Shown piece by piece: positions 1 through 64,000 of a DNA stretch of 64,000 nt. The notes below the pieces were generated by a model. That model did not search any database. It saw nothing but the letters and a program-made list of their open reading frames with translations, and had not been told where the DNA came from. The position numbers were made by a program, and so were the translations under genes. Within the stretch, counting starts at the first letter, position 1. Each line of letters opens with the position of its first letter. Where the stretch lies: assembly GCA_038861395.1 (NCBI GenBank), contig JAWCDE010000001.1:73144-137143 (forward strand), given 5' to 3'. The DNA is from Thermoproteota archaeon. GTDB lineage: Archaea; Thermoproteota; EX4484-205; JAAOZP01.

Positions 1-1164
1 TTTAAAAAGGAGTTTAAAATCGTCGTATATTTTCCTCCTAACTCTACAAGCCTTTATGTAGAAATCCTCCTTGTAACCTGCGGAAAGAACGAAAGTGCCC
101 AAGAATATTCTTCTCTTAACTTCTTCACCGAAGCATTCCGTCCTAATCCTAATAAGTTGTTCCTCCCATTTTCCCTTCACAGGCTTCCCCCCGTAGCGGA
201 TCCCGTCGAACCTAGCCAGGTTGCTTGAGCATTCCGCCATAGCTATTATGTAATATGCTGGGAGAGCGTACTTCATAAAGGGCATGGAAACCTCTTCTAC
301 AAGGCAACCAATCTTCTCAAGGATGTTTAAAGCATCATGAGCCTTTTTAGAAACCCTTTTATCAACATTCTCGAAACCCTCTTTTATCACACCTATCTTA
401 AACCCATCAACCTTCTTTGAAATCCCTTCAACATAATTTGGAACAGGCTTGTTGACCGTAGTGGAGTCTCTAAAATCTTTTCCAGATATTACTTGTAGTA
501 GAAGTGCCGTTAACAAAGTATCCTTAGCCATTGGCCCTATCTGGTCGAGGCTGCTTGCATATGCTATCAGACCATAACGTGAAACTCTTCCGTATGTTGG
601 TTTCAAACCCACTATGGAGTTGAAAGCAGCAGGATTCCTTATTGACCCGCCGGTGTCGCTTCCCAGGGAAATGTCAGTGGCTCCGCAGGTGACTGCGACA
701 GCACTGCCCCCACTGCTTCCCCCAGCTACCCTAGAGTGGTCGAAGAAGTTTCTAGTAGGTCCGAAACATGAGGTTTCAGTACTAGACCCCATTGCAAACT
801 CATCCATGTTAGTTTTCCCTATTATAATCGCATCCTCGGCCCTTATCTTCTCTATGACTGTGGCGTCGTAAACCGGGACGTAGTTTTCAAGCATTTTAGA
901 AGAACACGTAGTCCTTAAACCTCTTGTGGAAATATTGTCCTTAACGGCCACTATGAGACCCGCTAGTCTTCCAAGTCTCTCGCCTCCTGCTATTTTTCTC
1001 TTAATCTCCTCAGCCTTCCTTAAAGCGCCTTCTACATCTATCGTTACGAATGCGTTTAGCTCCCTGCTTGCTTCGATCTTTTCGAGAGCTTTATATACTC
1101 TCTCTACAGGGTCAATAGCTTCCTTTTGAATCTCAACTTGATCCAAAACGCTGTTCAACCCCAT
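1..1164 (-). CDS. gatA: Glu-tRNA(Gln)/Asp-tRNA(Asn) amidotransferase subunit A (amidase family), truncated by the window edge
   Basis: Reverse-strand translation from the ATG at 1164 reads MGLNSVLDQVEIQKEAIDP...KTNMDEFAMGSS...GGSSGGSAVAV...GSDTGGSIRNPAAF, the classic amidase-signature Gly/Ser-rich motif. The frame stays open to position 1 and overlaps the gatC stop by 10 nt. It was missed by the ORF track because it runs off the edge. Confidence 0.85.
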   Translation of the reverse strand, partial: MGLNSVLDQVEIQKEAIDPVERVYKALEKIEASRELNAFVTIDVEGALRKAEEIKRKIAGGERLGRLAGLIVAVKDNISTRGLRTTCSSKMLENYVPVYDATVIEKIRAEDAIIIGKTNMDEFAMGSSTETSCFGPTRNFFDHSRVAGGSSGGSAVAVTCGATDISLGSDTGGSIRNPAAFNSIVGLKPTYGRVSRYGLIAYASSLDQIGPMAKDTLLTALLLQVISGKDFRDSTTVNKPVPNYVEGISKKVDGFKIGVIKEGFENVDKRVSKKAHDALNILEKIGCLVEEVSMPFMKYALPAYYIIAMAECSSNLARFDGIRYGGKPVKGKWEEQLIRIRTECFGEEVKRRIFLGTFVLSAGYKEDFYIKACRVRRKIYDDFKLLFK

Positions 1165-1469
1165 AGCTGGCCGGATACAAACCATTTCTCTTCTTTCTCT
1201 CCAGCATTTCTAAAAACATCTTCTTCTCTGAGGGTTTCACCGGGTTCGTCTTCTCTGAGGGTTTCGTTTACGCCTGTCACGTACGTCATAGGTTCAACAT
1301 CCAACTGAAGGCTTCTTATGGTTTCAAAGTATTCAAGTATCTCATTAACATCCCTCAAAAGCCTATCTATTTCCTGCTCGCTCAACGAGATTCTGCAAAG
1401 CCTAGCGTAATGCAGCATTTCTTCTCTAGATATGGTTACTCTCCCGCTCATTTGAACTCCCACCATCAC
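1155..1469 (-). CDS. gatC: Glu-tRNA(Gln) amidotransferase subunit C
   Basis: A 104-aa ORF whose size and sequence (LSEQEIDRLLRDVNEILEYFE) fit GatC. It lies immediately upstream of gatA and overlaps it. Confidence 0.75.
   Translation of the reverse strand: MMVGVQMSGRVTISREEMLHYARLCRISLSEQEIDRLLRDVNEILEYFETIRSLQLDVEPMTYVTGVNETLREDEPGETLREEDVFRNAGEKEEKWFVSGQLWG
1224..1265 (-). repeat. In-frame tandem duplication of about 27 bp inside gatC (ttctctgagggtttc at 1224-1238 and 1251-1265)
   Basis: A direct repeat visible in the sequence. It encodes ETLRE(D/E)... twice in the GatC C-terminal region. Confidence 0.6.
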
Positions 1470-1621
1470 GTGGAATAGCTATTTATTGGTTTCTCTCATT
1501 CGGCCTCCTAATTGCTTCTTTTAACAAAAATAGATTAAAGACGGATTATCAGAATACGTTATTAATTTTTCGGAGGATTTACCATCCTATTATGTACAAA
1601 TGTATGCATGCATTCATTTGT

Positions 1622-1640
1622 TCAGAACTTTTTATATATT
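1622..1640 (+). promoter_or_regulatory. Candidate BRE/TATA box (TTTATATA at 1632-1639) for a leaderless trp operon transcript
   Basis: An A/T-rich TATA-like octamer sits about 25-30 nt upstream of the trpE GTG start at 1664, with a purine-rich stretch upstream of it. Confidence 0.4.
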
Positions 1641-1663
1641 GCTTTATTTTTGCGAAATGACTT

Positions 1664-3073
1664 GTGGCTACTCGAACCATCGTCTCTCTCAGTAATCGGC
1701 CTTCTGGTGGAATTGTTCAAAGACTTGACCTTAAAATCGAGGAAATAAATTATGAAAGCCCACTTGACGTTTTCTCCAAGCTAGTGGACGAATATGATTA
1801 CGTGTATTTGCTGGAATCAGTAACCGGTCCTCAAAAGCTCGCAGAATTCTCCTTCATAGGTTTTGACCCAAGCATGGTAATTAAAGTTAAGAACGGTAGG
1901 GCAGAGATAACGGGCGAGCAGAAGGATGTTACTAAAACCAGTGACCCACTCGAAATCGTAAGGGAAGAGATGAGTGTTAAAGTGCTTCCGCGGAGATATC
2001 CTAGGTTTACCGGAGGTGCTGTTGGCTATGTTTCCTATGATGCTGTAAGATACTGGGAGCGGCTCCCATCTATAGCTGTAGATGATTTGAAGCTTCCGGA
2101 TTTGGAGATGGGCATTTATGATGATGGGATGGTATTTGATCACGTTAGGAGAAAGGCATACTACTTCTATACCATTGAGAATAGGCTGGATATTTTAGAA
2201 AGAAAGCTAGAGTCTAGTAGAAGCTTTAGGAGTTTAAAGTTTAACAAGCCGAAGCCGAATATTTGCAAAGAAGAATATGAGGAAATCGTAACTAAGGCTA
2301 AGGAGTACATTTTCAACGGAGATATTTTTCAAGTAGTATTATCAAAAAGATATAGTTTTAACATCAGTGGAGACCTTATACGCTTCTACAGAGCTCTGCG
2401 TAAAATCAATCCTTCTCCCTACATGTATTTCTTAAAACACGGTAATACTTGGATAATAGGATCAAGCCCAGAAATGCTTGTTAGAGTTGAGGATAGGATT
2501 ATTGAAACATATCCGATAGCGGGTACACGTCAGAAAACTGGGAATCCGAGGAAAGATGATAAGCTGGCGAAAGAACTCTTAGCAGACCCCAAGGAAAAAG
2601 CAGAACACGTAATGCTTGTAGACCTAGCCAGGAACGATTTAGGTAGGGTTGCAGAATACGGTTCGGTGAAAGTGCCCGATTTTATGGTAATACATAGGTA
2701 TAGCCATGTTCAACATATCGTCTCGAGGGTTGTTGGAGTACTTGCATCAGACAAGGATTGCTTCGACGTTCTGAGAACTATGCTGCCCGCTGGAACGGTT
2801 TCCGGAGCCCCTAAAGTCAGGGCGATGGAGATAATCGAGGAGCTTGAGCCAACTAGGAGAGGACCCTACGCTGGTGCAGTGGGATACTTCTCCTACAATG
2901 GTAATGCTGACTTTGCAATAACGATTAGAACCCTCGTAGTAAACAAAAACAGGGGACATATTCAGGTTGGAGCAGGAATCGTTGCGGATTCCGTTCCCGA
3001 GAAGGAATGGTTTGAAACAGAGCATAAGGCAAGAGCCTTACTGAAAGCTCTGAAAGTGGCAGGTGGTGGGTAA
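1664..3073 (+). CDS. trpE: Anthranilate synthase component I
   Basis: A 469-aa protein with a chorismate-binding C-terminal signature ([29 protein letters not shown]). GTG start. First gene of a trpEGDCFBA cluster. Confidence 0.9.
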
Positions 3074-3663
3074 TGAGAGTCCTTTTAATAGACAATTACG
3101 ATTCCTTCGTGTACAATATTGCCCAGTACGTGGGGGAGCTAGGCGCGTCTATAATGGTTTTTAGAAATGATGATATCGACGTTAAGAAGGCGAACAAAAT
3201 TAAGCCAGATAGGATAATAATATCGCCCGGCCCAGGCACCCCGGAGGACAGGAGATACTTCGGCAATTGTATTTCAATAATACGTAAGCTAGGCCCTAAG
3301 ATTCCAATTCTCGGAGTGTGCTTAGGACATCAGGGTATTGCATACACTTTTGGTGCAAGAATTTCTCATGCGAGCAGGCTTATGCACGGAAAGACGAGTA
3401 TGATTAAGCATGATGGTAGAGGGATATTCAGAGGAGTACCAAATCCATTCGAGGCAACACGTTATCATTCTCTAGTAGTAAGTGCCTTTGACATGCCCCC
3501 CTTATTGAAAATAACTGCATATTCTCTTGAAGACTGCGAGGTGATGGGTTTAAGACATGTTGAGTACCCTATTGAAGGAGTACAGTTCCATCCGGAGTCT
3601 ATACTTACTCGGGAGGGGAAGAGGATATTGAAGAATTTTCTTGACGGAGGGGTTAAGCTTTGA
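3073..3663 (+). CDS. trpG: Anthranilate synthase component II (class I glutamine amidotransferase)
   Basis: [16 protein letters not shown]...GVCLGHQ catalytic Cys-His motif. The start overlaps the trpE stop (TAATG). Confidence 0.9.
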   Translation: MRVLLIDNYDSFVYNIAQYVGELGASIMVFRNDDIDVKKANKIKPDRIIISPGPGTPEDRRYFGNCISIIRKLGPKIPILGVCLGHQGIAYTFGARISHASRLMHGKTSMIKHDGRGIFRGVPNPFEATRYHSLVVSAFDMPPLLKITAYSLEDCEVMGLRHVEYPIEGVQFHPESILTREGKRILKNFLDGGVKL

Positions 3664-4724
3664 TAAGGGAATGTATAGCGAAGCTGGTTAGAAGAGAAGA
3701 CCTTCTCCCGGAAGAAGCCGAGGAAGCGATGACTGAAATAATGTCTGGTAAAGCAAGCGATGCTCAAATAGCTTCATTCATAACCGCATTGAGGATGAAG
3801 GGGGAGACTGTCGAAGAAATAACTGCATTCGCATCGGTTATGAGGAGGTTCTGTATCCGTATCAATCCTAGCATCAACGGCAGGCTTGTTGACACTTGTG
3901 GTACGGGAGGAGATTCTATTAAGACTTTTAACGTGAGTACTATAGCAGCCCTCATCGCTGCCGGAGCTGGCGTTTACGTAGCGAAGCATGGGAACCGTTC
4001 TGTAACGAGTAAGTGTGGTAGTGCAGACCTCCTTGAAGCATTGGGTTTCAACCTTAACATGAGTCCTGAAGCAGTTAAGAATTCTATAGAAAGTATTGGA
4101 ATAGGATTCATGTTTGCTCCAGTTTTCCATCCAGCTATGAAGTATGCTGTAGGGCCCAGGAGGGAGATAGGAATAAGAACAGTATTCAACATTTTGGGTC
4201 CCTTGACAAATCCCGCTGGTGCTAATGCTCAGCTTCTGGGAGTTTGCGAGAAGCATCTCCTCAAACCCATCGCAAACGTCCTCAAGAACTTAGGTGTGGA
4301 AAGCGCTATGGTAGTATATGGCTCTGATGGATTGGATGAGATTTCAATAACCGGTAAGACCAATGGTTTTCTCGTGTCTAACGAGAAGATTGTTTCAAAA
4401 TATATTGAGCCAGAAGACTTCGGTTTAAAGAGGACAGATAAAGATCACATACAAATATCTTCTAAGGAAGAAAGTGTAAGGGCCGCTTTAGACATTTTGA
4501 GAAATTGTAGAGGAGACGAGAGACTTGTTTCGAAAAGAAACATGGCTTTGATGAACGCAGCGGTTGCAATCTTCCTGGGCGGGAAGGCTAAGAATCTTTC
4601 TGAGGCATTTGAAATAGCAAGAGAGTCTTTAGAAAGCGGTGCAGCCTATAATAAGCTTAGGGAGCTTATAAAATACAGCGGAGGAAACATGTCAGTATTA
4701 GAGGAGTTTGAAAAGAATGTTTGA
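3660..4724 (+). CDS. trpD: Anthranilate phosphoribosyltransferase
   Basis: DTCGTGGD...KHGNRSVTSKCGSADLLEALG motifs. 4-nt overlap with trpG. Confidence 0.9.
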   Translation: MIRECIAKLVRREDLLPEEAEEAMTEIMSGKASDAQIASFITALRMKGETVEEITAFASVMRRFCIRINPSINGRLVDTCGTGGDSIKTFNVSTIAALIAAGAGVYVAKHGNRSVTSKCGSADLLEALGFNLNMSPEAVKNSIESIGIGFMFAPVFHPAMKYAVGPRREIGIRTVFNILGPLTNPAGANAQLLGVCEKHLLKPIANVLKNLGVESAMVVYGSDGLDEISITGKTNGFLVSNEKIVSKYIEPEDFGLKRTDKDHIQISSKEESVRAALDILRNCRGDERLVSKRNMALMNAAVAIFLGGKAKNLSEAFEIARESLESGAAYNKLRELIKYSGGNMSVLEEFEKNV

Positions 4725-5493
4725 CTTTCTCGAGAAAGTTGCCAGAAGCGTTTCAGAGATCATGGAATCAGGGTATTACAATGTAAGTCCTGTTGAGCAC
4801 AGAAAGCTTAGCTTAAAAAAAGCAATATTATCTTGTAATAAGAATCCGGTTATAGCTGAGTTTAAACCAGCATCTCCATCGAAAGGTTTTTTGAGGAAAA
4901 AAGAGGATGCTACACAAATAGCTCTTTCTGCAGAGAAGGCTGGAGCCACTGGCCTCTCGGTTTTAACAGAACCGATATACTTTCATGGTTCCCTAGACAT
5001 TTTTAAAGAAATCAGGAAGACTGTAAACATCCCTATCTTAATGAAGGATTTCATTATAAGCAATGTCCAAATCGAAGCTGCCTCGCAAATCGGAGCAGAT
5101 GCAGTATTGCTTATTCAAACGTTATTCGACAGGGGTTTTTCTCAAGCAGATTTAGAGGAAATGATTTACCTTGCTCACTCTTACGGCATGGAGGTTCTAC
5201 TGGAGGTTCATACTGAAGACGAGTTTCTCAAAGCCGTGAATTCTGAAGCGGATATGGTTGGGATAAACAATAGGAATCTTTCTAATTTGAAAGTTGACAT
5301 AAACAACACTGTAGCCATACTTAGCAAATATGGAAACTGCGGGAAGATAATCGTAAGCGAAAGTGGCATAGAGTCACCCGATCAAATAAGGCTTTTAAGA
5401 GAATATGGTGTAAACGCTTTTCTGATCGGGACTTCGATAATGCTCTCGGAAAACGTTGAGGAAAAAATCAGAGGCTTCGTTGAGGCTGACTAA
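4708..5493 (+). CDS. trpC: Indole-3-glycerol-phosphate synthase
   Basis: A 261-aa TIM-barrel protein (IAEFKPASPSKG...LIGTS) at the expected position in the operon. Confidence 0.85.
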   Translation: MKRMFDFLEKVARSVSEIMESGYYNVSPVEHRKLSLKKAILSCNKNPVIAEFKPASPSKGFLRKKEDATQIALSAEKAGATGLSVLTEPIYFHGSLDIFKEIRKTVNIPILMKDFIISNVQIEAASQIGADAVLLIQTLFDRGFSQADLEEMIYLAHSYGMEVLLEVHTEDEFLKAVNSEADMVGINNRNLSNLKVDINNTVAILSKYGNCGKIIVSESGIESPDQIRLLREYGVNAFLIGTSIMLSENVEEKIRGFVEAD

Positions 5494-5495
5494 AA

Positions 5496-6137
5496 ATGGT
5501 TAGGGTAAAAATATGTGGAATAACTCGGCTTGAAGACCTTGAATTCACCGTAAATGCTGGAGCAGATTTCGTAGGGTTTGTCGTAAACGTCCCTTCTTCC
5601 CCGAGGAATTTGAAGCAAGATACAGCCTCCCGCTTAATATCTGCAGTTCCAACTAACGTTAAGAGCGTGGTTGTCACAATTCCCAAAAGCTCGGAGGATT
5701 TAAACAATATTATGCAGCTCGGTGCAGACTACATACAGTTACATGGCGAGCCTAGTCTGCTAATCCGTTTAGCCGAGGAAGTCCGTGGAGAAGGGATTAT
5801 AGGAGCGGTAAATGCCAGGCTTCCAAATGCTTTAGAGCTGGCTATTGAGTATTCTAAAGTGTTCGAAATAGTACTCGTAGACAGCCTAATGGATAATGGG
5901 TCAGGAGGCTCTGGTAAAACCCATGACTGGAGGCTAAGTAGGATTGTAAGAGAGAGGCTCCAGCCCAGACCATTAATTTTAGCTGGAGGCCTGACTCCGG
6001 AGAATGTCGCAACGGCTGTAAGCATCGTCAAACCATATGCGGTCGATGTTTCAACAGGCGTTGAATCAAAACCAGGCATTAAAGACCCGGAGAAAGTTTT
6101 AGCATTCATTAAGAGGGCAAAGGAGGCGGAAACATGA
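5496..6137 (+). CDS. trpF: Phosphoribosylanthranilate isomerase
   Basis: The N-terminus [10 protein letters not shown] and its 213-aa length fit TrpF. Confidence 0.85.
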
Positions 6138-7336
6138 GTAAAACAGTTTATGATTATCCTAAGAGAGGGAAATACGGACGCTATGGAGGGAGATTCGTCC
6201 CGGAAACACTCATGCCCGCATTAGAAGAACTTGAGGAAGCATATTTAAAGTTCAAAGACGATCCGGAGTTTAAGAAGAAGCTGAAGTATCATCTTGAGAA
6301 ATTTGCAGGAAGGCCCACCCCACTATACTATGCAGCAAACCTTACTGAGAAATTTGGTGGTCCTAAGATATATTTGAAGAGAGAGGACTTGGCGCATGGC
6401 GGTGCTCATAAGATAAACAATACGATAGGGCAGGCACTTTTAGCCAAGAGCATGGGTAAGACAAGAGTAATTGCCGAAACCGGTGCTGGTCAACATGGTG
6501 TGGCAACAGCAATGGCCTGTGCAGCACTGGGCTTGAAGGCTGAGATCTACATGGGTGCTGAAGACATGAAGAGGCAACGCTTAAACGTTTTCAGAATGAG
6601 GCTCCTAGGTGCAGAGGTACATCCTGTTGAATCGGGCTCGAGGACGCTTAAAGATGCGATAAACGAGGCTCTGAGAGATTGGGTTACTAACGTTCAGACA
6701 ACATATTATTTAATAGGCTCCGTCGTTGGACCACATCCTTACCCTATGATAGTTAGGGACTTCCAGAGCGTTATCGGTTTCGAGACGAGGGAACAGATAC
6801 TCGCCCAGGAAGGGAGGCTTCCAGATGCAATAGTTGCTTGTGTTGGAGGAGGAAGCAATGCGATCGGAATATTCTACCCATTCATTGAGGATGAAGGTGT
6901 AGAACTCTACGGGGTTGAGGCTGCTGGAGAAGGCCTCCAAAGCAGAAGGCATGCGGCGAGCCTCTGCGCTGGCTCCGAAGGAGTTTTCCACGGAATGCTT
7001 TCATATGTTCTCCAAGACGAGAATGGACAGATATTGACTACCCATAGTATTTCAGCGGGTCTAGACTATCCTGGAGTTGGACCAGAGCATAGTTTCCTCA
7101 AGAGCATTGGGAGAGTTAAATACGATGCGGTCACCGATGAAGAGGCTTTAACGGCTTTCCTCGAACTCTCTAGGCTTGAAGGCATAATACCCGCGTTGGA
7201 ACCATGCCACGCCTTAGCCTACGCTAAGAAGTTGGCTGAAAAAATGAGTAAAGACGAGATACTTGTAGTAAACCTATCCGGCAGGGGAGATAAGGATGTA
7301 GAGGTTGTTGCAAACAGGCTGGGTGTTAAAATATGA
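6134..7336 (+). CDS. trpB: Tryptophan synthase beta chain
   Basis: A 400-aa PLP-dependent protein ([19 protein letters not shown]). 4-nt overlap with trpF. Confidence 0.92.
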
Positions 7337-8154
7337 GTATTGCTAACGCGTTCCGAGAGCTGAGGAAGCGTAACGAGGGAGCGTTAATAGCCTATGTAAC
7401 TGGGGGGGATCCTTCTCCGAAGCATACTCCTCAAATAGTTAAAGCGCTTGCGGAGGGTGGTGCAGATATTATTGAGATCGGAATCCCCTTTTCCGATCCG
7501 ATAGCGGATGGTCCTGTAATACAGGCTTCTGATGTCCGTGCTCTTGATGCTGGTACAACTCCTAACACCGTTTTCGAAATAGTTAGAGAGGTGAAGAAGA
7601 CTGTTAACATACCCATCGTAATTCTAACTTATTACAACATTATTTTCAGAAGAGGCGTTGGAAGATTTTTGGAGAGTGCTAGTAGGAGCAATGTAGACGG
7701 CGTGATCGTGGCTGACCTGCCTGTTGAAGAGGCTGAGGAGTATAAGAACCATGCTGAGAAGAACGGTATTGACACGGTTTTCCTTGCAGCTCCTTCAACA
7801 CCCTTAAACAGACTTGAGAAGATACTTAAAATGACCTCGGGCTTCCTGTATCTTGTTTCCGTTTTCGGCGTGACAGGTATGAGGGAGCGTATCGCTCAGC
7901 TCACTATACAAACTATAAGGAAAATACGCCCTTATACAATTAACAGGATTCCTCTGGCAGTCGGATTCGGCATATCTAAGCCGGAGCATGTAGGATCTGT
8001 AATATCTTGTGGAGCCGACGGGGCTATAGTGGGCAGCGCATTCGTAAGGCTTATTGAAGAGAAATATGGGGACTTTAACGGTCTTTTGGAAGAGTTGACT
8101 GCTTACGCCAGAATTATGAAACTTGCTACTAAACTCAGATCACAGTTCGATTAA
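7333..8154 (+). CDS. trpA: Tryptophan synthase alpha chain
   Basis: A 273-aa protein (YVTGGDP...[18 protein letters not shown]). 4-nt overlap with trpB. Confidence 0.9.
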
Positions 8155-8158
8155 GCCC

Positions 8159-8773
8159 TTACCCCGAGCCAGTTTCTTCCAGTTGTTGCTTAAGTGGTTC
8201 AGGTATATCTGGGAAACTAGACTTCATCTTCTGAGATGCTAATACCGATGCTTCTCTTAGGATCTGGTCTGCTTCTCTATCTGTTGAAACATACGGTTCA
8301 TAACCAGATACCTCGCCAGCCTGTATCAGTACACGGTTCATCATATCCTCTATTTGCTTCAGACTCTCCGCAACTTGCGGTGCAACATTCCTTATCTCGC
8401 TCCCAACTCTGTTAACAACATTTACAACGGGACCCAATACTTTAAGAGTATCTTTGAAATCCAGAGTGTCTTCTAATCTTAGTATTATCCTTTCGAGAGC
8501 AAGCTTATTGCTAAGGATTATCTTGCCCATCTTCCTTACTTGAGCAACTTCATTCGCATATACTAGTGCGCGAGGATTATCCCGTTCCACGAGCGCTTTC
8601 TCCACTTCTTTGAAAAGTTGTTCGTCCCTCGTCTTAATCCTGCTGTAAATACGGTCTAGATTCTGCTCCTGAACCTTAAGCATCATGAGAGCCTCTCTCA
8701 GAGTGTCTTGAAAAGCAGGAGTATTCGGTGGCTGGGGAGGAGGCCGGGGTTTCTTCCACGGTAATGGTGACAT
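8159..8773 (-). CDS. ESCRT-III (Snf7/CdvB-paralog) cell-division protein without a winged-helix tail
   Basis: A 204-aa helical protein with a Pro-rich N-terminus and Snf7-like heptad pattern (LREALMMLKVQEQNLDRIYSRIKTRDEQLFKEVEKALVERDNPRALVYANEVAQVRKMGK). It is transcribed divergently from vps4. Confidence 0.6.
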   Translation of the reverse strand: MSPLPWKKPRPPPQPPNTPAFQDTLREALMMLKVQEQNLDRIYSRIKTRDEQLFKEVEKALVERDNPRALVYANEVAQVRKMGKIILSNKLALERIILRLEDTLDFKDTLKVLGPVVNVVNRVGSEIRNVAPQVAESLKQIEDMMNRVLIQAGEVSGYEPYVSTDREADQILREASVLASQKMKSSFPDIPEPLKQQLEETGSG

Positions 8774-8946
8774 CCTTAGTCGTTTAACCTTCTTAACGTG
8801 GCTTAAATATTTTTATTCATGATTTACGGCGGGAAAACATGGATGGAATAAGCTGCGAAGAACATGCTCCAGCGGGTTTGGTTCATAAAACTTTTGAAAA
8901 CGATAAAACTTAATTAGGAAAAGCATTCTATTAAGTCGGAATAGAA

Positions 8947-10101
8947 GTGTCCAGTCCGAGCTGGAGGACTGAGCTTGAAAGAACCGCGATAAGAAAAGCC
9001 CATGAAGCCGTTAGCCTAGATAGTCAAGGAGACTACAAGTCTGCCATAAGGCTCTACAGGGAGACTATTGAAATACTCATGCAGCTGTACACGATATCGG
9101 ATAATGACAGCATGAAGAGAGTGTATCTTGATAGGATAAGAGAGTACCAGAAGAGGGTTGAGAAGCTTGACGGTTTGGCTAAGAAGAAGGAGGAAGTTGT
9201 TTATATTGATAAAACCGAGAAGAAAGAGGAAGACAAGTGGCTCCAGGATGTTGTACTAATAGAGAAACCCTCTGTGAAATGGGATGATATTATTGACTTA
9301 GACGAAGCTAAGAAAAAGCTGTACGTAAACGTGATATTCCCGACGATCAGGCCCGACGTGTACAAGCTACCGTGGTCTACGGGCATTCTTTTCTACGGTC
9401 CACCGGGGTGTGGAAAGACTCTTCTCGCAGCCGCTTTAGCTAATAGTATTAAGGCTACTTTCTACCTGGTTAAAGCATCGTCAATACTTTCCAAATGGCT
9501 TGGTGAGTCTGAAAAGAACATAGCCCGACTCTTTGAGCACGCTAGGAAGAATGCTAGTTCCAGCGAGCCTGCGATAATGTTTATCGACGAGGTTGAGAGC
9601 ATCGTGGGGACGCATATCTACGAAACCGGTGGTGAAGCAAGGGCTAGGCTGCAGTTGCAGCAGGAAATGGATGGTCTCTTAAGCAAGGGCAGGGCTGAAC
9701 ACGTGTATGTTATAGCTGCTACGAATAATCCTTGGCTTCTCCCAGACGCTTTTCTGAGAAGGTTTGAGGAGAGGATATATGTTCCTCCCCCAGATCTGAG
9801 AGCGAGGAAAAGACTGTTCATGTACTTTACTTCTAAGCTCAGCCTTAAACCCCCTATATATTACGATGAGCTCGCCCGCTTGACTGAAGGATATTCTGCT
9901 CACGATATTGAGAACATATGTAAAGACGCTTTTAAAATGACTATTGAAGAATTCTTCGAACAAGGTGATCCGATGAAGGGAAACCCGAGACCCGTAACGA
10001 TGGAAGACCTCGTTAAAGCGATAAGGAACAGGGGAAGTAGCATAAGCAAAGAAAGCCTGGTTAAGATGGAGGAGTGGAGGAAGGAGAAGGGCTCTATCTA
10101 A
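8947..10101 (+). CDS. cdvC: Vps4/CdvC AAA+ ATPase
   Basis: An N-terminal MIT domain (EAVSLDSQGDYKSAIRLYRETIEILMQL) followed by an AAA domain with Walker A GPPGCGKT and the Vps4-type C-terminal region. Confidence 0.85.
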   Translation: MSSPSWRTELERTAIRKAHEAVSLDSQGDYKSAIRLYRETIEILMQLYTISDNDSMKRVYLDRIREYQKRVEKLDGLAKKKEEVVYIDKTEKKEEDKWLQDVVLIEKPSVKWDDIIDLDEAKKKLYVNVIFPTIRPDVYKLPWSTGILFYGPPGCGKTLLAAALANSIKATFYLVKASSILSKWLGESEKNIARLFEHARKNASSSEPAIMFIDEVESIVGTHIYETGGEARARLQLQQEMDGLLSKGRAEHVYVIAATNNPWLLPDAFLRRFEERIYVPPPDLRARKRLFMYFTSKLSLKPPIYYDELARLTEGYSAHDIENICKDAFKMTIEEFFEQGDPMKGNPRPVTMEDLVKAIRNRGSSISKESLVKMEEWRKEKGSI

Positions 10102-10814
10102 ACAGGCTCCTCTTCACGCTTTATTATAACCCTCCTCTCCTTAACAAGCTCGTCTAATAGTTTCTCAACTTCCTCCCTGCTCATCGAAAGGTCTTCCGCG
10201 CATTTTTCGATGCTGAACGCGTTTGAATTCGCTTTAAGATACTCGAAAACCCTTTGCTTCGCCTCCTCCTTCAGAACGATTGCTTGAGGAACCTTGGGGA
10301 AAGTGCTTTCAATCTTCATCAAAGCCAGTTTTTCAGCATCCTTAATCACTTTCTCAGCCTCGTCACCCGTAGTGTCAAGCTTTATCTCGGTTGAGCTCGT
10401 TATTATCGTAGCAGCCTCCTCGAGCTTAGCCCTAACGCCCATAAATTCCTTCTCCAGATTTGGCAATGGCCCCACCTCTTTAACTGCGGACAAAAGCCTG
10501 ATGAGCGAGGGTACCATTCCGTATAATTCCTCAGATTCGATAAGCGTCTCAAGCCTAAGCTTAATAGTCAATACTAGGAGGCTCGAATGGTAGATTATCT
10601 TCGCAACCTTTCTGAGCATGGCTATCTCCTGTGCATACGCTCTAGCCCTTTCATGATCCTTCTTTTCAAGGAAGAAACTAACCTTTTGCAAATACTCGCT
10701 GTCTTTCTGCCTTAGATTCCTAACGATCCTGTCTAAATTGTAAGATACTAGCTCTATGTCTGTCAACGACTCTCTTAGCAGGAACCTCACCCTTTCCACG
10801 TTCTCAATATTCAT
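10098..10814 (-). CDS. cdvB: ESCRT-III CdvB with C-terminal winged-helix domain
   Basis: A 238-aa protein with an Snf7-like helical core and a C-terminal wH-like segment (FEYLKANSNAFSIEKCAEDLSMSREEVEKLLDELVKERRVIIK). It is tail-to-tail with vps4 and overlaps it by 4 nt. Confidence 0.7.
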   Translation of the reverse strand: MNIENVERVRFLLRESLTDIELVSYNLDRIVRNLRQKDSEYLQKVSFFLEKKDHERARAYAQEIAMLRKVAKIIYHSSLLVLTIKLRLETLIESEELYGMVPSLIRLLSAVKEVGPLPNLEKEFMGVRAKLEEAATIITSSTEIKLDTTGDEAEKVIKDAEKLALMKIESTFPKVPQAIVLKEEAKQRVFEYLKANSNAFSIEKCAEDLSMSREEVEKLLDELVKERRVIIKREEEPV

Positions 10815-11527
10815 AGTGCTGCTCTTCCCCTTTCCAACTCCAGTACTCCACTGCCCGTGCCCACGTAAGCCCTACTCACTAGGTCTTTAAAAATACCGTT
10901 CTCCAATACCCCAGGCATGCTTTTAAGGAAACCGTCTAACTGCTCCAAGCTATAATCCTCCGGGAGGGGCACATCTATAATAGCGTTCCCCAAGTCTGTT
11001 ATTACTGGGCCGACTTTTCCGCTTCCAGTCCTAATTCTAACGTTTACGCCGAGAGCTTTCTCAAGCCGCTTCTTAATGAGAATGACAAAGTCAGGAGGCA
11101 CTTCGATGGGAATTAGGGCTCCAGGTTGAATCTTTTCAACAAGCTTCTTCTCGTCAGCTATGAGAATAAGCTCATCAGACACCGAGCTCAGTACTTTCTC
11201 CATGAGGAAGGCTCCTCCTCCACCCTTTATTGCTATCAGCGTCCTCCTCTCTATGAGGTCTGCACTATCTATCGTGACGTCGACATGGTCGATTTGGTTA
11301 AAGCTAAGAATCTTAAGGCCCATCTCTAGAGCTCTGAATTCTATCTGGCGTGAAGAAGGTATGAAGAAAACATTATACATCACATCGGCGGCTTCTTCCA
11401 CGAACAAGGGTAGAAATGAGTCTGCAACAGTGCTCCCTGAGCCGAGGCCAACGATCATTCCTGGCTTAATATGAGTCAGCGCCTTTCTCGATGCTGATTT
11501 TCTAAGGCTGGCAAGGAGGCTATTCAT
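10811..11527 (-). CDS. rpiA: Ribose-5-phosphate isomerase A
   Basis: GLGSGST...IDSADLIE...IKGGGGAFLMEK motifs. 238 aa. Confidence 0.85.
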   Translation of the reverse strand: MNSLLASLRKSASRKALTHIKPGMIVGLGSGSTVADSFLPLFVEEAADVMYNVFFIPSSRQIEFRALEMGLKILSFNQIDHVDVTIDSADLIERRTLIAIKGGGGAFLMEKVLSSVSDELILIADEKKLVEKIQPGALIPIEVPPDFVILIKKRLEKALGVNVRIRTGSGKVGPVITDLGNAIIDVPLPEDYSLEQLDGFLKSMPGVLENGIFKDLVSRAYVGTGSGVLELERGRAAL

Positions 11528-11530
11528 CCT

Positions 11531-11914
11531 TTAAACCAGCCTACTCAAATTGTTTAACATATCTATCGCAGTGCGATAAGCTCTATCCAACTCTTTTTCA
11601 AGCCTTGAGAAGTCTTCGTAAAAGGGTCCTCGAAAAATCGCCCCACCATTATTCGATACGGGAGCTATGGGAATCCCGATGCTTAGGCCATGCTTATTGG
11701 CCAACAGTATGGTTCTCTTAACCATTTCAAGCCTCAGAATCCTTAAGAGGGACTCGAGCCTTTCAAGGCTCTCGCTGGAATTTGATTTAAGAATATTCTT
11801 CTCCACCATACTTATCATATTCCTTATCTCAAGAATTTCGGATACAAGCTTATCCTCCGAGGACTCCTCCTTCACATCCTCGACAAGTGCTTTTTGCATC
11901 ATTCCCCAATGCAT
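11531..11914 (-). CDS. Hypothetical helical protein, co-oriented upstream of rpiA-cdvB
   Basis: A 127-aa ORF with charged, non-repetitive composition and tight spacing to rpiA. I recognise no family. Confidence 0.4.
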   Translation of the reverse strand: MHWGMMQKALVEDVKEESSEDKLVSEILEIRNMISMVEKNILKSNSSESLERLESLLRILRLEMVKRTILLANKHGLSIGIPIAPVSNNGGAIFRGPFYEDFSRLEKELDRAYRTAIDMLNNLSRLV

Positions 11915-12119
11915 CTGCCGACTTATATAGCTTTTTATATGGGTTTCAATACAATCTTCTTTACTAGTTTATTCACAAAAACAGAGGTATCGTTACCAAA
12001 TAAATAAGCATGGTTTTATTAGCATCAAATAAATCGTGCAGAGAGATGAAGCGTGTTGGAAAATCTAACAGGAGTCAAGTTAGAAAAACTTTAAATCGTG
12101 AGGATGTGAAAATTCCACA

Positions 12120-12211
12120 GCCCCAGTAGCTCAGCCTGGTTAGAGCGCCTCCTTGGTAATGCTGAAAAGCGCTGATGGAGGAGGTCGTGGGTTCGAAGCC
12201 CACCTGGGGCT
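12120..12211 (+). tRNA. tRNA-Thr (anticodon GGT) with a ~17-nt intron in the anticodon loop
   Basis: Hand-folded: acceptor GCCCCAG/CTGGGGC, D-arm GCTC-AGCCTGGTTA-GAGC, anticodon stem CCTCC/GGAGG, loop TTGGTAA, intron tgctgaaaagcgctgat, T-arm GTGGG-TTCGAAG-CCCAC, discriminator T. Confidence 0.75.
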
Positions 12212-12261
12212 TGGATTAAGACTTATAATGTGCCTTTGTGTTAGAAAATCGGTGGATCTCT

Positions 12262-13296
12262 ATGAGAAGACCCCTCTTGTACGCTACTGTTGCTACACTG
12301 CTCCTCTTGTCAGCACAGCTCTGCTTTTTGAAAGCACAACAAACAATTACTATTGACGGCGACGTTAGCGATTGGGATGCTCTGGGAATTCAACCAGTGT
12401 ATACTGATCCGGTCGGTGATACTGAGGCATGGTCTAAAGACCCTTCTGTATTAGGAGTGGGTTCGACTGCTGAACCTCCGGATAAGGTTGCTGCTAACGA
12501 CAAGTGTAGAGATCTAAAGGCTCTCTACGTATGGTGTGACGATGAATGGATATATATCAGACTCGATGTTGCGGAGCTCTACGAGGGTTGGAGCATAGTG
12601 AGCACCAAGATTACTGAAGATAATGCGCAAGTCACCTACCCTAACGTGAGCGCTTACCATCTATACTTTGATTTAATACCGGGTGGTCAGAGAGATAGTG
12701 CAGCTGCTTCAGACGTGGATTTTCAAAAAAACGGGTACGAGTGGGAGTTTAACATACAGTTTGACGCAGGCCTCTACGGAGAGAACTACGGTAAGCCATT
12801 TATGCAGTTTCCGGATTGGAGCATAGCTACTATTGAGGACTTCGGCGTTGACTTAGCTAGAAGCGCTTTCGAAATGAGGGTTAGTAAAGCTTTGCTTGAG
12901 GAGAGATTCGGAGAACTTGGGACGGCAAGGGTTTTCGTCGGTTCGATTAAACCAGGTGAGCCGAAGGGTAGCTGGGGCACTTGGGCACATGCCTTCGACC
13001 CCCAGCATCCGGGATGCCCAGGGGAAGCGGCCTGGGGTACCTGCGGCCCGGAAAATGATAGAGGCAGCGACTTCGCCGACGTAATGCCTAACGATTCTCT
13101 CGAGCCTCCTAGCGGCGGATGGTGGGAAGACTGGCTGAGCCATGTTACTACCATGATACCAGTAAACCTGGCTCCAACTGAAAAAGCTGCTCCAACATTG
13201 CCCTGGGCAGGGATTGCAGCAGGAATCATCATCCTAGCAATAATAGTTGTAATAATAGTGGCCTACTACGTGCTTAAGCGTAAGACTAAGACTTAG
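12262..13296 (+). CDS. Secreted/surface protein with N-terminal signal peptide and C-terminal transmembrane anchor
   Basis: The ORF likely starts at MRRPLLYATVATLLLLSAQLCFLKAQQ (signal peptide). It ends with LPWAGIAAGIIILAIIVVIIVAYYVLKRKTKT, a TM helix plus basic tail. Composition between the two is acidic and Trp/Gly-rich. Confidence 0.55.
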   Translation: MRRPLLYATVATLLLLSAQLCFLKAQQTITIDGDVSDWDALGIQPVYTDPVGDTEAWSKDPSVLGVGSTAEPPDKVAANDKCRDLKALYVWCDDEWIYIRLDVAELYEGWSIVSTKITEDNAQVTYPNVSAYHLYFDLIPGGQRDSAAASDVDFQKNGYEWEFNIQFDAGLYGENYGKPFMQFPDWSIATIEDFGVDLARSAFEMRVSKALLEERFGELGTARVFVGSIKPGEPKGSWGTWAHAFDPQHPGCPGEAAWGTCGPENDRGSDFADVMPNDSLEPPSGGWWEDWLSHVTTMIPVNLAPTEKAAPTLPWAGIAAGIIILAIIVVIIVAYYVLKRKTKT

Positions 13297-13326
13297 CCTC
13301 CTAACTCTTTTATTTTTTTCCACAAT
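13297..13326 (+). terminator. Oligo-T tract (ttttatttttttcc) downstream of the surface-protein gene
   Basis: A T-rich run immediately after the stop codon, archaeal intrinsic-terminator-like. Confidence 0.3.
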
Positions 13327-13343
13327 ATTCCTTAGAGAAATCA

Positions 13344-13433
13344 AGCCTCGGGAGGGATTCGAACCCTCGACCTGCAGCTATCTCAGCCTCTTGCTTACGA
13401 GGCTGCCACTCTACCAGGCTGAGTTACCGAGGC
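13344..13433 (-). tRNA. tRNA-Thr (anticodon CGT) with a ~16-nt intron at or near 37/38
   Basis: Reverse complement folds as GCCTCGG-TA-ACTC-AGCCTGGTA-GAGT-G-GCAGC-CTCGTAA-[gcaagaggctgagata]-GCTGC-AGGTC-GAGGG-TTCGAAT-CCCTC-CCGAGGC-T. Confidence 0.72.
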
Positions 13434-13514
13434 TCATCCTAATATCTCTATGGAGAAGCTTAAAATTCTTTCCCTAGCCTTATTTATAGTTTAAAAGTTA
13501 TTTTTTTATTTGAG

Positions 13515-13588
13515 GGCCGCCGCCGAGATTTGAACTCGGACAAGTGGCTCCACAGGCCACCGCGCTGCCTGGTTACGCTACAGCGGCC
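13515..13588 (-). tRNA. tRNA-His (anticodon GTG) with genomically encoded G-1
   Basis: Reverse complement: G(-1)-GCCGCTG...GTGGC-CTGTGGA-GCCAC...CCGAG-TTCAAAT-CTCGG-CGGCGGC-C. The extra 5' G pairs with discriminator C, a hallmark of archaeal tRNA-His. Confidence 0.8.
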
Positions 13589-13694
13589 ACAATCAATCTC
13601 CATTACAACCTTGTTTTAAAACTTTCTTCAAAATGCCTTGAACTCCCCCCGGAGAGGCTAAAGAATTTATATATCCTTTAGAAATAAGAGCCTC

Positions 13695-13782
13695 GGGCCG
13701 GTAGTTCAGTGGTAGAATGTCCGGTTTGCACCCGGAATGAAATGCTCCCGGAGGGTCGTGGGTTCGAGTCCCACCCGGTCCA
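13695..13782 (+). tRNA. tRNA-Ala (anticodon TGC) with a 16-nt intron at canonical 37/38
   Basis: GGGCCGG-TA-GTTC-AGTGGTA-GAAT-G-TCCGG-TTTGCA[cccggaatgaaatgct]C-CCGGA-GGGTC-GTGGG-TTCGAGT-CCCAC-CCGGTCC-A. The intron carries a duplicate of the 3' stem half, which gives bulge-helix-bulge (BHB) potential. Confidence 0.72.
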
Positions 13783-13851
13783 CTCCAATGTTTTATCTCA
13801 AAAATAAAACTAGTTTATTAGACTCTACCAACATTCTAACTGGGTTGGGAA

Positions 13852-14742
13852 GTGAAGACTGACGAGTATCAAAGGTTTCTGCATCCCGGTTTTAAACCAT
13901 TCGACCCTATTAAACTCGCTGAGGAAACCGAGCGAATAGTAACCAGGCTTGGGCCGGAGGGGTTGGAAAGAAAGTATACCGGCTTCTACTCAGTACCTGT
14001 TTACAGGGGTATTGCTACTGGCTATGCTGTTGGCTGCTGTCTCCGCTGCATCTACTGCTGGTCAAACTGGTCGAGGGACTTTCCAGAAAAATTTGGAGAA
14101 TTCTATTCTCCGAAGGAAGCTGCTAGACTACTTTTCAAGGCTGCTGAAGAAGGAGTAACGTACTCTGAGTATTGGAGAAGAGTATTGCCTAAGGTTAGTA
14201 AGCTCCGAGTCTCTGGATGTGAGCCCACAATAGGCATGGAGCATCTTCTTAAGGTTCTTGAACATGTTAAATCTTCAAACTATCCCCTGTTCATCTTGGA
14301 AACGAACGGGATAATTTTGGGTTCGAACATTAACTATGTTAAAAGATTAGTGGAGTTTAAGGATAGGCTTTACGTCAGAGTATCGTTTAAGGCCGCTTCT
14401 CCAGAGGGCTTCACAGTCAGAACAGGTGCTCAAGGAGAATTCTACAAGCTTCCTTTCAAAGCCCTGAAACAGCTTCTGGATGAGGGTATTCATGCTAGGG
14501 CTGCTGCCATGACTGATAAGAGGATAATGTCGCAGGAGGAGAGGAAGATCCTCATCCAGATGCTTGATGAAATAGATCCTCAAGCAAGATATGCTGAGAC
14601 GCTGGAGGAAGAAACCATAGACCCGTATGACAATACTGTAAAGCGCCTCAGGGCCTCGGTGGACAGAGAGTTTGCAGAGAAGCTTGAGAACGAGATAATC
14701 AGTTTTCAGAAAGGCTTTTCAAGGCTTGAAAAAGAAAATTAA
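13852..14742 (+). CDS. Radical SAM domain protein
   Basis: CX3CX2C cluster (GCCLRCIYC) plus the glycine-rich SGCEPTIG segment. 296 aa. GTG start. Confidence 0.6.
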   Translation: MKTDEYQRFLHPGFKPFDPIKLAEETERIVTRLGPEGLERKYTGFYSVPVYRGIATGYAVGCCLRCIYCWSNWSRDFPEKFGEFYSPKEAARLLFKAAEEGVTYSEYWRRVLPKVSKLRVSGCEPTIGMEHLLKVLEHVKSSNYPLFILETNGIILGSNINYVKRLVEFKDRLYVRVSFKAASPEGFTVRTGAQGEFYKLPFKALKQLLDEGIHARAAAMTDKRIMSQEERKILIQMLDEIDPQARYAETLEEETIDPYDNTVKRLRASVDREFAEKLENEIISFQKGFSRLEKEN

Positions 14743-14749
14743 AAAATAA

Positions 14750-16609
14750 TTAGTCTAGTCTAACGCTAGAGATTTCAGAGAGGTCCGTAAGGCTGTTTGC
14801 CTTAACCATCCCGCTGGAGAGAGTGTATAAAACATCGTCGATGTAAAGGCTTCTAATCACTTGGTATTTTGAGTCGAAATAGTAACCGCTCTTATCCAGG
14901 TCTTCAGTGTTCTCAAGGTGCGTTATCCTGCCTCTTAATCCTATGCCTTCTGTAGGAGATATGTTGAAAACATACGCTCCTTGGAAAACATATTCGCCAT
15001 AAGTATAGGGCGGGATATCCCCCGAATACTTCTCTCTGAAAATCCTAGCCTCCAATACGGGTATTACAAGGATGTTTCTCTTCATGTCGAAAAGGAAGGC
15101 ATGGTGATCCCTTAAGACCGGAGAATCCGTTCCTCTGTCACCTATGATCATCTTGCCAACTTCTCTTGGGCTGGTCACGTTTGAAACATCGAACAATGAT
15201 ATTTTCAAACCTTGGTACCATGCGAAATCCCCCTCCTCCGCTTCAACAGTCTCCTTACCCACGCCTATGAGGTAATCATCGTCGTAGGGGTGGAGGTAGT
15301 CAGAGTACCCGGGTATCTTAAGCTTGCCGAGGACCCTTGGCTCAGCAGGATTACTCAGGTCTATTGTGAAAAGCGGGTCAACCTTCTTGAACGTAACGAG
15401 ATAACACCTAGAACCCATGAACCTGGCTGAGTAAATCTGCTCGCCGGGGGCGAGGTCTTCAAGCCTGCCAACTATCTGAAGTGTTTCGGAATCAAGGATG
15501 TAAACATGGTTGGCGCTCGTAGCCTCGCTTAGAAACCTTGCCACGTGCCCCGTGGTAGTTGCTATTCTGAAATAGCCCTCATACTCGTCCATCGAAAACT
15601 GGTTTAAAACCCTGCCTGGAACCTCGCCGCTCGCCTCACACTTTATGTCTAGACCATTAATCCTAATCCTATGTATCTCAGTGGATTCTTTGCCATCCCG
15701 TATCCAGAAATGCTTCGGCATGGCGACGTAAATATTGTCCAAAGAGACGTACATGCAGGACGCGTAACCTGTTAAAACAGACTTATACTCCACTTCCTCT
15801 TCAGAATACAGGTCTACTGCAACTATAGTGGTGTAGCTTTCAGGGACCTCAGTGGCATCGGAATAGAATATTTTATCCGGGGGTATGTCAACAATATTAT
15901 CTCCAACCATTATTTGAGGAGTGGAAACCTTCCAATCTTCGTTAAAAATCCTGATAACGGGACTGGTTGCAACGATGTAAACATGCCTCCCAATCATCCT
16001 CGAACTCAAGTAAGAACCATCTGTGGAAACACGTTTCTTCAAAACAGGATTACTCGTATTTGAAATATCATAAACCTCTAAAACTGTCGCCCATCGATAG
16101 CAAGGATAATCCTCCTCTTCGAAGGCAATAGAATCATATTTTAACACAGCAAGCCTATCATTATTGATAAATAAGCCAATGGGGTTTCCTTTAATCCTAA
16201 TCTCAGAGATCTTCTTCATCTTCTCCGGAGGATAGGCTTCAATTACGAAGATGTTTCCCTCAGAAATCATGTAGATGTATCTGCCATCTGTCTTAACAAT
16301 ATCGGCTTCATCAACGCCAGAGACTTGGATGTTAGTAGTCGAGTATTCAGCTTCAAGCGTACCAATAGCATCCACCCCGGGAGAAAGCCTTGGCAAGAAA
16401 TACGGGCTTTTAACCCAGTAACTCAAACCTCCAAAAAAATCCTTCAAATATCTTTCAATAACCCTGCTTTTGACGAAATTCTCTAGCTCTTCATAAGACG
16501 TAAAGTTTCTTAGTCTATTATTGTTACCGCTTAGGTTTATGACGAAGGTGGCTAAGGAGATAGATATGATCAAAATTAAAGTCATGAAGATCGTAAGTAT
16601 CTTCCTCAT
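14750..16609 (-). CDS. Secreted beta-propeller domain protein (archaeal beta-propeller family)
   Basis: N-terminal TM/signal peptide (ILTIFMTLILIISISLATFV), then the repeated motif typical of that family (SGVDEADIVKTDGRYIYMI...). 619 aa. Confidence 0.55.
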   Translation of the reverse strand: MRKILTIFMTLILIISISLATFVINLSGNNNRLRNFTSYEELENFVKSRVIERYLKDFFGGLSYWVKSPYFLPRLSPGVDAIGTLEAEYSTTNIQVSGVDEADIVKTDGRYIYMISEGNIFVIEAYPPEKMKKISEIRIKGNPIGLFINNDRLAVLKYDSIAFEEEDYPCYRWATVLEVYDISNTSNPVLKKRVSTDGSYLSSRMIGRHVYIVATSPVIRIFNEDWKVSTPQIMVGDNIVDIPPDKIFYSDATEVPESYTTIVAVDLYSEEEVEYKSVLTGYASCMYVSLDNIYVAMPKHFWIRDGKESTEIHRIRINGLDIKCEASGEVPGRVLNQFSMDEYEGYFRIATTTGHVARFLSEATSANHVYILDSETLQIVGRLEDLAPGEQIYSARFMGSRCYLVTFKKVDPLFTIDLSNPAEPRVLGKLKIPGYSDYLHPYDDDYLIGVGKETVEAEEGDFAWYQGLKISLFDVSNVTSPREVGKMIIGDRGTDSPVLRDHHAFLFDMKRNILVIPVLEARIFREKYSGDIPPYTYGEYVFQGAYVFNISPTEGIGLRGRITHLENTEDLDKSGYYFDSKYQVIRSLYIDDVLYTLSSGMVKANSLTDLSEISSVRLD

Positions 16610-17028
16610 TACTTTCTCACCGATTGGAGAATAAAGCGTCTCCTAATTATCCTAGAGTTTAGGACAACTTGTCTATAAATTAGGACAATCGATATAGTGC
16701 TTTTATAGCTAGTTTAAAGCAACCTCAGATTCGAGTTCTTATGCTTAGTACTTAAACTACTCGTAAGTCCCTCTTTTATTTTTCCCTTGATTACCATAAT
16801 AACTATCGTCACTATAATGAATATGGTGGCGAAAATTGTCAACATTATAGTATAGCTCACTAGAATTATGAACGTTGCTTCAGAAACTTTCCTCCATCAC
16901 ACCTTATGCATCAATATCCTTAGAGTAGAACTTTATACCTAGAAACCTCCTTAAACAGAAGACACAAAGAAACTCATATTTCCAGATGAACATTAACCCA
17001 GAGTTTCTAAGTTACAGAGGAATCGAGG

Positions 17029-17367
17029 TTAACGGTAAAATGTTAATCCATATGCTTTCAGCATATCGTAATGTTTAGTGTTTCTTGTCATTAGCTTAAG
17101 CTTTTTCACCACTGCCGTAGCCCCTATTATAAGGTCTCGGTCTTCAACAAGCCTACCAGAAGCCTTCTCCAGAATCTCGTTATCTAACCAAACGACAATG
17201 AAGGATTCCTCAAGGATTTTCCTTACCTCCTTGACGTTCTTCGTCCCTATGATGAACTCATAAATAGTTATTTCAGAGACATGGTGAGAATCCTCGGGGT
17301 ATAGCTCCAGCTCTCCCCTATAGTAATCGATTAGGCAATCAGTATCCACTAGTATTCTCTCGCCCAT
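17029..17367 (-). CDS. vapC: PIN-domain ribonuclease toxin
   Basis: A 112-aa protein with the N-terminal LVDTDCLID acidic PIN motif and a C-terminal IIGATAV segment. Confidence 0.7.
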   Translation of the reverse strand: MGERILVDTDCLIDYYRGELELYPEDSHHVSEITIYEFIIGTKNVKEVRKILEESFIVVWLDNEILEKASGRLVEDRDLIIGATAVVKKLKLMTRNTKHYDMLKAYGLTFYR

Positions 17368-17549
17368 TTTCTAACCCTGGTCTCATCATACTCCATTTCC
17401 AGCAGTTTTTGCATCTTTTTCTTATGTCTGAGCCTCTTCTCGGCCAGGGCTATGTTCGCAAGCTCGTTCAGAAACTCATCCCATGCCTTCTCTCCCTTAA
17501 TGCTCTCTAACCGTTTCTTCGTTTCCTTGCTCACCGGTATGGTGCTCAT
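17349..17549 (-). CDS. vapB: Cognate antitoxin (VapB-like)
   Basis: A 66-aa charged protein directly upstream of vapC, overlapping it by 19 nt. This is the typical toxin-antitoxin operon geometry. Confidence 0.5.
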   Translation of the reverse strand: MSTIPVSKETKKRLESIKGEKAWDEFLNELANIALAEKRLRHKKKMQKLLEMEYDETRVRKWAREY

Positions 17550-18126
17550 AACTAATGAATTATTAATTATATTTTAATAAATTTTTCCTCGGTATGCGGG
17601 TGAAAGCGGAACCGCACGATTTCGATTATTAATATGTTGCTAACGTATGTGTAAAAACTGGTTTCGGCCTATATGGCTCCTCCAAGTACTTGATCTCGAC
17701 GTTTGTCAGCTTCACGCTTAACGCACCCTCAGCTATTTTCCTGTCTTCAGGATTATTCTTAGACAGTAAGGGACTGGTAGCTGAGAAGCTGAAAACATCA
17801 TCGACTTCCACAACGAGGAATTCAAATTCGCCAATGACATTGGGCAGGAGGAAGCCATTGAAACAGACCATGCTTTCGACGGCACCGGCTTCGACATACC
17901 TGAGAGAACTGAGGCCTTCAAAATACTAAACGCGATAACTGCGAAATCCAGGGAGGCTGGGGAGGCCATCGTAGAGTGGCTGAAGCTCACCGTTGAAGAC
18001 GGGAGACTGAAGAAAATCCTGGATTCTGGCTTATTAGGCGAGATAAGCGAGCTGGAGGAGAACAGGCTCAAAGACATAGGGGAGGCATGGAGGCTAAATA
18101 AAAATGCTGGAGACTTCAACAACCTC

Positions 18127-19683
18127 ATGAAAGGAGTTGAAACAGCACTGGAGCTACGTGGAGAAGAACGCGTTGCGAAAATCTTCACACTGCTACACGA
18201 CTTCGTTGAAACCAGGGACAAGGACAAGGTTGCCTTCCTTGAAAAAACACTAGGCTGGATGTCCGAGGTTAGGGAAGCGTTTAAAAAAGGAGATGATAGG
18301 CGCACATGGATAGTTGACAGGGTAGTAGAGCTGGCAGACTCTTCTAAATCCAAGCTGGATGGTGCACAGATGCTACGGGTCTCTACAATACTTGAAAACC
18401 TGCTTGAAACGCGCGGCGGGAGAGACGCCTACAGCATCTTCATCAAATACCTTCATGGCCACCTGCTCGAGTACGCTGGACTAGGTGGAGAAAAGGTTGA
18501 ACCAAGCCTTCTAGAGGAATGCTTAAGCAAGTGGGAAACCGCGTCGAAAACCAAGGATTCACATATTTCGCTACTGAGATCCAGTGTTTCCCAGGGATCC
18601 GTAAGGTATGAGGCGAATACTCCAATGGAGATGAACTACATCAGGGTGGATAAAGGCGGCGAAGAGGCATACATCCCGGTGATAGCGACGAAAATACAAG
18701 ATGAGGAAGGCAAAGAGGCATGCATCGTCCCGGTTCCGAGAGACGCTCAGAAATATCTTAAGGAAATCGGATACCTGCCTAAGGACATTGGCCTAATCCT
18801 GTTCACGGAGACCAAGCCGGAGAACGCTAAGGTCATAATTCCGGTAACCGTCGAAGAAGACGGAAAGATCGCGTTGACAGAATGGCTCAAAAGATTCCTA
18901 CATAAGAACCCTGAGTACAGGGAGAAATACCTTATTGAAACTGAAAGGGGCTATGTGCTGAACTTAAAGCAATTGGAACGCGATTGCATGGTTCTCATAG
19001 TGACAGCTAGGAAAGATGGACAAGTATGTGAAAGGAAAGTCTTATTGAAGTCCTACGAACAGACTCTAGTCAGAACAAGGGTCGAAGAGATAGCAAATCC
19101 TAAAGATACCATTATCTGTGAGTTCAAAATAGAGAGTTGGAAGAAGAGAATACTGAATGTAGAGGAGGCAAAAGATGTTCTCAGAACTCAGTTCTTGATT
19201 AAGGATGAAAAATTAATTAATGATTTAGCAAAGCGCCTTCACGTAGTAATGCATTTGTCTGAGTTAGATTTAGAAAGTACAAACCTTGATGCGGATAGTA
19301 AAGGTAGACTAACGGAGTTCATAGCCTTCCTAACGGCTCCCGATAAGGTTGAGCAATATCAGGTAAGATTTGAAACAAGTTTAGGGGATCTTGTTGCGGA
19401 TTTTGTACTGAAGGTAAAATATATCGTCGAAACTAAGTACAGGTCTGGCGAAATAAAAGAAGAAGATTTAGAAAGTATATTGGAACAACTTGCTAAATAT
19501 AAGGAAGTGATAACTTATGATGAGACAAAGGGGAGGACGCTAATATTATTCTTCTTGGGGCTATCCGATTCGGAGTTTGAAAAATTGAAGGGGGAGATTG
19601 TGAATACGCTTGGAGGATACGAGAGCTGGATGAGGATTGTGAGAAGCATGGAGGAGCTGAAAAGCCTGTTAAAAGGTCTATAG
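18127..19683 (+). CDS. Large hypothetical protein (518 aa from the first ATG; frame open upstream to 17785)
   Basis: Long ORF with non-repetitive composition and no family I recognise. The same frame stays open for 114 codons upstream of the ATG (EAENIIDFHNEEFKFANDIG...) with no ATG/GTG/TTG. Confidence 0.5.
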   Translation: MKGVETALELRGEERVAKIFTLLHDFVETRDKDKVAFLEKTLGWMSEVREAFKKGDDRRTWIVDRVVELADSSKSKLDGAQMLRVSTILENLLETRGGRDAYSIFIKYLHGHLLEYAGLGGEKVEPSLLEECLSKWETASKTKDSHISLLRSSVSQGSVRYEANTPMEMNYIRVDKGGEEAYIPVIATKIQDEEGKEACIVPVPRDAQKYLKEIGYLPKDIGLILFTETKPENAKVIIPVTVEEDGKIALTEWLKRFLHKNPEYREKYLIETERGYVLNLKQLERDCMVLIVTARKDGQVCERKVLLKSYEQTLVRTRVEEIANPKDTIICEFKIESWKKRILNVEEAKDVLRTQFLIKDEKLINDLAKRLHVVMHLSELDLESTNLDADSKGRLTEFIAFLTAPDKVEQYQVRFETSLGDLVADFVLKVKYIVETKYRSGEIKEEDLESILEQLAKYKEVITYDETKGRTLILFFLGLSDSEFEKLKGEIVNTLGGYESWMRIVRSMEELKSLLKGL

Positions 19684-19700
19684 AGATCTGGAAGGTCTTC

Positions 19701-20264
19701 CTATACTGACATGGGGCCCCCATTCGTATATACCTCTACCGGGTTTTTCATTAAGTATTCTAATATGCTGATGATTTCTTCGCTTATCTTTTTCGGCGGT
19801 GCATATTTTTTATCAGTCTTTGCACTCAAGATGTCTTCCTCCTTTGACACTAGGTGTCGCGAGTCGATTCTCATTGATCTCCCGGGCTCATCCATCAGTT
19901 TGAACACGTAGCCTTTATACTTGAAGCCGTAAATACATGAATACTCATCGGTTGTCCCAGCCTCCGAGGGCATGCCGAAACACCACATCAACCTGTATAT
20001 CGCTAATGCTTTACGCTGGTTATAGACCTCCGGCTTAGTCGGGATGAGAACATAGTCATCCTTGCCCTCGCCCCTTGTAGCTATATCACCAAAATCAATA
20101 TTGTCTGTCCATATAAGTAGGACCTGTAAATCCTCCCCCTTCTGCGGCATCTCCTCTTTACCTATCTTTTCAACGACGACTTCCTCGCCATCCAGCTTCA
20201 GCTTCACTAACCCATTTTTACGGTCTCGCTTCAGCAACTCTATCCTATGCTTAGCCTCACTCAT
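19701..20264 (-). CDS. Hypothetical protein
   Basis: A 187-aa ORF convergent with the 518-aa gene. I recognise no motifs. Confidence 0.4.
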   Translation of the reverse strand: MSEAKHRIELLKRDRKNGLVKLKLDGEEVVVEKIGKEEMPQKGEDLQVLLIWTDNIDFGDIATRGEGKDDYVLIPTKPEVYNQRKALAIYRLMWCFGMPSEAGTTDEYSCIYGFKYKGYVFKLMDEPGRSMRIDSRHLVSKEEDILSAKTDKKYAPPKKISEEIISILEYLMKNPVEVYTNGGPMSV

Positions 20265-20462
20265 CCACCTATAAATCCTGAATGGAGATATTTAAGCTAC
20301 TCCGTGTTTCTACTTAAGAGATTCAGGTGATTTGAGAAAAAGGAAAGCCACTACGATTTTACGGATCAATACTTCTAACTGGTATCTTTAAACATCTTCT
20401 AAAACCAGTATGGGATTAAGAAAGAGGAGACGCTTTGGCGTCTAGCTGGCTATCTTCATAAG

Positions 20463-20901
20463 GTGATGTTGCTGACGGAAGAAGAAGGTTTAACGTTGAC
20501 AGATAGCCAGTGGAAGAGAGATTTTGGTGAGTGGATGACCTTCCAAATACTATGGGGCTATGGCTTATTTGAGGATTACCAAGTAGAGGTAGAGGGCACC
20601 GAAGGAAGAATAAAAGCTGATTTTAAAGCAAGCGGAAAGCGTTTGGTTAAAACGAAAAACATGGAGCCTCGCTGGGTGTTGATAATACATGGCTAAAGAC
20701 GCTAGAGAATGAACTCATAAGATACAGAGAAGCGGTTGAGGCGGGAAACGTAGAGAGTGTCGTGCTGTTCCTCTGCAATTCCCTTGGGCAGAAAGAGCTT
20801 GCTCATCTGGAGAGCAAGCTGAATGAGTGGTTCGATGATCTAAGCTGGTTGAAAATATGCAATGGGAAGGAAGAGTTCATAAAGTATCTAATGGGATCCT
20901 A
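20463..20901 (+). pseudogene. Frameshifted small gene (77-aa ORF plus a contiguous 83-codon open frame in the -1 frame)
   Basis: The ORF 20463-20696 ends ...PRWVLIIHG*. A second protein-like frame with no start codon, opening after a TAA stop at 20648-20650 (...NEKHGASLGVDNTWLKTLENELIRYREAVEAGNVESVVLFLCNSLGQKELAHLESKLNEWFDDLSWLKICNGKEEFIKYLMGS*), runs from 20651 (in-frame stop at 20648-50; 83 codons, ~46 overlapping the first ORF) to 20901. Confidence 0.35.
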
Positions 20902-20969
20902 AACCAAACGAATGATAGTTAGAAGCTTACGGTTATCATCAAAATGCAAGCTCGATGAAGAAAGAAGAT

Positions 20970-21311
20970 CTACCCTATTGCACAGAGATAAACATCCCAG
21001 CTTCCTACGTATATTGTACCGTCTGCCCCAATAGCTGGGGAAGAGGAAGAGATAGCGTCCTCAGTCTTATATCTCCACTTAAGCGTTCCATCTGGATTAA
21101 CGGCGTGAAGATACTCCCCACCTCCCACGTATATCGTACCGTCCACTCCGATTGCGGGAGAAGAATAAGCCAAACCATCCGTTGCATACTTCCACTTCAA
21201 CTTTGCCTCCTGCGCGCCAAGATAAGGAGACCTCCCGGTATGCTGGGGATCGTGCTTGAACATCGGCCAAGGATTTTCAGACACTCTTACTCTATGCTTA
21301 ACCCTATTCAT
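20970..21311 (-). pseudogene. Truncated PQQ/BamB-like beta-propeller repeat protein remnant
   Basis: Only 113 aa with two propeller blades (YSSPAIGVDGTIYVGG, SSSPAIGADGTIYVGS). Intact family members carry 6-8 blades, and no continuation appears in any frame downstream. Confidence 0.45.
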
Positions 21312-21721
21312 TCTGCTAAAATATTCCTGAATAAGGTATTTAAATCTCCACGTGAAACGGGAGGAAGCAAAGCTGCTTGACGGAAAAGAGGCCCTGCTTT
21401 TTCAAAACTTGTCAAATTTTTTATTTATTAGTAGAGAAGCACCGTGTAAAACCATATTCTTGCATCAGGATACTTCCTGCGTATTTCCAAGACCTTCAGG
21501 AAAAAGTCGGCGATTTTCTTTATATCTTCTTCGTAATGCTATATCGGGTCTTCGCACTTACATCTATAGAAATAGGTTTGCCTTAAAAACTTACGTTTTA
21601 AAGCCCCTTTTAACCCATTTCTCCCTAAAAATCGAAAAGAGGTGAGACATAACTCTTGAGAAAGGCTTAATAACCCATTTTCGAGAGAAACCTTCGTCAA
21701 AGCTAAAGGTGTCAACCAGAA

Positions 21722-23908
21722 TTGCCCAGATACAAGACCACGGAAGAGGTATTGAAGCTTTCGAAGAACCTAGAGAACATTAGAAATATTTCGATTTGTG
21801 CTCATGTTGATCATGGTAAGACCACATTATCGGATTCTCTTTTGGCTGCTTCAGGATTATTGTCGCCGACGGTGGCAGGTGAAGCACTAGCACTGGACTA
21901 CTTGAAGATTGAGCAGGAGAGACAGTTCACATATAAAGCTGCAAATGTATCGCTATATCATGAGTTAAATGGTAAATCGTATATAATTAATTTAATAGAT
22001 ACACCTGGACATATAGACTTTACGGGTAATGTGACTCGTAGTTTGCGTGCTATTGATGGTGCTGTTATTGTTGTTGATAGTGTTGAGGGTGTTTTGGTTC
22101 AGACTGAGACTGTTACGCGTCAGGCTTTGGAGGAGTATGTTAGGCCTGTACTCTTCATTAATAAGGTTGACCGTTTGATTCGTGAGCTTAAGCTTACTCC
22201 GCAGGAGGTTGAGAAGACTCTTCTGAAGATTATTGCTGATTTCAATAGGCTTATTGAGCTTTATGGTCCTGAGGAGTTTAGGTCTCAGTGGCGTGTTGAT
22301 GCTTTGAAGGGTATGGTTGCTTTCGGTAGTGCTAAGGACAGGTGGGGCTTTACTATTCCAAGGATGCAGAAGGCTGGTTTGAAGTTTAGCGATGTTGTTT
22401 CTGCTTATGAGAATGGTAGGCAGGCTGAGCTTACTAAGGTTCTTCCCTTACACGATGCTGTGCTGGATATGGTTATTAATTTCCTTCCTCCTCCTTCCGT
22501 CGCTCAGGCTTATAGGATTCCTAAGATTTGGAAGGGTGATTTAGACAGTGAGGTTGGGAGGGCGATGTTGAAGTGTGATCCTAATGGCCCGGTTGTGATG
22601 GCTGCTTCCCATATTAGGGTTGATCCTCAGGCTGGTGTTGTTGCTACTGGGAGGCTTTTCTCCGGCACGGTTTACGAGGGGCAGGAGGTTTACCTTATTA
22701 ACTCTAGGGCTAAGGGTAGGGTTCAGCAAGTCTGCCTGTACATGGGTCCTCACAGAGAGGTTGTTGGCGCGATGTCTGCGGGTAATATCCCTGCGTTGCT
22801 GGGCTTGGATTCTGCTAGGGCTGGTGAGACTATTACGACTCTTCAGGATCTTGTTCCTTTTGAGAGTATTAGGTATGTTTCTGAGCCTGTTATGACTATT
22901 TCCGTCGAGCCTAAGAATCCTGCTCAGCTCCCTGAGCTGGTTAACGTGATGCATAGGCTTAGCATTGAGGATCCTAATCTTAAGGTGACTATTAACGAGC
23001 AGACTGGCGAGTATCTTCTCTCAGGCATGGGTCAGCTTCACCTTGAGGTTGCCACCACCTTTATTCAAGAGGCTGGTATTCAGATAACTACTTCGCGCCC
23101 AATAGTTATCTACAGGGAGAGTATTAGGAGAAAGGGCAGCCCTGTGCTGGTTAGGTCTCCTAACGGGCATAACAAGGTGTTGATAGAGGTTGAGCCTCTT
23201 GAGCCGAAGGTTATAGAGCTTATTGCAACAGGCAGGATAACGGAGTTCACTGACAGGAGGGAGGTTGCTAGAATGCTTAGGGAGTGCGGCTGGCCTGCTG
23301 ACGAGGCCCGGGGTGTTCAAGCTATTAGCGAGAGCTTCAGCATACTTGTCGACGCAACCAAGGGTGTTCAGAGGCTTGAGCAGGTTTCCGGCAGTATTAG
23401 GATGGGCTTCATCGAAGCCATGAACGAGGGTATTCTGGCGAGGGAGCCTGTTAGAGGTGTTAAGGTTAAGCTTCTCGACGCAACTATTCACGAGGATCCT
23501 GCTCACCACGGTCCTGCTCAGATTATTCCAGCCGTGAGAAGGGCTACTCATGCTTCTATTCTTCTCGCAGACCCCGTTATACTGGAGCCTATTCTCAGGA
23601 TAGATGTGAGGACGAGCATGGATCAGGTTGGGAACGTCACGAGGGTTCTGAGCCGTATCAGGGGCAAGATCCTGAGCATAGAGCAGAAGGGGTTGATGAC
23701 TTTCATCGTCGGAGAGCTTCCTGCAGCGGAGAGCTTCACCCTGTCTGAGGATTTGAGGAGTGCTACCGGAGGCAGGGTTTTCTGGGATACTAGCTTCGCC
23801 AGGTGGGAGCCTGTTCCAAGCCAGCTTTTCAACACTGTGGTTGCTGAGATAAGGAAGAGGAAGGGGCTTCCCGCGGAGATTCCGAGGGTGGAGGATCTAG
23901 TAGAATAG
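21722..23908 (+). CDS. fusA: Translation elongation factor 2 (aEF-2)
   Basis: A 728-aa protein with the G-domain motif AHVDHGKTTLSD and DTPGHIDF. TTG start. Confidence 0.92.
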   Translation: MPRYKTTEEVLKLSKNLENIRNISICAHVDHGKTTLSDSLLAASGLLSPTVAGEALALDYLKIEQERQFTYKAANVSLYHELNGKSYIINLIDTPGHIDFTGNVTRSLRAIDGAVIVVDSVEGVLVQTETVTRQALEEYVRPVLFINKVDRLIRELKLTPQEVEKTLLKIIADFNRLIELYGPEEFRSQWRVDALKGMVAFGSAKDRWGFTIPRMQKAGLKFSDVVSAYENGRQAELTKVLPLHDAVLDMVINFLPPPSVAQAYRIPKIWKGDLDSEVGRAMLKCDPNGPVVMAASHIRVDPQAGVVATGRLFSGTVYEGQEVYLINSRAKGRVQQVCLYMGPHREVVGAMSAGNIPALLGLDSARAGETITTLQDLVPFESIRYVSEPVMTISVEPKNPAQLPELVNVMHRLSIEDPNLKVTINEQTGEYLLSGMGQLHLEVATTFIQEAGIQITTSRPIVIYRESIRRKGSPVLVRSPNGHNKVLIEVEPLEPKVIELIATGRITEFTDRREVARMLRECGWPADEARGVQAISESFSILVDATKGVQRLEQVSGSIRMGFIEAMNEGILAREPVRGVKVKLLDATIHEDPAHHGPAQIIPAVRRATHASILLADPVILEPILRIDVRTSMDQVGNVTRVLSRIRGKILSIEQKGLMTFIVGELPAAESFTLSEDLRSATGGRVFWDTSFARWEPVPSQLFNTVVAEIRKRKGLPAEIPRVEDLVE

Positions 23909-23912
23909 TGGA

Positions 23913-24242
23913 CTAGGTTCTGCTTTCAACAGGCGCCTTGATAAGGCTCCAATCTATCCTGTTCACAAGGTCTTTAAGAACTTTCTTAAGCTCATCCAAT
24001 GCTTTCTCCCTACCCAGTTGGCTAGCATTCCAAGTAACGAATGGAGGGTAGAAGCTTGCCTCCTTGAACTTGGGCTTTCCCTCCTCTATTTCAAACTTTA
24101 TATAGCCTACTTCTCTCAGGTAACAGTTGTCGTTGGGGCATAGAATGTCTATTTCGTTAAGCTCCTTCTTGAGGTAGAGAAGCTTGAATTCAGAAGCGTT
24201 CTCTATCTTCCTGCCGCAGGGACAGATTAGTGTGGGACTCAT
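23913..24242 (-). CDS. Small hypothetical Cys-rich (Zn-binding?) protein
   Basis: A 109-aa protein with CPCG...CPNDNC cysteine pairs. Confidence 0.4.
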   Translation of the reverse strand: MSPTLICPCGRKIENASEFKLLYLKKELNEIDILCPNDNCYLREVGYIKFEIEEGKPKFKEASFYPPFVTWNASQLGREKALDELKKVLKDLVNRIDWSLIKAPVESRT

Positions 24243-24295
24243 TTTCCCTAAGTCTACTTTAGGTCTGTCTTAAAGTTTTCCTTAATCAAGTTGTA

Positions 24296-24312
24296 GATTA
24301 AAGTTTTTATAC
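24296..24312 (+). promoter_or_regulatory. Candidate TATA box (TTTTTATA) upstream of the thermosome gene
   Basis: TATA-like octamer about 40 nt upstream of the ATG at 24350. A GAGGTGA Shine-Dalgarno-like motif lies 7 nt before the ATG. Confidence 0.4.
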
Positions 24313-24349
24313 CCCTCTCTTCAAAAGAGGTTTCCGAGGTGATATTAAA

Positions 24350-26005
24350 ATGGCTGCTATACCCGCAACGGTGGGAGGAACGCCTGTTCTCATACTCAAA
24401 GAGGGCAGTACGAGGACGAGGGGCAGGGAAGCGCAAAGAAACAATCTGAATGCTGCAATAGCACTGTCTGAAATAGTCCGTTCTTCACTGGGTCCGAGAG
24501 GAATGGATAAGATGCTTGTAGACTCCCTCGGCGACGTTACGATAACCAACGATGGCGCAACTATTCTGAAAGAGATGGAGATCGAGCACCCTGCTGCAAA
24601 AATGATGGTTGAGGTGGCGAAGAGCACCGACGTTGAGGCTGGCGACGGAACTACGTCAGCCGTTGTACTCGCCGGAGAGCTTCTGAAAAAGGCTGAGGAG
24701 CTTCTCGACATGGATGTCCACCCGACCATCATAGTTGACGGTTACAAGAAGGCTACTACCATGGCTCTTTCCTTCCTTAAGGAGATTGCCAAGGAGGTCA
24801 AGCCCACTGACAGGGAGGTTCTTAAACTAATAGCCATGACTGCTTTAACGAGCAAGGTTGTTAGAGACTACGCTGAGCAGCTTGCAGACATAGCGGTGGA
24901 GGCAATTTTAAACGTTGCTAAGGAGGAGAACGGCAAGTACAACGTTAGAATCGACGACGTTAAAGTCGAGAAGAAAGCGGGCGGCTCAGTCATGGAGACC
25001 AAGCTGATTAAAGGCATTGTTTTAGACAAGGAAGTTGTTCATTCAGGTATGCCTAAGAAAGTGGTTAACGCTAAAATAGCTATTCTGAACAGTCCACTCG
25101 AGATAGAGAAGACCGAGTTCGATGCTAAGATAAGCATTGAAAGCCCTGAGCAGATTAAGGCCTTCTTAGATGAGGAGCAGAAGATTCTTAAGGGCATGGT
25201 TGACAAGATTGTTGAAGCCGGTGCTAACGTAGTGCTCTGCCAGAAGGGTATTGACGACATTGCGCAGCACTATCTTGCTAAAGCAGGCATACTCGCAGTC
25301 CGGAGGGTTAAAGAATCTGACATAGAGAAGGCTTCAAAGGCGACTGGAGCAAGAATCGTCACCAGCGTTAACGAGCTGTCCAAGGAAGACCTTGGCTACG
25401 CTGGCTTAGTGGAGGAGAGGAAAGTCGGAGAAGATAAATGGGTATTCATAGAGCAGTGCAAGGATCCGAGGTCTGTAACCATACTCATAAGAGGCGGGAC
25501 GGAGAAAATGGTTGACGAGGCCGATAGGGCCCTGCACGATGCTCTCTGCGTTGTAAAGGATGTTGTCACCTACCCGTACATCGTTGCTGGAGCAGGGGCT
25601 CCGGAGATAGAGGTGGCGATGAGAATTAGGAAGAAGGCTGAGACAATAGCTGGCAAGGAGCAGCTTGCAGTATTAAGGTTTGCAGACGCATTGGAGTCAA
25701 TACCATCGGCGCTTGCAGAAAACGCTGGTATGGATCCGATAGACATAATCGCCGAATTGAGGAAGAATCATGAAGGTGGCAACAGGTGGTATGGAATCGA
25801 TGTGTACGCTAAGAAAACTGCTGACAGCTGGGCTAATAATATCATAGAGCCTCTTCTAGTAAAAGAGCAGATAATAAAATCCGCTAGCGAAGCCGCCAGC
25901 ATGATTCTGAGAATAGACGATGTGATTGCTGCAGGCAAGCTTAAGGAGAAAGAGAAGCCCCCGTCTCCACCCTCTGAGGGAGCAGGCGGAGGAGAACTAG
26001 ACTAA
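24350..26005 (+). CDS. thsA: Thermosome subunit (group II chaperonin)
   Basis: A 551-aa protein with Cpn60/TCP-1 signatures ([24 protein letters not shown]). Confidence 0.92.
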
Positions 26006-26050
26006 GCCTTTAATCCCCAGCTTTTACCTTTCTTTTCTTTTTTCCAATAA
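26006..26050 (+). terminator. T-rich tract after the thermosome stop
   Basis: ccagcttttacctttcttttcttttttcc. Confidence 0.3.
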
Positions 26051-26208
26051 GGCTTTCAAAATTGTTTTAAAAATAATTCTTATCTCACTCTTCATACTTA
26101 AGAAGCATTTCTAAGTTCTTGGCTTTATAGGGGTCAAATAAGTTGATTGAGTAAAAACAATTGGCAGCGTCTTCTGTTCTAATGATTTGATTAATTTAAT
26201 GACATGGA

Positions 26209-26299
26209 TGCGGCGCCCGGGATTTGAACCCGGGATTCCCAGCTTGGGGGGCTGGTTTTAGGGAAGCAAGCCTGTCCTACCAGGCTAGACCAGCGCCGC
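26209..26299 (-). tRNA. Probable tRNA-Gly (anticodon CCC) with a 17-nt non-canonical intron between the D-stem and the anticodon stem
   Basis: Reverse complement: GCGGCGC-TG-GTCT-AGCCTGGTA-GGAC-[aggcttgcttccctaaa]-A-CCAGC-CCCCCAA-GCTGG-GAATC-CCGGG-TTCAAAT-CCCGG-GCGCCGC-A. Arms are near-identical to the intronless tRNA-Gly(TCC) at 43127-43201. The anticodon loop is unusual (C33). Confidence 0.55.
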
Positions 26300-26607
26300 T
26301 TATCTAAGTTAATGTGTAAAATGGTGGATAAAAATTTTACAGCGAATTATGCTTCTTCTCCACTCTCCTATTTCTAGACTCAAAACAAGGCGAATAAAAG
26401 GTTTCCTCCGCGTTTTCACTATATTCAAAAGAGAATTCTTAAAGGGCTTGCGAGTAGGTACAACTGTTTTCCCCAGAAAGCTTAAAAACGCCCCTTTAAA
26501 ACCACTTTAATGTGGTGGAAAGCGATGAATTCTCTGGCCTTTGGGACCATGATTCCCGAGATCTTGAGTTATGAGCTTCCACCACTCTTCTACAGGAGGT
26601 TTGAATA

Positions 26608-27546
26608 TTGAGTCTAGAACCCACTGGTGCTCCACTCAGAGTTTCGGATTTAAGTTTAAAAAGGGGAGATCATTTCCTACTTTCGAACATCAGCTTTGTT
26701 CTAGACCATTCTGAAATACTTGGAGTAGTCTCCAACAGGATCGAGCCCGTTGACCACTTGTTCCGTATCCTGCTTCTCTTAGAGAAGCCGACATCAGGCA
26801 CCATAATATACTTCAATAATCCGGTTATTCAAAGGAAGGATTTGATTAAAAGAATCGGTTTCTACTCCTGTCAGATGGACCTGCTTGGAAACTCCACGGT
26901 ATTGGATAATCTACTTCTCTCAGCCTCAATGCATGGCTTGCACAAGGAAAAATCCCTAGCTAGGGCGAAGGAAATACTCTCATTGTTCGAAGCATCCGAC
27001 TTGGCTCCGGTAAAATGGTTTAGGCTCCCCCTATCATTGAGAAGGAAGTTATGCTTCGCATCGGCCTTCATACATGATCCAGCCGTAGTATTATTGTACG
27101 ATCCTTTTAGAGGAGTTCCTTTTGATGTCGCGGTGTTAATGAGGAATTTCATAAGGACCTCCATAGACTTAGGAAAATCCATGATAATCTTCTCAACGAC
27201 TCCGCTATTGCTCGACGAAGTATGCGACAGAATCATGGTTTTACATAATGGGCAGCAGACCGCTGTGGATCATGTTGAAAGCTTTGTCACAGGCGTTGGA
27301 GGCCCCGGAATACTTTCCTTCCACGTTTCAAAATTTAATATAGAGGCTAATATTGATGCTCTTGAGAAAATGGGCGTAAGCTGGTATGCTACCGGAGAGA
27401 ACGAGGCGGTTATAGAACTGGATAATGCTCCAGAGAAGATACAGGGTCTTCTGGATCTGCTTGTTAAAAAAGGTGCTGTAGTAAACAAGATAATAAGCAG
27501 TAGGCAGCACCTGCTTGAGTCTGCGAACAGGTTTATGGAGGTTTAA
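26608..27546 (+). CDS. ABC-ATPase-like protein with degenerate catalytic motifs
   Basis: The 312-aa protein follows the ABC NBD layout, but Walker A is absent (GVVSNRIEPVDH instead of GxxGxGKS/T), the signature reads LSLRRK instead of LSGGQ, and Walker B reads VLLYDPF instead of hhhhDE. Confidence 0.5.
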   Translation: MSLEPTGAPLRVSDLSLKRGDHFLLSNISFVLDHSEILGVVSNRIEPVDHLFRILLLLEKPTSGTIIYFNNPVIQRKDLIKRIGFYSCQMDLLGNSTVLDNLLLSASMHGLHKEKSLARAKEILSLFEASDLAPVKWFRLPLSLRRKLCFASAFIHDPAVVLLYDPFRGVPFDVAVLMRNFIRTSIDLGKSMIIFSTTPLLLDEVCDRIMVLHNGQQTAVDHVESFVTGVGGPGILSFHVSKFNIEANIDALEKMGVSWYATGENEAVIELDNAPEKIQGLLDLLVKKGAVVNKIISSRQHLLESANRFMEV

Positions 27547-27551
27547 CAAGG

Positions 27552-28265
27552 TTGGTGAACTTATTCCTCCAGGAGTTGAAGCTCTTCTTTACTTCACCGC
27601 TCTTCATAAGCCTAGAGCTTGTTTCAGTCATTGTAATCGCGGTGCTAAAAATCGTCGGAGGTATCTTTAGCAATCTAGCAGTTCCAGACGAATTGTTAGC
27701 AGTCATATGGTTAATGCTCATCCTCTACTCTACATATTTCGAACTCGAAATGTGGCGTGAATGGTTTTTAAACAAAGGTATTAAAATCAAGATTTATACT
27801 AGCTATTCTTCTCAAACTCCTTTTCTGGTACACTCTGTTGTTTCGTTGGTTTTACTGGAGTTTAAGACGCTGGTTTTCATCCTGCCCTATTTACTACTCT
27901 CGTATGTTCAAATGCCCTCCCTACTATTTTTTATGATCGCTACACATGTTAACTGGCTTCTATCTCTTTCCATAGGTAATATTTTTTCAAAGGAGGCGTT
28001 TAGTAAGCTAGCGGATTCAACAGCTTCTTTCCTGTGCGTGTCTATCTTCAATACAATTATTTTCCTCTCATTCAACCAATGTTTTTCATCGCCCGCTTCT
28101 CTTTTCTCTATGGTGCCTTGGCCTGTGCCTTCGCTAGAAAATGATAGAGTAAACAATCTTAATGAGCCGGTTTTCCTAGTTGTATCTATCCTATCTATAG
28201 TGTTCTACGCTATAGCAGTATACGTAAACTATAATGCTGCTAAAAGCATTCGTATGGACGATTAA
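27552..28265 (+). CDS. Polytopic membrane protein (ABC-2-type permease-like)
   Basis: A 237-aa protein with about 6 hydrophobic segments, immediately downstream of the ABC-like gene. AT-rich. Confidence 0.45.
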   Translation: MVNLFLQELKLFFTSPLFISLELVSVIVIAVLKIVGGIFSNLAVPDELLAVIWLMLILYSTYFELEMWREWFLNKGIKIKIYTSYSSQTPFLVHSVVSLVLLEFKTLVFILPYLLLSYVQMPSLLFFMIATHVNWLLSLSIGNIFSKEAFSKLADSTASFLCVSIFNTIIFLSFNQCFSSPASLFSMVPWPVPSLENDRVNNLNEPVFLVVSILSIVFYAIAVYVNYNAAKSIRMDD

Positions 28266-28453
28266 CCGTCTCATAATAAGGGGAAAGATTAATATAGTCC
28301 TCATGCATGAGGGCTCCTGCTTAGGAGGTGCAGCAAGTGTACTCGATGAATAATGCTCCAAGGGGGCGAGATCCCGTCCGCCAACTGCTTACGCCCTAAG
28401 AGCCTCACCTCCTTTAGCGACCATAGCTACAATTCTTCATGGAGGTGTTTTCA

Positions 28454-30127
28454 ATGGTTTCAGGAGCTAGACTAATAGTTGATAAGCTTAGGGAAAATAG
28501 GGTTAAGACGGTATTTGGAATACCTGGGGGAGCAGTTCTTCCACTGTTCGACGAGCTATACAAGGCTGGAGACATAGAGTTTATTCTAACGAGGCATGAG
28601 CAGGGCGCTGCCCACATGGCTGATGGGTATGCTAGGGCAACTGGGAAAGCTGGTGTTGTAATAGTAACATCCGGCCCAGGTGCCACTAACCTAGCCACCG
28701 GCATTGCAAACGCATACTTAGATTCCTCTCCAGTGATAAGTATGGCTGGCCAAGTACCAACATCCTCAATAGGATACGATGCTTTCCAAGAGGCTAATAT
28801 CTTCTCCATGATGATAGGGTTGACTAAGATGAACTTTCTGCCGAGAAACCTGGAGGAATTGAATTCCGCTCTTGAAAACGCTTTCAAAATCGCTCTCTCA
28901 GGAAGGCCTGGCCCAGTTCACATCGATATTCCGAGGGATGTTCAACTAGTGGAGGGTGAGCCGAAGAACAATATCTTCTCGTACTCCTATAATCCTCCAA
29001 TACCCTCTGATGAAGAAATATTTCTAGCATCAAGAATGCTTGCAGATGCGGAAAGGCCTGTTATACTTGCTGGCGGCGGAGTAATAATGTCAGGAGCCTC
29101 CAGCGAACTTGTTGCTTTAGCAGAGTTGCTAAACGCTCCGGTAGTGACTACTCTAATGGGGAAGGGCAGTATTCCAGAGGATCATCCTCTTTCACTGGGT
29201 TGTGTAGGTATGCATGGTAAACTGGGTGCAATAAGAGCTGTTCAAGAAAGCGATGTTCTCATCGCTGTAGGTGCAAGATTTAGCGATAGGACTACAGGTA
29301 AGTTAAGTGGTTTTGCTCCAAGAGCTAAGAAAATACATATTGACATAGATAGGTCTGAAATAGGGAAGCTCCTTAAGCCAGATATCGGTATAGTGGGAGA
29401 TGCAAAGTACGTTTTGAACAAACTTTACTCAAACCTGGTAAAGATGGTTCAAAAGGGTAAGGCTGGGAAATGGGGTGAGAAACTCAAACAGCTTAAAAAA
29501 GAGTCTGAGTTCCTTTATGATTACGATGGTGTGCCAATAAAACCGAGTACTGTTGTTAGAGTTCTAAACGATTACGTTGCTCCTAGTGACTTTGTAACTA
29601 CTGAAGTCGGCCAGTGTCAAATGTATGCCTCTCTACACTTCTTAGCGAAACGCCCAAGGCAATTCATATCCTCTGGAGGACTTGGAACAATGGGCTTCGG
29701 GCTTCCTGCAGCAATAGGTGTTAAGGCTGCTTTCCGCGAGCAAAGAGTTTTCGACATTGCTGGCGATGGCAGCTTCTTCATGACATGTAACCAGCTACCG
29801 GTTTCTGTAGACTACAACCTCCCAATCATAGTGGTTGTTCTCAACAACTACTTCTTGGGGATGGTTAGACAATGGCAGGAATTGTTCTATGGCAGGAGAT
29901 ACATAGCTGTAGATCTTAAGGGTAAGGCTGATATAGCAAAGGTTTCAGAAGGATTTGGCGCTAGAGCATTCAAAGTATCACGGGTCGGCGAGCTTAAAGA
30001 AGCTTTACAAATAGCTGTTAAACAGAATGAGACAACTGTAATAGACGTGATCGTTGAGCGGGAGGACAACGTGTTTCCAATGATTCCGCCTGCAGCAACG
30101 CTTGATCAAGTCATAGCTGGGAGGTGA
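28454..30127 (+). CDS. ilvB: Acetolactate synthase large subunit (ThDP-dependent)
   Basis: N-terminal GARLIVDKL...VFGIPGG, an internal FAD/ThDP-fold region, and GLGTMGFGLPAAIG. The probable start is the ATG at 28454, downstream of the tracked 28439. Confidence 0.9.
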   Translation: MVSGARLIVDKLRENRVKTVFGIPGGAVLPLFDELYKAGDIEFILTRHEQGAAHMADGYARATGKAGVVIVTSGPGATNLATGIANAYLDSSPVISMAGQVPTSSIGYDAFQEANIFSMMIGLTKMNFLPRNLEELNSALENAFKIALSGRPGPVHIDIPRDVQLVEGEPKNNIFSYSYNPPIPSDEEIFLASRMLADAERPVILAGGGVIMSGASSELVALAELLNAPVVTTLMGKGSIPEDHPLSLGCVGMHGKLGAIRAVQESDVLIAVGARFSDRTTGKLSGFAPRAKKIHIDIDRSEIGKLLKPDIGIVGDAKYVLNKLYSNLVKMVQKGKAGKWGEKLKQLKKESEFLYDYDGVPIKPSTVVRVLNDYVAPSDFVTTEVGQCQMYASLHFLAKRPRQFISSGGLGTMGFGLPAAIGVKAAFREQRVFDIAGDGSFFMTCNQLPVSVDYNLPIIVVVLNNYFLGMVRQWQELFYGRRYIAVDLKGKADIAKVSEGFGARAFKVSRVGELKEALQIAVKQNETTVIDVIVEREDNVFPMIPPAATLDQVIAGR

Positions 30128-30131
30128 AAAT

Positions 30132-30629
30132 ATGGCTATAGATGAGAATAAGAGATTCATTGTTCTCAGAGTTCTCAACATACCGGGAGTAATGGAAAGA
30201 ATCTCGTCGATATTTGCAAGAAGAGGAATTAATATAGATACTATCACTGTGGGGGTGATAAACGGGAATTCTTCTCAGATCTCCCTTACATTCAATCTTC
30301 CCGAGGATAAGTTTGAGAATATCGTGAAGGTTTTAGAGAAGAACCCATGTGTGCTTGAGGTTAAAATAGGATCGCTTGAGTCAGACGTTGTAAGAGAAGC
30401 CTTTGTAGCGGTTCTTAGGGATTGTGATACTAACGTTAGCGACTATATCAGGATTAGGTATCGCGCTAGGACAACTTTATTAAGCGAGTCAAGGCTTCTA
30501 GTAGAGTTACTAGCAGACCCTAGGATGGTGAATGAGTTTAAAGAGGAATTCTCAGACCGTATAGAAAGCTTTTCGCGAAGTGGAGTGATGATTCATACAT
30601 TAAACCACTACAGAAAGTTAAAAGCTTAA
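30132..30629 (+). CDS. ilvN: Acetolactate synthase small (regulatory) subunit
   Basis: ACT-domain N-terminus (FIVLRVLNIPGVMERISSIFARRGINIDTITVG). 165 aa. Confidence 0.8.
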   Translation: MAIDENKRFIVLRVLNIPGVMERISSIFARRGINIDTITVGVINGNSSQISLTFNLPEDKFENIVKVLEKNPCVLEVKIGSLESDVVREAFVAVLRDCDTNVSDYIRIRYRARTTLLSESRLLVELLADPRMVNEFKEEFSDRIESFSRSGVMIHTLNHYRKLKA

Positions 30630-30664
30630 AAGAATTAGTAAATTCGTCAACTGCGTGATTTGAA

Positions 30665-31648
30665 ATGGCTAGGATAATAAGGGATGATGATATAACAATA
30701 GAGCTGATAAAAAATAAAACTATTGCTGTAATAGGATATGGCTCACAGGGTGAAGCGCAAGCTAAGAACATTAGGGATAGTGGGATTAGGACGATACTTG
30801 GTTTAAGAAAAGACGGAGCCTCTTGGAAGAGGGCTGTTGAAGACGGTTTCGAAGTCTATGAGATAGGAGAAGCTGTTAGGAAAGGCGATATTGTAATGAT
30901 GCTTCTCCCAGACCCTGCTCAACCCAAGGTTTACGAAGAGCACGTGGCACCAAACATTTCAAAGGGTTCTGCTCTCGTGTTTGCACATGCATTCAACATA
31001 TATTATAGGCAAATAGTTCCTGCAACTTGGCTGGATGTTGTGCTTGTAGCCCCTAAGGCTCCAGGTCCTGCTTTGAGAGATGCTTACGTCCATAATACTG
31101 GAGTACCCGGGTTAATAGCGGTGCATCAAGATTACACAGGTAATGCTTCAAAGATAGTCAGAGAATTAGCTAAGGCAATCGGTTTAAGCAGGGTTGGTTT
31201 AATCGAATCCTCTTTCAAGGAAGAGGTTGAAACAGATCTTTTCGGCGAGCAAGCGGTTTTATGCGGAGGGGTGTCTTCACTTATAAAAAGCGGTTTTGAA
31301 ATACTTGTTGAAGCAGGATATCAACCGGAGGTTGCTTACTTTGAGGTTTTAAACGAGCTTAAACTAATCGTCGACTTAATATGGGCTAAAGGACTATCCG
31401 GAATGTGGCAGGCTGTTAGCGACACCGCTAAGTACGGCGGGTTAACGCGCGGCCCGTACCTTATAGATGAAGATGTTAAGAAGAAGATGAGGAAGCTTCT
31501 TGAAGACATTCAATCCGGAGTCTTTGCTAGAGAATGGGTTCTTGAGAACAATTCTAACCAGGTTGTACTAAAAACTCTAATGGAGAGGGAAAGAAATCAT
31601 CTTATTGAAGTAGTGGGGAGCAGGATAAGGGCGATGATTAGGAAATGA
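30665..31648 (+). CDS. ilvC: Ketol-acid reductoisomerase
   Basis: Rossmann fold (IAVIGYGSQGEAQAKNIRDSG). 327 aa. Confidence 0.9.
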   Translation: MARIIRDDDITIELIKNKTIAVIGYGSQGEAQAKNIRDSGIRTILGLRKDGASWKRAVEDGFEVYEIGEAVRKGDIVMMLLPDPAQPKVYEEHVAPNISKGSALVFAHAFNIYYRQIVPATWLDVVLVAPKAPGPALRDAYVHNTGVPGLIAVHQDYTGNASKIVRELAKAIGLSRVGLIESSFKEEVETDLFGEQAVLCGGVSSLIKSGFEILVEAGYQPEVAYFEVLNELKLIVDLIWAKGLSGMWQAVSDTAKYGGLTRGPYLIDEDVKKKMRKLLEDIQSGVFAREWVLENNSNQVVLKTLMERERNHLIEVVGSRIRAMIRK

Positions 31649-33312
31649 GATCCAGCGTACTCGTGGAGAAACCCAACGAGATGAGGAGTAACGCAATCAA
31701 GAAGGGTGTTGACAGAGCTCCTCACAGAAGCCTCCTGCACGCCGTTGGGCTGGAGAAGGAGGATTTTGAAAAACCGTTCATAGCAGTAGTTAACTCATAT
31801 ACCAATATTGTGCCAGGGCATATTCACTTAAATTCTCTCGCTGAAGAAGTATCGAGGGGAATTAGAGACGAGGGTGGTGTGCCCTTCGTCTTTAATACTA
31901 TTGCCGTCTGCGACGGGTTGGCGATGAACCATGAGGGGATGAAGTACTCGCTCCCAAGCAGGGAGGTAATAGCGGACTCGATAGAAATAATGCTTTCGGC
32001 ACACATGTTTGATGCTGCTGTCTTCATCTCTTCATGCGATAAGATCGTTCCTGGGCATCTTCTTGCGGCCGCAAGGCTGAATCTCCCTTCCATATTCGTC
32101 ACCGGCGGGCCGATGTACCCAGGCGTCTTTAAGGGTAAGAGAATTGACCTCGTGTCTGTCTTTGAAGTATTAGGCGAATATCATGAGGGTAAGGTTACTT
32201 TAGAGGAATTGAGAGAATTCGAAAGGGCTGCTTGCCCTGGAGCTGGAAGCTGTGCGGGGCTTTTCACGGCGAACACTATGGCTTGCCTAGTGGAGGCAAT
32301 GGGCCTGTCTCTTCCAAACATGGCTGCAACACACGCCTTAGACGAAAAGAAGAAGAGGCTTGCCTATGACTCGGGGAGGAGAATAGTCGGGCTCTGGAGG
32401 GAGGGGCTTAAGTTTAAGGATGTGGTTAAAAGGGAGAACCTGATTAACGCTATAATCGTAGACAATGCCTTAGGTGGGTCAACTAATACCGTCCTCCACA
32501 TAAGCGCACTTGCTAAGGAGACTGGTTACGATCTTCCCCTTCAAGTATTCGATGAGACTAGTAGAAGAGTACCGACGTTGGTTCTCATAAGGCCTTCTGG
32601 AGAAAGCTTTATGGTCGACTTCTACAATGCTGGTGGAATCCCATCGCTTCTAAAAATGCTAAGGAAGTACATCTACTTGGATGCGATGACGGTGATGGGG
32701 AAGCCTTTAAGAGAGCTTGTCGAAGCTTTCCCAGAGCCGCAAGGCTCTTTCATACGCCCTCCTGAGAACCCGTATAGAAGCGAAGGTGGTATAGCTATTC
32801 TATGGGGATCTCTAGCTCCTGAAGGCGCTGTCATAAAACTCGCCGGGACACCGATGCAGCTTAGGACGTTCAGAGGTAGGGCTAGAGTATTCGATTCAGA
32901 AGAAGAGGTGGTTAAAGCTCTTGAAAAAGAAGATTTCGAAGAGAATACTGTCGTAGTCGTTAGGTATGAAGGACTGCTAGGCGGACCCGGCATGCGCGAA
33001 ATGCTGATGCCAACTTCGCTCATAGTTGGGAGGGGTCTTGTAGAGAAAGTTGCGTTAGTTACTGACGGCAGGTTCTCGGGGGGTACTAAGGGAATTGCTA
33101 TAGGACATGTTTCCCCAGAAGCGTTCTTAGGCGGACCTATAGCTCTTGTAGAAGACGGTGACGAGATACTCATAGATGTTCCGAGCAGGAGGCTTGATCT
33201 GCTAGTGGATAAGGATGAGCTTCAGGAGAGAAGGAGAAAGTGGACTCCAGTAGTAAAAAAGATTGAAAGCAAGTTTTTAAACAAGCTTAGAGATAACAAG
33301 TTCTTCCTTTAA
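31645..33312 (+). CDS. ilvD: Dihydroxy-acid dehydratase
   Basis: A 555-aa ILVD/EDD-family protein (CDGLAMNHEGM, SSCDKIVPG). 4-nt overlap with ilvC. Confidence 0.9.
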   Translation: MRSSVLVEKPNEMRSNAIKKGVDRAPHRSLLHAVGLEKEDFEKPFIAVVNSYTNIVPGHIHLNSLAEEVSRGIRDEGGVPFVFNTIAVCDGLAMNHEGMKYSLPSREVIADSIEIMLSAHMFDAAVFISSCDKIVPGHLLAAARLNLPSIFVTGGPMYPGVFKGKRIDLVSVFEVLGEYHEGKVTLEELREFERAACPGAGSCAGLFTANTMACLVEAMGLSLPNMAATHALDEKKKRLAYDSGRRIVGLWREGLKFKDVVKRENLINAIIVDNALGGSTNTVLHISALAKETGYDLPLQVFDETSRRVPTLVLIRPSGESFMVDFYNAGGIPSLLKMLRKYIYLDAMTVMGKPLRELVEAFPEPQGSFIRPPENPYRSEGGIAILWGSLAPEGAVIKLAGTPMQLRTFRGRARVFDSEEEVVKALEKEDFEENTVVVVRYEGLLGGPGMREMLMPTSLIVGRGLVEKVALVTDGRFSGGTKGIAIGHVSPEAFLGGPIALVEDGDEILIDVPSRRLDLLVDKDELQERRRKWTPVVKKIESKFLNKLRDNKFFL

Positions 33313-33314
33313 AA

Positions 33315-34331
33315 ATGCGCCACACTCCAAAGAGGGCTCTTTCAATTAGGCTAGACAGGTTTGCAACAATTTATCTTAATGGAAGCGAGACAGTATTAAA
33401 AATGGGATCGCACGACTCCCCAGATTATGTTTTCATTTCTCACGCCCACCTCGATCACATCTGTAAGCAGGAGCCTCAAAACGTAGAGGCAATATGCTCA
33501 GAGGAAACATTCATCTTATCAACACTCAGAGGGTTTGGAATAAAGCGGGCGGAGAGCCCTTTTCTCCTGTTAGATTCAGGACATATATTGGGCTCTAAGT
33601 CAATAGTTTTAGAAGCTGGCTGTGAGGAAATACTCTACACCGGAGACGTAAACAATATTCCTCTTGCAGACATGCCCAGGCAATGCTTTCCTAAGGTACA
33701 CACTCTGATAATAGAGTCTAACTACGGATGTCCAAACCTAGTCTTCCCTCCTCGACACGAGCTAGTTAAAGAAGTTGTTGACTATGTGCGAGAAAACTTG
33801 AAGAAGAGTAGGCCCGTGGTCTTTATGGGCTACCCGTTGGGCAAATCACAGCATGTTCAAATGATTCTAGACCGTTTCCTGCCGGATGTTGAGAAATATG
33901 TTTCTCCGTCAATAGCAAGGTATAATGATGTTTACAGGCTTTTCTCAATGATGATAAATGATAAAAAGATATTGTTCTCCCAGTCTCAATCATTCCCCCA
34001 AGACAGTAACTGGGTGCTTTACTATCCGAGTATTTCCGGTAGGAATGCTTTCCTGCAGGTTATCAAAAAGAAGTACGGTGCGGTTTTAATCTGGTTCTCA
34101 GGCAGGTCGCTTTTAAAAGGTTATGAAGAAATGCTTGCCGTCGACCGAGCTTTTCCATTGAGCGACCATGCGGATTTCAATGGTTTGCTTAAAATAGTTG
34201 AAGAAACCTCTCCTCAGAAGATTTTGACAGTACATGGTTTTTCTAAAGAATTCTCTCAGGAGCTTAGAAACCTCGGATACGAGGCATATGACCTTAATTC
34301 TTTTAGAGGGAGATGCATCAGGCTTTTCTAA
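33315..34331 (+). CDS. Metallo-beta-lactamase fold beta-CASP-family nuclease (short form)
   Basis: HxHxDH (ISHAHLDH), YTGD, ESNYG and LSDHAD motifs. 338 aa. Confidence 0.6.
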   Translation: MRHTPKRALSIRLDRFATIYLNGSETVLKMGSHDSPDYVFISHAHLDHICKQEPQNVEAICSEETFILSTLRGFGIKRAESPFLLLDSGHILGSKSIVLEAGCEEILYTGDVNNIPLADMPRQCFPKVHTLIIESNYGCPNLVFPPRHELVKEVVDYVRENLKKSRPVVFMGYPLGKSQHVQMILDRFLPDVEKYVSPSIARYNDVYRLFSMMINDKKILFSQSQSFPQDSNWVLYYPSISGRNAFLQVIKKKYGAVLIWFSGRSLLKGYEEMLAVDRAFPLSDHADFNGLLKIVEETSPQKILTVHGFSKEFSQELRNLGYEAYDLNSFRGRCIRLF

Positions 34332-35450
34332 TTATTTGCGTAAGAATATTACGAACTCGTCTGCATACCCTATCTTGACTACACGGTCTCTAGTGGCTAC
34401 TCTCCTATTGACCAGCCACATGCACTCGGTTTCGAAACCGATTTCACTAGCTATTTTCGAGAAAATCTTCTCTGATTCCACAACCCCCGTGGGGAATACT
34501 CCTTGAGCGATTACGAAGACCCCTTTCCCACCTTCCTTTAGAACGCGATAAATCTCGGACAAAACTCTCTTAAGGTCTTCGAAATAGGCGCTGGCTATGG
34601 CGGGCATATCTCCGTATTCAGAATCCACACGGTTTTCAACAGAATCTCCTATGTACGATCTCAGCATAGGTTCCGCCTCCTTGAAGAAAAGCTCGTTCTC
34701 AACGCGGTAAACCTTAGTATACTCTATCTTATTTAAATAAGGTGGCGATGTAATCACCGCGTCAAAAATGTTATCATCTATAAACTTTAGGTTTCGGGAA
34801 TCTGTTTTCAACGTGATTATCGTCGGATTAAGTGTTTTAAACTCCTCTAAGTCTTTTATCATCCGCTTAATCCTATTCCTATAGAATTTTCTAAACGGAG
34901 GAATATTCCTCTCCTTAACTATCTTTAAAACTCCCCCGTCCTTAACTATGTAGGATGCTTTGATCGCAGCACTCATCAATCCCAGTTTGAAAAAACCGTT
35001 CACGACCTCATCCTCTATTTCCTCAACGATACTCCTAAAGAATAATACGTCCTCCAAAACATGTCTGGGGAAAGCTTTTCTAACAATACTGCTGAGCCCG
35101 CTTAAGTCTTGTCTCCTAAATTTTTCAGAAAAAATTTTCTTTGAAACTTCCTTCAAAACGCTAACATCGTAATCCGCTGTCTTAACTCTCGACACGAATA
35201 CTGGGAGATCTGCTACGTCTATACCCATAGCGTTTACTCCAAGTTCTTTACAAGTAAGCTGGGTGGTTCCAACTCCGCAAAATGGGTCCAATACCCAAGA
35301 CTCTCTTCCAAGCTTAAGGCTCCTGATAATTAACTCTACGAAATCTCGCGAGAACCCCTCTTTGTAGTAGAACCAGTTATGTATTGGAGTATGCTTATTC
35401 GGTATGAATGTTACGAGTTTCCCTATATCTGTCTTCTTCTCGATTATCAT
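34332..35450 (-). CDS. SAM-dependent N-methyltransferase with an (S)PPY motif (DNA N6-A/N4-C or RNA N2-G class)
   Basis: Motif I DPFCGVGTT near residue 55 and motif IV TSPPY near residue 225. 372 aa. No adjacent restriction-enzyme-like gene. Confidence 0.55.
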   Translation of the reverse strand: MIIEKKTDIGKLVTFIPNKHTPIHNWFYYKEGFSRDFVELIIRSLKLGRESWVLDPFCGVGTTQLTCKELGVNAMGIDVADLPVFVSRVKTADYDVSVLKEVSKKIFSEKFRRQDLSGLSSIVRKAFPRHVLEDVLFFRSIVEEIEDEVVNGFFKLGLMSAAIKASYIVKDGGVLKIVKERNIPPFRKFYRNRIKRMIKDLEEFKTLNPTIITLKTDSRNLKFIDDNIFDAVITSPPYLNKIEYTKVYRVENELFFKEAEPMLRSYIGDSVENRVDSEYGDMPAIASAYFEDLKRVLSEIYRVLKEGGKGVFVIAQGVFPTGVVESEKIFSKIASEIGFETECMWLVNRRVATRDRVVKIGYADEFVIFLRK

Positions 35451-35557
35451 AAAGTTCTTTTCGGTTGTAAAGCATATGGGGCTGATGGTTTTTAAAGTTT
35501 GAATCGTCTATGCGATATATAACCTTATTAGCTGGCTTAAAAATCATTCTGAGAAAG

Positions 35558-37057
35558 ATGTCTGAAGAAGGCATATACCGTAGTCGGTTGGAACCGGCTT
35601 TTCCAGAGGCAACAAGATACGCGTCGAGCATTAAAGAAGATTCATGGATATTTTACGAAGATATAGAGGCTACTCTCGCACACGACTTCATGCTTATGAA
35701 ACAAGGATACATAACGGAGGACCAGTTTAAGAAGATTGCTTCTGCAATTAAAAAACTCTTAGAAAGTAAGGGGCTGACACAGTTCGATACTAGTAAATAT
35801 GAAGATGTGCATGAGTTCATAGAATCATTCGTAATCAAGGAAGTCGGGATTGAAATCGGGGGGTTAATCCACACCGCCCGCTCAAGAAACGATCAGGTTG
35901 TGACTGCGGTGAGGCTTAAGACTAGGAGGGAGGTTTTCAATATCCTGAGAGAAATACTGGATCTTGAGAAAACATTGTTGAAAAAAGCACGTGAAACTAT
36001 TGACGTTTTATTTCCGTTTTACACGCATCTCCAACAAGCGCAAACAGCTCCTTTATCCCATTATTTTCTCGGTTATTTCGACATTTTAATGCGGGATTTT
36101 GACCGCATAGCGGAATCTTTAAAGAGAATTAACCTTAACCCTCTCGGAAGCGTTGCGATAGTCGGGACCTCCTTGAAAGTAAACAGAGAGCTTACAACAA
36201 AGCTCCTTGGTTTCTACGGTCTCTTAGAAAACTCGTTCGACGCAGTATCTTCTAGAGACTTCATACTGGAGGCAGTATCAAATCTCAACATACTGATGCT
36301 GAATTTAAGCAGAATGATGGAGGACTTCATAATCTGGTTGACTTCAGAATTCAGCTTTTTCACCCTCCCAGACGAATTAGCATTCCCCTCTAGTGCGATG
36401 CCAAACAAGAAGAATCCCTGCATACTTGAGCTGGCCCGCGCTAGGTCTGGGAGGGTTTTCTCGAGCCTAGCCCAGCTCTCGATGGTTTGCAAAGCGGCAC
36501 CAAGCGGCTACGTTAGGGACCTGCAGGAGACTAAGCCTCCCCTCATTGAAGCGTTTGAAACAGTAAAAGAGACGCTTAAAATAATTAGAATCGCCATTGA
36601 AAACATGCGAGAAAATCGGGAGAGGATAAGGTCATCTATGGAGCAAAGCATCATTGCTCTAGACGTTGCTGAGAGAATTATTGAAGAGGCTGGAGTTCCG
36701 TTCAGGCTGGCCCATAAGCTGGTTGGAGAGATGGTGAGGAGGAGCCTTAAGGATGGTAGGGGCTTCAAAAACCTTAAGGAAGAAGAGCTAAGGGAGGCTT
36801 CTCTTCAAATATTGGGTAGGGACATAAGCCCCATCCTGTTGAACATCTTGAGGAAAAGTGAGGAGACGCTAGTTTCACTAAGAGCCTCAGCTGGTGCAGG
36901 TTGCCAGAGTAATGATTTAAAAATGATATCTGAAAGGGAGAGAATGATAGAGGATTATTATTCTAAGTTGAACGAGATGATTCAAAGAGACAGGGATGCT
37001 AAAAAATTCCTAGAAGACCAGGTTGCTAGAATTGTAGAGGGCTTTTCTTTTCCATAA
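35558..37057 (+). CDS. argH: Argininosuccinate lyase
   Basis: Fumarate-lyase family signature SSAMPNKKNP. The likely start is MSEEGIYRS (35558), inside the tracked ORF that begins at 35510. Confidence 0.85.
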   Translation: MSEEGIYRSRLEPAFPEATRYASSIKEDSWIFYEDIEATLAHDFMLMKQGYITEDQFKKIASAIKKLLESKGLTQFDTSKYEDVHEFIESFVIKEVGIEIGGLIHTARSRNDQVVTAVRLKTRREVFNILREILDLEKTLLKKARETIDVLFPFYTHLQQAQTAPLSHYFLGYFDILMRDFDRIAESLKRINLNPLGSVAIVGTSLKVNRELTTKLLGFYGLLENSFDAVSSRDFILEAVSNLNILMLNLSRMMEDFIIWLTSEFSFFTLPDELAFPSSAMPNKKNPCILELARARSGRVFSSLAQLSMVCKAAPSGYVRDLQETKPPLIEAFETVKETLKIIRIAIENMRENRERIRSSMEQSIIALDVAERIIEEAGVPFRLAHKLVGEMVRRSLKDGRGFKNLKEEELREASLQILGRDISPILLNILRKSEETLVSLRASAGAGCQSNDLKMISERERMIEDYYSKLNEMIQRDRDAKKFLEDQVARIVEGFSFP

Positions 37058-37198
37058 AACCGGGTGTAAATAGTTGGTTTTTAGTATTTTTAGGAGGCTT
37101 TTAAATCCATAAAATTAATTAACAATCGTCGGTAATACAATCAGCTTGCGTCGAAAATAAAAGAATAAAAGTGACCGTAAGCCTCTTCTTCTTACAAA

Positions 37199-37792
37199 TT
37201 GCTGATTAGGAAGGAGAGGATAATAGGTCTTCAAGTCTATGATAAGAAGGGCAGGTATGTGGGAACAGTTAAGGATATTGGTTTCGTACTGGGTGAAAAC
37301 CTCGTTGGGATAGTTGTCGTAGGAAGAGATAATCGTGAGATGGAGTTCATATGGAGCGAGGTCGAAGCTGCTGAAGACATCGTTATTCTCAAGAAAGAGG
37401 TCACTATCCCTGCTGTTACCCCCCCGCCTAAAAAGCCTGCTGCTGAGTCGCGTGAAGAGGTTAAACCCGTCTTAAAGGAGCAGCCTGTTGTTACTCCTGC
37501 GATGTCTATGGAGAAGCCACAGCCCTCGCGAGTTTCTAGTGAAGCAGAAGTTCAAATAGCTCCCAAGAGTGGAGTTGGAGGAGTTTCTGAACTCCAAGCC
37601 TCATTTAAAGAGGAAATGGATTACGTAGTTTCTGAGCAAGGTGAGACAGCTGGTGCTAGTATGCAGGATTTTGAAGCCAGCAGGATGGAAGAGGAAATAA
37701 CTGCTTCAAACACTAAGACCTGCCCAAAATGTGGAGCCATAAACAACGCGCGTTATAAATTCTGCTTCAGATGCGGTACTAGACTCCCCTAG
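37199..37792 (+). CDS. PRC-barrel domain protein with Pro/Glu-rich linker and C-terminal zinc ribbon
   Basis: N-terminal PRC-barrel-like beta region (IIGLQVYDKKGRYVGTVKDIGFVLGENLVGIVVVG), a low-complexity linker, and a C-terminal CPKCG...KFCFRCG ribbon. Confidence 0.5.
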   Translation: MLIRKERIIGLQVYDKKGRYVGTVKDIGFVLGENLVGIVVVGRDNREMEFIWSEVEAAEDIVILKKEVTIPAVTPPPKKPAAESREEVKPVLKEQPVVTPAMSMEKPQPSRVSSEAEVQIAPKSGVGGVSELQASFKEEMDYVVSEQGETAGASMQDFEASRMEEEITASNTKTCPKCGAINNARYKFCFRCGTRLP

Positions 37793-38637
37793 GTTAATGC
37801 TTCTTTAAGAACTATTCCGCGGCCACGTTCTATTTCGAACCTGTATATTGTTGGGTTGACAGCTGTCCAGCGCATTTTTCTAATGAACATTGTTCTTATA
37901 ATCGAATTTCCGACCCTGGTTAATGAAAGTATTATTACTCCGGATGCTAGAAATTCTTCGACACCATACCTACTCATAGCGTTCTCGCCGGTGGGTATTT
38001 CTGAAGTTATGAGTGTTGTCACACCAAGGCGTTCCTCTATGGAGAAAATCAGGCTCCTAATGTACTCTCTCACCCAGGCTATTTCGTTGGAATATGTTGT
38101 TACCAATGGTGCTATTGGGTCTATTACAAGTCTCTTAGCACCTATCTCCTTCTTTTTCCTATCCAATTCTTCCACTATGTTGTTGACAATAGCATCCATT
38201 TCTCTTCCCCACATTTTTGAAGTAAAGTACCTCCTTACCGGGATGATTGAAAGCTTTCTAGACTCCATGAGAGGTTGCAGATCCCAGCCGAAGTTCCTAA
38301 CATCCCTTATTAGCACCTCCGGCCTTTCATCTATCGTTACGTAAATACCAGGCTCATTGTTCTTGGCACCGTATATCAAATACTGGAGGCTGAAAATGGT
38401 TTTACCTGTGCCTGCTTCCCCTGCGAGCAAGTATGTTTTTCCTGCCTCAAAACCCCCTTCCAATATCTCGTCTATAGCTGGGTTTCCAGTTGAAACCTTC
38501 CTAACATAGGAAATCCCTTTTCGCGGTGTTCCGCAAGAGGGGCAGAACTTGTATTCAATGCTGAGAGGGCGTCCACACACGGGGCATGAGTATCTAGTAA
38601 CTGCTTCTCGACGCTGCAACTGTAGAAGCTTATTCAC
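37789..38637 (-). CDS. KaiC/RadA-like RecA-superfamily ATPase with N-terminal zinc ribbon
   Basis: CPVCG...KFCPSCG ribbon followed by a KaiC-type Walker A (LLAGEAGTGKT). 282 aa. The 3' end overlaps the PRC-barrel gene by 4 nt. Confidence 0.7.
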   Translation of the reverse strand: MNKLLQLQRREAVTRYSCPVCGRPLSIEYKFCPSCGTPRKGISYVRKVSTGNPAIDEILEGGFEAGKTYLLAGEAGTGKTIFSLQYLIYGAKNNEPGIYVTIDERPEVLIRDVRNFGWDLQPLMESRKLSIIPVRRYFTSKMWGREMDAIVNNIVEELDRKKKEIGAKRLVIDPIAPLVTTYSNEIAWVREYIRSLIFSIEERLGVTTLITSEIPTGENAMSRYGVEEFLASGVIILSLTRVGNSIIRTMFIRKMRWTAVNPTIYRFEIERGRGIVLKEALT

Positions 38638-38666
38638 GCCAGGTTTATAAATAGTTATCGGAGGTT

Positions 38667-39167
38667 CTATTTCTGTCCCTTTTCCTTGAAATAGCTTATT
38701 AATCCGCCCGCTTCCAATATTTTCACTATGAAATCAGGTATTTTATAAAAAGAAAAATCCTTTCCGGTATTAAGGTCCCTTAAAACCCCATTTTCCAAAT
38801 TAATCTCAACCTCGTCTCCATCATTGATTTCCTCGATTCTGTTTTTTCCCTCCAGTACTAAGGCAGGCATAGCCAGGTTTATGGCATTCCTGTAGAATAT
38901 TCTTGCGAAAGATTTTGCCACGATTGCTTTAACATTAGAATGTTTTAAAGCTATCACTGCATGTTCTCTCGAGCTCCCCAGGCCAAAGTTCTCTCCTGCA
39001 ACGATTATAACTCCTTCCTTAGCTTTCTCTCTGAACTCCGGGTAATAGTCTTCGAAAACGTGTTCAGCCAGAACTGTAGCATCATGCGTCACCAGGTATC
39101 TCGCAGGTATTATCACATCGGTATCTATGTTGTCGCCGAGCTTCACCACTTTGCCTCGAATGATCAT
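38667..39167 (-). CDS. leuD: 3-isopropylmalate dehydratase small subunit
   Basis: A 166-aa aconitase swivel-domain protein, immediately downstream of leuC. Confidence 0.85.
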   Translation of the reverse strand: MIIRGKVVKLGDNIDTDVIIPARYLVTHDATVLAEHVFEDYYPEFREKAKEGVIIVAGENFGLGSSREHAVIALKHSNVKAIVAKSFARIFYRNAINLAMPALVLEGKNRIEEINDGDEVEINLENGVLRDLNTGKDFSFYKIPDFIVKILEAGGLISYFKEKGQK

Positions 39168-40426
39168 TAGAGATACCTCCTGGGGTCTACTATTTTCCCC
39201 TCTATTGCTGATGCTGCAACGGTTGCTGGAGAAGCTAAGTAAACCCTACTGCTTTTAGCACCCATTCTACCAATGAAATTCCTATTACTACTTGAGACTG
39301 CAACCTCTTCTTCTGCAAGGACTCCTCTAGACATCCCTAAGCATGCGCCGCAAGTTGGGGATGTGACTATTCCTCCTGCCCTCACAATCTCCTCGATTAC
39401 TCCCATTCTCAAAGCTTCACTATACACTTTTACTGAAGCAGGGCTTACTACAAGCCTTACCCAAGGAGCGATTTTCCTTCCCTTCAATATCTTTAAGGCT
39501 ATGAGAAGGTCATCTAGCCTGCCGTTGGTACATGAGCCTAAGAAAGCCTGGTCTATATGTAGACCCTCAACCTCCCTCACGGGCTTAACGTTATCAACAC
39601 TATGTGGAACACTTACCACCGGCTCCAGTTGAGAAGCATCTATCTCTACTTTCTCAAAGTCGGAATCAGGGTCGCTTTTAACATCCATATACTGATCCTC
39701 CTTGTTAAAGCTCTTAGCGTATTCGAAGCTTTTAGAGTCTGTTTGAACAATCCCCGTCTTAGCTCCCATTTCAATAGAAAGATTTGCAAGAGTTAAACGT
39801 TCCGATAAGGATAATTTCTCTACAGTCTTGCCTGAATACTCTACAACCTTGTAAGTAGCCCCATTCGCTCCGATTTTCCCAACGATATGCAAGGCAAGGT
39901 CTTTAGCGAATACTCCCTTTTGAAACTCTCCTCTTACTTCTACGATCACTGTTTCAGGAACTCTAAGCCAAATTTCACCTGTTGCTAAGACCACTGCAGC
40001 GTCTGTTGAACCTACTCCTATCCCTACGGCACCTGTTGCTCCAGCAGTGCAAGTATGGCTGTCAACACCGATTATCAAGAAACCTGGAATGTCAAAACCT
40101 TCTTCGAAGAGCACTTGGTGAGCAATACCTCCCCTTCCTATCTCGTAAAAATTGCTTATACCGTATTTCTTGACGAAAATCCTCATTTTTCTCATCTGGT
40201 TTGAGAGTTCAATCGTGCTTGGGGGGACATCGTGATCGAAAATGACGACAACCCTACTGGGATCCCATACTTTTTCAGATATCTTCTCAAACTCTTCGAC
40301 TGCTAAGGGTCCGGTTACCTCATGGAGCATAAGAAAATCTACCTTCGCTTCAATTATCTCTCCTACTTCAACGCGCTTACCTGCTTTTCTTAAAAGCACT
40401 TTTTGAATTGCTGTTAACCCGCTCAT
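39167..40426 (-). CDS. leuC: 3-isopropylmalate dehydratase large subunit
   Basis: A 419-aa aconitase-family protein with [4Fe-4S] cysteine ligands (SCTNGR, CGACLG). Confidence 0.9.
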   Translation of the reverse strand: MSGLTAIQKVLLRKAGKRVEVGEIIEAKVDFLMLHEVTGPLAVEEFEKISEKVWDPSRVVVIFDHDVPPSTIELSNQMRKMRIFVKKYGISNFYEIGRGGIAHQVLFEEGFDIPGFLIIGVDSHTCTAGATGAVGIGVGSTDAAVVLATGEIWLRVPETVIVEVRGEFQKGVFAKDLALHIVGKIGANGATYKVVEYSGKTVEKLSLSERLTLANLSIEMGAKTGIVQTDSKSFEYAKSFNKEDQYMDVKSDPDSDFEKVEIDASQLEPVVSVPHSVDNVKPVREVEGLHIDQAFLGSCTNGRLDDLLIALKILKGRKIAPWVRLVVSPASVKVYSEALRMGVIEEIVRAGGIVTSPTCGACLGMSRGVLAEEEVAVSSSNRNFIGRMGAKSSRVYLASPATVAASAIEGKIVDPRRYL

Positions 40427-41961
40427 TTAGCACTCGCCTTTCTTATTTGTATCAGCCTGTTTGCACCATTCAGTATTGCGTAGACTCCTGCTAAAACAAT
40501 ATCTTTACTGAAGCCTTTTGCAGTAACACTCCTCCCTCCCTCATCGGAAACTCGGACAGTTACTTCCGCAAAAGCTTCTGTGCCGCCGGTTATCGCCTCC
40601 AGCCTGAAGCTTTCAAGCTTTATCTTTATCAAGTCCCCAAGAAGCTTGCCAACAGCTTTTATAGAAGCATCTATGGGGCCTACTCCAAACTCTGCCCCCC
40701 TCCAAGACTGGTCTCCCCACCTTATTTTTATCGTTGCCGTAGGAGTAATGTTTAGACCAGTGACTACCATAAATTCATCGAGTTCAATACGTTCTTTCTC
40801 ACTGATTCCATAGCCCATCACGCTCTCAGCTATGGAGGCAAGCTCGGCATCAGTAACCTTCTTACCCTGATCACCCATCTCCTTAACTATTTTCACTATT
40901 TTGTTAAGCTCTTCCTCGGTTGGAGTGTATCCCATTTCTTTCAATTGTGCAGAAATACCATGTGTTCCCGCATGCTTCCCTGCTACGATCCTTCTTTTAG
41001 TCCCGACGAATTCAGGGTCTATCGGCTCATAGGTCTCGGGGGAAGAGATTATGCCATGGGTATGTATTCCACTCTCATGCGAGAAAGCATTCTCCCCAAC
41101 TATCGGCTTGTTCACAGGTATTGTTATTCCAGTTATTGATGAGACCATTCGAGAGGTATCGTATATCTCCTTGAAATTTATACCTGTTTCTACGCCATAG
41201 AGCACTTTAAGGGAGACCGCTACTTCCTCGAGGCTCGCATTGCCAGCTCTTTCACCGAGACCATTAACTGTTACATGCGCCTCCGTAGCCCCGCCCTCGA
41301 TTCCTGCAAGAGTGTTTGCAACCGCCAACCCCATGTCGTTATGACAGTGGATCGCTATCGGAATCCTCAATGCTTCTCGTACCCTCCTAACTATTTCTCT
41401 CATGGCGAAGGGTGTTGCCACGCCAACGGTATCCGGTATGTCGACTATGTTTGCCCCCGCTTCCTCAACAGTCTTGTAGAACTCTACGAGGAAGTCTAAG
41501 TTTGTTCTAGTTGCATCTTCTGCGGAGAACTCTATTTTCATCCCGTAAGATTTTGCTAGGTCAATAGCCTCTACAGCTCTCTTAATTGCTTCCTCCCGGC
41601 TTATCTTGAGCTTCTTATTCAAATGTATATCTGAAGTGGCAATGAAAAGATGTATTCTTTGAGCGCCCGTTGAAGCAACCTTCTCTATATCCTGCTTCGA
41701 AGCTCTCGCTAAGGCGGTTATCTCCGCCTTCAACCCCTCCTTCACTATTTTCCTAACAGCCTCTTCTTCTCCAGGCGAAGTTACTGGAAAACCCGCCTCT
41801 ATTACAGGTACTCCAAGAATGTCAAGTTGTCTGGCTATCTTAAGCTTATCCTCAGGGGTAAGCGCTACGCCGGGGGTCTGCTCACCGTCTCTTAAAGTAG
41901 TGTCGAAAAGCACAACTTTCTCAGGTAGTTGGAACTCAGTAAAATATCCTCTCCAAACCAT
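40423..41961 (-). CDS. leuA: 2-isopropylmalate synthase (or citramalate synthase)
   Basis: N-terminal DTTLRDGEQ HMGL-like TIM barrel plus a C-terminal regulatory domain. 512 aa. 4-nt overlap with leuC. Confidence 0.85.
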   Translation of the reverse strand: MVWRGYFTEFQLPEKVVLFDTTLRDGEQTPGVALTPEDKLKIARQLDILGVPVIEAGFPVTSPGEEEAVRKIVKEGLKAEITALARASKQDIEKVASTGAQRIHLFIATSDIHLNKKLKISREEAIKRAVEAIDLAKSYGMKIEFSAEDATRTNLDFLVEFYKTVEEAGANIVDIPDTVGVATPFAMREIVRRVREALRIPIAIHCHNDMGLAVANTLAGIEGGATEAHVTVNGLGERAGNASLEEVAVSLKVLYGVETGINFKEIYDTSRMVSSITGITIPVNKPIVGENAFSHESGIHTHGIISSPETYEPIDPEFVGTKRRIVAGKHAGTHGISAQLKEMGYTPTEEELNKIVKIVKEMGDQGKKVTDAELASIAESVMGYGISEKERIELDEFMVVTGLNITPTATIKIRWGDQSWRGAEFGVGPIDASIKAVGKLLGDLIKIKLESFRLEAITGGTEAFAEVTVRVSDEGGRSVTAKGFSKDIVLAGVYAILNGANRLIQIRKASAK

Positions 41962-42130
41962 CGGACCAGCCTCCCAAAAACCTTATGAAACTATTAATTT
42001 CTCCGACTAGAGGTGTTTCTAAACTCTGTATGCAGGTAGTCTCGCCCCCTTAGGGCAGTATTTTTGCTGTACACGCGCTACACCTCCTCCCCTAACCCTC
42101 GGTTGAGCACTATATTAACCTTTCCATCAT

Positions 42131-42742
42131 CTAATGTTTTAAAAATTCTTCCAAACCATTCCTAACCATTACTATTCCAAAAGCCACTATTATGAGGTTG
42201 AATATTTTTGCAATAAGTTTTGACGGCGTTTTCCCTATGCTGGTCATAATCCTATCGCCGTTTAAAAGTATCACGTATGCTAAAACCGCATTAAGAATGA
42301 TTACAATTATACAGGTAAAAACATTGTAGGGAGGGTTGGATATTATGATGACAGTAGATATGCTTCCCGGTCCTGCCAGAAGCGGAGTTGCCAGTGGGAA
42401 AACAGATATTTCCTCGAATCTCTCGCTCCTGACCTCGCTCTCCTCCCCAACGATTATGTATTTTAGAGAGATTGCTACAAGCACTATTCCCGAGGCTATG
42501 TAGAAATCCGATAATCTTATTCCAAGGAAGCTGAACATAGCTGAGCCGAGCAGGGCGAAAAATATTAGGACACAAGTTGCCGCAACTACAGATTCCCATA
42601 TTATTTTCCTCCTTTTTTCTACGGGTGCAGATTCTAAGAAAGCGTGGAAAACAGGAACATTGCCGACAGAATCCAATATTGCAAATAGCAGAATGAAGGA
42701 TTTTACGAAATGCTCCAGCTCCACCATGAATTCAGGACCCAA
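42131..42742 (-). CDS. MarC-family (UPF0056) integral membrane protein
   Basis: A 203-aa protein with 6 TM segments and the N-terminal motif FAILDSVGNVPVF. Confidence 0.65.
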   Translation of the reverse strand: MGPEFMVELEHFVKSFILLFAILDSVGNVPVFHAFLESAPVEKRRKIIWESVVAATCVLIFFALLGSAMFSFLGIRLSDFYIASGIVLVAISLKYIIVGEESEVRSERFEEISVFPLATPLLAGPGSISTVIIISNPPYNVFTCIIVIILNAVLAYVILLNGDRIMTSIGKTPSKLIAKIFNLIIVAFGIVMVRNGLEEFLKH

Positions 42743-42772
42743 TTCCTGCTTTTAGACGTGCTGTCCGACTTA

Positions 42773-43084
42773 TTATTTCTTTTTATTGAAAATCGGTATT
42801 GTCTTAAGTTTTCCGCATTTCATGCAAATAATTCCCAGTCCCCTTTTCTTCAATATCCTAATCCGACAACCATGGCCCGGTATTAGGAAATTCTTACATT
42901 TACTACACCTAAAATACCTTCTAAGTATTGTTTTTCCCCTTATATTGAACTTCTCAGCTATTCTCCAAGCAAGCTTAATATATGACTCTGCATCGCTAAT
43001 GCTTTCACTCGCCGTATCTAGAGCCATTCCTATCAAAATATCTATTCGCTCGCGCGCTATTGCGATTGCTTTCTTTTTTACCAA
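42773..43084 (-). CDS. rnp4: RNase P protein component 4 (Rpp21/Rpr2)
   Basis: A 103-aa protein with an N-terminal helical region (ARERIDILIGMA...ISDAESYIKLAWRIAEKFNIR) and a C-terminal zinc ribbon (CSKC...CMKCG). Confidence 0.6.
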   Translation of the reverse strand: MVKKKAIAIARERIDILIGMALDTASESISDAESYIKLAWRIAEKFNIRGKTILRRYFRCSKCKNFLIPGHGCRIRILKKRGLGIICMKCGKLKTIPIFNKKK

Positions 43085-43126
43085 CTAAGCCTTATGCAGA
43101 AGAGGTAAATGGGTTATTAGGCTTTA

Positions 43127-43201
43127 TGCGGCGTCCGGGATTTGAACCCGGGATCCCCAGCTTGGAAGGCTGGTGTCCTAACCAGACTAGACGAACGCCG
43201 C
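43127..43201 (-). tRNA. tRNA-Gly (anticodon TCC), intronless
   Basis: Reverse complement: GCGGCGT-TC-GTCT-AGTCTGGTTA-GGAC-A-CCAGC-CTTCCAA-GCTGG-GGATC-CCGGG-TTCAAAT-CCCGG-ACGCCGC-A. Confidence 0.8.
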
Positions 43202-43307
43202 TGCTATTGTTTTAGAAAAAGATGAATAAAAGCTTTATCTTGATAACCATTGAAATCTCAAATCCGAGTTACTTGTTTTTATACACCTTAAACTTTTCAC
43301 TACAGTT

Positions 43308-43913
43308 ATGAGGAAAATCATAGTTGTTACTGGCACACCTGGAACCGGCAAAACATCTCTGTGCAGCTATGTAGTGAGAAAGAATAGAGGATGGGTGCAT
43401 CTTGACTTGGGAGAGTTTGCAATAGATTCGAATGCTGTAGTTGGCTACGACAGTATTATGAAAACTAGAATTGTGGATACAAACGTTCTGAAGAAGGCTT
43501 TACGAAAATATATTTTAAGCAAGCTTGAAGAGGATTTAAACCTCCTAATAGACGGCCATTATGCTGCGGAGGTTTCTCCAGCTGACTACGTGGACTGTTG
43601 TATCGTATTGAGATGCAGACCCGATGTTCTTTGGCATAGACTCAGGAAAATTAGAGGATACAATGAGGAAAAAGCGAGGGAGAATCTTGAATCAGAGCTT
43701 ACGGATTATTGCTACCTAAATGCTAAAAAATACTTGAAAAAAGTAAGGATCATACAGTTAGACACTACTAGGAAAAGCATTAAAAAACTCTATTACAGGT
43801 TTATGAAATGCTATAAGAATGACTTTAAATGTAAGAGTGATGAAGTGGATTGGATTAGCTATTTCTCTAAGCATTCCGAGAAGCTGAATCTCCTTTTTCG
43901 TTTGAATCGATAG
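43308..43913 (+). CDS. fap7: Fap7/adenylate-kinase-6-like NTPase with C-terminal extension
   Basis: P-loop VTGTPGTGKTS, the DGH motif, and LRCRPDVLWHRLRKIRGYNEEKARENLESEL, which matches the archaeal Fap7 lid region. The C-terminal 60 aa are AT-rich and overlap the convergent HerA-like gene by 47 nt. Confidence 0.6.
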   Translation: MRKIIVVTGTPGTGKTSLCSYVVRKNRGWVHLDLGEFAIDSNAVVGYDSIMKTRIVDTNVLKKALRKYILSKLEEDLNLLIDGHYAAEVSPADYVDCCIVLRCRPDVLWHRLRKIRGYNEEKARENLESELTDYCYLNAKKYLKKVRIIQLDTTRKSIKKLYYRFMKCYKNDFKCKSDEVDWISYFSKHSEKLNLLFRLNR

Positions 43914-45663
43914 ATAAAAGGATTGGTTTAGAAATGCCTTCAGCCGTTAAAAAGCCGTATCCCGGGGGAAGCCTCTTAAGAAGGTCATAATCTTCCTGAG
44001 GTAAACCCATTATATCCATTAGGATTCTCGACTCCTCCCCCTCGCATATTCTATGAGAGATTTTCAAACCGGTGGACTTTATTATTTCTGGAGAAATCTG
44101 TGACGGAAATTGTGATATAAGTATTAAACTTTCATTAAACTTCCTCATCTCTAAAAATAATTTTTCAGCTATAGTCGGTGGTGAATCACGCCTCCTGTAA
44201 GGAAGTATATTATGCGCTTCTTCTAATACGATGAAGTGGCGTTTTGCATTCCTATTCTTTAATCTAAATTCGTAAAGTAATGCTAAAATGAAAAGTGAAG
44301 TCAGTTTACGCATATCCACTTCTATGATATCTCCGAGCTCGAAAACAGTAATTCCTTCTAATATATCTTTGATGCTTATTAGCTTATCCCTATTGCAGAA
44401 AATTTCTCTGTTCTGTCCTGTTACTAGAGGCCTTAATCTTCTTAACAATGCAAACTTCGTCTCATTTTCATAGAATGATTTAATACTCCATTTCTCTAAT
44501 GTATCTATAAAGGAAACCAAAGGATCATGTGCTTTAATACCGAGCATGTTCTCTGTTAACGTTTGTAAAAGCACCTCTCTAAACATATATGATTGTGACG
44601 GCGTAAAATTATATATTTGATCAAAAATATCTGTAACTATTGCAACATGCTCAGATACATTGTTAGATTCAATAGGGTTAATTATATCTAGAGTGAAAGA
44701 CCCTAATCCTAAAATTCTTCCATTAAGCTCTTCTGCAAGATGACGGTATTCATTATGCCAGTCTAGAATCATTAAAGAATATCCCAATCTTGCTAATTCT
44801 CTTACTATATGTTTGGCGGTAGTTGTCTTTCCCGATCCTGTTGAACCATATATGGCGACATGCTTCTCAAACATATTGATCTTTAATTTTAACGGAGCAA
44901 TTTTAGAACCACTGAAAATAACCGATCCTAAATCTATTGTTTCTTTTTCCCCCTCATGTTCAATATAAGAATTTGAAGGAAGCAGGGAAGTATAGCCAGG
45001 TATATGCGGTGCGAGCGAATTTGCTAAATCTCTTGCTTTAGACTTTCCTAAGAAAGGTTTATCTATTAAAATACTGTTCAAATACTTAATAAGTTTCTCC
45101 CCCTTCAATCTGACTATTTTCAGTTCTGGAAAAGCAGTATTGTAAATAGATCTAATTTTTTCAATATCTGTTTCAAGCATTTTTATAGCTTCGTTAATGC
45201 CCTCTCGACCTATTTTTCTACTAACTATTAAAAGCTGCGTCAAATGAGCAGAGTCCTCAGAAGCCTCAATGGGAGAAATATGCGTTACGCATGTGAGTGA
45301 AACTCCGGACTTTAAAATACCGCTTATGAAACTCTGAACCTTCCGATAGTAATCGTCGGCTTTAATACTGCTTAATTCAGAGCTTTCTTCAGGAGATATT
45401 GAAACCCCTCCTATTATTAATTCAGAGGAGTCTGTTTTCACAATAAAGTATTTTTCGTCATTAATTGGTAGTATACTTTTAATAGATTTGGAGCGTTTTA
45501 ATAAAAACGCTATTATGATGGTTATTAGGGAGAATACTATAGGCAAAACAGCTGGAAAATAATTGTTGAAAGAAAAAGGCAAAGCGGTTATAATATGTTT
45601 AAACATCAATATGAGTAACACTATCAGAAATATGAAGTATATTGGATCTATTTTTTGATCCAT
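43867..45663 (-). CDS. Membrane-anchored HerA/VirB4-type (DUF87) ATPase, CedB/TrbE-like
   Basis: Two N-terminal TM helices, then a HerA-FtsK-superfamily core: Walker A AIYGSTGSGKTT followed by ILDWHNEY, and Walker B FIVLEEAHNIL. 598 aa. Last gene of the island operon. Confidence 0.7.
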   Translation of the reverse strand: MDQKIDPIYFIFLIVLLILMFKHIITALPFSFNNYFPAVLPIVFSLITIIIAFLLKRSKSIKSILPINDEKYFIVKTDSSELIIGGVSISPEESSELSSIKADDYYRKVQSFISGILKSGVSLTCVTHISPIEASEDSAHLTQLLIVSRKIGREGINEAIKMLETDIEKIRSIYNTAFPELKIVRLKGEKLIKYLNSILIDKPFLGKSKARDLANSLAPHIPGYTSLLPSNSYIEHEGEKETIDLGSVIFSGSKIAPLKLKINMFEKHVAIYGSTGSGKTTTAKHIVRELARLGYSLMILDWHNEYRHLAEELNGRILGLGSFTLDIINPIESNNVSEHVAIVTDIFDQIYNFTPSQSYMFREVLLQTLTENMLGIKAHDPLVSFIDTLEKWSIKSFYENETKFALLRRLRPLVTGQNREIFCNRDKLISIKDILEGITVFELGDIIEVDMRKLTSLFILALLYEFRLKNRNAKRHFIVLEEAHNILPYRRRDSPPTIAEKLFLEMRKFNESLILISQFPSQISPEIIKSTGLKISHRICEGEESRILMDIMGLPQEDYDLLKRLPPGYGFLTAEGISKPILLSIDSNEKGDSASRNA

Positions 45664-45667
45664 TATT

Positions 45668-45856
45668 TTAAGGAAGGAGCCATCCGAATAGGCTATAGCC
45701 TAAGTCGCTTACACCCTTTATTAGAGAGTTGAAGAAATTAGCTATGTTATCCACGATTTGTTTTGAAACCCCAAAGACTGCTCCAAGCATTACTAGTGCG
45801 AGTACAACAAGCAATCCCTCTTCTATTAATTGCGATCCCTTAATTCTCGTTTTCAA
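45668..45856 (-). CDS. Pilin-like small protein with a class III (prepilin-type) signal peptide candidate
   Basis: MKTRIKG|SQLIEEGLLVVLALVMLGAVFG: a basic leader, G at -1, then a hydrophobic helix. 62 aa. Sits between the TadC-like and HerA-like genes. Confidence 0.4.
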   Translation of the reverse strand: MKTRIKGSQLIEEGLLVVLALVMLGAVFGVSKQIVDNIANFFNSLIKGVSDLGYSLFGWLLP

Positions 45857-45920
45857 ATCTACATCACCTCATTTACAGAAGGAGATGAACAAAATATAAG
45901 CTCCAATGGAATTGAGACAT

Positions 45921-46694
45921 TCAAAATAGGAATGCTGTAAGTACTCTGTTAAATATTAGAAAAGAGAGTGCAAAACTAGTTATAGAGTATAATAATGTTT
46001 TCAAAAGCCTCTTATAAGAGAGAGAATAATGTACTAATATCGAAATGCTCAGTAAATACGTAAATAATGAAAATGTTTGCGATGCTTCTAATTGAAGAAT
46101 CGGCTTCGATGAAAGGGAAGAGAACATATTGATTACTGGTCCCGCTGCTGAAAGAAATCCCATTAAAAGAGCACTAACGATTAGCATTATTCTGGCTCTA
46201 AACCTTGCTTCTGAAAAAATGTTTCTCCTCTCATTTTTCAGTATCTCGTTTTCTTTCAGAATGATGATATATGTTTCTAAAACTTTTTTGGCAGAAGATG
46301 CATCCCTAACAAATAGGCTTGAAACGAGTCTCATCAATATTTTAATAGTTTTATCTGAAGATTTGGAATACTTTACTAAAGCTTTTCCTATTGGAAAACC
46401 GTTTATGTTGTCGTGAATAGCCTTTTCGAAAATCTTACGACAATTCGTTTCCTCGTTAATATCCGGAAATGATTTAAAAACTAAATTTTCCAAGTTTCCA
46501 GGATATTCGGATATCTTCTCTACTGCTCTCAAATCCAGTGCTTTTGGAGAATCCACATCATCTCCATTTTTGGTCAATATTAATGTATATACTAGAAGTT
46601 GTAATGAACTTATAGCTGGAATCTCGAGTTTTAAGATAAATGCTAAAATAAGAATTCCTGCTTCAATTAATATATAATAATAAATATTCCTCAA
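45921..46694 (-). CDS. TadC/FlaJ-like type IV pilus platform membrane protein (T2SS-F-like repeat), second half
   Basis: 257 aa: N-terminal TM pair, a soluble helical domain of about 130 aa, then C-terminal TMs. Confidence 0.45.
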   Translation of the reverse strand: MRNIYYYILIEAGILILAFILKLEIPAISSLQLLVYTLILTKNGDDVDSPKALDLRAVEKISEYPGNLENLVFKSFPDINEETNCRKIFEKAIHDNINGFPIGKALVKYSKSSDKTIKILMRLVSSLFVRDASSAKKVLETYIIILKENEILKNERRNIFSEARFRARIMLIVSALLMGFLSAAGPVINMFSSLSSKPILQLEASQTFSLFTYLLSISILVHYSLSYKRLLKTLLYSITSFALSFLIFNRVLTAFLF

Positions 46695-47272
46695 CCTAGT
46701 AATACACTCTTGATCTTTCTAATCTTATTAAAAAATATTCTAAATATCAGGGTATTGGAAATGAAAAAGATTGGCAGTAGTATATAGGAAGTCTGTGGCA
46801 GAAATTCTGAGATCAGTATAATTGGAGTTGGAACAAGGAAGATATAGAAGAAGAAAATAGAAACCAAAGAGTTAAGCTTTAAAGTATATTCTTGGTATTT
46901 CCTTCTTGCCTTTGATTCAAAAATCCTAAAGAGCACTAGAACTTCTTCTGAACTTATCTTCTTCGCATCGATGGAGAATGCTTGATCAATAATAGTTAAT
47001 AGTTCTGGCTCATTTTGTAAAGAATTTTTTATCATTTTTTGCATATCCTTTCCGTTTAAGTTCTTCTTAAGACATTTTCTTAATAAGCTGTAGATATTAC
47101 CGTATTCCTTTTTTGAAACGCTATAAAGTGTCTTATATAGATCATTATAAATTGTTTTAGCAGTAATGATATCCATTGCCAATGGAGTCACTATCTCATA
47201 ATGACTCTCTTCTTTTTTCCTTAATGGTGTTAAAATGTAAAGAAATGTTAAAAGATTCTTAATACTCTTCAT
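46691..47272 (-). CDS. TadB/FlaJ-like platform membrane protein, first half
   Basis: 193 aa with a cytoplasmic helical domain and C-terminal TMs. 4-nt overlap with the downstream half. Confidence 0.4.
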   Translation of the reverse strand: MKSIKNLLTFLYILTPLRKKEESHYEIVTPLAMDIITAKTIYNDLYKTLYSVSKKEYGNIYSLLRKCLKKNLNGKDMQKMIKNSLQNEPELLTIIDQAFSIDAKKISSEEVLVLFRIFESKARRKYQEYTLKLNSLVSIFFFYIFLVPTPIILISEFLPQTSYILLPIFFISNTLIFRIFFNKIRKIKSVLLG

Positions 47273-47277
47273 AGCTT

Positions 47278-49140
47278 CTATTTCCTCCCTAAAGTCTTCG
47301 AATAGGTTTCAAGAACAAGGCCCCTGATAACGGAGTTTTCTGAAAAACCGTGATTAATAATTATTCTTTTAATATCCTCATATATTTCTTGAAGAACATT
47401 TTCTTCAATACAGTTTAAACGTGCTAATTTTCTAAATATCTTTGAAGCGTTTAAATCATCATAATATGGAGAATTTTTCAAAAAATTATTATTAGCGTAA
47501 ACTTTCTTCAAACCAGAGTTCTCATCAACTATCTTTATCTCGCTTATAAACCGTTTAACCGTATTTCTCCATTCTAATCTCTTCATATTTATTATTAAGT
47601 CTAGCTCTGGTATGAGTAATTCTGGGATGCCGTATACTTTTACAAGCCTCTTAATAAACCCATTGCTATCGGAAGCGTGTGCAGTATGCATTATCCTGAG
47701 TCCAGCGGAAACTGCTCGAAACATTGCTTTTACATGCCCCCTGGTTTGGATCTCTCCAAGAATTAGATAAGAAGGGGTTCTGTGAAGTACCTTAATTATT
47801 TCGAGAGTTTTAGTATCCTTAGCCTCCCTGCTTTCCAATGGCTCGACAATGTATACTATCCTGTGTTGATCAGAAACTCTTGGAGGAAGCGTTTCAAGAG
47901 CGTCTTCTATATGCACTATGCGCCACCAAGGGGGCATGAAGTAGCTTAAAAAGTTTAAGAGAGAAGTTTTTCCAGAATTTGGTTCTCCAACTATAGATAT
48001 GTTGGCCCTGTTAAGCGTGGCAAAGATTAAGAAGGCAGCAGATTCTGGAGAAAAATAATGCGTCTCCAGAAGGTACTTGAGAGGAAGAACATTACTCATA
48101 TGCTTTCGTACATCTATAACTCCTTTACCCCAGGTTAGGGGAGGAATATCTACCGAAATTCTTATAGGTATTTTATCAAAAAATATGGAAGTCTTAATTG
48201 AAGGATTAGCATAATCCAGATTAAGGTTAGACTCTCTTTTGATCAGGGTTATGAAGCTTTCAAAATCCTTCTCTTGAAATTTGAGGTTTGTATCTAGTCT
48301 TCCAAAAACGGCGTGGTCTACATATAACTTTTCACCAACATTGTCTAAGAAGAAGTTTTGCACGTTATCATCGATTATTAAAGGAAAGATCTTGGATAAT
48401 CCAATCGAAGAATATAGAGCATGTTTAACAAGAGACTTCTTTACGGATTTCTCGATTTCTCTTAAAGTCAGAATGTTTAAGAATCTTAAACCAGTTTTAA
48501 GCCTATGTCTGTAAATTTGATCTAGTCTTCCACTCCTAAGCATTTCTTCAGAATAAGCATAACGTAAGAGTATCGAAAGCTCTTTATTAATCCAGAAATA
48601 ATCATCTGATAAGAAGGAAACTCTGTAAAGACTATTTCTTTCGTCTATTGAGTAGAGTAAGTGGCCTATTACGTATCTATGATCGTCTGAAAACTTCTTG
48701 TTAAAAACATTTTCCCTATCTTTAATACCGCATTTGGTCAATAACTCGCCGGGTATATTAAGTTCCAGCATCTGGTTTAAGTATTTTAAGTATAAGGTAC
48801 CGTAAGACGGAGTAATGCAGAGCTCTTTCTGAATGTCATCTAGGTTAGTGTAGTTATCACAATTTTTTTCAGCAAGAGCTCTATAACGCTTGTTTTTCTC
48901 TTCCATAACTCTTTGAGAGCATTTCTTTAGAAAATCTAAGCAATCTTTATTGACCTCGTACCATTCATCGTCAAGATAAACTATAATTCTTCTCGGGGAA
49001 AGATGTGTAAGCTTATGTATAATGCTGCAGAAAAGGGAAGAGTCGATTTTCTGAGCGGATAGGTAGAGAATTCTACTCCTAGCATTCCATGACCATGTTC
49101 TTCGTGCAAAAAATACGAGGCTTTCTCTAGTCTCGCTCAT
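47278..49140 (-). CDS. Type II/IV secretion system ATPase (FlaI/TadA/VirB11-GspE family) with a long N-terminal extension
   Basis: C-terminal domain with Walker A IVGEPNSGKTSLLN, the Asp box and LILGEIQTRG (GEIR-type motif), and the His box HTAHASDS. About 330 aa of N-terminal sequence of unknown family. 620 aa. Confidence 0.75.
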   Translation of the reverse strand: MSETRESLVFFARRTWSWNARSRILYLSAQKIDSSLFCSIIHKLTHLSPRRIIVYLDDEWYEVNKDCLDFLKKCSQRVMEEKNKRYRALAEKNCDNYTNLDDIQKELCITPSYGTLYLKYLNQMLELNIPGELLTKCGIKDRENVFNKKFSDDHRYVIGHLLYSIDERNSLYRVSFLSDDYFWINKELSILLRYAYSEEMLRSGRLDQIYRHRLKTGLRFLNILTLREIEKSVKKSLVKHALYSSIGLSKIFPLIIDDNVQNFFLDNVGEKLYVDHAVFGRLDTNLKFQEKDFESFITLIKRESNLNLDYANPSIKTSIFFDKIPIRISVDIPPLTWGKGVIDVRKHMSNVLPLKYLLETHYFSPESAAFLIFATLNRANISIVGEPNSGKTSLLNFLSYFMPPWWRIVHIEDALETLPPRVSDQHRIVYIVEPLESREAKDTKTLEIIKVLHRTPSYLILGEIQTRGHVKAMFRAVSAGLRIMHTAHASDSNGFIKRLVKVYGIPELLIPELDLIINMKRLEWRNTVKRFISEIKIVDENSGLKKVYANNNFLKNSPYYDDLNASKIFRKLARLNCIEENVLQEIYEDIKRIIINHGFSENSVIRGLVLETYSKTLGRK

Positions 49141-49283
49141 CTGTAGACAACCTTTAGGAAATTGCTTAGCTCACGATACTTTTTCTCCAAGCTTAAAACC
49201 CTGTTGTTGAGCTTGCTTAGACTAATCTTCAAATCCTCTATTTCTTGAATTATTGCATTAATTAATAGATCGTCTTTGGACAT
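49137..49283 (-). CDS. 48-aa coiled-coil micro-ORF translationally coupled (ATGA overlap) to the secretion ATPase
   Basis: Translated by hand: MSKDDLLINAIIQEIEDLKISLSKLNNRVLSLEKKYRELSNFLKVVYR*. Its TGA stop overlaps the ATG of the downstream ATPase gene. Not in the ORF track because it is under 60 aa. Confidence 0.35.
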   Translation of the reverse strand: MSKDDLLINAIIQEIEDLKISLSKLNNRVLSLEKKYRELSNFLKVVYR

Positions 49284-49371
49284 CACTTCTATTCTAAACT
49301 TTTAAAAAGAATATTTATCTGCCAATATTGACACTCATTGGAGGTTATAAGCATTCTTACAGAGATTTCTG

Positions 49372-49554
49372 TTGAATAATGAAAGAAAATTTCAAACTGG
49401 GAGGTTTAGAGAGATGAGTAATCTGTTAGAGAAAAGTCTGATAGTGCTTTTTTCAACAATAATCTTTGGAATTAGTATTGCTTACTTGCTTGATCAAGTA
49501 GTTCCTATGCTCAAGCAAATATACGATGTCGTAGTTAAACTGATTACTGGCTAA
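49372..49554 (+). CDS. Small membrane protein (pilin-like candidate)
   Basis: 60 aa with one hydrophobic helix (LIVLFSTIIFGISIAYLL) after a basic leader. First of four co-oriented small genes. Confidence 0.3.
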   Translation: MNNERKFQTGRFREMSNLLEKSLIVLFSTIIFGISIAYLLDQVVPMLKQIYDVVVKLITG

Positions 49555-49559
49555 CTCGG

Positions 49560-49955
49560 GTGAGATCATTGAGCGAAATACTTGAAGAACATTTGAAAGA
49601 TGCTTCATGGCTTTTTACATCACTTCTAATAGGAATTGTTATTTTTAATACTGCTTGTGTTCTGAAAACGGATTTCTTGAAAAATATCTTTGAAAGCATA
49701 TTTTTAGTAATAAAACAATACGCCGTCCTTTCGGAGGAGCATGGATGTACTTTCACTCTGTTAATGCCAAGTCCTCCCTTAATTAATTATTCCATTATGC
49801 TTGACGGCAACAAGTATTACATTATTATTCATGGGATCTGTGTTTTCGAGGGGGAAGAGGAATATTATTACTTTAATAGAGTCATTTTAGAACCTGGAGG
49901 CAAATATTTTGTAAAAGCATCAGGTAGGGAGGTTGTATTTACTAGGCATGAGTGA
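49560..49955 (+). CDS. Small protein with N-terminal TM helix (pilin-like candidate)
   Basis: 131 aa. GTG start. The hydrophobic segment WLFTSLLIGIVIF lies near the N-terminus. Confidence 0.3.
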   Translation: MRSLSEILEEHLKDASWLFTSLLIGIVIFNTACVLKTDFLKNIFESIFLVIKQYAVLSEEHGCTFTLLMPSPPLINYSIMLDGNKYYIIIHGICVFEGEEEYYYFNRVILEPGGKYFVKASGREVVFTRHE

Positions 49956-50072
49956 TAAGCTACTCGAATCACTATTCTCCTCAATCGTAGTCTTGCTGAT
50001 AATAATCGAACTTGGTTTGGCTCTTTTGCTTACCTTACATAATATATCTATTATGATGGGCTTCATTAAAAG

Positions 50073-50468
50073 GTGGTGAAAAATACTATGGATTCTTGGG
50101 AAAGTATGTTAGCAATAATCTTAAGCTTCTTTCTAGTTATACCCGTGGTTGCTGCTTCCCAATATTTGAGGTTGAAATTCAAATCATTATCCGATATCGA
50201 TGAGGATTTGAGAATAGAGGTTAATGCACTTACGATACTTGACCAAGAACATGAGATCAAAAATATGCTCGAGAAATTGATTAAATTTCTAAATTCTGAT
50301 GAAGTAGAATGGGTGAGTATAGAGCTTTCCAGCGAGAAGCATGGGAGGATTACAATAAGGAATGAAAGAGTTTCAATAGAGTCTTGGAAGCAGGTCAAAT
50401 ATGTCAAAGTCTTAAAGATCATGGGCGAAGATGTATTGTATCTTACGATAGGGATTAGAAATGATTAA
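50073..50468 (+). CDS. Small protein with N-terminal signal/TM (pilin-like candidate)
   Basis: 131 aa. MLAIILSFFLVIPVVAAS then a soluble domain. Confidence 0.35.
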   Translation: MVKNTMDSWESMLAIILSFFLVIPVVAASQYLRLKFKSLSDIDEDLRIEVNALTILDQEHEIKNMLEKLIKFLNSDEVEWVSIELSSEKHGRITIRNERVSIESWKQVKYVKVLKIMGEDVLYLTIGIRND

Positions 50469-50964
50469 AACCTGGCTTATTGTAGTGTTTGTTTCAATTC
50501 TCATAATGATTGTTCTACTTGCAGTAAACCTCATGCTCTTAGTAAATGTTGAGCTTTCAGTAAATTTCTTAAAACAAAAAAGGAAAGCGATAATCGCTGA
50601 TTCCTGTATAGATGATTTCTTTAAAAGTATTAGCACAATTCTGGATGATAGCATAAGTAGTTCGAGAGGGAATTTTTCAATTATGAGGGAAACCTTAGAA
50701 AAGAGGATTGAAAAATTAATGGAAAAAGTTTCAAAAACCAAAGGATTTTTAGAAGAATGCGGATTAAAAATCTGCTTTGAAAACTCTATTGTTTTCCTCA
50801 ATAATACTGAAGAATACGTTATCCAAATAGCTGTTAAGGCTTATGCAGAAGACTGCGAAGGATTTTTCTCAATTAGGCGTAGTAGCAATATAGTACGTTT
50901 CCTTCGTCAAGAAATCTGTGAAGAATCGAATATTGCTGAACTTTTTCCAAACAATTCCTCATAA
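50461..50964 (+). CDS. Small protein with N-terminal TM helix (pilin-like candidate)
   Basis: 167 aa. WLIVVFVSILIMIVLLAVNLMLLV. 8-nt overlap with the preceding gene. Confidence 0.35.
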   Translation: MIKTWLIVVFVSILIMIVLLAVNLMLLVNVELSVNFLKQKRKAIIADSCIDDFFKSISTILDDSISSSRGNFSIMRETLEKRIEKLMEKVSKTKGFLEECGLKICFENSIVFLNNTEEYVIQIAVKAYAEDCEGFFSIRRSSNIVRFLRQEICEESNIAELFPNNSS

Positions 50965-51836
50965 GTTTCTCTAACACTGTATTCTGCATATCCTATGTAC
51001 TCTGCTAATTCCCTTTGAGTAACGGGGTTTTTGATGTTTAAGATTGATGCTGCTTCTTTAGATGCTGCGTAAATTATAGAAGCTATGCATATCATCGGGT
51101 TCTTGCTTCTAAAAAAATAATGTTTGGCTCTTAAATCTTTGAGAATTCTTAATGAGATTGTTTTAAGATTATTGATAAAATTGACTTTGTCTTCAGGTTT
51201 AAGCTTTTCCAGACGGCTATTATTCCTCATGATCATAGAGGTGATTTCAATAATTGTCTTATCAGCATCGTTTTTCGTTTCCATAAGGCCTATCTCTCTT
51301 GCTGCAGACATTACTTGAAGAATATCCCTGGTTTTAACTTTAAGACCGATGCTTTGCAAATATATCCTTATCTTCTTGTAATGAGGAGCTATGCTTAAGC
51401 CATGGAACCTTGCTGCAACAACTACAGAATACGTTGCAATAGCTGCTCTATTAGGTCTTTCACGATTTTGTCTGAATACATGAAGCAGGCTTAAACCAAT
51501 CCGATGCGATTCCAGTCTTATTGAGGGACCTAAATGGAATGTATCACACAATTTATCTATTAACCATTTTAATTCGCTTTCGCTTTTATTAGAGGGGGAT
51601 ATGCTCTTTTGGAGGCTGGAGATTTTTCTAAGAGAGTTTTTCTCTATAATAATGCTCCCGTAATGAGGTTCTTTTTGAATAATGTGATTCGGACTTGGAT
51701 GGGCCACATATCTGTTCGAAGCACTAACAACTAGACCGCATCTGCTGCAAACAAGCTCATTATCCGAACTTATAATGGGGGAGTTACAGTTAGGGCATTT
51801 CGTAAAGTCTTGGACTACTTCTTGGCGCATCTTCAA
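50907..51836 (-). CDS. tfb: Transcription factor B (TFIIB) paralog, divergent
   Basis: N-terminal TFIIB zinc ribbon (CPNCNS...CSRCG) followed by two cyclin-like repeats (RPNRAAIATYSVVVAARFHG... and ...NPMICIASIIYAASKEAASILNIKNPVTQRELAEYIGYAEYSVRETYEEL). 309 aa. AT-rich. Confidence 0.72.
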   Translation of the reverse strand: MKMRQEVVQDFTKCPNCNSPIISSDNELVCSRCGLVVSASNRYVAHPSPNHIIQKEPHYGSIIIEKNSLRKISSLQKSISPSNKSESELKWLIDKLCDTFHLGPSIRLESHRIGLSLLHVFRQNRERPNRAAIATYSVVVAARFHGLSIAPHYKKIRIYLQSIGLKVKTRDILQVMSAAREIGLMETKNDADKTIIEITSMIMRNNSRLEKLKPEDKVNFINNLKTISLRILKDLRAKHYFFRSKNPMICIASIIYAASKEAASILNIKNPVTQRELAEYIGYAEYSVRETYEELFGKSSAIFDSSQIS

Positions 51837-51953
51837 AGTAACATAGTCTGTTAATCGATAAAAGCTACTATGAAATAGAGTTATGCTCTAAAGTAAATAA
51901 CATGCTTCAGAAAGTATTAAAAATAGGGAGTGGAGTGTAAAAATGGGTTAAAA

Positions 51954-52373
51954 ATGATGAGGGCAGGATTCACAACAGAAGTCAACCGCTTGATAGGGAA
52001 AAAGGTTGTCGTAGTTACTCAGGGTGGTGAAGAATTCTCTGGGGTTTTAGCATCTTTAGACATAGACACTTTTTCGGTTATTCTGAATGACGTAGAGCTA
52101 AGAGGGGGCGGTGTGTTGCCAAAAATTATACTTAATGGTAGAGATGTAAAAAGAATAGAGCTTAAAAGAGCAATCGTTGACCTGAGGAAGCTGGCGGAGA
52201 GAATAGAAAGGGTATTTCCTAAAATGGTGCAGTATAATGAAGAAGCAGGGGTAATAATAGTGATGAATAGAATAAGGGTTACTGAAGACGGTGTTGTAGA
52301 AGGAAGTGGCCTTGCTGCGGAAAAGGTCAGCGAGATATATAATGAATTTGTTAAAGAGATTTCAGAGTCCTAA
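51954..52373 (+). CDS. Sm-like (LSm) protein with C-terminal extension
   Basis: Sm1/Sm2 pattern (LIGKKVVVVTQGGEEFSGVLASLDIDTFSVILNDVEL) plus about a 70-aa C-terminal domain. An alternative start lies at 51930. Confidence 0.5.
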   Translation: MMRAGFTTEVNRLIGKKVVVVTQGGEEFSGVLASLDIDTFSVILNDVELRGGGVLPKIILNGRDVKRIELKRAIVDLRKLAERIERVFPKMVQYNEEAGVIIVMNRIRVTEDGVVEGSGLAAEKVSEIYNEFVKEISES

Positions 52374-53005
52374 GCTTCCTTCAAATATTTTTTAAGGAAA
52401 TTCTTAATATTACTATACGCGGTTTGAGCAGCTGTTAAATCAGCTTCTTCGCCCTTCGTTTCAACAAGTATGCATGCACTGTTTAAACCATGTAGGCTTG
52501 CGAGGCCTGGAACTAAACCGGCGGCGCCGACAACAGTTCCCCTCAGCGGTAAAAACCCTAATGAAGCCCCAATCATAGAGGCCCGCCAATCAGATGAGGA
52601 GAGATATACTTTTCTTTTATCACCTACGTGTGGGATAGCATATCCACCTACACCAATAACGATCTTAACAAAGTGTTTCTCAGCAGTCTCAACAAGATTT
52701 TCAGCCAACTCGTACTGGTTGATTTGAACAGTAGGTTGCGAAGTTCCTCTAACTATCAGTAGATCTCCTATTTCTCTCAAACGAACTTTGTTAACGCTTA
52801 TTTTAGGCAAGGCTATTAGCCCCTCCTTAGATGCTACTGAAACGTAAAGAAGCGATTCTGGGTAAAATTCTAACACCGGAGTATTTTCAGAAGCCGATTC
52901 AGTTAAGAGTTCTCCAGTTAAGGAGCCTACTAGACCAATACCAGGCAAACATATCATCATACAATCAGCAGTTCCCATTCTGTTATTTAGAACCTTTTTC
53001 AGCAT
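52370..53005 (-). CDS. PAC2-family (proteasome assembly chaperone-like) protein
   Basis: 211 aa. The N-terminal MMICLPGIGLVGSLTGE resembles the PAC2 G-rich motif. Confidence 0.45.
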   Translation of the reverse strand: MLKKVLNNRMGTADCMMICLPGIGLVGSLTGELLTESASENTPVLEFYPESLLYVSVASKEGLIALPKISVNKVRLREIGDLLIVRGTSQPTVQINQYELAENLVETAEKHFVKIVIGVGGYAIPHVGDKRKVYLSSSDWRASMIGASLGFLPLRGTVVGAAGLVPGLASLHGLNSACILVETKGEEADLTAAQTAYSNIKNFLKKYLKEA

Positions 53006-53086
53006 CTCCCAGTAAGATTCTACCCCTCCCTATTAAACCTTAAATAATGGTGTGAGGTGGATGCTTGATAAAAGAGGATTAGAAAA

Positions 53087-54343
53087 ATGCTTATAAAATT
53101 TTTAGGGGGTGTTCGCGAAGTAGGAAGGTCTGCCATATATTTGGCGGATGAAGGGAAGCGTTTTCTCCTAGACGCGGGTGTCATGCTTTCAGGAAGGGAA
53201 GTAAAGTATCCGATGCATATTCCTCCAAGAGAAGTAGATGAAATAATTATTACTCACGCTCACCTAGACCATGTCGGAGCCGCCCCTATTTTCTTCATAG
53301 GCTTAGGGAGAAGGTCCTTTCTAACCACGCTGACCGCCCCCTTGGCGAAGCTCATCCTATTAGACTTCATAAGAGTATCTAAAGGAGTATTGCCCTTTGA
53401 AATACTTGAAGTAGATAAATTCGTTGAGAAGTCTGAAAAACTTAATTACCATCAGGAGGCTTCAAAGAACGGGTTCAAGCTGACATTTCTTCCGGCTGGT
53501 CATGCTCCTGGAGGAGGCCAAGTCATGCTCGAATTTAAGGGGCGGCGGATACTTTACACAGGTGATATTAATACTGTTGAAACCACCTTGCTTAAGGGTG
53601 CTTTTACAGACTATCCTCCTATAGACATAGCAATTGTAGAAAGTACCTATGCTAATAAGAATCATCCGGTGAGGGAGGATATCGAGAAGGAATTCGTCGA
53701 GAAGCTTGAAGAAGTTGTTGAAAGAAAAGGAATAGCGTTGGTACCTGCTTTCGGAATAGGAAGGTCTCAGGAAGTTATAACGATACTCGCTAAATACTCG
53801 TTTCCATATGAAGTTTACTATGACGGTATGGCTAGAACAGTGACACAGATATTGTTCGAATTCCCAGAATGGCTATCTAACCCGAGCCTTTTGGAGAAGG
53901 CAGCTGGCGAAGTGATATGGATAAATACCCAGAGGCAGAGGGAGTCTGCCTTAAAGAATCCAGGGGTAATAGTTACTCCAGCAGGCATGTTGCAAGGCGG
54001 ACCAGTAAACTTCTATTTGAAGAAAGTAGGAGATTCTAAGAAGAATCTAATAGCTTTTGTTAGCTACCAAGTGAATGGGACTCCTGGAAGGCTTCTATTG
54101 GAGAAGGGAGTAATTACAGTTGATGGAAAACTGGTTAGGGTAAAATCTGAGATAAAACACTTCGAATTATCTTCCCACAGTGGTAAGAGCCAGCTCGAAG
54201 CGCTGATTAAAAAGATTAATGCTGACACGACTTTCATCGTCCACGGCGAATCGGAAAACTGTGAAAGGCTTGCAGAATATGCAAGGAGGATTCTGGGGCT
54301 TAAGGCGTTTGCTCCCAAACTCGGAGAAAGCTATACTCTATAG
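53087..54343 (+). CDS. Beta-CASP metallo-beta-lactamase ribonuclease (aCPSF2-like)
   Basis: A 418-aa protein with ITHAHLDHVG, YTGDIN, ESTYAN and the SSHSGKSQL beta-CASP motif C. Confidence 0.7.
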   Translation: MLIKFLGGVREVGRSAIYLADEGKRFLLDAGVMLSGREVKYPMHIPPREVDEIIITHAHLDHVGAAPIFFIGLGRRSFLTTLTAPLAKLILLDFIRVSKGVLPFEILEVDKFVEKSEKLNYHQEASKNGFKLTFLPAGHAPGGGQVMLEFKGRRILYTGDINTVETTLLKGAFTDYPPIDIAIVESTYANKNHPVREDIEKEFVEKLEEVVERKGIALVPAFGIGRSQEVITILAKYSFPYEVYYDGMARTVTQILFEFPEWLSNPSLLEKAAGEVIWINTQRQRESALKNPGVIVTPAGMLQGGPVNFYLKKVGDSKKNLIAFVSYQVNGTPGRLLLEKGVITVDGKLVRVKSEIKHFELSSHSGKSQLEALIKKINADTTFIVHGESENCERLAEYARRILGLKAFAPKLGESYTL

Positions 54344-54469
54344 TTTTTCAAAGATTTGAAACATTGGGTCAAACGCTTTAGCCAGTCTTAACTACACAAT
54401 GGGAAAAGACTAATAGCCTAATAAACAATACGCGTAGAGGTGTTGCTAGGTGTTAAACTAAAAGGGAAA

Positions 54470-54557
54470 TGGGCCGGGCCGGATTTTCGAAGTTCTTCTC
54501 GAACCGGCGACCTCTGCCGTGTGAGGGCAGCGTCCTAACCATCTGAACGACCGGCCC
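54470..54557 (-). tRNA. tRNA-Val (anticodon CAC) with a 14-nt non-canonical intron inside the T-loop
   Basis: Reverse complement: GGGCCGG-TC-GTTC-AGATGGTTA-GGAC-G-CTGCC-CTCACAC-GGCAG-AGGTC-GCCGG-TTCGA[gaagaacttcgaaa]AT-CCGGC-CCGGCCC-A. All other arms are canonical, and only the T-loop is interrupted. Confidence 0.65.
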
Positions 54558-54895
54558 ACTAGCTTGATTACAAGAATACTCTTATATTCTTTTTCCCCTT
54601 TTTAATAGTCTATCCTTTCTTAGCCCTCATCTCAGTCCTCTTGGGCCTTAAATTCTTGCTGTGGCATTTCCTACACTTTTTAGCAGTAATCGCATTCCTT
54701 GCCCCACACTTTCTGCATATCATGAAGCGGAGCCTCCGCCTCTTTATAATTTCTATCAACACAGGGTCGCTTATCTTCATACCGTTTTCCCAGCCAGCTC
54801 CAAGTTTTTTAAAGATTTACCCGCCGCTTATCTTTCTCAGGCAGAGCTTTAAAACGGGAAGATTTAAAAAGCATTCTTCAAGTCAAAGGTAGCGT

Positions 54896-55390
54896 ATGAA
54901 AATACCTTTCTGCGATTTCTGTGCGAAAAGCGGAAGCCTATGTCAGAAGTGTAAGGAACTTCTGGATAGTGGTAAAAACGATGAGTTAGATTTAGTAGTT
55001 TCCCGGGTTCTTCTTGAGGAAACTAGTAGAATACGGGGTTTGGATAGAATAGAATTTAAAAAAGCCCATAAAGAGGATGATTTCCTACTTCTGTTAAGCA
55101 ATAACGAGGGTGTAAGGATTTTAAGGGACAATAGGGATCTTGTTGAAAAAATTATGAAGGAAACAGGTAGTAAAAAGGTGATTGTAGTAGATTATAAGAA
55201 GGATCAAAAGAGGAAGCTTGAGGAATTAGTATATCCTATCAGAATAGCTGGGTTAAGCAAGTTGTGGTTACCTGGAAACATGACGGAGTTCAGAGTCTTG
55301 ATAGAGAGTAAAGAAATAGAGGAGAAGCATTTACAGAAACTTGAGAAGCTGGCTAAAAGAATCGGAATCAACGTGAGGTTTCAGGCTTAA
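54896..55390 (+). CDS. Zn-ribbon plus KH-like putative RNA-binding protein
   Basis: N-terminal CDFC...CQKC ribbon. The C-terminal region resembles NusA-type KH repeats (VIVVDYKKD..., KRIGINVRF). 164 aa. Confidence 0.4.
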   Translation: MKIPFCDFCAKSGSLCQKCKELLDSGKNDELDLVVSRVLLEETSRIRGLDRIEFKKAHKEDDFLLLLSNNEGVRILRDNRDLVEKIMKETGSKKVIVVDYKKDQKRKLEELVYPIRIAGLSKLWLPGNMTEFRVLIESKEIEEKHLQKLEKLAKRIGINVRFQA

Positions 55391-55404
55391 GAGAATGATG
55401 AGAA

Positions 55405-56697
55405 ATGTTGGATGATAGAAAGAGAAGTATTGACGTAAAGCCGGAGGACGAGGGCAAGACCGTTAAGCTCTATGGATGGGCTCTTGACAGAAGGGATCTT
55501 GGAGGGATAAAATTCATAATTCTAGCTGACCGCTGGGGCAAAATACAGATAGCTTGGGCTAGAAACAAGTCTAATCCTGAAGTCGAGCCGGTACTGGATG
55601 AGATAAAGCTCAATGACGTGATAGAAGTCGTTGGGAGAGTTAAGAAGGTGCCTCAAGCACCAAGGGGGCTGGAAATAGACCCTCTTCAAGTAAGAATTCT
55701 CAACTCTTCAGAGCACCCTCTCCCCCTAGACCCTACTGAGAGAATAAAAAGCAACTTAGATACTCGGCTGGATGCTAGGCCCCTTGACGTATTTAGACCA
55801 AAGGTTAGAAGCATGTTTTTGATAAAAAGTGCTTTACTACAGTTTCTAAGAGAGTTTTTTCATGAAAACGATTTCGTTGAAATAATCACCCCTAGAATAA
55901 TAGCTTCTGCAACAGAGGGAGGTGCAGCACTATTCCCACTACCCTATTTTGATAGGATAGCTTATCTTGCTCAGAGCCCTCAGCTTTTTAAGGAACAGAT
56001 GGTCATAGGTTTTGAAAAAGTTTTCGAAATAGGGCCATTTTTCAGAGCAGAACCCTTTAACACAACTAAACACTTAAACGAATTTACCTCTGTAGATATT
56101 GAAGTAGCCTTCGCAAACATGTATGACGTGATGTCTATTTGCGAGAGAATGATAAAATACGTGCATGAGAAAGTAATTGAGAAATGTAGAGATGAATTAG
56201 AGACTTTAGGAGTAAAAGTAACTATTCCCAAGCTCCCTTTGAAAAGATTTAGATATGATGAGATTATTTCTAAGTTGAATAGTAAGGGTATTAAAGTAGA
56301 GTTCGGAGACGATATTGGAAGCGAGGAGTTGAAGAATCTCGAGGAGTTAATGGAAGAGTATTACTTCATAACTCACTGGCCGAGTAAAGTCAAACCTTTC
56401 TACATAAAGATGAATAGTGATGGCACTTCAGAATCGTTCGACTTAAACTATGGCCCATTGGAACTGGGTTCAGGAGGTACAAGGGAGGAGAATAAGGAGA
56501 AGCTTATAAAACAGTTGATCGAAAAAAACCTGAATCCCAGCAATTTCTCCTACCATCTCAAAGCATTCGGATACGGTATGCCTCCTCATGCAGGATGGGG
56601 AGTTGGTCTTGAGAGGCTCTTAATGAGCATCCTGAAAATAGACAATATAAGAGAAGTTGTTCTCTATCCAAGAGATAGGTTCAGACTGGAGCCTTAA
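55405..56697 (+). CDS. aspS: Aspartyl-tRNA synthetase (archaeal/eukaryotic type)
   Basis: An OB-fold N-terminus and class II motifs (FFRAEP; GWGVGLERLLM). 430 aa. Confidence 0.9.
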   Translation: MLDDRKRSIDVKPEDEGKTVKLYGWALDRRDLGGIKFIILADRWGKIQIAWARNKSNPEVEPVLDEIKLNDVIEVVGRVKKVPQAPRGLEIDPLQVRILNSSEHPLPLDPTERIKSNLDTRLDARPLDVFRPKVRSMFLIKSALLQFLREFFHENDFVEIITPRIIASATEGGAALFPLPYFDRIAYLAQSPQLFKEQMVIGFEKVFEIGPFFRAEPFNTTKHLNEFTSVDIEVAFANMYDVMSICERMIKYVHEKVIEKCRDELETLGVKVTIPKLPLKRFRYDEIISKLNSKGIKVEFGDDIGSEELKNLEELMEEYYFITHWPSKVKPFYIKMNSDGTSESFDLNYGPLELGSGGTREENKEKLIKQLIEKNLNPSNFSYHLKAFGYGMPPHAGWGVGLERLLMSILKIDNIREVVLYPRDRFRLEP

Positions 56698-56702
56698 CAG
56701 CC

Positions 56703-57695
56703 CTATTCTAAAGCCTCCTCTTCTACATCTGCTATTCCGTCTTCGGTAATTTTAAAAAGACACTCTCCCTCAGGCCTATCTAAACTAACTATTAAACGCG
56801 CTACCCTGAGACCTTGTTCACCCCTAGCCTTGCGTAAGTAAACCCTTGTATGGCTTCTATGTGCAAGTATGTGCCCCCCTATGGGGTAGGCGCCTAATCC
56901 GAATATTTCATCAGGCTTAGCCATAACCTGGTTTGTAACCACGATGACTAAGTTAAAAGCTTTAGATAAACGTTCAAGCCTATGCAAGTGAGCGTTCAAC
57001 TTTTGCTGTCTCTTAACCAAGCTCTCCCGACCCAAGTATTCACTCCGGAAGTGAGTCGTTAATGAATCGACTATTACCAGCTTTACGTTTTTGCTCTTAA
57101 TTACCTCGTCTAGCCTTTCTACAATAAGTATTTGATGATCTGAATTAAATGCTTCTGCAACAGTTATATTCTCTACAGTTTTCATCGGGTCTAGGCCAAG
57201 ATGCTTAGCCATGGCAACAATACGCTCCGGCCTGAAACTATTCTCAGTATCGATGTAAATAGCATTGCCGTTTAGCCCTCCTTTTTCCACGGGAAGCTGA
57301 ACGTTTACAGCTAATTGATGACTTATCTGAGACTTCCCGGTTCCAAACTCGCCGAAGAACTCGGTTATAGTCATCGTCTCTAAACCCCCACCAAGAAGGG
57401 TGTCGAGCTTTTTACTCCCCGTAGTAAGCTTCTGGATGTGCTCTCTCTGCTTTAATATGTCGAGTGCAGATACGAATTTAACCTCAATACTGCTTCTAGC
57501 TAAAGATATTATTTTGGCAGCAATCTTATCGGAAATTCCTCCTTCAACAAGCTCATTTATAGTGGCTGTTGCCAATGCTTCAACCGTAGTATAACCTAGC
57601 TCCCTAAGCTTAGCAGCGGTGGAGGGCCCCACACCCGGAATATCCTCTATAGATTCGAAAACTTCTACCTTCTCCCCCTCCTCTTTCTTAACCAT
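56703..57695 (-). CDS. radA: DNA repair and recombination protein RadA
   Basis: An N-terminal HhH region (IEDIPGVGPSTAAKL) and Walker A GEFGTGKSQ. 330 aa. Confidence 0.9.
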   Translation of the reverse strand: MVKKEEGEKVEVFESIEDIPGVGPSTAAKLRELGYTTVEALATATINELVEGGISDKIAAKIISLARSSIEVKFVSALDILKQREHIQKLTTGSKKLDTLLGGGLETMTITEFFGEFGTGKSQISHQLAVNVQLPVEKGGLNGNAIYIDTENSFRPERIVAMAKHLGLDPMKTVENITVAEAFNSDHQILIVERLDEVIKSKNVKLVIVDSLTTHFRSEYLGRESLVKRQQKLNAHLHRLERLSKAFNLVIVVTNQVMAKPDEIFGLGAYPIGGHILAHRSHTRVYLRKARGEQGLRVARLIVSLDRPEGECLFKITEDGIADVEEEALE

Positions 57696-57764
57696 CTTCC
57701 TCTTCAGCCTAGACTATTAGAGCTTCTATGTTAAGATGCTTATAAACATAGTCTACTGTAAAAG

Positions 57765-58463
57765 ATGTTAAGCATTTTGCAAGCTTATAACTCTCGGAGA
57801 CTTTGGAACGACATGAGTCTGGAGTATCAGAAGAAGACTATGGAATTTTACAATGCCGTGGCAGAGGAATTCAACAAGACAAGAGTAAAACCCGATCCTT
57901 TTCTAGAGATGCTGGTAATGAGGAATTTTGCCAGGGGTTCCAGATTCATACTGGATAATGGCTGTGGCAATTGTAGAAACCTCAGACTCTTCAGCGAAAA
58001 AACCGTTTTGATAGCAGGAGATATCTCAATAAGTATGTTGAAACAGTGTATGAAGAATAAATCTGGCTTAAACATCCACTACTTACAGTATGTTTTAACG
58101 CACCTACCCTTCAGAAATAACGTTTTCGATGGGATAGTTTGCATAGCTACTGTACACCACTTGAAGAAGAATGACGTTGTTAAAGCAATGATGGAAATGA
58201 AGAATGTTTTAAAAGATAAGGGTTGGCTACTAGTATCCTCATGGTCTACAAAAATGTTGAGAAGTAAAAAATTCTCGAAGAAAGTCGAAAAGATGGATGA
58301 AGACTACTTTCTAATAAAATGGGGGAAGTACAAAAGGTTCTATTTCCTCATGGATGCTAGGATGCTTAGAAGACTATGCGAAGAAGCAGGCTTTAGAAAT
58401 ATTGTGGCTTTAGAACATGGTATGAATAGTTATGTTCTGGCAGAGGGGAAAGCGAATCATTAA
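57765..58463 (+). CDS. Class I SAM-dependent methyltransferase
   Basis: A motif I-like ILDNGCGNC. 232 aa. The true start may be the internal MSLEY at 57813. Confidence 0.5.
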   Translation: MLSILQAYNSRRLWNDMSLEYQKKTMEFYNAVAEEFNKTRVKPDPFLEMLVMRNFARGSRFILDNGCGNCRNLRLFSEKTVLIAGDISISMLKQCMKNKSGLNIHYLQYVLTHLPFRNNVFDGIVCIATVHHLKKNDVVKAMMEMKNVLKDKGWLLVSSWSTKMLRSKKFSKKVEKMDEDYFLIKWGKYKRFYFLMDARMLRRLCEEAGFRNIVALEHGMNSYVLAEGKANH

Positions 58464-58563
58464 AGATTGTTGAGTTTTTGAGTGGAAATCCTACGAGCCT
58501 TTCATGGTTAGATACAATGTTTAGCAAAAAGATTTATTTCCCCCTGAATGATTTTTTCCTTCA

Positions 58564-58638
58564 GCTCCGATGGTGTAGCCCGGTCAAGCATACGAGCCTC
58601 TCGAGCTCGGGGCCCGGGTTCAAATCCCGGTCGGAGCA
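58564..58638 (+). tRNA. tRNA-Glu (anticodon CTC), intronless
   Basis: GCTCCGA-TG-GTGT-AGCCCGGTCAA-GCAT-A-CGAGC-CTCTCGA-GCTCG-GGGC-CCGGG-TTCAAAT-CCCGG-TCGGAGC-A. Confidence 0.85.
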
Positions 58639-58843
58639 TTTTAAACGAAGCTTTTAAGTCAGGTGAGAGAAATATTTTAGAGCGATTGTTTTAATTTCAG
58701 GAAGGGAATAATATGGGTTGATTGTTTCAGGGCCATTCAAATACTTCTGGTCTTTTACTGTAAAAAATTGACAGGATGTAACTTTAACCCTAGTCCCGTT
58801 AAACGGATAAGTTCAAATATATCAGGAGGCCTACGCTGAAAAG

Positions 58844-60022
58844 TTGGAATCCGGAAAGTCAGAGCACGCGTTACTCAGAATATCAATAGTAGGTGGGCTT
58901 GTCTGGGCTTCGTTCGCTCCCTTCAGTCTTTTTCTCGGAGTCTATTTAATATCCCAAGGCTTATCATATGCTTCCATTGGCCTGCTGATGACAACCACCA
59001 GTATACTATCTTCCTTTCTACAACTAGCCTTTGGCTCATTAGCAGATAAGTATCAGAATACGAGGCTTATAATTTCACTCACACTTCTTGCTAGAAGCAT
59101 CGCATGTCTAATACTTGTATTTTCAAGAGACTTGGCAAGCATCCTATTATGGTATATTGTGTCAGGTGTTTTTCTCTCTGGATTTTTACCGATTGCCCAA
59201 TCTATGGTTGCAAAACTTTCTGAGGATGAAAGACTCGGCTTTTCCATGGGGAAATACAGATTATCCGGATCTCTAGGATGGGCTTTTTCCTGCATACTGA
59301 CAGGTCTATTCGCCAGGTATGAAATGTGGAATATATTTCCAATAACACTGATTCTATCCTTTTCCTCTTTTCTTACAAGTTTAGTAATACCGGAAGTCGA
59401 AGGGATTGCAGTAAGTCATCGCGAAATTGGGAGACGTGAAACGCGCAAGCCTGCTAAACTGATTGTTTTCTTCATACTCAGCATATTTCTGTCAAGCTTA
59501 AGTATGAGTGCCGCATCCTCATTTTTAAACATCTTTCTTTTCCAATTGGGAAGCGATCCTTTTTTCATAGGTATTATCATTGCAATAGGCGCGTTCTTAG
59601 AAGTCCCCGCCATGTACTTAGGCGGAATATTATCGGATAAGATTGGCGAAATACTGGTTTTAATGGCGGGGGAAATGGGTTTAGGAGTAATTTATTGGCT
59701 TTATGGAACTGTTAAAAATATTTACACTTATATTATTATCCAAGGGTTTAGGGGAATCTTATATGCGTTCTTTATGGTTTCAGGAATGTCATTAAGCTCA
59801 AACGTGGGGGATGTTGGGAAAAAGGGTTTCTACGCTGGGCTCTATAATCTTTCACTCCAATTCGGAATGGCGTTAGGGCCTTTTCTAGGAGGCTTAGTCT
59901 CAGATGCTTTTGGATTATTAGCGATGTTCGTAACTGTTTCAATACTTTCAGAATTGTCATCAGCCCTACTAATCCCATTTGCTTTTAGTGCTAAGAAGAA
60001 AAATAGGCTTAAAGTTTCTTAA
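58844..60022 (+). CDS. Major facilitator superfamily transporter
   Basis: A 392-aa protein with about 12 TM segments and MFS-like loop motifs. Confidence 0.65.
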   Translation: MESGKSEHALLRISIVGGLVWASFAPFSLFLGVYLISQGLSYASIGLLMTTTSILSSFLQLAFGSLADKYQNTRLIISLTLLARSIACLILVFSRDLASILLWYIVSGVFLSGFLPIAQSMVAKLSEDERLGFSMGKYRLSGSLGWAFSCILTGLFARYEMWNIFPITLILSFSSFLTSLVIPEVEGIAVSHREIGRRETRKPAKLIVFFILSIFLSSLSMSAASSFLNIFLFQLGSDPFFIGIIIAIGAFLEVPAMYLGGILSDKIGEILVLMAGEMGLGVIYWLYGTVKNIYTYIIIQGFRGILYAFFMVSGMSLSSNVGDVGKKGFYAGLYNLSLQFGMALGPFLGGLVSDAFGLLAMFVTVSILSELSSALLIPFAFSAKKKNRLKVS

Positions 60023-61626
60023 TCAGTCTTGCTCTTCTCTTCCTTAGGTTTGAAAGATATTATTACTTCATCGACTCCAATTATGGATGAAGCCAGTTCT
60101 ACGGCAGAAGCAAGCCAGTTTTTAACAACCAAGTAGGGTTCAACCACTTCTTTATCAAGGCTCTCTATCTCCCTTTTTATAGCGTTCACTCCATAAGTCG
60201 CGCCATCGCTCGAAGAATGCTTTTTCTTAAGCATAGTCATTGCTGCTACTGGTTTCATCCCTGTATTAGTTACGAGAGTCCTCACCAATGACTCTATACT
60301 ATTTGCAAAAGCCTCATAAATCAGCCTCTCCTCTCCCTCCATGGTCTCAGCCCTGCTTCGTATCGTCTTCTCTATTTCCATTAGCTCTGCTCCCCCGCCA
60401 ATCACATACCTAGGATCTTTGTAGAGGCTTAAGATGGCCGAAAGTGAGTGTTTCAATTCTCTCTCATACTCTTTCAAAAGATCCTCGTTTACCCCCCTCA
60501 ATAGTATTGAGACAGCCTTGGGTTCTTCACACCCTTCTACGAAGACTATCTTCTCGTTTTCGAATACTTCTTCCTTAACAAGGCTTGCTCTACCAAGCTT
60601 ATCCGCAGTAATATCTTCTGGATCAGACACTATTTTCCCACGGGTTGCTCTCTCCAGCCTCTCCATATCAGATCTCTTTACTCTTCTAACTGCCGTTATA
60701 CCATTCTTGTAAAGGTATTGTTGTGCAAGCTCGTCTATTCCCTTTTGACAGAAAACTACGTTTGCTCCCGATTTAACTATTGCATCAACTTTATCGCGAA
60801 TTATTTTCTCCTCTTCCTCAATGAACCCGCGTAATTCCTCAGTAGTCTTCACTTCTATTTCGGTGGAGATCTCTGTCTTCTTCACTTCAAGAGCATAGTC
60901 TATTAAGGCTATTTTTGCATCTTTAACGGTTTTATTCATGTTTGGATGTACAATCTCCTTGTCGACTATGATCCCGTTTATCAATCTAGAGTTCAATACC
61001 TCGTTCCCCCGTTTCCTGACGATGCTCACCCAATCTACGTCAGCATAATACCCGCCGTTTCTCTTCTCGATTATTTTCTCAGCTGCTTCTAAGGAAATCT
61101 CGCCGAGAATCCTCCTCTCCTCCTGGGATGAGAAGAACGTGATGGCTGTTTCAGCGATTTTTCTCAGAAACTCTCTATCTTGGAGATCAGCTCGTTTAGC
61201 ATCCTTCTCCAATTGTCTGAGAGCTTCTGATAAGGCGCTATGGTATCCTCTGGTTATCGAGATAGGACTTATGCCCTGCCTATACAACTCATAGGCGTTT
61301 CTAACGAGTTCGCACATTAATAATATCAGAGAAGTCGTTCCATCTCCTATTTCTTTCTCCAATGCCTTGGCAGCGTCTACAATCATTTTTCCGATGGGGT
61401 GTTCAATATTCGCTTCGCTAAGGACTGTTACACCGGTCTTTGTAACGGTTATGTCTCCGACTGAGCCTACTAAAAGCTTGTTTAAACCGCGAGGCCCGTA
61501 GGCAGTTCTCAAAATCTCCCCTATAATAAGCGATGCTACAATATTGTTTTCATAGGCCTCTTCCTTACTCCTTCTTATAGTGGTCTCCTTTAATACTATT
61601 GCTGGCCTCACTTGCTCATAGGACAT
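60019..61626 (-). CDS. thsB: Thermosome subunit (second paralog)
   Basis: A 535-aa protein with GPRGLNKLL, GDGTTS and other group II chaperonin signatures. Diverged from the copy at 24350. Confidence 0.92.
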   Translation of the reverse strand: MSYEQVRPAIVLKETTIRRSKEEAYENNIVASLIIGEILRTAYGPRGLNKLLVGSVGDITVTKTGVTVLSEANIEHPIGKMIVDAAKALEKEIGDGTTSLILLMCELVRNAYELYRQGISPISITRGYHSALSEALRQLEKDAKRADLQDREFLRKIAETAITFFSSQEERRILGEISLEAAEKIIEKRNGGYYADVDWVSIVRKRGNEVLNSRLINGIIVDKEIVHPNMNKTVKDAKIALIDYALEVKKTEISTEIEVKTTEELRGFIEEEEKIIRDKVDAIVKSGANVVFCQKGIDELAQQYLYKNGITAVRRVKRSDMERLERATRGKIVSDPEDITADKLGRASLVKEEVFENEKIVFVEGCEEPKAVSILLRGVNEDLLKEYERELKHSLSAILSLYKDPRYVIGGGAELMEIEKTIRSRAETMEGEERLIYEAFANSIESLVRTLVTNTGMKPVAAMTMLKKKHSSSDGATYGVNAIKREIESLDKEVVEPYLVVKNWLASAVELASSIIGVDEVIISFKPKEEKSKTD

Positions 61627-61728
61627 TTCTTACCACCTCCAGGATTCTTCTTTAAAACCACTTTTTAAAAGCTTTTCTCACTTGAAAGAACAACGTTTAT
61701 TAGGGATATGTAAGAATTCACCTTCAGC

Positions 61729-61947
61729 TTGGGAAAAGTATACGACGGGAAGATAAAGGGAATCGCTAAATCACTGCTGTCGAAATACGGAGACCGTTTT
61801 AGTGATGATTATTATGCCAATAAAGAATTTTTGAAAAAGACTGCGATTTTCCGATCCAAGAAGATTTTGAACCGTGTCGCAGGGTATATCACATCAGTTA
61901 AATCTTCGGCCAAACGGCGGGAAGAGGTGGTTGAAGCTGGAGGATAA
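61729..61947 (+). CDS. rps17e: 30S ribosomal protein S17e
   Basis: A 72-aa protein with a TTG start. The GKVYDGKIKGIAKSLLSKYGDRFSDDYYANKEFLKK...ILNRVAGYIT pattern matches S17e. Confidence 0.65.
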   Translation: MGKVYDGKIKGIAKSLLSKYGDRFSDDYYANKEFLKKTAIFRSKKILNRVAGYITSVKSSAKRREEVVEAGG

Positions 61948-61993
61948 TAGGATCCCGATATTCCTCTCTATCTCAGACTACGGTTGGTTGAAA

Positions 61994-62314
61994 AGGATGC
62001 TCAAAGAGGCTGAGGCCTATCTTAACGAGTCTAAGAAAGCACCCTATCCCATGAAACTGGTTTATGCAAGAATGTCTATTGTCTCCAGCAGGATGATTAT
62101 TAACATGCTTTTCCCTCCCATAAGCAAGTACGGCGGTCCCAATATTGATGAAAAGAATCTTAATCCTATTGAATTCAGGATTAGAAGCCTGTATGACAAG
62201 GCTCTTGAAAAGTTTGACAAAATACAGTTATCCGAGGATGAGGCTGTCGAAATAAGTGATTTTCTATATAATCTTTCATCAACAATTTTCGAACAGATTC
62301 TGAGTAAGAATTGA
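61994..62314 (+). CDS. Hypothetical protein (start uncertain)
   Basis: An ORF open from 61874 that overlaps rps17e in another frame. The first ATG past rps17e is at 61994. Confidence 0.3.
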   Translation, partial: RMLKEAEAYLNESKKAPYPMKLVYARMSIVSSRMIINMLFPPISKYGGPNIDEKNLNPIEFRIRSLYDKALEKFDKIQLSEDEAVEISDFLYNLSSTIFEQILSKN

Positions 62315-62404
62315 AATGTCTTAAATTTCATATTTAAATACCGCCTTACACTAGGTTATTTGATGATGTAAACTGACCTGCTCTGAGAGTTGCCTCGATG
62401 AGGA

Positions 62405-63037
62405 TCATGCACCTCTCTGAAAACTATAATGCTCCTGCCTGATTTTTTTCAGATAACTGTCTACAATCATGGGAGGCAGACCTATATCTATTAGCATTTC
62501 TCTAAACTCCTCAATAGTCTTATTCTCCTCCTTAAGACTACGTTTAGCAAGCTTCCTAATTGTTTCACCAATCTCATGTGGGAATATTATCCATTTCTCA
62601 GTTTTCTTAACATAATAATCTGGCTTCAAAATACTCCACGGCTTATAGTAGACGGTTGCAATCTTCACGATTAGAGCCCCTTTCTCCTGAAGATGCTTAC
62701 GAACCGTCTCAAGGCTTCTCCCAGTGTCCGCAACATCATCGACCACAAGAACTCTCCTTCCCGCAACGTCAACATTAACGTCCTGAACTATTCTGGGCTC
62801 ACTCCCAGTCTTCTTAACATCTTCGTAGAAAACAACTCTTATGACTCCTATTTCAACATCTTCGAATTCATCGGAGAATATTCTTAATGGAACTAGCCCT
62901 CCTCGAGAGATGCCGATAATCACCTCCGGTCTATAGCCTGATTTCAAAACTTTATCTACAAGCTCTAGGGTAAGCTGGTAGAAATGCTCCCAACTTACTA
63001 CTTCAAACTCCATGGGTGGTTTAGATTTCATAATCAT
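62405..63037 (-). CDS. Type I phosphoribosyltransferase (purine PRTase-like)
   Basis: PRPP-binding motif VLVVDDVADTGRSL. 210 aa. Confidence 0.7.
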   Translation of the reverse strand: MIMKSKPPMEFEVVSWEHFYQLTLELVDKVLKSGYRPEVIIGISRGGLVPLRIFSDEFEDVEIGVIRVVFYEDVKKTGSEPRIVQDVNVDVAGRRVLVVDDVADTGRSLETVRKHLQEKGALIVKIATVYYKPWSILKPDYYVKKTEKWIIFPHEIGETIRKLAKRSLKEENKTIEEFREMLIDIGLPPMIVDSYLKKIRQEHYSFQRGA

Positions 63038-63046
63038 GAATAATAA

Positions 63047-63619
63047 ATGTTTTTATCCCATTCCCCAACAGCTAAATCATTGAACATTAAAGCGATAGAA
63101 ACATTGAACATATACTTTGCTCTCTTCTCAGTTAGCCCTTTGCCGAAGGACTGGACTGAAATCGCGACGGATATTAAGAGTGGCAATAAGGTTTCCATCC
63201 AGTTTTTTAAACAAGGCTCTCTAGTTACCGAGCTCGTTCCATTCTTAGTCTACAATGTCCACCAGGCTTTTAAATACCATTATAATTCGCTAAAGGGGTT
63301 TGAACAGGAGCTTCTAATAGCCCTCTACGGGAAAAGGAGCTTCCAAGAAGCGTTGTCCAACATTGGAGTATCAGCTTGCGATAAGGCAGTAGTACTCCTT
63401 TTATCAGAAACGGTCGAGGAGCTGGAGAAAGCGATAGAGGTCTTGAAGAAAAAGGTTTCTGAAGCAGGCTCTAATATTGAACCGTTTGAGAACGATGAGG
63501 ATTTATTTGCATCGTTCTGGAGGCTCCTTTTCACAAGGCTAGGCTTTGGAGCAATGGGTATGGACTACCATCAAATACTCGAATTCGTCAAAGAGAGGAT
63601 TGCAATAAGCTACTTATAG
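63047..63619 (+). CDS. cgi121: KEOPS complex subunit Cgi121-like
   Basis: The pattern ELLIALYGKRSFQEALSNIGVS...AVVLLLSE...FTRLGFG parallels the archaeal Cgi121 helical core. The start may be internal. Confidence 0.45.
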   Translation: MFLSHSPTAKSLNIKAIETLNIYFALFSVSPLPKDWTEIATDIKSGNKVSIQFFKQGSLVTELVPFLVYNVHQAFKYHYNSLKGFEQELLIALYGKRSFQEALSNIGVSACDKAVVLLLSETVEELEKAIEVLKKKVSEAGSNIEPFENDEDLFASFWRLLFTRLGFGAMGMDYHQILEFVKERIAISYL

Positions 63620-63680
63620 GCTTATTCTTTAATTGATACAATAAAAGATTAAAATACCTCCTCAAAAAAGATAGAACAGC

Positions 63681-64000
63681 CTTGGAAGCACCATCTCTGG
63701 TGGTAAACGTTCAGGAGGTTACTAAAGATTATGTTTTGAAAAGCGGTGTCGTAAAGGCTTTGAAAGGAATCAACCTCCAAGTTAGGAGGGGGGAGTACAT
63801 TTCCATAATGGGTCCTTCCGGAAGCGGTAAAACAACCCTGTTCAACATGATCGGTGGACTGGATAGGCCTACGAGTGGAAGTGTATTCATAGATGGGATG
63901 GACTTGGCTAAAATGAATGATCGTCAGCTAGCATGGGTTAGAAGTAGGAAAATAGGATACATATTCCAGACTTTTAATCTAATCCCCGTGTTGTCTGCAC
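63681..64000 (+). CDS. ABC transporter ATP-binding protein (LolD/MacB-type), truncated by the window edge
   Basis: Intact Walker A GPSGSGKTT and the Q-loop region. Runs off the 3' edge of the window. Confidence 0.75.

Follow-up and report, generated by a model that had tools for sequence, protein, structure and literature searches.

A predicted 14-nt intron at position 59/60 in the T-loop of tRNA-Val(CAC) in an archaeon of the Brockarchaeota lineage

Between the two halves of the T-stem (GCCGG/CCGGC) of the archaeal tRNA-Val(CAC) gene studied here lie 21 nt, which is 14 nt more than the normal 7-nt loop. This locus raises the question of whether the extra 14 nt are an intron of a functional tRNA and, if so, where the splice junctions lie and what kind of endonuclease could cut them. 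A preliminary description had proposed an archaeal endonuclease-type intron whose removal would leave the loop TTCGAAT or TTCAAAT, and had regarded it as a rare crenarchaeal peculiarity. The whole 64-kb stretch of DNA that was analysed is referred to below as the window.

The interrupted gene

In the Rfam scan of the window, the gene matched RF00005 over the full model length with 52.5 bits, and the alignment placed a 16-nt insertion within the T-loop. On the minus strand, the 5' part of the gene reads GGGCCGG UC GUUC AGAUGGUUA GGAC G CUGCC CUCACAC GGCAG and the 3' part reads AGGUC GCCGG UUCGAGAAGAACUUCGAAAAU CCGGC CCGGCCC A. The host of the insertion is a genuine tRNA gene with canonical acceptor, D and anticodon arms, and G18 G19, U33, A37 and the discriminator A73 are all present. 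The precursor was not called as a gene by ARAGORN in the whole window, where 7 other tRNA genes were called. When 14 nt were excised, tRNA-Val(CAC) was called, provided that U54 was kept and the 7-nt loop was restored. Excision of the insert therefore gives a standard loop and a recognisable tRNA. No second Val tRNA was found within the 64-kb window by ARAGORN and Rfam. The location of the gene, its canonical remaining arms and the 14-nt T-loop insertion had all been given correctly in the preliminary description, which left the strand unstated; the first two are borne out by the RF00005 match and the cloverleaf, and the insertion by the sequence and the ARAGORN calls after excision.

The identical tRNA-Val sequence was present in 5 independent MAG assemblies and 1 Logan contig, which excludes an assembly artefact. 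Chance is likewise excluded, since the gene, a promoter element and the fold are conserved in many relatives. The tRNA-Val(CAC) gene is thus interrupted by a 14-nt T-loop insertion, and this is a confirmed, real feature. The coordinates of the gene and its parts are displayed in Table 1. The promoter role of the upstream element is putative, and the T-rich tract is likely a transcription stop. Just upstream of tRNA-Val and on the same strand lies a gene for ribosomal protein L40e (56 aa, 54610..54780), assigned by the gene call and a Pfam match in identical MAG loci; the TATA-like element conserved in the spacer that separates them belongs to tRNA-Val.

Table 1. Positions in the window of the tRNA-Val(CAC) gene, its predicted exons and intron, and adjoining elements
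Feature	Position	Strand	Basis or remark
Pre-tRNA-Val(CAC), 88 nt, without encoded CCA	54470..54557	-	RF00005, 52.5 bits, and sequence
5' exon, tRNA positions 1-59, ending ...GCCGG UUCGAG	54498..54557	-	Predicted splice site after linear nt 60 = G59
Predicted intron, 14 nt, AAGAACUUCGAAAA, site 59/60	54484..54497	-	Sole tRNA-compatible 3-4-3 BHB
3' exon: U60, T-stem CCGGC, acceptor CCGGCCC, A73	54470..54483	-	Sequence and BHB scan
Central BHB helix, 5' strand, U54 U55 C56 G57	54500..54503	-	Pairs with intron CGAA
Central BHB helix, 3' strand, intron nt 9-12 = CGAA	54486..54489	-	BHB scan and homologue pairing
3-nt 3' bulge A A|U60 with predicted 3' splice site, adjoining T-stem	54483..54485	-	MFE fold
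Predicted 5' splice-site trinucleotide A58 G59|A(intron 1)	54497..54499	-	BHB scan and folds
Anticodon CAC in loop CUCACAC	54521..54523	-	Sequence, RF00005, ARAGORN
Promoter-like element GAAAAAGAATATAAGAG, purine-rich tract and TATA-like box	54579..54595	-	About 22-38 nt upstream of position 1
T-rich tract TTTCCCTTTT, directly after A73	54460..54469	-	Sequence; likely stop

The T-arm fold and the predicted junction

In the MFE fold of the T-arm, the T-stem leads through a 3-nt 3' bulge into a helix formed by the 5' half of the T-loop with the 3' end of the intron. The whole precursor adopts the same fold in this region as the T-arm taken alone, with -40.1 and -12.5 kcal/mol and z-scores of -3.0 and -2.9, respectively. 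An exhaustive scan for the 3-4-3 bulge-helix-bulge (BHB) geometry was applied to each intron-bearing tRNA of the window. For tRNA-Val, only a single tRNA-compatible solution was obtained, 59/60, in which the cuts fall after G59 and before U60 and the motif comprises h = 5 bp (the T-stem), a central helix of 4 bp and h' = 2 bp. Both junctions sit in a bulge-helix unit consisting of the T-stem, AA|U60, UUCG/CGAA and A58 G59|A. The same scan on tRNA-Thr(CGU), at 13344..13433, returned the canonical 37/38 intron with identical architecture, which indicates that the T-arm motif is a positional copy of the anticodon-arm motif, position 54 being equivalent to 32, 59 to 37 and 60 to 38.

An intron at 59/60 with the mature T-loop UUCGAGU is the most likely model of the locus, with both splicing and the exact junction standing as predictions. 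The scan disfavours the two loops of the preliminary description, as other cuts fit the bulge poorly. The motif that was expected at its junctions does exist, but at 59/60 and not at the 56/57, 57/58 or 58/59 junctions that it implied. Its comparison of the insertion to an archaeal endonuclease-type intron stands, given the bulge-helix fold and the conservation in homologues described below.

In BHB substrates and in the anticodon-intron pair, the cut is made between bulge nucleotides 2 and 3. Explicit wording on the cut position inside the bulge was not found in the reviews consulted. Calibration of the cut on tRNA-Thr(CGU) of the window excludes a -1 shift only, because a +1 shift leaves the mature tRNA-Thr(CGU) sequence unchanged. 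ARAGORN accepted 7 of the 8 registers of a 14-nt excision and consequently has no power to place the junction.

The same 14-nt intron may therefore be considered one or two positions away, at 57/58 or 58/59, where the mature loop would be UUCGAAU. That sequence is the exact loop of two intron-less orthologues, L205 and L207. The redundancy UUCGA-G...A-A-A-U permits excision at 57/58 or 58/59 with products that ARAGORN accepts equally, and no fixed bulge constrains the 5' splice site, which is part of a loop. On the 3' side, however, a well-formed 3-nt bulge would then have to be cut either between its nucleotides 1 and 2 or where it meets the helix, and the 3-4-3 scan yields neither position. 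The homologues, to which this comparison returns below, also weigh against the shift.

The motif at 59/60 is not of the strict kind. Its distal helix h' would consist of an A-U and a G·U pair around a 3-nt loop, and was absent from both the MFE and the BHB-constrained folds of the window tRNA-Val T-arm. In the MFE fold, A58 and G59 pair with U8 and U7 of the intron, so that the 5' side is a loop and not a clean bulge. The BHB-constrained fold, with both bulges open, reaches -9.4 as against -12.5 kcal/mol and is 3.1 kcal/mol less stable. The strict hBHBh' form, with both 3-nt bulges closed by stable helices including h', is thus not attained, and the negligible h' places the motif in the relaxed hBH/BHL class. 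The EndA types that act on relaxed motifs are the (alpha-beta)2, the epsilon2 and the korarchaeal-type alpha2 with a specific loop. Motifs of the hBH/BHL class are left uncut by alpha4 and alpha'2 endonucleases and are cut by (alpha-beta)2 and epsilon2 endonucleases (PMC3239211; PMC4033280). An EndA of broad specificity is therefore implied, and it is reasonable to suppose that such an enzyme is needed here.

Introns are frequent among the tRNA genes of the window, being present in 5 of 8, and 3 of those 5 have them at non-canonical sites, which points indirectly to an EndA that can act on relaxed motifs. A cluster of 4 tRNA genes (Thr-GGU, Thr-CGU, His-GUG and Ala-UGC) occupies 12100..13800, and 3 of the 4 carry introns. 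Within it, tRNA-Thr(GGU), at 12120..12211 (+), is interrupted by 17 nt at or close to 37/38, where the scan found no strict 3-4-3 BHB; by eye its 3' bulge is apparently 1 nt, which would make it another relaxed motif in this genome. tRNA-Ala(UGC), at 13695..13782 (+), carries about 16 extra nt near 44/45 of the variable region, with a candidate BHB whose central helix CCGG/CCGG competes with the anticodon stem. A further tRNA gene, at 26209..26299 (-), has a 17-nt insert and was labelled Gly(UCC) with an intron by ARAGORN; it is unlisted in the whole-window Rfam scan and scores 38.5 bits in a local scan. Its strict 3-4-3 motif excises AGGCUUGCUUCCCUAAA at 25/26, after which ARAGORN calls tRNA-Gly(CCC) with the anticodon loop CCCCCAA and a C at position 33. 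A U at this position is near-universal in tRNAs. A window scan for long-loop T-arms gave one candidate at 12937, which lies inside a 352-aa ORF and was rejected as chance. The region 44001..52000 has a G+C content of 33-35%, compared with 40-46% elsewhere in the window, and could be foreign or otherwise atypical.

Relatives with and without the intron

Intron-bearing homologues were collected by pattern searches. With one genome per species, at least 13 genuine expanded-T-loop tRNA-Val genes were found among the 120 matches listed, which were mostly chance matches in GC-rich bacteria and did not include the window's own species. In metagenomes, 12 of 75 matches were genuine, and the rest were mostly tRNA-Val genes of bacteria, downstream of which the pattern matched by chance. 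The two sets contain at least 19 distinct intron-bearing tRNA-Val genes, all interrupted at this site by 14-34 nt. The T-stem was fixed by the patterns in both sets and the CGRA-AR-U segment in the metagenome set also, while the genome-collection pattern placed no constraint on the 3' segment.

Of the 19 homologue folds, 18 show this 3-nt bulge again, together with a helix of 4 bp or more; the exception is L032, in whose MFE fold the central helix is open. When the homologues were condensed to 16 distinct sequences, the T-stem and the central helix were paired in 100% of cells, a figure partly imposed by the search through the pattern-fixed bases, and h' was paired in 65%. Overall pairing fell from 91% to 48-56% when the partner columns were slid by one. 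The central helix shows one compensatory change, G57-C to A57-U in L032, and an even division of U-A and U-G pairs (8:8). Subject to the same effect of the search pattern, the motif nucleotides are conserved or covary while neither the sequences nor the lengths of the intron interiors show any relation.

The near-constant 3-nt bulge speaks against a cut at 57/58 or 58/59. Moreover, in the homologues with an A-G-U bulge (L016, L032, L088, L165 and L154) the shifted cut gives UUCGAGU, so that the loop would still be non-uniform. Such a shift is therefore given a small chance, and the junction 59/60 is retained as the preferred one.

Most homologues are syntenic with the window, in the order beta-CASP nuclease, tRNA-Val, L40e, orf164 (an ORF of 164 aa), AspRS and RadA, with 76-97% protein identity. 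The intron-bearing syntenic orthologues have 14-26 nt at 59/60 and share the constant pattern UUCG-AR|N...YGRA-AR|U. Conservation extends upstream to the block GAAAAGAATATAA[AG]A, which lies some 25-45 nt ahead of position 1 in the intron-bearing orthologues and is shared by the intron-less L205; upstream of L207 there is a different AT-rich sequence. The anticodon stem has undergone compensatory changes among the orthologues (CUGCC/GGCAG versus CCGCU/AGCGG).

A sample unbiased with respect to the intron was obtained from six in-group beta-CASP homologues, picked without reference to the tRNA, by reading the syntenic spacer. The 59/60 intron is present in 4 of these 6 relatives, with 15 nt in L202 (where h' consists of G-C/C-G), 16 nt in L203, 18 nt in L204 (whose sequence repeats L108) and 21 nt in L206; in these four the site was read from the sequence, outside the set of 19 folded homologues. 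The other two, L205 and L207, are intron-less and have the plain 7-nt loop UUCGAAU. In an Rfam batch scan with gathering threshold and default filters, L205, L207 and the window copy were reported, and the tRNA-Val genes of L202, L203, L204 and L206 were not. As only the intron-less genes of the six loci were found, the intron-bearing form is only marginally detectable.

Three of the syntenic intron-bearing genomes were deposited as Candidatus Brockarchaeota. Identity among beta-CASP homologues is at least 75% inside the group and at most 51% outside it, and this drop indicates that the window belongs to the Brockarchaeota lineage. Gene order and the 76-97% protein identity point to the same lineage, and the host is accordingly not a classical crenarchaeote. 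The site of the intron is also shared with DPANN: in at least 5 DPANN-type genomes (Woesearchaeota and others), tRNA-Val introns of 18-34 nt are found at 59/60, and the intron of L016 folds as a perfect hBHBh'. L032, with its compensatory A57-U pair, also belongs to this DPANN group. Two DPANN sequences, L088 (~3157..3217, -) and L165, show an apparent further interruption in the 5' half of tRNA-Val, where extra sequence separates the D-arm region from the anticodon arm.

These comparisons also bear on whether the 14 nt might simply be retained, either in a pseudogene or in a tRNA with a 21-nt T-loop. ARAGORN is blind to the precursor, and two relatives (L205 and L207) do without the insertion, as would fit such a reading. 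Yet every stem of tRNA-Val(CAC) is intact, the same neighbours and promoter element are kept across relatives of about 76-97% protein identity, and there are compensatory changes in the anticodon stem. Conserved splice-motif nucleotides around a free intron interior are the pattern of a spliced intron and not of decay, and the window holds no other Val tRNA. The tRNA elbow is built by U54-A58 and G18/G19 contacts, which a 21-nt loop would abolish. Retention is thus very improbable. An intron at 56/57 is scarcely credible, for although excision of GAGAAGAACUUCGA would restore UUCAAAU, a T-loop common in archaea, in a product that ARAGORN accepts, the scan found these junctions bracketed by no bulge-helix-bulge or bulge-helix-loop arrangement and both cuts would fall inside the conserved central helix.

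Splicing, history and comparison with known systems

The preferred reading, to which we assign a probability of about 0.8, is that of a functional tRNA-Val(CAC) spliced at 59/60 by EndA through a relaxed bulge-helix motif; the gene and the fold with its geometry and conservation are observed, and cleavage, ligation and the type of enzyme are predicted. The gene would be transcribed from its own TATA-type promoter into an 88-nt precursor. The T-arm of this precursor would have no T-loop; U54-G57 would pair with the CGAA of the intron, and A-A-U60 would bulge against the T-stem, in the layout of a canonical anticodon-arm intron. EndA would recognise the bulge-helix unit of the T-arm and make one cut at A|U60, separating the second bulge nucleotide from the third, and another at G59|A, the symmetric position 4 bp away, releasing AAGAACUUCGAAAA. 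An RtcB-type ligase would then join the exons into a 74-nt tRNA with the T-loop UUCGAGU, whose mature body would read ...GCCGGUUCGAGUCCGGC... across the 59/60 junction, and CCA would be added after ligation.

In a beta-CASP neighbour-joining tree, a rough one without support values, the deepest split has intron-bearing genes on either side, and the two intron-less genes (L205 and L207) fall inside one clade. This distribution suggests that the 59/60 intron of tRNA-Val(CAC) is ancestral and was lost later. As to its origin, the UUCGAA of the T-loop is its own reverse complement, and the window reads UUCGAG-AAGAAC-UUCGAA-AA-U. Owing to this self-complementarity, a partial local duplication would itself make the 4-bp central helix beside the T-stem. 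The same-site introns in DPANN tRNA-Val are a pointer to a structural hot spot. We tentatively propose, as a scenario that is possible but doubtful, that the intron is old in Brockarchaeota and was lost in at least two genomes, that the T-loop is a structural hot spot, and that the intron arose by partial duplication. If this were true, duplication of UUCGAA would offer a simple route to a 59/60 intron, and the lineage would provide natural pairs with and without the intron at one syntenic locus.

The intron is of a documented type and is not new in kind, and mechanistic knowledge of tRNA splicing is unchanged by this case. What is gained is a wider documented distribution of T-loop 59/60 introns, now including the Brockarchaeota lineage, together with the prediction of a broad-specificity splicing endonuclease in its organisms. 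No publication on tRNA introns in Brockarchaeota was found in the literature search. The misses by ARAGORN and by Rfam with default filters imply that genomes of this lineage can seem to lack tRNA-Val(CAC); standard pipelines probably under-call the gene, which bears on estimates of tRNA complement and completeness. Additionally, the close relatives form a clean comparative set, some having the intron at this locus and others lacking it, which is useful for studies of intron gain and loss.

T-loop introns at 53/54, 56/57 and 59/60 are recognised non-canonical sites (PMC4090602; PMC3241643). Introns at sites such as these in Crenarchaeota/Thermoproteales and Nanoarchaeota were described by Marck & Grosjean 2003 and Sugahara et al. 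2008, as relayed in PMC4090602 and PMC3241643. The present case resembles them in having BHB/BHL introns outside 37/38 in a genome with several other disrupted tRNA genes; it differs in its host lineage, which those surveys, as far as they are relayed there, left out. The rarity claimed in the preliminary description was overstated, since 59/60 is a listed site at which in-vitro cleavage is known from ARMAN-2 (PMC4090602; PMC3239211).

Inside the window itself, the 37/38 hBHBh' of tRNA-Thr(CGU) has the same 5-bp stem, 3-nt 3' bulge (2 intron and 1 exon nt), 4-bp helix, 5' bulge (2 exon and 1 intron nt) and 2-bp h' as tRNA-Val. In tRNA-Val, however, the motif is on the T-arm and h' is an unstable A-U + G·U, whereas h' of tRNA-Thr consists of two G-C pairs. 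Among known systems, the pre-tRNA-Pro(GGG) of ARMAN-2 has two T-loop introns, at 53/54 and 59/60, in a strict BHB motif (PMC3239211); the 59/60 site is common to both tRNAs, but the window tRNA-Val has a single intron and a relaxed motif. The pre-tRNA-Cys(GCA) of ARMAN-2 (Ca. Micrarchaeum) is interrupted at 59/60 by an intron of 13 nt in a relaxed hBH/BHL motif and is cleaved in vitro by the epsilon2 EndA (PMC3239211, Fujishima et al. 2011). It can be seen that the two introns share the site, the relaxed class, one good bulge, a 4-bp helix and a loop, and that they are of similar length (13 versus 14 nt). They differ in that the window tRNA is Val and not Cys, that its host belongs to Thermoproteati of the Brockarchaeota lineage and not to DPANN/ARMAN, and that cleavage is demonstrated in ARMAN-2 and predicted here.
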